Shown here one piece after another: positions 1 to 28,957 of a stretch of 28,957 nt of DNA. This DNA comes from Vitrella brassicaformis CCMP3155. Lineage: Eukaryota; Protista; Chromerida. Below the pieces are notes generated by a model that saw only the letters and a program-made list of their open reading frames with translations, was not told where the DNA came from and searched no databases. How positions within the stretch are numbered: position 1 is the stretch's first letter; every line of letters starts with the position of its first letter. Position numbers and translations under genes: made by a program. Location of the stretch: NCBI GenBank assembly GCA_001179505.1, contig CDMY01000701.1, forward strand, positions 1 through 28,957, in the 5' to 3' direction.

Positions 1-649
1 GCCCGCTTCCATGACAAGCACCCTCCCCACCCCCTGATCACCACACAACACACGCACGCACCGGTGTCTTCATACCTGAACGTCGAGGCTGCGGACGAGA
101 AGGGGCAAGGCTGCTGATCTGCGACTTCGTCAGAGAGGGGAGAGGAATCACGAACACTCACGTTGATCAAAGATCTTCACTGCCGACACGTATTCTTTCA
201 AACGGAGGCTGTTTCAAGTCTGCGCACGCACGTCGTTGCTTGTCCGGCTACGGACATCACATACATCCACAAATCACATCACTTCGCCACCCCACACCGT
301 CATTCTCCCTCATTCTTTCCTCTGTGGATGTTCTCTCTCTGAGCCTCTTTCTCTTGAAGTTCGTGCAGGTGCGATCGACCAAAACAAAATCCATCAACGT
401 GTGGCGCTCACTGCTTCCCATCAATTCACATCAGACAGTACGTTTCTGCACTGTAGAAATCGACGTCTCCCCGAGTCATGCCCCGAGCCCCAGTCAAACG
501 ATTGGCTCTGTCTTTACAAGCATTGGGCTGTCATTGGCAGGAGAACGATTCAAGGCCACCCTTTCACCCATTCAGTAAGCGAACAACGTGCGCCACACAG
601 CCAAAAGAAAACCCATCCCCATCCCTCATTACATGCAATCTCTGAGTGA

Positions 650-1244
650 GGAAGGAAGTCCGTCGTCACCCGAGAATCAGCGTCGCCCTCACATCCCGCC
701 TATCAAACGGAAGGAGCGCAAGAACGACAAGGGCAAGGACAAGCTCTCCAAAGGTGACATCATCCTGTCAACAACGATTACTTGCATCCCGCGAGCATCG
801 TTTCATTGTATGGCTTCCACCACTGTGTGTGTTTGCTCAGGCAAGATGAGTGATCTCTTCGGCAAGGCCAAAGATGCTGGGGTGGACGGCGACAAGGTCA
901 CCACCTCATTCGCCGCCAAGGGTGCGTCAGCAACATGTGCACGCACACTTTCATGACAGACACAAAGCACTCGCGCCCTCTGTGTATGTGTTTTTATCGC
1001 CTCCAGGTGCTATGGAGGTCGAAGCTGTCGGCGACAACAATGACGGCATGCAATCGCCTTTGCCGGCGCCTCCGGCGCCGTTCAATCTGTTGTCCTCATC
1101 GAACGACAATGGCGGACTAGGTCAGGCACATGGCACTCATACCATGCGCACACATCACCCATGGATAGCTATGTATCCGCGCAGGTGGTGTGACTGCTGG
1201 TTCACCTTCGGGCGGCAACCATGAAGGCGCTGCGGCTGTAGCAG
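650..1244 (+). pseudogene. Spliced gene fragment of unknown function (copy 1): Lys-rich, then low-complexity Gly/Pro/Ser exons
   Basis: GT-AG introns at 754-840, 922-1006 and 1121-1184 join ...KDKLSK-GKMSDLFGKAKDAGVDGDKVTTSFAAK-GAMEVEAVGDNNDG...-GGVTAGSPSGGNHEGAAAVA in one frame. The 5' start is not identified, and the sequence switches to unrelated coding DNA at 1245. Confidence 0.5.
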
Positions 1245-2314
1245 GCTGCTACGCCTTCTCGCATCCAAGAGTGGGTGGAGCTCAACAAGCTCGACATTGA
1301 AAAGCAGACGGCCGTGGCTTATCACGCCATCCGCAGCCATTCAGCCATCGTCTTCGAGGAGCGCTTCTTCCACCGCATGTGGATCGGTGCCTACCAGTGG
1401 GGCGTCGAGCAACCCATCAAGGACTACGCGACCGTGGTGATCCTCGACGAGCGGCTCAAGGGCCACGAGCTGTGGGAAGGCAAAGAGGCCTTCTGCCGCT
1501 GGTTTGCGGTCTTGCTCGACAACAAGTTCAAGAGCTATGAGAACTATCACTACCAGATGGCCGGCGCCAGCCAGCTCAGAGCGAATCAAGCTTATCCGGC
1601 CTACCGCGTGCTCGTGTGAGATGGGCTTTTATGCTCACTCTTGGGGCTCTGCAGATCGGTGGCGTACCTCAAGACGGACTGGGGTACAACACACACACAT
1701 ACATACACCACCAGCAGCATCACCGCCACACGCACACTGCGATGGCTGCTGTGTGTGTTGGTCAGGTTTGTCGACCGGCGAAAAGCTCGTCTTCCATACC
1801 GACGCATACGTGGTGGACTTCAAGAACGAGGTCTTCCACGCCGACTGGGATCCTCTCAGTGCGGCCTACTATCGCACCATCAAGGACTCCAGTACGCACC
1901 AACACACAGCATGCGCACATGCATACTGTCATCATTGTAGTGTCCGTCTGCTTGCGCGTGTGTGTGCAGTCTCGTTCTTCAAGAGCCAACACAACATCAC
2001 GAACAAGACGCAGCTGACGCTGGCGAGCGAGTACCTCGCTTAGGTGAGCAGCCGCTTCCCCGGGCTCATTCCGTCCAGGCAGGGCAGCAACAAGTTCGCC
2101 GCCTTCACGCCACTGCCCGCCGAGTGGATCGAGAAGGAGTTCAAGTCCATCCCTATCGACCATCCAGATCGTAAGCATCCCACCCACCCACGCACATCTG
2201 CATGGATGGATGTACATCAAGTCATTCCTCCTTGGTCTAATATGTTTGCAGTGCAAAAGGCCATCCACATTGGGCAGCCTGGCTGTGCGTTCGGAATGGT
2301 CAATGATGAGTTTG
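1245..2314 (+). pseudogene. Five-exon fragment of an uncharacterised protein with one in-frame TAG
   Basis: Exons 1245-1615, 1655-1683, 1766-1891, 1970-2170 and 2252-2314 all splice in frame through canonical GT-AG sites (…YPAYRVLV-SVAYLKTDWG-GLSTGEKLVFHTDAY…TIKDS-ISFFKSQ…EYLA*VSSRFPG…DHPD-LQKAIHIGQPGCAFGMVNDEF). Codons are GC3-rich, the TAG is at 2041-2043, and the 3' part is lost in the gap. Confidence 0.65.
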
Positions 2315-2409
2315 GTGAGCAGGGGAACAACACGAACGAGGGCCCAGCCATTCACACAATGAGCATGACACAGACACACTCACTGTGTGTGGTCTGTTTC
2401 AGAGTCAGC

Positions 2410-2709
2410 NNNNNNNNNNNNNNNNNNNNNNNNNNNNNNNNNNNNNNNNNNNNNNNNNNNNNNNNNNNNNNNNNNNNNNNNNNNNNNNNNNNNNNNNNNN
2501 NNNNNNNNNNNNNNNNNNNNNNNNNNNNNNNNNNNNNNNNNNNNNNNNNNNNNNNNNNNNNNNNNNNNNNNNNNNNNNNNNNNNNNNNNNNNNNNNNNNN
2601 NNNNNNNNNNNNNNNNNNNNNNNNNNNNNNNNNNNNNNNNNNNNNNNNNNNNNNNNNNNNNNNNNNNNNNNNNNNNNNNNNNNNNNNNNNNNNNNNNNNN
2701 NNNNNNNNN
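2410..2709. other. Assembly gap (also 5728-6027, 9428-9727, 11257-11556)
   Basis: Four runs of exactly 300 N, i.e. placeholder size. Each abuts a repeat. Confidence 1.
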
Positions 2710-3030
2710 GCGTCAGCAACATGTGCACGCACACTTTCATGACAGACACAAAGCACTCCCGCCCTCTGTGTATGTGTTTTTATCGCCTCCAGGTGCTATG
2801 GAGGTCGAAGCTGTCGGCGACAACAATGACGGCATGAAGTCGCCTTTGTCGACGACTCCTCAGCCGCTCGGTACGCTGCCCTTATCGAACAACAACGAAC
2901 GACTCAGTCAGGCACATGGCACCCATACCATGCGCACACATCACCCATGAATGGATATGTATCCGAGCAGGTGGTGTGGCTACTGGTTCGCCTTCGGGCG
3001 GCAACCATCAAGGCGCTGCGGCTGTAGCAG
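2710..3030 (+). repeat. Diverged direct duplicate of 924-1244
   Basis: Both segments are 321 nt and colinear from gcgtcagcaacatgtgc to gctgtagcag, with many substitutions. Their downstream sequences are unrelated. Confidence 0.95.
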
Positions 3031-3881
3031 GTGCGTCGGAAGACGACAACCCACCCAACGGCATGCAGCTCGGTGAGCATCCTCGCACACACGCGAAGAC
3101 ATTCACACATCTCTCTCATTCTGATCCTTTCTGTGCGTCAGACGTTGTACCCGATAGACACACACACAAACGTAGACACGTGTGTGTATGCGATGCGAAC
3201 TTGCAATGAATGGATCCATCAATCGATGACCGCATCATGCGCAACCATCAAGTCGTCCATCACAAACGACGAACCATTCATCAATCAGCATGCATGTGTC
3301 CGACACATACATACAAACCAACGTGACGACACACAGTGAGGGCACGCATACAGACCAATCTGATACGTCTCTCTCCTTGTGTCTCTGCTGCTGTCAGGCA
3401 TTCTGTGAGCGGCCAAGTGGTCTGTGTTCATACAAGCCACGAGCGTCGCCACACTGGAGACAGACAGCCTTCTCGAGTGCCAGACCGCCGACTGCTGCAC
3501 CGCCACCTACCACATATACAACGACGCCCTACCACATATACAGCGTCCGCCGGTTCTATCAGCTGTTGGACGAGTCGGGGGAGCACCGGTGGGTGAATGT
3601 TGATCAGGACGGAAGGCTGATCGATGGCCAAGGGAGGCCGATCGATGACCAAGGAATGCCGATCGAGCGGGCAGACAGCGGGGCTACGATGCATGTCAGT
3701 GCTCAGCCCAGCGAGGGAGGAGGGGAGAGAGGTGGCATGGATGGAGGGAATGATGGAGGAGACGAGCGAGTGGGCCACAGACTTCGTGAGACACGTGAGT
3801 GAGGTGGAGCGAGAGTTGAATGCCGAGCAGGCTATGGCAGAGGAGGATAGTGGTGAGCAGGTGAACGTAGATATCGATTGA
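2793..3881 (+). pseudogene. Copy 2 of the 650-1244 gene with its downstream exon(s); degenerate Cys/His (PHD-like) motif
   Basis: The donor at 3031 and acceptor at 3397 give GIL*AAKWSVFIQATSVATLETDSLLECQTADCCTATYHIY (TGA at 3406-3408). A 22-nt duplication then shifts the frame to SVRRFYQLLDESGEHRWVNVDQDGRLIDGQGRPIDDQGMPIE. An acidic helical tail ends …EQVNVDID* at 3881 in another frame. Confidence 0.5.
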
Positions 3882-4105
3882 GGCGTGTTGGTGTGGTGAG
3901 TGACTGTCTCTGCATGATTCATGTGTGTTTTTGAACATTCCATCACTCAATCTGTCGATTGCTCGTCGCATTCAATCACTCATTCGCGAGTGAATCACTC
4001 CTGCTTGTCTGTCTTGCCCAAGCAACGCACAAGCACTTGCTTCGCTCGCTTTCCTCGTCCTCGCCGCCGGCCTTTTTTTCCGGGCCAAGCTCGATGCCAG
4101 GCGAG

Positions 4106-5380
4106 TCAGGTGGTCTCGTGTGTCGTGCGTAGCGAGCAAGGCCGCCGTATAAAATGTGTCTCGAGGAAGTCGAGAAGCCCATTGCATCGCGCATCCATGG
4201 CGGCCTGCACCGCCTCGGACCTCGCCAACCCCAGCGTCGTCGTGTCGATCTGAGGGTGGGACGCACGCGAGAAGAACAAGAAGGAAGTGAGCGACGCACT
4301 CTCGTGCAGTACGCAGCCAGCCAGCTGGCTGCCACACCCCCCTCTGGTCATCGGGAGGTGTGGGGCCGGCTGGGACTATTGCAGTTGTGTCCTATGCCGT
4401 ACCAGTGGCGTGCCGGGGTAGGCGATGGTGTTGCGCAAAAGGACATCACTGATGGCGGCGGCGGCAGACTCCAGGTAGCGACAGAACATGCTGTAAGGAC
4501 AGAGGAGAGAGACATCCGCACACACAGACACACACAGGGCTTGTGTGGTCCTCGCAGCTGTCCAGTCGACTCACTTGGTGCTGGCGGGCTCGAGGCGCAG
4601 GACCTCCATCGTGTACCCGCGAGCGATAGCGAGGGCGTCTGCCTGCAGGTTTGTGACCGGGAGACGGTAGAAGGCCTCCTGCAGGTTGCCGTCAAAGAAC
4701 AGGTCCTTCTCGCAGACAAACCGGCCCAGCATGAGAAGGACATAGTTGAGGAAGCGCCCCGTATTCATGGGTGCCACATGCGACATGACGACCATCGTAT
4801 CCAGCCGCTGGCCGAACTTGCTGAAAGACCGCCGCACTCGACATAACGGTGGAAGAAGGCCGAGTCAGTGGCAGGATTCTTGGTGGCTTCAGGAAGGGCG
4901 TCACCACTGCACGTCCAGTGCTGCCAGGGGCTCGATGAGTCGTGAAGGACTGGATAGCTGCACCCCATCCTGGACAATCTGCGCTGGGAGCCGCTCGTGG
5001 GCGGTGATGGCCACATGCAGGTATCGTCGACGAATTTTCACCACATTCAGTGCGCCATCCAGCAGGGGGGAAGCCGCAACGTCCTCTTGGAGGCCTTGGT
5101 TGATTTGTGTCCTGGTCGACGAACTGATCGCGCACCACCTGCAGACGCCAGCAAACATTCAAAGAATGCCGTGACGGGCTCGACATCGTGCGACAGTGCA
5201 GCAGAGCCCACTTGACGTATTCCTCAATGTTGTTGATGAAGTGAATCTTTGGAGGGCGCACGTCGAAGAGTGTGACGGCATCATACCGCTTGTTCTGCAC
5301 CCGGTCGACAATGTGGAATTGCTGGTTGTCAGTCAACTGCCGGTACGGAGGCAGGCGGGCGCGCATCGCGACGCCGGCGA
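4106..5380 (-). pseudogene. Frameshifted multi-exon fragment, possibly the Rep-helicase linker region of a Helitron-like protein
   Basis: GC3-rich minus-strand segments: YDAVTLFDVRPPKIHFINNIEEYVKW; SHVAPMNTGRFLNYVLLMLGRFVCEKDLFFDGNLQEAF; YLESAAAAISDVLLRNTIAYPGTP; AMDARCNGLLDFLETHF. Frameshifts and stops lie between them. The coding origin is clear from the sequence. The Helitron assignment is recalled motif resemblance only, with no Rep or helicase motifs seen. Confidence 0.4.
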
Positions 5381-6027
5381 GCTGGTTGGCTTGGACACCG
5401 GCGGGTGTTGGTCTCCTCCTGTATTCCTCTTCTCACTCTATCCTTTTCTCCCCAACCCCCAGCGACGAGACACTCTACGTGTATCAGGACGGCGAACAAG
5501 TCCCGGCAGATGCCCAGGTGTACCACACTCACTGCCCGTACGTCACCTGCAACGAACCATACATCGTCAAATACAAAATCGTCAAGGCGTAAGCTCTACA
5601 CATACATACAGTCACGCACACGAGCACAATCACACATCCATCCCATTTCCTTCCTTCCTACCTTGTTCTCGCGGCGAGATAGAGAAGCTGCATTCCGTTC
5701 TGGATGAGCTGTGTACCAAGCATAGTCNNNNNNNNNNNNNNNNNNNNNNNNNNNNNNNNNNNNNNNNNNNNNNNNNNNNNNNNNNNNNNNNNNNNNNNNN
5801 NNNNNNNNNNNNNNNNNNNNNNNNNNNNNNNNNNNNNNNNNNNNNNNNNNNNNNNNNNNNNNNNNNNNNNNNNNNNNNNNNNNNNNNNNNNNNNNNNNNN
5901 NNNNNNNNNNNNNNNNNNNNNNNNNNNNNNNNNNNNNNNNNNNNNNNNNNNNNNNNNNNNNNNNNNNNNNNNNNNNNNNNNNNNNNNNNNNNNNNNNNNN
6001 NNNNNNNNNNNNNNNNNNNNNNNNNNN

Positions 6028-6904
6028 CATGGGTGCCACATGCGACATGACGACCATCGTATCCAGCCGCTGGCCGAACTTGCTGAAAGACCGCCGCACT
6101 CGACATAACGGTGGAAGAAGGCCGAGTCAGTGGCAGGATTCTTGGTGGCTTCAGGAAGGGCGTCACCACTGCACGTCCAGTGCTGCCAGGGGCTCGATGA
6201 GTCGTGAAGGACTGGATAGCTGCACCCCATCCTGGACAATCTGCGCTGGGAGCCGCTCGTGGGCGGTGATGGCCACATGCAGGTATCGTCGACGAATTTT
6301 CACCACATTCAGTGCGCCATCCAGCAGGGGGGAAGCCGCAACGTCCTCTTGGAGGCCTTGGTTGATTTGTGTCCTGGTCGACGAACTGATCGCGCACCAC
6401 CTGCAGACGCCAGCAAACATTCAAAGAATGCCGTGACGGGCTCGACACCGTGCGACAGTGCAGCATAGCCCACTTGACGTATTCTTCAATGCTGTCGATG
6501 AAGTGAAGCTCTGGAGGGCGCACGTCGAAGAGTGTGACGGCATCATCATCCGGTCGGCAATGTGGAATTGCTGATTGTCAGTCAGCTGCCGGTACGCAGG
6601 CAACGCCGGCGAGCTGGTTGGCTTGGACACCGGCGGGCGTTGGTCTCCTTCTGTATTCCTCTTCTCACTCTGTCCTTTTCTCCCCAACCCCCAGCGACGA
6701 GACACTCTACGTGTATCAGGACGGCGAACAAGTCCCGGCAGATGCCCAGGTGTACCACACTCACTGCCCGTACGTCACCTGCAACGAACCATACATCGTC
6801 AAATACAAAATCGTCAAGGCGTAAGCTCTACACATACATACAGTCACGCACACGAGCACAATCACACATCCATCCCATTTCCTTCCTTCCTTCTTACCTT
6901 GTTC
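6028..6904 (+). repeat. Tandem segmental duplicate of 4766-5668
   Basis: The left part is essentially identical at offset 1262. The right part has substitutions and short deletions (RPPELHFIDSIEEY vs RPPKIHFINNIEEY on the minus strand). Similarity ends at taccttgttc (5668/6904). Confidence 0.95.
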
Positions 6905-7018
6905 ACCTACAGCAATTCAGTGCCAAGTGCGCCTTCAGCGTCGTTCAGCAGTGCTTCCAGCAGCGCACCCGCGTCCAGCAGTGCATCCAGCAGTGCACTT
7001 GCCACCATCACTGAGTAG
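6695..7018 (+). pseudogene. 3' end of an unknown plus-strand gene (two exons); the first exon is also present at 5463-5588
   Basis: Acceptor ccccag at 6694, exon DETLYVYQDGEQVPADAQVYHTHCPYVTCNEPYIVKYKIVK, intron 6821-6912 (gtaagc…cctacag), then Ser/Ala-rich last exon ANSVPSAPSASFSS…ALATITE*. Confidence 0.45.
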
Positions 7019-8056
7019 CCTACGCACACACACACACACACACAAATGCATGCAAAGACGTGGTTCTCTGTGCCCTGTGCTTTTCACCTGCATGTATATC
7101 TCCCCCACCTGCACCCACACGCACACCATCGCAATCACACCACAGACCAACTCAACACACCTGCACCGTCTTCCACACGAACGACAACACATCGCCTGGA
7201 CACACACAGCAGCACATAACTCAACGCCACCTGCACCACACACGCACAGCACCGCAATGAATACGCGTCGGCCGATGGATGGACGCGTCTCCTCGTCAGA
7301 AGCAACGCTGCTGGGAGCAGGTGCCTGTACATACACAACACAACCGTCTTCCACACGCACGAAACGCACAGCCCCTCATCTGCACCGAAGTCCGACTTCT
7401 TCCGCGTGAAATTCACCTCCAGATGTGGCCTTTTCCCCGTCTGCCTGTCTTCCATGACTTTGACACCTTCAGATGTGGCCTTCTTTCGTTGTCTTCCATG
7501 GTTTCCCGCTCTCAATTACCAAACTCCAAGCTCCCTGATGACCCACACACGTGCATAGAAGCTGTTTGGCGGTGGGAACGCTCCGCTGTTGGATGTTGCT
7601 CAGACATGAACTCTCCTCGCGGTTTTTAGTTGTCTCCTCGGGAACTTCGTCTGTGCGAGCTGCATGTCGATGGAACCCCCCGCGAACGCGGGTCGGCGAA
7701 CGGTTACGAAGGGGGAGGGGCCCCCGAATAATGGGAGGCGATGTCGGTCAGTCCGGTCGGTCGAGGCGATCGGCAAAGGGACAGCATACAAAACTGGCAG
7801 GATCGAAATGATCTCTAATGTTGGTCCCATTAGTGAGTCCATGTTGTATGACCTTCGTGTCGGCCTTGTGTTGGAATTTATCAACGCTGCTTTGTAATGA
7901 GTGAATCTTCGAAAAGAGAGGGAGGATTCTCTGTAGCCCCCGTTTTTCACGGTTCTGAAAGGAAAAAGCAGAGCGATGAGTCCTTTTCTCAGACCAAAGA
8001 ATAAAGGGTCTGGTGCTTTAGGCCCGCTTGCCAAGCTCGCATCGTGAAACTAGTAT

Positions 8057-8116
8057 GAGTAAGGAATTCCTCGTCAAGAGTAAGGAATTCCTTATCGAGT
8101 AAGGAATTCCTTATCG
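8057..8116. repeat. Three tandem 19-21-bp units with palindromic core TAAGGAATTCCTTA
   Basis: Units start at 8057, 8078 and 8097 (gagtaaggaattcc…). Units 2 and 3 contain the perfect 14-bp palindrome. Confidence 0.9.
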
Positions 8117-8862
8117 AAAGGGCCCATTCCGGCGACATTTGCTTCATCTGGGCAGCGATTTTTCCGACCCATCCGCATCCATCTTTGCCTTCGTCGATTT
8201 CAAGCATCTGAGCCTTCCGTTCCCCCCAGAGGTACTTGTGCTCTCAGCCGTCGTCAGCAAGGCCACTGCACGGAGAGGTGTCTCCGCGTCCCTCCATCCA
8301 ACACCTCACCCCACCGTGATCATCCCAGCCGGCCAGAACAGGCCGAAGACCGCAGACGAGGGCTGTCTTCGCCAGATCCACGCACCCAGCTTCTCCCCGA
8401 CAAGATCTCGTGGTCGAGACGTCATCTCCGCAGCTCGGCGGGTTCGTTTGAGTAATAGCTCCATCGTACCAGCCCCTGGTATCTCGTGCTTCCTCTGCTG
8501 ATTGGCGCCTCTGCGCGTGGCCGACAAAGACAGGAAGAGCGGGTAAAGGGATAGGACTGATAGGACGGACACTGACTAGTCTTGACACGTGTGCATTTGT
8601 GCGTTCGACTTGTGTGTGTGCGTAGCCAGTGTGGCATTGTGACTCGTTGCCTTTGACTCATCATGACATCAGGTGCTGCAGGGTGATCAGAAAGGGGTAT
8701 CTGAATCATTGATGAGAATCGTGACTGATTGATTCGATCCTCATAGAGAAACGCTTCGCTAGGAAAGGGAGGGAAGCGTACATCTTCCCTTGTCCTCGCT
8801 GTGCCTCTCCTTTTGGTTTCACGGTGGCACCAAACAACGGAAGGAAGGTGCCCTACAAGATC

Positions 8863-8908
8863 AGGGGTGCTTCGGAAGCACCCCTTCGAGAAACCCTAGG
8901 AACCCTAG
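8863..8908 (+). other. Perfect GC-rich hairpin followed by CTAG (Helitron-3'-end-like)
   Basis: AGGGGTGCTTC-G-GAAGCACCCCT at 8863-8885, CTAG at 8896-8899 (10 nt downstream) and again at 8905-8908. Neither CTAG is followed by the canonical T. Confidence 0.35.
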
Positions 8909-9727
8909 ACAGGGCGAAGAGGAGAATCACCCTTTGACCTCATCGCCAATTGCCGACATTCAGTGTGCAGCAGTTGTTTCATTCGCTTTTCATCGTTTCG
9001 ACCTCCCTGTGTTGCTTCCCATCGTCAGCACAGGCAGATTCAGACCAGTTGTTGTGAGCAGCAGCTAGGTGTGTGCATCGTGTGTCACGAGTGACCGCGA
9101 CTGGCTCCCCCCGTATCGCTGGTTAGGGGGTAGCTCAGATCCTTTCCGACAAAAGTAAAAAATAACCGCGCAGATGGTGTGATTCAATCGGATATATACA
9201 CCGGGGGTCCACTCGCAAACGTCGAGAATCTCGACGTGCAGGCCCCATTTTGCGTGTGACCCCCACAAAATGAAATTGCAGAGAAGCAGCCCGCCCAGAT
9301 TGTGTGACACCAATGTGAACCGGCCTGGTGAGAGCCTCTCACACACCAAGCAGCAGCTCCCCGCTCGGTCACGTTCTTTCACAATTGGCACCCTTCTGAC
9401 AGCGCTCCGTTCTCAGCAACCAAAGCANNNNNNNNNNNNNNNNNNNNNNNNNNNNNNNNNNNNNNNNNNNNNNNNNNNNNNNNNNNNNNNNNNNNNNNNN
9501 NNNNNNNNNNNNNNNNNNNNNNNNNNNNNNNNNNNNNNNNNNNNNNNNNNNNNNNNNNNNNNNNNNNNNNNNNNNNNNNNNNNNNNNNNNNNNNNNNNNN
9601 NNNNNNNNNNNNNNNNNNNNNNNNNNNNNNNNNNNNNNNNNNNNNNNNNNNNNNNNNNNNNNNNNNNNNNNNNNNNNNNNNNNNNNNNNNNNNNNNNNNN
9701 NNNNNNNNNNNNNNNNNNNNNNNNNNN

Positions 9728-9984
9728 CCTCACTCACTCTGGTTGGCGAGATATCACTCACTCAATTCTGTATCACCAATACCTATCTGACCTACTGCTT
9801 TCTCTGCAGTGACTTGACAGACACGAACCGCACTCGGCGCATCTGAACCGTCGCTCGAAGGGCAATCAATTCATTGCCAACATCATCACCTCACTCACTC
9901 TGGTTGGCGAGATATCACTCACTCAATTCTGTACCACCAATACCTATCTGACCTACTGCTTTCTCTGCTGTGAGTTGACAGATA
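9728..9984 (+). repeat. 161-bp tandem array, left arm
   Basis: cactcactctggttggcgagatatc recurs at 9731 and 9892 (period 161). The array runs into the gap. Confidence 0.95.
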
Positions 9985-9988
9985 ACTC

Positions 9989-10495
9989 ATGTTTGATATG
10001 GACAGGCGGGAAGAGGCTGAAGACTGGCGAAGTGCCCTTGGATTGCCGCCACGTTTGGATGGCAGAGACCGTCGAGGCCAGTCCCTACTGCGAGTGAGAG
10101 GACCGGGGAATCGTCAGGCTGCAGGAAGGGCGAGAGGTTCTCCACCTGCAGCAGCTGCAGCAGCAGCAGCAGCAGCGGCACCAGCCCCCCCTCCACCGCC
10201 TCCTGCATTGCAAGCGGTCGGCCATGCAATACTGCCACCAATCGTCCCTTCGCCCGGCGAACACGGACCGCTGTTCCCCCCACTCGCCCCTCCGCCACCA
10301 TTTTTTCCCGAAAACATACCGATGCCTCCCCCATACCTCCCTCTCTTGCCCGACATTCAGCCCGACACATCCGACCATATGCTTGATGCTCCGCCTCAGC
10401 CTCAGCAGCCCGCTGCCGCCGCGGCGGAGAGACGTGAACGGATGAATTTCAGTGTCTCTGTCCATGAACGTCCTTTTTTCGCGATTGCAGGTTGA
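9989..10495 (+). CDS. Low-complexity Ala/Pro-rich ORF (168 aa) in the foldback spacer; function unknown
   Basis: The ATG-initiated ORF starts right after the left arm and contains a (GCA)n poly-Ala run and poly-Pro. No domain was recognised. Confidence 0.3.
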   Translation: MFDMDRREEAEDWRSALGLPPRLDGRDRRGQSLLRVRGPGNRQAAGRARGSPPAAAAAAAAAAAPAPPPPPPALQAVGHAILPPIVPSPGEHGPLFPPLAPPPPFFPENIPMPPPYLPLLPDIQPDTSDHMLDAPPQPQQPAAAAAERRERMNFSVSVHERPFFAIAG

Positions 10496-10710
10496 AATGG
10501 CTGGACATATACAAACCGTCCATGCATCTCCTGGAGTGCAACGTGTTCTTTCATCTCGCTGCCTCACTCGTAAAGGGAGACCCAGTTTTCGGTCTGTTGG
10601 GATGCATGCAGGCCCATGAGTCGATGAATCGAGAGGCGCATGTAATGGAGGGGAATCACACGATGAAGGGAAGGGGTGACAACGTCAAGGCGTGCCGTTC
10701 TCAGCTATGA
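10491..10710 (+). pseudogene. Possible C-terminal catalytic-Glu region of an EnSpm/CACTA-type transposase
   Basis: After the acceptor ttttttcgcgattgcag (ends 10490) it reads LKWLDIYKPSMHLLECNVFFHLAASLVKGDPVFGLLGCMQAHESMNREAH. This resembles the K-x-H-x-L…H…GP…(F)E-x-x-N motif of Tnp2/CACTA transposases, but the match is loose. Confidence 0.35.
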
Positions 10711-10929
10711 CAGCAAAGTGAGCACACGGATGACACCTGCGGACGAGTACAATAGACCGCTGCCTGACGTGCCTCTTATCACTGGCCCCTTTGAGGGACA
10801 GCAGTTTCAGGGAGAACTGTGAGAATGCTGTAGCAAACGTTAACGCGAATAGGTGTACCAATCAAGGGCTCATCTGATTGGTCTAGTAGCGCGAATTGTC
10901 TGTATGAATGTATGACTCATTTACTTGAC

Positions 10930-11256
10930 GAATTGAGTGAGTGATATCTCGCCAATCAGAGTGAGTGAGGTGATGATGTTGGCAGTGAATTGATTGCCCT
11001 TCGAGTGACGGTTCAGATGCGCCGAGTGCGGTTCGTGTCTGTCAAGTCACTGCAGAGAAAGCAGTAGGTCAGATAGGTATTGGTGATACAGAATTGAGTG
11101 AGTGATATCTCGCCAACCAGAGTGAGTGAGGTGATGATGTTGGCAGTGAATTGATTGTCCTTCGAGTGACGGTTCAGATGCGCCGGGTGCGGTTCGTGTC
11201 TGTCAAGTCACTGCAGAGAAAGCAGTAGGTCAGATAGGTATTGGTGATACAGAATT
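10930..11256 (-). repeat. 161-bp tandem array, right arm (reverse complement of the left array)
   Basis: aattgagtgagtgatatctc recurs at 10931 and 11092, and gaatt recurs at 11252 (period 161). The array runs into the gap. Confidence 0.95.
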
Positions 11257-12261
11257 NNNNNNNNNNNNNNNNNNNNNNNNNNNNNNNNNNNNNNNNNNNN
11301 NNNNNNNNNNNNNNNNNNNNNNNNNNNNNNNNNNNNNNNNNNNNNNNNNNNNNNNNNNNNNNNNNNNNNNNNNNNNNNNNNNNNNNNNNNNNNNNNNNNN
11401 NNNNNNNNNNNNNNNNNNNNNNNNNNNNNNNNNNNNNNNNNNNNNNNNNNNNNNNNNNNNNNNNNNNNNNNNNNNNNNNNNNNNNNNNNNNNNNNNNNNN
11501 NNNNNNNNNNNNNNNNNNNNNNNNNNNNNNNNNNNNNNNNNNNNNNNNNNNNNNNNCCGCGGTGCTTTGGTTGCTGAGAACGGAGCGCTGTCAGAAGGGT
11601 GCCAATTGTGAAAGAACGTGACCGAGCGGGGAGCTGCTGCTTGGTGTGTGAGAGGCTCTCACCAGGCCGGTTCACATTGGTGTCACACAATCTGGGCGGG
11701 CTGCTTCTCTGCAATTTCATTTTGTGGGGGTCACATGCAAAATGGGGCCTGCACGTCGAGATTCTCGACGTTTGCGAGTGGACCCCCGGTGTATATATCC
11801 GATTGAATCACACCATCTGCGCGGTTATTTTTTACTTTTGTCGGAAAGGATCTGAGCTACCCCCTAACCAGCGATACGGGGGGAGCCAGTCGCGGTGACA
11901 CGTCGTGTGTTCGCGCGTTCGTTCGTCGTTCGTCGTCCGATCGTTCGTTCATTCGTTTGTTGTTCCCGTCCGTGTGACAGACAGTCAGTCGTTGATAAGA
12001 GCAGTCCCCCGTGTGTGCGAACAGAGATAGCTTGAGCCTTCAGTAACAGAAACCTTCACACACCAATCAAACACCCACTCTCACTCACCAGTAACACTTC
12101 ATCCAGTATCCTCGAGCTTTGTGCTATTACTCATAGCACATCGGACACAGACACCGCAGGACAGAAGAGGAGGCGGTAACACAGGTCGACTTGACTCGTG
12201 TGCTTGTCGTCATTTATTCTTAATTGTGTCTCTTATCGATTGGTCAATAGCGCTAATTTTC

Positions 12262-12279
12262 TGGTGCATCTGCCGTGAA
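12262..12279 (+). promoter_or_regulatory. Primer-binding site, tRNA-Gly type
   Basis: TGGTGCATCTGCCGTGAA lies 40 nt upstream of the gag ATG. TGG-TGCA is complementary to the …UGCA-CCA 3' end typical of eukaryotic tRNA-Gly(GCC), and GCCG-x-GAA matches the T-stem/loop complement. Confidence 0.7.
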
Positions 12280-12301
12280 AGCTCGAGCTTGAGAAGGCTG
12301 G

Positions 12302-13622
12302 ATGAAGCTCAGGAGTGGGACAAAGACAGCCCTTCACACAAAGGGGGTGGCCAGCAAGGCCGTTGTGCAGGAGAAGGCCAAGCAACGCAACCGGGGAGAG
12401 AAATCACTGCTCCGCAAAATGCGTGACGACAGGCGGAGGGCCATGAAGAATGCTGGGAGCACGGCTGACGTGGCAGCCGTACGGCTCACAGCAACTCATC
12501 AGGAGGATGAGCCACCAGAGATTGATGTGAGCCAGCCACTCACACAGTCACCGGCCAGGACGCCGAGTGCCATCACACGTGAAGACCTGAAGCAGCTGAC
12601 CGATGTGCAAAGACCTAAGGTGAGTCTGCCGAAGTTTAATGGTGTGTCTGGCACATCCATAGAGACATTCATTCAAGCCATCAGGGTCGCAGAGGAACTG
12701 CATGGACAGACAAAGGGCAGTATCCTCCCTCATGTCATCGGTCACATAGAGGACCCTGCACAGAAGAATGTCATCCATAAGCTGGCTGAGCTTCAAAAGG
12801 AAGTCAGCATGACCAACGCCGAGCAGCTAAAGCACTTGCTTCTTTTCCTGAAGGATGAGTACGGGCAGAAGCAGTCAGAAACGCTTGCGATAGCTCAGCG
12901 AATGAAGCTGTGGAGGCAAAAACCTGAACAGACATTCCAGGAAGCATTCACTGAGTTCAGGGAGCTGTACGGCAAGTCCGACAAGCCCGAGCGCGACAGT
13001 CGAGCTCTTCATTGACGGTCTCCTACCTGAACTGAGAGACAAGATATATGACAAGGACGGCAACCCACGTACGTTCAGAGCTGTCAAAGACCTTGGCCTG
13101 AATGCAGAGGTGTGGATGCTCCGCACCGGCAGACGCAAGAGACACATCGACGATGATGAAGACAGCGAGGCCGAGAGGACAAGACCGTCGAAGAGCGCTC
13201 GATTTGATGTCAATGCCATCGAAAGACAGCCCACAAAAGAGACACCGGACAACAATGAAAAGAACGACATCCTGGCTTCTATCAATGCTGTCAAAGCAGA
13301 CCTGGGTGCCTTCAAGGAGCGCCTAGATGCATCCATTCAGAAGCAGAAGGATGGGGCCAACGTGAATGTCTCGGGGCAGAGAAAAAACGGCCATTACAGA
13401 GAGAACCAGCGAGGGAAAGGTTGGGGCTACCGATTCAATGGATACTGCAACCATTGCGGCGGCTACGGACACCGACGGAGAGAGTGCAAGCAGCTACAGC
13501 GACGGCGCCAACCGATGCGCATGAATCGACCGATTCACGCAACACCGATGACGGGCGCGAATTCCGTGCCTGTGCATGTCCTCCCACCACCGCCAGCTTA
13601 CCCACAGCTGGGAAACAAGTGA
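12302..13622 (+). pseudogene. gag: Gag (capsid plus CCHC nucleocapsid), split by a frameshift near 12995
   Basis: ORF 12302-13015 continues in the 13110-13622 frame as VELFIDGLLPELRDKI (Gag F-x2-GL motif). Zinc knuckle CNHCGGYGHRRREC (C-x2-C-x4-H-x4-C). Stop TGA at 13620-13622. Confidence 0.9.
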
Positions 13623-13676
13623 GTCCTCCGTCTCGGGGCGCACGAGAGGACGTATGCCATGTGAATGACGCCCTGA
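13610..13676 (+). promoter_or_regulatory. -1 programmed ribosomal frameshift signal (slippery heptamer plus predicted pseudoknot)
   Basis: G GGA AAC at 13610-13616 is in X XXY YYZ phase with gag, and the -1 frame is the open protease ORF. The spacer is 6 nt. Stem 1 is GTCCTC-CGT (13623-13631) with ACG-a-GAGGAC (13642-13651). The loop TCGGGGCG (13633-13640) can pair with CGCCCTGA (13669-13676). Confidence 0.85.
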
Positions 13677-15403
13677 ATACACAGAGAGAGAGTGACCCCA
13701 TGTATCAGTTGTTTTTGAAAGGTACCCGTGATGTGCTGTGTGAGCCGATGATGAACTACTTCGAGGGGGGGGACCCATACAGAAATCGACCATCCCGTGG
13801 CCAGATGGCCTCGATGCATTGGCAAGGGCACCCGGTGGCACCGGATGCATCGAGCCTGTTGGCTGGACGGCCTTCAGTTGAGGCGGCAGGGCTGCCTGGG
13901 GTTTTGAGTCTGGCTACGGGGATGCCGCCCGAGACACTAGAAGCAGGAATCGTGTCCCCTACGTGGCTCGGGGTCAGGCGCGCGAGTGCATTGCGAAGGC
14001 AAAAGAGCCTTGGTGCGACTCGGCAGGTTGTCCGTCGGGCTCAAGAGGGTCCTATTGGTGGAATAGTGACCTCCGAGGATTGTTTCCTCGCCGTCGGTGA
14101 AGGGCAGCCGCGGAGAGCCGGCGTTGGGCCGGGGCTGAGTGCTGCTCGGCAGCATGCGATCAATGGGGCCAGTCCCGGTCAAGACCCCATTTGCAGAAGG
14201 CGGGGGGAGGGGACGCCCTCTTCACTGGCCTTCCGCGCGTCGTTGGAACCTGAGGGACAGGGCCCACCAATGACAAGTGTAGTGTGTGGTCGATGTATGG
14301 GAAATGACAGAAATGAGAGACATGAGAGAAATGAGAGTGATCACGGGGATATACGTTCGGCTCGCTTACGTGCGAATGGTATCGCCGATGTTGCACGCTC
14401 TGATGCATCCGTGCATAAGAGTGACACGGTCGGCACTGTGCAGGCCGTGCGATGGCAGATACACGTACCCATGTGTGTGAATGGGGTATTGTGTGAGGTC
14501 CTTGTCGATACAGGGGCTGATCTGTGTGTTATGAGCCGCAAGATGGCTGATAGACTGGACAGGGAGGGAAAGAAGAAGCTCACCATGAAGCCGAGTGAGG
14601 CCAAACTGAATGTACCGCATCATGGGGAGGTGAGCATGGATGGTGTTGTGGCGATCGATCTTCTGCCTACCGAGAACAAGAATGAGTGTAGGCCGATCAC
14701 TGTTGAGTGTTGTGTGATTGAAGACCCTAATGCCTTCGTCTTACTTAGCGCGAAGCCAATCAGAAGAGAGGGGATGGTTATTGATGGACGTTCTGGCATC
14801 ACGTGCATTGCTTCCCGACCAGAATGGCCGTCCATCTCCATGTGTGAGCCGCATACACGAGCGGACGATTGTCTGAGTGCAATTGCCATCGGTACGGCAC
14901 GAGTCGTCACGCTGAGAGATGAGAGCAAGCCCATGAGCCGCGTCGTTGTGACTGCACGAACGGCAATTCCAGCGGGCAGAGAGACATGGGTGCGGGCTCG
15001 TTTGAGCGGCAGTGAAGGCATGATAGGGGACATCGGTCGAGTGTTGGAGCATCCACGACTTGCGTATCATAAGGGCGTCTGGTTGACAATAGAGAATCCA
15101 ATAGTAAAAGTAACAGCTGGTCGTCGTGTGCATGTACGCATCCACAATGCGTCTCACAAGAGAGTCGTCTTATGGAAATCACAGGTGTTGGGGTGGTTCA
15201 ATCCATTCAAGGACCTGGACGACAAGGCACACATTGACATGGCAGCACTCTCACTGACGATTGACGATGTCTCTACGGTACCTGCCGAGATCGATCGGGA
15301 GCGCGTTGATCACTTGATGTCCACTGCGCCGGAGACAGAAGACATTCGTCATTTTCCTGACGCTGAAGCCATCGTACATGAAATACAGGTCGGCATGGCC
15401 TAA
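13610..15403 (+). CDS. pol: Pol N-terminal part: long spacer, aspartic protease, dUTPase-like beta domain
   Basis: VLVDTGADLCVMS (DTG at 14507-14515). Downstream, TAIPAGRETWVRARL…VHVRIHNASHKRVVLWKSQVLG fits the degenerate dUTPase-fold pattern seen between PR and RT in some Gypsy elements. The ORF ends TAA at 15403, one base out of frame with RT. Confidence 0.85.
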   Translation, partial: GKQVSPPSRGAREDVCHVNDALNTQRESDPMYQLFLKGTRDVLCEPMMNYFEGGDPYRNRPSRGQMASMHWQGHPVAPDASSLLAGRPSVEAAGLPGVLSLATGMPPETLEAGIVSPTWLGVRRASALRRQKSLGATRQVVRRAQEGPIGGIVTSEDCFLAVGEGQPRRAGVGPGLSAARQHAINGASPGQDPICRRRGEGTPSSLAFRASLEPEGQGPPMTSVVCGRCMGNDRNERHERNESDHGDIRSARLRANGIADVARSDASVHKSDTVGTVQAVRWQIHVPMCVNGVLCEVLVDTGADLCVMSRKMADRLDREGKKKLTMKPSEAKLNVPHHGEVSMDGVVAIDLLPTENKNECRPITVECCVIEDPNAFVLLSAKPIRREGMVIDGRSGITCIASRPEWPSISMCEPHTRADDCLSAIAIGTARVVTLRDESKPMSRVVVTARTAIPAGRETWVRARLSGSEGMIGDIGRVLEHPRLAYHKGVWLTIENPIVKVTAGRRVHVRIHNASHKRVVLWKSQVLGWFNPFKDLDDKAHIDMAALSLTIDDVSTVPAEIDRERVDHLMSTAPETEDIRHFPDAEAIVHEIQVGMA

Positions 15404-18165
15404 ACAAGCAACAGAAGAAGCAAGCGGTCCGAGTGATCAAAGAAGCCCAACAGACGAGCGTGTTCTCCAGAGACAAGACTGACCTCGGTCACGTCGATCC
15501 ATCGCATGGTGTCCATCGAATTAATGTGAGCGGTAACCCGCCTTACATGAAGCCACGCAGGCTAGCACGAGCAGAAGAGGAGGCAGCGCATCAAATCGTC
15601 AGCGATCTGGAAGCCTCAGGCATTGTCGAACCAGCAGACTCAGAATACAATGCAGCCATTGTCATGGTCAAGAAGAAAGATGGCACGTGGCGTCTCTGCG
15701 TGGACTATCGGTGGCTGAATGAAATTACAGAGAAGTCTCGCTACGCACCGCTATTGATCGATCGATGCTTTGAATCCCTCCAGGGCATGTCATGGTTTAG
15801 CACTCTTGACGCGACATCGGGCTTCTGGCAAGTCGAGGTCCATCCAGACGACAGGCACAAGACGGCATTTTCCGTCAATGGTCAGACACAGAAGCAGTGG
15901 GCTCGTATGCCGATGGGCCTGTGCAACAGCGTAGCGACATTCCAGAGAGTCATGGACAAAGTGCTGAAGCGAGTGCTGTGGAAGAGTGCATTTTCGTACG
16001 TAGATGACATTGTGATCTACTCGCGCACCTTCGAGGAGCATTGCGGGCACATACTTGATGTATTCCAACTGCTGCACGCTGCAAACATCAAAGTGAAGCC
16101 GAGCAAGTGCACCTTCTTTGCGCGAAAGATATCAATTCTCGGCTTCCTTGTCTCCGAAGGAGGCTTGCAGGCCGATCCGAAGAAGGTCGAAAAGATGGTC
16201 GACATGGCTGAACCAACAGACAGAAAGGAGCTGCGGAGCATGCTGGGTGTCTTCCAGTACTACAAACGTTTCGTCAAGGGCTATGCTGACCTTGCCAGGC
16301 CACTCACTGACCTGACGACGAAGGAATATCCCTTTGCGTGGGGAGACACGGAAAGACAAGCCCTCCGAGCACTGAAGGAGAGGATGGTCCGAGCACCTAT
16401 CCTGCTCTTGCCTGACTTCAAGAACTCCTTCCAGCTCAAGACGGACGCAAGCGATTACGCAATTGGCGCGATCCTCTGTCAGAGAGACAGCACGGGACAA
16501 GAGAAACCCATACATTACGCTAGCTCTGCTTTGGGGAGGACCGAACGTAATTGGTCAGCCACAGAGCGAGAGGCATACGCCATTTACTATTTTGTGCGCC
16601 ACTTCCGCCCGTACCTGTTTGGCCATCGATTTGAGTTAATCTCAGATCATCAAGCGCTGTCGTCATTGAAGAAGGCACAGGAAGGGGGCAATCGTAAGTT
16701 GCAGAGGTGGTCACTGATGCTGCAAGACTATGATTTCGTTTTCCGTTATCGACCTGGCAAAAAGCACAGCGACGTTGACGCACTCTCGAGGCCACCCAGG
16801 CAAACAGACGTACACGACAATTCTCCCACGTACCAGCTGGGGGCAGTTGGCGTTGAAGGTCTTGATGACAGTCCGCTGTTCCATCTTGGTCAGATCATCG
16901 CAGCGCAAGACAATTGCGATGAGACATCCAGCGTGAAAGCCTACCGGACGGCAAAAGCAGAGAACAAGAGCAAGGAAGAGCTCGAGCGGCTACGAGACAT
17001 GATCCCCAAAGCGTATCGATCACGGCTTGATCAGATTTGCTTACTTGATGGCATGGTGAGATTCGTGTCGAAGCACCAAGAATACGCACCGGTACTCGTC
17101 GTGCCCATTTCTCTGCGCGAAGCAGCTATGAAGCTCCATCACTCACATCAACTTGGCGGACACCTGGCAGTCGAGAGAGCCTACAAGCGAATGGCAAGAG
17201 AGTTCTACTGGCCAGGCATGTACGAGAGCCTCCGCAAATACATAGAGACATGTCAGGCGTGCCAAAGCAAGAGAACCCTGAGGATAGCAGGACGGCCTAC
17301 AATACAAACACCATCCGCAGAGAGACTGTTCCAGAAGATCGCTATGGACTTCATCGGGCCATTCCAGCCCTCAGAGGATGGCAATCAATATGCATTGTGC
17401 ATTCAAGACTACTTTACCAAGTGGCCAGAGGTCGTGTCATTTCGCAGCGCACCAACAGCTGAAGAGACCACGAGAGCGCTCATCGAGGCAGTCGTCACCC
17501 GACACGGGCTGCCGGAAGAAGTCATCACGGACAATGGGAGCCACTTTGTCAATCAGCTGATGCGTGACGTGACCAACATGCTGCGAATCAAACATACGAC
17601 GACAACACCACAACATCCACAGGGCAATGGCATGATTGAGCGCTTTAACCGTACCTTGAAGGATCGATTGCGTCCACACTTGAATAAGCGACAAACCAAT
17701 TGGGACAGGGTGATTCCATTGGTCTTGTATGCGTATCGCACCACCGAACATGAGTCTACTGGTTTGACGCCGTTCAAGATGATGACGGGACGAGAGGCAG
17801 TCCATCCCGGTAGCACTGCGCGGCTGGTCGCGATGAATGAGACGGCGGCCAAGGTGATCGATCCTAAGGACGCCGTCAAGCTTATAGAGGAAGGTCTACA
17901 CATGATCCGCGAAGAGGCTCTCAGAAACATGGACAGGAAGAAGCAGCAGGTGGCTTCACGCGAGAAGGATCTACCTGCACCAAGGCAATTCAAGCCAGGA
18001 GACAGGGTGCGAATATTCAGCGACGATGTGCCCAAGGACCTTAACAAAAAGCTCATCTCACCATGGCGAACGGTGGGCATCATTGAAGAGAAAACGGACC
18101 CAGTGACCTACAAGTCCGACCCTGCGGCACACAGAAGACCAAGAACATCAATGTTGATCGACTGA
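15400..18165 (+). CDS. pol: Pol: reverse transcriptase, RNase H, integrase
   Basis: RT: KKKDGTWRLCVDYRWLN, LDATSGFWQ, MPMGLCNS, YVDD (15997-16008). RNase H: TDASDYAIG, EREAYAI, SDHQAL. Integrase: HHCC (H…GH…CQAC), MDFIGP, TDNGSHF, IERFNRTLK, then the start of the GPY/F module FKPGDRV. The frame is open from 15382. Confidence 0.97.
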   Translation, partial: LNKQQKKQAVRVIKEAQQTSVFSRDKTDLGHVDPSHGVHRINVSGNPPYMKPRRLARAEEEAAHQIVSDLEASGIVEPADSEYNAAIVMVKKKDGTWRLCVDYRWLNEITEKSRYAPLLIDRCFESLQGMSWFSTLDATSGFWQVEVHPDDRHKTAFSVNGQTQKQWARMPMGLCNSVATFQRVMDKVLKRVLWKSAFSYVDDIVIYSRTFEEHCGHILDVFQLLHAANIKVKPSKCTFFARKISILGFLVSEGGLQADPKKVEKMVDMAEPTDRKELRSMLGVFQYYKRFVKGYADLARPLTDLTTKEYPFAWGDTERQALRALKERMVRAPILLLPDFKNSFQLKTDASDYAIGAILCQRDSTGQEKPIHYASSALGRTERNWSATEREAYAIYYFVRHFRPYLFGHRFELISDHQALSSLKKAQEGGNRKLQRWSLMLQDYDFVFRYRPGKKHSDVDALSRPPRQTDVHDNSPTYQLGAVGVEGLDDSPLFHLGQIIAAQDNCDETSSVKAYRTAKAENKSKEELERLRDMIPKAYRSRLDQICLLDGMVRFVSKHQEYAPVLVVPISLREAAMKLHHSHQLGGHLAVERAYKRMAREFYWPGMYESLRKYIETCQACQSKRTLRIAGRPTIQTPSAERLFQKIAMDFIGPFQPSEDGNQYALCIQDYFTKWPEVVSFRSAPTAEETTRALIEAVVTRHGLPEEVITDNGSHFVNQLMRDVTNMLRIKHTTTTPQHPQGNGMIERFNRTLKDRLRPHLNKRQTNWDRVIPLVLYAYRTTEHESTGLTPFKMMTGREAVHPGSTARLVAMNETAAKVIDPKDAVKLIEEGLHMIREEALRNMDRKKQQVASREKDLPAPRQFKPGDRVRIFSDDVPKDLNKKLISPWRTVGIIEEKTDPVTYKSDPAAHRRPRTSMLID

Positions 18166-18925
18166 AAGCAGCGCCGCCACCGATGGCTGAATACATACCA
18201 GAGAGCCACTTGAGGAGAGACAGGAGACAAACCGTCCTCAATCAAGATGCGTTTCTGACTCCAGATCAGGAGGATCAGCTCGCTGAATTCGCAGTCGGGC
18301 CAGACCATGTGCTATCGTCAAAGAGAGACACTCACTCGGCCGACATCCCTGCAGAACAGACAGAGAAGGGACCTCATTTCAATCCCACTGAGCATGACCC
18401 CAGCCTCATGAACATCGAGCCTGACCCTCGTTTCACAAAGCCGTTTACCAGGAAGTGGAAGTGATAGTAGCCAAGAGACGTCACAAGGGCAGGGTGCAAT
18501 ACAAACTGAAATGGCGCTGGTGGCCGCTCAGCTACGCGACTTGGGAGTACGAAGAGGACCTCAATTGCCCCGAGAGAGTCCAAGAGTTTGAGAACCGAGA
18601 GCCAGATACTGACCTTGATCCCCGAGACGTGCTGTTCCCGTCAGTTGGCGAAGCAGTAAGGCTGAGACATTGCCTGGAGCTCAATCGCGAGCATGTGGTC
18701 AGAATCGATCGCCTGGATGCGAGCGGCATCAAATTCACATATGTCAGCGAGCCTACGAGGCCAAAGACGTCAAAGAAAGAGATTCTCATCGGGAAGTCGA
18801 CCTTGTGCTCTCTGCGTGAGTTCTTGAAGAACTATCAGTGGGAAAAGGAAAGGGATGAGCGCGATATGGGGCCCGCCACCCGTGATGGGGAGAACAACAG
18901 TCAACCAGGGCTTAATATACCATAG
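18117..18925 (+). pseudogene. pol: Integrase C-terminus: end of GPY/F, linker, chromodomain (18446-18592) and 110-aa extension; two frameshifts
   Basis: After a 1-nt loss at ~18115 it reads RPCGTQKTKNINVDRLK (typical GPY/F end). After a second shift within 18425-18446 it reads YQEVEVIVAKRRHKGRVQYKLKWRWWPLSYATWEYEEDLNCPERVQEFE, a canonical chromodomain. Confidence 0.9.
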
Positions 18926-19792
18926 AAACGGGAGAGTGGCATCTCCTCTCTCGTCACTGAATGCACACAGAAACAGCAATCAACACCGTGTGCGACTTTT
19001 TGAAGAGATGTCTTCTTTGGTCAAGATATTCATGTTTTCGTGTACAAGGGCGAGGGGTGCGTGTGCATGTGTGTGTGTGAGTGAGTGTGAATGAATGTGA
19101 GCATGCGTACGTGTTACATGATGATTTTGAAGCCTCCGAGTCAGGCGAAGCCCCAGAAGCAGGAACAGGAAGGGTCTTTCTGACTGAACCTGCACGAGGC
19201 AGCAGTGCACACAGTGTGTGTGCTTGTGTATGTGTGTGCGTGCCTGCTTTCGCCAGAGAATGAGGACTCCCATGCCTCAGAAGGGGTGCTGCACTGCAGC
19301 CGGTTCTCATCTCCAACTGCCAGAACACAGAGGGACGGTCATTGATGGGTTGGGCCGTGCTGGAGGCGAAGCAGAGGAAGGAGTTTTTACCACTGTCTGT
19401 GGGTTTTCTTCTTCTCGTGGTGTGTATATGCATGTTGTGCCGTGTCGTGCCGTGTTGTGTTGTGTTGGGTATGCGTACGTGTGGGGGTTAGCGTGTGGGG
19501 GAAAGTCTGCTCCCTTGTACATAGCTGTAGATAGCTGGAAACAGCTGTTCACACGAATGCCGGTCGGCGGCAGGGTTTTTGCGGAGGATTCTCTATGAAG
19601 AAGAGGCTGGAGAAGACCAGCGGCGAACGAAGCTCTTCCTCTTGACGCGGGCGAAGGATTAGAGCCCAGAGGGCGAAGCGAGCCGATCGCACGACAAGGC
19701 AAGGTCTGGCCGAAAAGCTGGATGGCGAGCTCAAAAGCTAGCGATCTGCCCGAGAAGATGGCTCCCGCTGCAAAAAGCCATCTGCCGCTGCA

Positions 19793-20127
19793 GAAAGCTG
19801 TCTCGCCACTCAAAAAGACAGCTTTCCATTGCAGAAAGCCAGATGGCCCATCAAAAAGCCAGCTTTCCGTACAAAAAGACAGCTTTCTGCACAGAAAGAC
19901 AGCTTTCTGCACAGCAAGACAGCTTTCTGTACAGAAAGACAGCTTTCTGCCACAGAAAGACAGCTTTTCGCACAGCATGACAGCTTTCTGCACAGAAAGA
20001 CAGCTTTCCGGCGGACGTGATAGCTTTCTGCACAGAAAGACAGCTCGCTGAGGCAGAAAGACAGCTTTCCGGCGGGCGTGACAGCTTTCCGATGGGCGTG
20101 ACAGCTTTCCGGCGGGCGTGACAGCAC
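19793..20127. repeat. 20-bp minisatellite, about 15 units (GACAGCTTTCTGCACAGAAA grading into GACAGCTTTCCGGCGGGCGT)
   Basis: GACAGCTTTC cores occur at 19817, 19878, 19898, 19918, 19938, 19959, 19979, 19999, 20019, 20039, 20060, 20080, 20100 and 20120, with a variant at 19859 and one inverted core (gaaagctgtc) at 19793. Confidence 0.95.
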
Positions 20128-20476
20128 GCTGCCTCTCGAGGCACCAGCGGATTCAATGCACCCATGCACACGCACACAGACACGCATTGAGGCGTCAACT
20201 GGCCATGGAGGGTCTCTGTCAAGCGGTTCATTCACATGATCCATCCATGGCCAACCAACACACACATGCACACACCACGCACTCACTCACACACACACAC
20301 ACACAGTCACTCAGACAGCCATGCACTCAGACAATCACCCACTCGCTCACACACACGTGCAAGCCAATATCTACATTATTGCGATTATGCACAGTGGGCA
20401 ACAGGGATGGGACGATGCGCTGTGGCAGCGACAACCTGAGAGCTCTCTGAGCATGAACGCTCTCTTCTCAACTCAC

Positions 20477-21572
20477 CATATTCTGATTGGCCTCACGTGA
20501 TGGGACCTTAGGTTGCTCGATCTCTATTGTGATGTGCATGAATTCCTTTGCAATGAGTGCGATGGCGTGTAGCCCTTGCTTGGCCTTGGGTGGGCCTGGG
20601 CCGTCTGCCGGTGGCGACTTGCCCAGGATGGGGCGCCGTAGACCAAAAGTACGCAGCGACAGAAAGCGCAGCAACTGAATCACACATCGATCTGAAGCAT
20701 GGACAGACACCACACACCGCACACATGGATGGATGGATGGATTGACGTGTGTGTATGGTGGACAGTACGTGGCATCGTGTCGTTGGGGTATGTGGATGCG
20801 ATCAGGTCACTTGTGAAGACGAGGACGAACCCAACAAACATAGCAGCAACCGCTCTGACAACACACAGGTGCCGCATCTTTATCCATGTAGCCGTCACAG
20901 ATCCGATCTGACTTGTCGAGTGATTCGAAGAGCTCGCCGTGTGTATCTCCCATGAACGCAAAGTAGCGCAACTCGCCGCCGACTGTGGCTGAACATAACC
21001 AACAACACCCACCGCACTCATACACTGTGTATGGACGACGCATCTCTCCCTCACCTTTCCCCACTTGAAGGCCGAGGCCGTACAAATACCCAAGCTCCGT
21101 GATCTTCTCTGACTGAACGCGTGTGAAGGTGACGGCCTCACCCTCACGCACCTCCAACTCTCCCATATCGCGGACGGCTGGTTCAGGATCGCCGTCGGCA
21201 TTGACCGTGCGCAGCGCCGCCCCTTCCCACCCTCGGGTCTGGTTGTCACGCATGTGCTTGTTAAGAGCATCGATGCCCTTCTCCACCTCCATGTCGCCAA
21301 AGTCGCTGTCGCCCCACCCGCGCTTGCTCTTGTCCAAGCACCGACACATGAACGCCAGGACCTGCACAGCGACACAAGGGCCGACACGTCCTGTGATGCA
21401 CTCATGCCATGGTGTGTCTTGTGTCCGCCGGTGCTGACCCCTTTGGCGTCGTAGAGTTTGAGTTCTCCCACCGCCTCCGCCACACATGGGGAGATGACGT
21501 CTGTACTCAGCAGCCTCGTCATGAGCAGAAAGTGACGCAACAGTGCATCTGCCAGACACACACACACACACA

Positions 21573-21605
<33 letters not shown>

Positions 21606-23770
21606 GCAACATCCATAACCACACAGACAAGACACACCCTGCTCTATGTCCGTCCGTCTGTCTGTCTGTCTGTGTGTGTATAGTTCGGCAGTCTGTCCAT
21701 GTCGTCCTGCATACTTGTGCATTTGAAGTGACTGCGTGCGCTGCGATACAGTGATGGGATGCGCTCTACTGTGCCCTCCGCGTCGCCACGTATGGCCTCA
21801 ATGACAAATGCTGAAAGAGCAGGGAGAGGAATACAGGTAGATCAGACACACACGTATCCCCCTGCCCATCGACTCTCTCACCCTTCTCGGGGTCTCTCAG
21901 CGTGTCCTCGATCGCTTTCGCCTTCTCCTCAAGGCGCGTGAGGCAGTCGTCGCCACCGAGCAGGTTGGCGTCATTCGGTGGTGGGGGAGCGGCGAGGGGG
22001 GGCGGTGCAGCAGCAAATGTGGATGCGGACGCGAATGCGGATGCGGATGCAGACGCTGATGCTGATGCGCTCGCCGACGCTCCATGCACACACCCGCCTC
22101 CCTGCTGCTGCTGCTGCTGCGCTTCCACTGTGTCTGCGTGTGCACGCAGAGCGGCGGGGTTCTGAAGAATGCTCACCACACCTCCGCCGCCCAACAAACT
22201 CATGATACCACCTTCCACCCTGCATGCAGGAGCCAGACACACGATAAGGGAACCAGACACGTGATGGCTGTTTCTTTGTCGGCGCTGTGACCTGGGATTA
22301 GTGGTGAGTGCGGTTGTGGCTTTCTTGGAGGGGAGACGGTGGAGGTGCGACGCCTCGCTCAGCCCATGCCTCTTGAGGTACTGCTGATACTCCTCGAAGT
22401 CATCATCGCGGCAGAACTTGTAAACTTGCACCAAACAGAGGCTCGATTCCAACTGGCTCTTGATAAATGTGTTTTGGTGTGATTTCATGGGTACCTCGAC
22501 GTAAAATTGGTGCCACAGGTTGATGTTCGTCTGAATAAGTCCGGCCAGCCATGTGGTGAGCGCTGTGAGACACCTCTTGGGCGAGGCGGTGTGGCCCTTG
22601 GCGATGGCCTCCTTGTACGGCGACCGCTCAGACACCGGCGACCAGTGCACGTCAGTCATAACCTGGAGCACCACACATCACCAGACGCCACACACATTGT
22701 CATGTGCTATGCTGTGCTGTCTTGTGTTGTGTTGTGTTGTGTTGTGTACACGTGTGTTGTGTTGAGTGTTGTGCATCTGCCTTTTCAGTACCTCAACATA
22801 CGCCTTGATCCAGTCGCTGTTGGTGAAAAGCGACCTCAGCACGCGGCCGCGGCACACGGCCATCCACGACACGAACCTCGACGCCGATCCCGCCCCCTCC
22901 TCTCCCTCCTCCCCCTTGGGCCCGCCTCGCAGGAAGAGCACATACACGCGGCGCATCCCCACCACCAAGTCCTGCTCCCACTGCTGGACGTCGGCCGCGA
23001 AAAGCTGCCGCAGATGCTTGAGGGAAATGGGCGCCCGCTTCGCCTTGACCACCCTTCCTTTGCCGCCCTTACCCTTGCCCTTGCCCTTGCCCCCTTTGCC
23101 GTCCTTTCCCTTGCCGGTGCCCTGGCCGCCTTTGCCGCCCTTATCCTTACCCTTGCCCTTGCCCTTGCCCTTGCCGGCGGCACCCTCGTCCTCGCCGCCG
23201 GTGGCGCCGGAGGCGCCCTTGCCGATGCAGCTCTTTGCCTTGGCCTTGGCCTTGCCGATGCCGCTCTTGACCTTGGCCTTGCCGGTGCCGCTCTTTGCCG
23301 CAGCCTTGCCGGCGGCGGGCTCTGCCTGGCTCTGGGCCTGCCCCTTCCCCTCGCCCACCCGTGCGGCCTTTCTGCCGGCGAACGCTGCATCCATCTCGCT
23401 TTCCGTCATCTCCTGCTCGTCCTTCTTCCGCTTGGATGGTGTGGGACGGAGACCGGGGGGGCGGGAACGGCTGCTCTGCGACGCGGCCACGATTTCTGCT
23501 GCTGCGGCGGGTGGCGGCATATCGTCATCCTCCTTCTTGTGATGTGTCACTCCCTCCTGCTGCTCCTCCTCCTCCTCCTCCTCATCTGTCACACATTCAG
23601 ACGCCGGTGGTGCGTGCATCACTTCATTGTCTAAGGGCACTTACCGTCATCATCGTCTTCATCATCCTCCTCGTCCTCGTCGTCGCCCTCCTCTTCCTCC
23701 TCCTCTCCCTCGCCCGCACCAAACAGATCATCGTCTTCCGGAACAGGGCTGCGACACTGTCTTCAGCACA
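20477..23770 (-). CDS. Multi-exon uncharacterised gene (roughly 800+ aa): acidic tract, Gly-Lys repeats, globular C-terminal region
   Basis: Introns 23586-23644, 22663-22791, (22220-22291), 21811-21881, 21549-21714, 21362-21438, 20989-21054, 20855-20912 and 20692-20768 are all GT-AG with consistent phases, and the joined frame has no stop. Neither the first nor the last exon was located. Confidence 0.75.
21556..21604. repeat. (CA)n/(GACA)n microsatellite inside an intron
   Basis: acacacacacacacacacacagacggacagacagacagacagacag; similar tracts occur near 7024-7045, 19070-19090, 20280-20305 and 22720-22760. Confidence 0.9.
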
Positions 23771-24849
23771 ATTTTTGACGAACAGTGTCTACTTGGCCAT
23801 CCATCCATTGGTAGCCGTAGGACTGTAGTGATCAGCCGGCCCCACACCCCCAGAGGGGTGTGGCGGCCGGTTGCATATCTCCTGTACCTCATCCACGTCT
23901 CCACCACTTTCTTAGTTCGTCCCACGTGAGTCAGCGTTGTGTATTCGTCCCGCTGTGTTCGTTCCGTTCTGTGTCTCTATGCCCCTACTGATGTCCCTGT
24001 TCCATGACTTTCGATGTCTGGCTGTAGGCCTCTGCTCTGTGCTGTGCTGCCTTGTCTTTTTGCGACCTCTTTACGCGCGTGACATGGCATCGCCCCAAGG
24101 GAGAACACCCAGCTGGTGTGCAACCTGACTGTCTCTGTGCTGCACGCTTGCTGTGCGTGCACACATTGACTTGTCTAAGCCTACGCCGCGCCAGCTTGAC
24201 GCCATCCCATTTTTTAAACCCGACTCGAATTCTCTCCTTGCTTCGACACTGATACTGAAAGACGCATTATACCTGCTTGCATGTGTCTCAAACCGTGCCT
24301 CACTTGCACGGCTTTGTCTGGACTACTTCTCACCGGCTAATTTCCTTCCCCTTTTCATTGAGAGCTACAGCTTGAAGTGCTGACACTTCTTGCCTCCACC
24401 CGGCACATCAACCCAGTAATGTGGGCAGTGTCTCAGCGATACAAGAGACATAAAACGAAGCGAGTGTGTCAGCGCACACCAATGATGACACAGCAAGCAT
24501 TCCATGCTGCCACAGGCAGCCACGAATCGAGGGGAGGGTCATCGATTACATCAACCACAGCATGACACGCAAAGCAGCAGCGCAACGGACGGGCTGGCGA
24601 CACAGATGGCTGCCATGCAGCAGTGTATTCAAACCAACAGTGACCCTCCGCCCATTCGATGACAAGTCGGATGTGAGCATTCTGACTCCATCACAGAGGT
24701 CAGCGCCGCACGCCTGAACTACCCGCACTTGACTGAAGAGCACTTCATCCGACCTGTATGTGATGCAGTACGGGGGCGCGCAAAAGACAAGTCGAATGAA
24801 TGGATCTGCTCCAAAAGGATGACCCGACCCGAGCACTCGTCAAGAACCA

Positions 24850-25416
24850 AAAGATGAAAGCCTGGAAACCAAATCCAAAGCCCGACTTCCAGCAATCATT
24901 CGAGGAGGTCTCTGACCTCTATAGAGGAGCCAGCCGACATGAGTGAGCAGGAGGCCGTCCGTCTGTTCGTCGAAGCTCTCCCACTTGAGACGAAGCGCCA
25001 CATACTCACTAGATGTGTCGACCCCTGCACATTCCAGCCCGTCAGGCAGCTGGGGGAAGACGCCCAAGTGGCCGTGGAACGGTTGAGCAAAAAGCGTCCA
25101 CACAGGCGGGATGCGAACGAAGAAGAGCGACGCCGAAAGAACAAGACCTTCGAGAGCCCCTCGATGCGAGATGAATACACTTGAGCAACGACCTGACAGC
25201 AACGACAAGAGCAAGGCCAACCAATTGGATGCCTCAAAGCGAAGTGATGAGCCACAGCTGTCCATCGATGCCATCAGGGGAGACGTAACTGCTCTGAAGG
25301 AACAGATAGGCGCCATGAACAAGCAAGAAGAAGACAAGGTCTGCAGCACTAGCTCACAGGGACAGCAGGCAATGGAAAGGATGACCCGCATTCTTAAGCA
25401 GGAACCATTTCTGTGA
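24850..25416 (+). pseudogene. gag: Decayed gag relic of a related Gypsy family
   Basis: It aligns by eye to the 12302-13622 Gag: VRLFVEALP…DPCTFQPVRQLGEDAQV vs VELFIDGLLP…NPRTFRAVKDLGLNAEV; AERTRPSRAPRCEMNTLE vs AERTRPSKSARFDVNAIE; SIDAIRGDVTALKEQI vs SINAVKADLGAFKERL. It is split across frames and has no zinc knuckle or pol. Confidence 0.8.
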
Positions 25417-26636
25417 CATAGCTGGACACAGATGATGGAGTTCTGTGACATACCTGGACACAGATGGAGGGACTGCAGGAGACGACCAGACGGCGGGCTG
25501 CCTTACCCAAGTAGCCAGTGCGGAATTCGTCCTTCGTAGCGCGGGAGGGCTCGAATCGATCAGTTGACGCCCTGTGAAGCTCAGCCATGAATCCTGACTG
25601 AGGATTCCCTGTTACTCTATGGGGGAGCTTTTTCATCTATGGACATCTATTGCAATACCAGGATCTGAGCTACCTATCACACGACACTGGCCGATCTAAG
25701 TTAACAACAACTCACCACTGGATACATCGCATGTGCGAACCCACCATGACCGAAAACATCGAAACAATTCTTTCCAAAGGCACTCGGTGTGGTGGCCGGT
25801 CGATGTGGAAGACGCACGAACAGCCAAGTCCTTTTCGGTCAAGGATCTGTCACGAGCCTCTCTTCCCCTACCGCCATTCCCGTACTTTTCCCATCACAGC
25901 CGCTCTTGTGCTGTCAATGGAAGCACTTCATCCTCATCCTCAGCCTCATGCTCGTCCAGTGGTGTCACAATCGTTACACACCTGGCTGACTTCCCGTGGT
26001 TCGGAGTGTCTCTGTGTCCATGGTTGCCGTGGCAGCATGAAAGGCCCATGGCTGTGATGGCCTGGTGTGAGAGATAGTTCGACGACAGCAGGCAGACCGA
26101 TCCCATCAGCCCCACCACCATGAGGATGATGTCCAGTTGCTCCAAATACACCAGCCACCCCCACAGCACCGACGCAACCGACGCCCGGTGCACTAGTGGT
26201 CGAATCATCGGCCATTTGTCCGTCGGCTGTCAGGAGAGTCACGTTTCCCATTCTGGGTTCTGCTGCCTATCGGCGGGCTGTCGGTGCTGATGAACTACAC
26301 GCGACACCGCATTCTGCGGTTGTTCGCTCTTGGGGCATTCGGCGTGGCGCTGCTGTATATCAGCCACATCCCTGTTCACACAGAGGCCCACGCACACGGC
26401 CACGGACACACCCACCCCCATCGCCGAAGCCTAACTCGAAACTCATGGTCGTCAAGCTCAAGCAACTGACGCAACGATCAACGGCTGACACAAGCAACGC
26501 AAGGGAACGAGTCAAATGGGAGAAAAAACAGAAGCAATCAATCGCAGAGCAGTTTGCGAGCTTTTCTCGAGAAGCAATCGTCTTTGCTTCGGTTTCTAAC
26601 CATTGAGCGGGGCTTCTGGTGATGCGGTGAGTGACA

Positions 26637-27812
26637 ATGGACTGCTCCCTTTCCGATGACGGCGATAACTGGTCAGATGCGTCATCGGATGATGACGAAA
26701 TGCACCCTGCCCTGCGGAAGGGCAGCTCCTTCCGCATCCTGCTTTTCGGCCTTATTCTGGGAATGAGATTCTGTTTGCCGGTTCCCAACTCGTACAACAC
26801 GATTGCCTTCATCTTCGCCGCAGTCAACCGGCTGGCCACCACGCTGTATCGCGGGCAGCGTCCATTTCTCCCCCCTCAATTCGAGTCGGCTGACTATCTG
26901 AAGAGGTTTGTCGACGGAGGAGACTACAAGAGTGACGACTTCATCATCCGTCCGCGATTTACGGAGCCGCTGAGGCTTCACACGCTTGATGTTGTTCGTC
27001 TGCTGCGACAGGTGGTGCGTAATCGATCTGTCATGGAGCAGTGGGTGCACGCACAGCCGCCGAACGACGCTGCTGCACCACCAGATGCCGACCGCACCTT
27101 CGGCGGTCTGTTCGACGGCTTCGCTTACCATCGCCACCCCATCCATCGACGGGCGGCTGCAGTGGACGTGGGAGGACAGTCGCCACCGCCTCTTGTTGTG
27201 CTCTTCGGCTTTTCCAACGACGGGTTCACTCCCGGTCGGTGGAGGGCGGCCGCCACCTCCCTCGAAAATTGGCTTCTGCTGGTCGCCAACATGCCCATCC
27301 CGCTCCGTTACGCCCTGATGATGATCTATGCGACAGAGCCGACAGATGGGCTGTGGGAGGACGAGGAGGGCAAGGCCGGTGGGATGGTGGCGCTCTCGGA
27401 GCGACTCGTCGAGGTGCTGCGAGTGCTGTGGGAGGGGGTGGTGATGGAGGTCTACAATGTCGAGACGGAGCGGCTGGAGCTGAGGACGGTGGTGGGTGCC
27501 CTGCTCTACTACGCCGCCGACATGCCAGCAATGGGCCAGCTCCTGCGCGTCAACGCATTCGCGTCTGCGGAGGCGTGCTGCTACGGGTGTGACTTCAAGA
27601 AGAATGACCTCCAATACGCAGCCGCGTTCCGCATCGTTGAGGAAGACGACCTCATCGGTGGTGCAGCGTTTGACCGACGTATCGACCGGCATGCGTGCGC
27701 CCGACAGACAGGGCCTTCAGCAAGACGACCGGCGTCAATGGCGTGACGCCATTCCGGCGTCTGCCGGGGTCTGCGCCGGTGCGAGAGAGGATCGAGGAGT
27801 AAGCATGAGGTG
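26637..27812 (+). mobile_element. EnSpm/CACTA-superfamily DDE transposase (Tnp2/Transposase_21/Plavaka-like), partial and frameshifted
   Basis: Motifs FSNDGFTP (first D, 27219), LRVLWEGV, LLYYAADMPAM (second D, 27519) and CYGC. After a frameshift near 27710 it reads TGVNGVTPFRRLPG. The distal DxxH and E regions are not seen in frame, and no TIRs were identified. Confidence 0.8.
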
Positions 27813-28636
27813 ACTCCATGCTTTCTGGCATGTACTCCGCGTGCAAGGGACCCACTTTGTCTGTCTTCCCCTCCCCCCGGCACAACGAGTCTTCAGACGC
27901 TTTCGAACTGCAATTTGCGCGAGTGTGCAACTGCCATATTGTCTCCTACCTATGAACATTGACCCATTGAAGCTTGTCTTTTGAAGCCCCCTCCCCCGTT
28001 CAAGGGGGAGAGGGCGACATTGCATGGTCCACAAGGCATCTGACTTCACACGATGTGCCTTCACTGCAATCACCCATCAAAAACAGCGATTGTCGGCTTC
28101 TGGACCAGTGCTATCGCTAATGACTGAGTCCGCTTCATCCGCTCTCCCCGGATCCTTGCAAAATACCGTCAAATCGTTGTGTCTCTTGTATGCTCCCTTT
28201 CACGATTTACCCTAAACCTCAGCCCGTGGCCAATCGCGATCACTGGAAATGCACCCACTCGGAAAAAGCAATGTAATTGCGTTTCACGGAGTGTGCGTAT
28301 GTTGGGCTGGAGGGCTTACAACCTTTTCCCAATGCGAGCTTGCGAATTTAGAAATGTGTCAGTTCTTCCAAACCACAGCACGGTTCGGGACAAACGTTGG
28401 CGTGGGAGTCGAGCGTAGGTAGGCGACCAGCACAGTATGGTCTGCGACCGGCAAGGCCGCTCCGTTGCGGAGAGCCGTGCGTGAAGTGTCCTTCTACGCA
28501 GATCTGAGGGAGTCAGATGGGCATCGGCAGATCAGGTGCTCTGCAGCGGTCAGGACGGTGTGATCTCTGACCGACGAGGCGGCCTCGTCGAGAGCGAAGT
28601 GTTCGGCCAAGAAACCCTGAACCCAAGAAACCCTCC

Positions 28637-28892
28637 GGCCGTCACGCAGCCTTCTGGGACGCAGATCTGCTCGTCTGAGTGCTTCTGTGTCTGCCTGGCA
28701 GGTGTCTCGATGTTCCATTGAGCCGCATTGCTGCCCTCTCTATCGCCAGGTGAGCCGATGGCCGTCACGCCGCAAACTGGCATGCAGATCTGCTCGTCTG
28801 AGTGCTCTGTGTCTGCCTGGCAGGTGTGTTGATGTTTCGTTCACCCGCATTGCCGCCCTCTCTATCGGCAGGTGAGCCGATGGCCGTCACGC
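28637..28892 (+). repeat. ~123-bp tandem repeat, two units plus the start of a third
   Basis: ggccgtcacgc occurs at 28637, 28760 and 28882. The units share gcagatctgctcgtctgagtgc…ccctctctatcg.caggtgagccgat. Confidence 0.95.
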
Positions 28893-28957
28893 GCATTCTG
28901 ACACGTGGCAGTGTGTGTATGTGGGTATGTCAGTAGCTCAACAGGAGGCGTACAGCC

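What the first reader, a model, noticed from the sequence alone, without database searches (positions are those of the whole stretch)
9076..11907. Foldback-like element with ~0.9-kb-plus inverted arms built from a unique outer segment and 161-bp arrays
The architecture is outer TIR domain (TGTCAC termini), internal tandem array and asymmetric inner ends. The flanking near-duplication can be read as 7 bp (catcgtg/cgtcgtg) or 10 bp (catcgtgtgt/cgtcgtgtgt). This matches Galileo (P superfamily, 7-bp TSD) or FB/Mutator-like foldbacks (9-11 bp), but the termini match neither consensus I know. I am not aware of such elements being described in chromerids, so it may be a new family. It could form a large cruciform and promote rearrangements.
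Basis: partly seen in the sequence, partly recalled or inferred. Interest (0 to 1): 0.75.

Follow-up and report, generated by a model that had tools for sequence, protein, structure and literature searches.

The report
RAG1/Transib-like transposon copy in Vitrella
The long inverted repeat is a real, precisely inserted, non-autonomous copy of a multi-copy cut-and-paste DNA transposon of the alga Vitrella brassicaformis, whose longer relatives carry a very divergent transposase related to RAG1, the enzyme behind vertebrate antibody-gene rearrangement; no such element turned up for chromerids in the literature searched.

Summary
The inverted arms are real. Each is a 332/338-bp outer segment (1 mismatch) plus a 161-bp array. 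[quoted passage not shown] Aligning 19 copy ends puts the termini at CGCGACTGGCT, so the element is 9096-11894. Seven paralogous uninterrupted sites, five read base by base, show a precise insertion with a 5-bp TSD, GTGAC. The TGTCAC/GTGACA 'termini' are a palindrome in the target repeat.

The family has at least 17 exact termini. The arrays repeatedly break the assembly. Both gaps are fixed 300-N placeholders at the outer/array junction.

The window copy is an internal-deletion derivative. It keeps a decayed last exon of a gene found in longer copies (C80, C226, C753).

That gene has no Pfam hit, but three lines tie it to RAG1:
- Profile chain: Vitrella to 20 distant proteins (hhalign 99.4%, E 7e-22); their profile hits only RAG1/RAG1L in the PDB (E 2e-13).
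- AlphaFold model: about the top 40 Foldseek hits are RAG1; VIA-align Z is 8.4-10.1.
- ESM Atlas agrees.

It is not Galileo/P or FB/Mutator. It is a RAG1/Transib-like element (the CMCT clade: CACTA/EnSpm, Mirage, Chapaev, Transib) with unusual CG ends and very long array-bearing repeats. No intact copy was found. The scan had not noted this element before.

The parts
8850..9095 (+). Left flank. It is part of another interspersed repeat (the target), and its last 5 bp (9091-9095, GTGAC) are the left TSD copy.
   Evidence: 13 other genomic copies; the empty sites read ...CACGAGTGACACGTCG... with one GTGAC.
9096..9427 (+). Left terminal inverted repeat (TIR), outer unique segment. The terminus reads CGCGACTGGCTCCCCC.
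   Evidence: 19 aligned ends all start here; 1 mismatch to the right arm over 332 nt; 27 genomic matches.
9428..9727 (.). Assembly gap (300-N placeholder) at the outer/array junction.
   Evidence: all four gaps in the window are exactly 300 N; on C226 and C937 the outer segment joins the array directly.
9728..9982 (-). Left subterminal array of the 161-bp unit (1.6 units sequenced), carrying 4 copies of the 10-mer GAGTGAGTGA.
   Evidence: family D2, pairs I2/I3; (the first ~50 nt of the unit are the best conserved across copies).
9983..10425 (+). Central part A. This subterminal internal region also lies next to the array in the long copies on C937 and C15.
   Evidence: 87-88% identity to C937:1296-1710 and C15:3083-3497. 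There it is followed further inward by a homolog of the C753 511-aa ORF.
10426..10929 (+). Central part B. It holds the decayed last exon of the transposase gene (10492-10710, then 10679-10825 after a frame break), with motifs MHLLECNV and QAHESMNRE.
   Evidence: 61% aa identity to the C753 140-aa ORF; 93% and 80% to the last exon on C80..
10930..11256 (+). Right subterminal array (2.0 units of 161 bp, 98% identical), carrying 4 copies of GAGTGAGTGA.
11257..11556 (.). Assembly gap (300-N placeholder) at the array/outer junction.
11557..11894 (-). Right TIR, outer unique segment. The terminus, reverse-complemented, reads CGCGACTGGCTCCCCC.
11895..12140 (+). Right flank, part of the same target repeat. 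Its first 5 bp (11895-11899, GTGAC) are the right TSD copy.
   Evidence: 19 other matches. In C995, C456, C935, C767, C772, C639 and C837 the match overlaps the left-flank match by exactly 5 bp.

Best explanation
Window 9096-11894 is a non-autonomous, internally deleted copy of a multi-copy cut-and-paste DNA transposon family of Vitrella brassicaformis.

Its ends are very long terminal inverted repeats. Each is a ~335-bp outer segment ending in CGCGACTGGCT, followed by a subterminal array of 161-bp units. It inserted precisely into another repeat and duplicated 5 bp (GTGAC).

Longer copies carry, between the same arms, a multi-exon gene for a very divergent DDE transposase of the RAG1/Transib-like (CMCT) group. 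Its motifs are SGDGS (first D), GDQK followed 19 residues later by CxxC (second D plus the ZnC2-like pair), D-I-L-H, H-x4-H and E-S-x-N-R.

The window copy keeps only the two ends of that internal region, including a decayed last exon. It would therefore have to be moved in trans.

Shown: the arm anatomy, the termini, the 5-bp TSD with empty sites, multi-copy status, physical linkage of arms and gene, and homology and fold similarity of the gene to the RAG1 core.

Inferred: that this transposase binds the conserved 16-nt termini and/or the repeated motifs in the arrays, that it cuts and pastes by a RAG/Transib-type mechanism, and that the family was active recently.
For: Termini and TSD:
- One search gives a sharp common terminus in 19 ends.
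- In some searches, left- and right-flank matches overlap by exactly 5 bp in 7 paralogous sites. Five were read base by base.

Multi-copy family:
- One search finds 27 matches to the outer segment.
- One search finds 17 exact 16-nt termini.
- Many copies sit at contig ends.
- A second paired copy lies at C346:18343-20182, with arms 99.6% identical over 281 bp.

Linkage to the gene:
- On C753, arms 88% identical enclose 4.3 kb with ORFs of 344, 511 and 140 aa on one strand.
- The arm on C226 lies 3.5 kb from a 652-aa ORF, database protein P0001.
- C937 and C15 show arm, central part A, then an ORF511 homolog.
- The window's central ORF is the last exon of the gene.
- C80 carries that exon on the same strand as the CxxC and first-D exons.

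RAG1 kinship:
- ESM Atlas gives 0.97 by features and TM 0.64-0.70 by structure to RAG1 clusters.
- The exhaustive profile search finds 20 distant hits on the catalytic core.
- hhalign of the Vitrella family against those hits gives 99.4% probability, E 6.8e-22 over 183 columns.
- The profile of those hits matches only RAG1/RAG1L in the PDB, best E 2e-13. The alignment runs through the stretch I read as the D708-to-C727xxC730 region, the DALH motif, the H-x4-H pair (H937/H942) and E962; the residue numbers are my knowledge of mouse RAG1.
- The AlphaFold2 core has pLDDT 70-89.
- Foldseek ranks 1-42 are all RAG1, followed by HzTransib and BbRAGL.
- VIA-align gives Z 8.4-10.1 over 212-235 residues to RAG1, 8.2 to BbRAGL and 5.5-5.9 to HzTransib, with unrelated chains at 4.9 or less.

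The diverged paralog on C945 (25-46% identity) keeps all the motifs. The literature describes Transib as the only eukaryotic superfamily with 5-bp TSDs (PMC1131882).
Against: - No intact autonomous copy was found. C226 has a frameshift and a stop, lacks the 3' exons and runs off its contig. C80 is frameshifted at the second D. C753 has lost the core.
- The Vitrella profile alone finds nothing in Pfam or the PDB, so the link to RAG1 is transitive plus structural.
- The exon with H-x4-H and E is not significantly aligned to the distant group (hhalign E 0.34). The third catalytic residue is therefore assigned by motif and position only.
- The termini start CGC, not the CAC that is invariant in Transib ends and recombination signal sequences (PMC1131882).
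- The second paired copy (C346) shares only 3 bp (CAA) between its flanks.
- RAG1, BbRAGL and HzTransib are the only CMCT-clade structures that appeared among the PDB matches here. Other CMCT lineages also hit RAG1 by HHpred (PMC12730594). A RAG1 top hit therefore does not by itself place the family inside Transib proper.
- The central part A ORF shows no significant similarity to the C753 N-terminal ORF.
Confidence: 0.85

Rival explanations
1. Assembly artefact. On this view the inverted structure comes from an inverted mis-join or from collapse of a single arm or satellite, helped by the two scaffold gaps.
For: There are two symmetric 300-N gaps inside the arms. Many family copies end contigs. 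The C592 'pair' spans a gap and has no TSD. The orientation of the middle piece cannot be verified.
Against: Both outer ends abut one and the same target. Seven uninterrupted paralogous sites match the left and right flanks with a 5-bp overlap. Paired inverted arms recur on C346 and C753.
Confidence: 0.03
2. One reading: a Foldback-type element of the Galileo/P superfamily, or an FB/Mutator-like foldback.
For: It has long inverted arms containing tandem arrays and a short middle.
Against: The TSD is 5 bp, not 7-8 or 9-11. The gene linked to the arms is RAG1-like by profile and by fold, and no P/THAP9 or MULE family was detected in any Pfam scan.
Confidence: 0.03
3. The arms belong to a transposon mobilised by some other, unidentified transposase. 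On this view the RAG1-like gene is a passenger or a neighbour that was captured or co-located by nesting in transposon-rich DNA.
For: No intact copy with both ends and a complete gene was seen. The contigs are transposon-rich and nested: C647 and C753 have insertions inside the outer segment. The termini lack the CAC typical of the group.
Against: The same gene lies in the same orientation relative to the arms in at least five separate places: C753, C226, C937/C15, C80 and the window. The deletion derivatives keep the gene's two ends, as expected for derivatives of an autonomous element. The 5-bp TSD matches the RAG/Transib type (PMC1131882).
Confidence: 0.08

Closest known systems
Transib superfamily (Kapitonov & Jurka 2005, PMC1131882; HzTransib structures 6PQN/6PQX)
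   Same: It has a 5-bp TSD. The transposase is related to the RAG1 core, with a DDE triad plus a CxxC pair after the second D and an H-x4-H before the E. The target is GC-rich and palindromic. The family produces non-autonomous deletion derivatives.
   Different: The termini begin CGCGAC instead of the invariant CAC of the heptamer, and no heptamer/nonamer pattern was recognised. The TIRs are about 0.6-0.9 kb with 161-bp arrays, against about 38-60 bp. The protein is too divergent for Pfam. Its structure and sequence are closer to RAG1/RAGL (Z 8-10) than to HzTransib (Z 5.5-5.9). The host is an alveolate alga.
RAG-like (RAGL/ProtoRAG) transposons, including AanRAGL of the pelagophyte Aureococcus (PMC9435367)
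   Same: It has a 5-bp TSD and a unicellular algal host. RAG1/RAG1L are the best structural and profile matches.
   Different: No RAG2-like gene was recognised in the copies examined; this check was not exhaustive. The TIRs do not start CAC. The similarity is far weaker than among RAG1L proteins.
Chapaev (Pfam DUF1280) and the wider CMCT clade: EnSpm/CACTA, Mirage, Chapaev, Transib, Plavaka, ESTA, Lanisha (PMC12730594, PMC3985635)
   Same: [quoted passage not shown] Four of the 20 intermediate proteins give weak DUF1280 hits. CACTA elements also have subterminal repeats (my knowledge).
   Different: The termini are CG...CG, not CA...TG. No Vitrella protein hits DUF1280 or Transposase_21. The TSD is 5 bp, whereas non-Transib members make 2-4 bp (Chapaev 4 bp, from memory).
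Foldback elements (Drosophila FB, Galileo)
   Same: The gross anatomy is alike: long inverted arms containing tandem repeats and making up most of a short element.
   Different: The TSD length, the termini and the associated transposase all differ, so the resemblance is architectural only.

Membership tests
Transib superfamily | 5-bp target-site duplication | tested here: met
   The window has GTGAC on both sides. In 7 empty paralogous sites the flank matches overlap by 5 bp. Caveat: the C346 copy shows only 3 shared bp.
Transib superfamily | Transposase homologous to the RAG1 catalytic core | tested here: met
   The link is transitive. hhalign gives 99.4%, E 6.8e-22 to the intermediate group, whose profile hits only RAG1/RAG1L in the PDB at 2e-13. 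Foldseek ranks 1-42 are RAG1, and VIA-align Z is 8.4-10.1. Direct Pfam and PDB sequence searches are negative.
Transib superfamily | Complete DDE triad with C(2)C and H(3-4)H motifs | tested here: inconclusive
   D1 (SGDGS), D2 (GDQK) and CxxC are aligned with significance. H-x4-H (MHLLECH) and E (AHESMNR) are present and conserved in the paralogs on C80, C753 and C945. Their alignment to the reference group is not significant.
Transib superfamily | TIRs beginning 5'-CAC (heptamer CACAATG-like) with a nonamer after a 12/23-bp spacer | tested here: not met
   The termini are CGCGACTGGCT in 17 exact copies. The TSD fixes the boundary unambiguously.
RAGL (RAG1L+RAG2L) transposon | Convergent RAG2-like (Kelch-propeller) gene inside the element | tested here: inconclusive
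   Pfam scans of the long ORFs of the C753 and C226 copies gave no Kelch or RAG2 hit. All copies are degenerate, and not every frame was searched.
CMCT clade (PMC12730594) | [quoted passage not shown] | tested here: met
   The motifs were seen. The TSD is 5 bp.
CMCT clade (PMC12730594) | 5'-CA...TG-3' termini (stated to hold 'in most cases') | tested here: not met
   The termini are 5'-CG...CG-3'.
Chapaev | Transposase matching Pfam DUF1280 (PMC3985635) | tested here: not met
   No Vitrella protein or exon hits DUF1280. Only 4 of the 20 intermediates do, and weakly (best E 3e-4).
Galileo / P superfamily | 7-8 bp TSD and a P/THAP9-type transposase | tested here: not met
   The TSD is 5 bp. The linked transposase is RAG1-like, and no Tnp_P_element hit appeared.
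FB / Mutator-like foldback | 9-11 bp TSD | tested here: not met
   The TSD is 5 bp.

The most novel reading that the evidence does not exclude
The Vitrella family, together with the 20 unnamed distant relatives (one from the arbuscular-mycorrhizal fungus Entrophospora, the rest from metagenomes or unnamed assemblies), would represent an undescribed deep lineage of the RAG1/Transib/Chapaev group. Its traits would be a 5-bp TSD, CG rather than CA termini, and kilobase-scale TIRs with subterminal arrays. It would be recently active in a chromerid. It would give a new outgroup for asking how RAG1-type end recognition (the CAC heptamer) and the 5-bp staggered integration arose.
Probability: 0.35. 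Interest if true: 0.78.

Novelty: new variant of a known kind. Interest (0 to 1): 0.62.

Why it matters
RAG1, the recombinase behind vertebrate adaptive immunity, descends from Transib/RAGL transposons. These are few and mostly animal. One broad screen recovered 35 Transib transposases (bioRxiv 10.1101/2021.09.26.461848), and one study reports an element in a pelagophyte alga (PMC9435367).

A family in a chromerid, a photosynthetic relative of apicomplexan parasites, extends the host range into the alveolates.

It keeps the hallmark 5-bp duplication and the catalytic and zinc motifs. It lacks the CAC end that is considered essential for RAG and Transib cleavage. It also carries very long array-bearing repeats. 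That combination makes end recognition in this enzyme group experimentally comparable across lineages.

Practically, the family explains a class of assembly breaks and placeholder gaps in the Vitrella genome, and its proteins are currently annotated only as 'unnamed protein product'.

Tried and rejected
- Pfam scans on every ORF or exon and on P0001 gave nothing.
- phmmer of P0001 and of single exons against the PDB gave nothing relevant. The Vitrella profile A3 against the PDB also gave nothing.
- The word-based protein search found only the Vitrella protein itself.
- The first two fragment alignments (A1, A2) were scattered by MAFFT and discarded. A3 was used instead.
- hhalign of the last-exon alignment A6 against the distant group was not significant.
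- I expected the central part A ORF to match the C753 N-terminal ORF. BLASTP says no.
- The C592 111403/113432 'pair' has no TSD and spans a gap, so it was not used.
- The C346 flank is single-copy, so no empty site was available to settle its TSD.
- No TIRs were found for the diverged C945 paralog in the 5.6 kb fetched.
- No LTR-type direct repeat of the target sequence was found within the window.
- No phylogeny against Repbase Transib, Chapaev or EnSpm references could be made, because no reference sequences were available through the tools.
Exons were searched by reference one at a time, and the only multi-exon proteins used are database entries as deposited (P0001, P0003).
Full report
**What is there.** The window is contig C701 of a 72.7-Mb, 1064-contig genome. 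A database protein encoded by a sister copy names the organism as Vitrella brassicaformis CCMP3155.

Between about 9087 and 11903 there are two inverted arms at 97-99% complementarity. Each arm has an outer unique segment of 332/338 nt, with a single mismatch between the arms. Each also has an array of a 161-bp unit. A 947-bp centre lies between the arms.

**The gaps.** All four N runs in the window are exactly 300 N, so they are placeholders rather than length estimates. The two gaps in the finding both lie at the outer-segment/array junction.

In the gap-free copies on C226 and C937 the outer segment continues directly into the array. From the phase of the flanking array sequence, I estimate that the missing stretch holds a partial unit of at least about 70 bp plus an unknown number of 161-bp units.

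No reading frame crosses the gaps, and the ends of the element are unaffected. Because both gaps sit inside inverted arrays, the orientation of the middle piece (9728-11256) in the scaffold cannot be verified.

**True ends and target-site duplication.** The outer segment has 27 matches elsewhere in the genome. The array unit and the centre also recur.

Aligning 19 ends shows that all copies start at CGCGACTGGCT, with nothing conserved outside that point. A pattern search finds 17 exact copies of the 16-nt terminus. The element is therefore 9096-11894.

Its flanks belong to another interspersed repeat. In seven other copies of that repeat (C995, C456, C935, C767, C772, C639, C837) the match to the left flank and the match to the right flank overlap by exactly 5 bp.

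Five of these sites were read base by base. They show ...CACGAGTGACACGTCG... with a single GTGAC, whereas the window has GTGAC on each side of the element. This establishes a precise insertion with a 5-bp TSD and rules out an inverted mis-join.

The target is itself a palindrome (GTGTCAC-GA-GTGACAC). After the duplication it looked like extra inverted termini with a 7- or 10-bp near-duplication.

**Other copies.**
- C346:18343-20182 is a second short copy with paired arms that are 99.6% identical over 281 bp. It also contains a 300-N gap, and its flanks share only CAA. The flank is single-copy, so no empty site was available.
- On C753, arms 88% identical enclose 4.3 kb.
- Many young copies, 95-97% identical to the window's outer segment, stop at contig ends (C735, C404, C309, C584, C144, C937, C226, C15, C865). 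The arrays evidently break the assembly.

**The gene.** The C753 copy has ORFs of 344, 511 and 140 aa on one strand between its arms.

The 72-aa ORF in the window's centre (10492-10710) is 61% identical to the C753 140-aa ORF. It is 93% identical to the corresponding exon on C80.

The 511-aa ORF has a 652-aa homolog next to the C226 arm, which is database protein P0001.

C80 carries, on one strand, an exon with the first D, an exon with CxxC, a middle exon and the last exon. C937 and C15 show arm, central part A and then an ORF511 homolog.

The window copy thus keeps only the two ends of the internal region. That is the usual form of a non-autonomous deletion derivative.

All the longer copies seen are damaged:
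- C226 has a frameshift and a stop, lacks the 3' exons and runs off its contig.
- C80 is frameshifted at the second D.
- C753 has lost the core.

A diverged paralog on C945 (25-46% identity) keeps the motifs SGDGS, SDQ, CQFC, HLLMCH and NAHESMN in long open frames.

**What the gene is.** Pfam, the PDB by sequence, and the word-based search gave nothing. The ESM Atlas pointed to RAG1, with 0.97 by features and TM 0.64-0.70 by structure. I then tested this lead in two independent ways.

1. Profile chain.
   - A by-reference alignment of P0001 with exon translations (A3) was searched against 1.84 billion representatives. Apart from Vitrella paralogs, 20 distant proteins matched at E 4e-6 to 1e-3, all on the catalytic core.
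   - One of these is from the fungus Entrophospora sp. SA101. The others looked up are unnamed.
   - hhalign of A3 against their alignment (A4) gives 99.4% probability, E 6.8e-22 over 183 columns. SGDGS, ENY, GDxK...CxxC and DxLH are in register.
   - The A4 profile hits only RAG1/RAG1L chains in the whole PDB: E 2e-13 for 3JBW, 1.3e-10 for amphioxus RAG1L 6B40, and 1.9e-10 for mouse 4WWX.
   - That alignment runs through the second-D-to-CxxC stretch, the DALH motif, the H-x4-H pair and the E-S-G-N-K motif. From my knowledge of mouse RAG1 I read these as D708, C727/C730, H937/H942 and E962.

2. Structure.
   - An AlphaFold2 model of P0001 built with alignment A5 has a confident RNase-H-like core, with pLDDT 70-89 over residues 450-620.
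   - Foldseek ranks 1-42 are all RAG1 (E 1.8e-5 to 1.5e-3). HzTransib (1.3e-2) and BbRAGL (2.7e-2) follow, and only then generic RNase H.
   - VIA-align gives Z 8.4-10.1 over 212-235 residues to RAG1 residues of about 500-815 (entry numbering). It gives Z 8.2 to BbRAGL and Z 5.5-5.9 to HzTransib, with unrelated chains at 4.9 or less.

Weak points remain. The Vitrella profile alone does not reach the PDB. The last-exon alignment is not significantly matched, so the H-x4-H pair and the final E are assigned by motif, spacing and conservation only.

Each exon was searched by reference, and the only multi-exon proteins used were database entries as deposited.

**Comparison with what is known.** Transib is described as the only eukaryotic superfamily with 5-bp TSDs. 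Its TIRs start with an invariant CAC in a CACAATG heptamer. RAG-mediated transposition gives mostly 5-bp TSDs and occasionally 4- or 3-bp ones (PMC1131882).

RAGL elements with 5-bp TSDs and CAC ends exist in the pelagophyte Aureococcus. Transib-like proteins are reported from bacteria, fungi and plants (PMC9435367).

The broader CMCT clade shares the C(2)C and H(3-4)H motifs, mostly CA...TG termini and 2-5 bp TSDs. Other members of that clade also hit RAG1 by HHpred (PMC12730594). Pfam DUF1280 corresponds to Chapaev transposases and clusters with RAG1 (PMC3985635). Four of my 20 intermediates give weak DUF1280 hits and one a weak RAG1 hit.

The safe placement is therefore the RAG1/Transib-like (CMCT) group. 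Within it, the 5-bp TSD points to the Transib/RAGL side. Two features argue for a distinct lineage: the CG termini, and the 0.6-0.9-kb TIRs with arrays.

I found no paper that mentions Transib together with Vitrella. Neither of the two papers that name Vitrella brassicaformis together with DNA transposons appears, from title and abstract, to describe such an element; I did not read them.

**Likely mechanism.** The following steps are inferred. A transposase supplied in trans recognises the conserved 16-nt termini. It may also recognise the repeated sites in the arrays.

Each 161-bp unit holds two copies of GAGTGAGTGA. Eight occur in the window, all in the arrays and mirror-oriented, against 0.13 expected by chance. 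The first ~50 nt of the unit are the best conserved across diverged copies.

The element would be excised and then integrated with a 5-bp stagger. From general knowledge, however, a 947-bp spacer makes extrusion unlikely. The visible consequence of the structure here is assembly breakage.

**Verdict.** The termini, the TSD and the family assignment are wrong.

It is a new variant of a known kind: a RAG1/Transib-like DNA transposon family in a chromerid. The window holds a non-autonomous copy of it.

Noticed in passing
window 9080-9095 with 11895-11905; empty sites L088-L092: The target of the insertion is itself a near-perfect palindrome (GTGTCAC-GA-GTGACAC) within another interspersed repeat of at least 13 copies. 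What that host repeat is was not determined, and no LTR-type partner was found in the window.
   Followed up: partly
window 4766-5065 vs 6028-6327, and 5368-5659 vs 6600-6891: Two direct repeats at 99-100% identity, spaced about 1.25 kb apart. One starts immediately after the 300-N gap at 5728-6027. This may be a duplication created by scaffolding or a genuine tandem repeat.
   Followed up: no
C346:18283-18342 and 20183-20242 (L059): The C346 copy sits inside what reads as one continuous open reading frame (...AVQEAAL|K|AIDQMMDIMGEQ...). Removing the element restores the frame. It is either an insertion into a coding exon or is treated as an intron.
   Followed up: partly
C647:12199 / 21229 and C753:2461 / 3817: In two copies the outer TIR segment is split by other DNA at nearly the same position (query positions ~163-198). 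The inserts are about 9 kb and 1.35 kb. These may be nested insertions into the arm.
   Followed up: no
L082:503-1282 (+), C226: A 259-aa ORF on the opposite strand lies where the transposase's 3' exons are deleted in the C226 copy. It is partly duplicated across a gap and has no Pfam hit. I did not test whether it is a second element gene (for example a RAG2-like partner) or an unrelated insert.
   Followed up: partly
proteins P0006-P0025: About 20 mostly unnamed proteins, one from the mycorrhizal fungus Entrophospora sp. SA101, form a group with a complete RAG1-like core (GDG, GGDxKFL...CxWC, DxLHLxLR, YxHxxxxH, QGxEKxN). The group is barely covered by Pfam, with only weak DUF1280 hits.
   Followed up: partly
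window 11002-11009 (CGAGTGAC within the 161-bp unit) vs 9088-9095: The 8-mer CGAGTGAC at the insertion target also occurs inside each array unit. This is probably coincidence.
   Followed up: no
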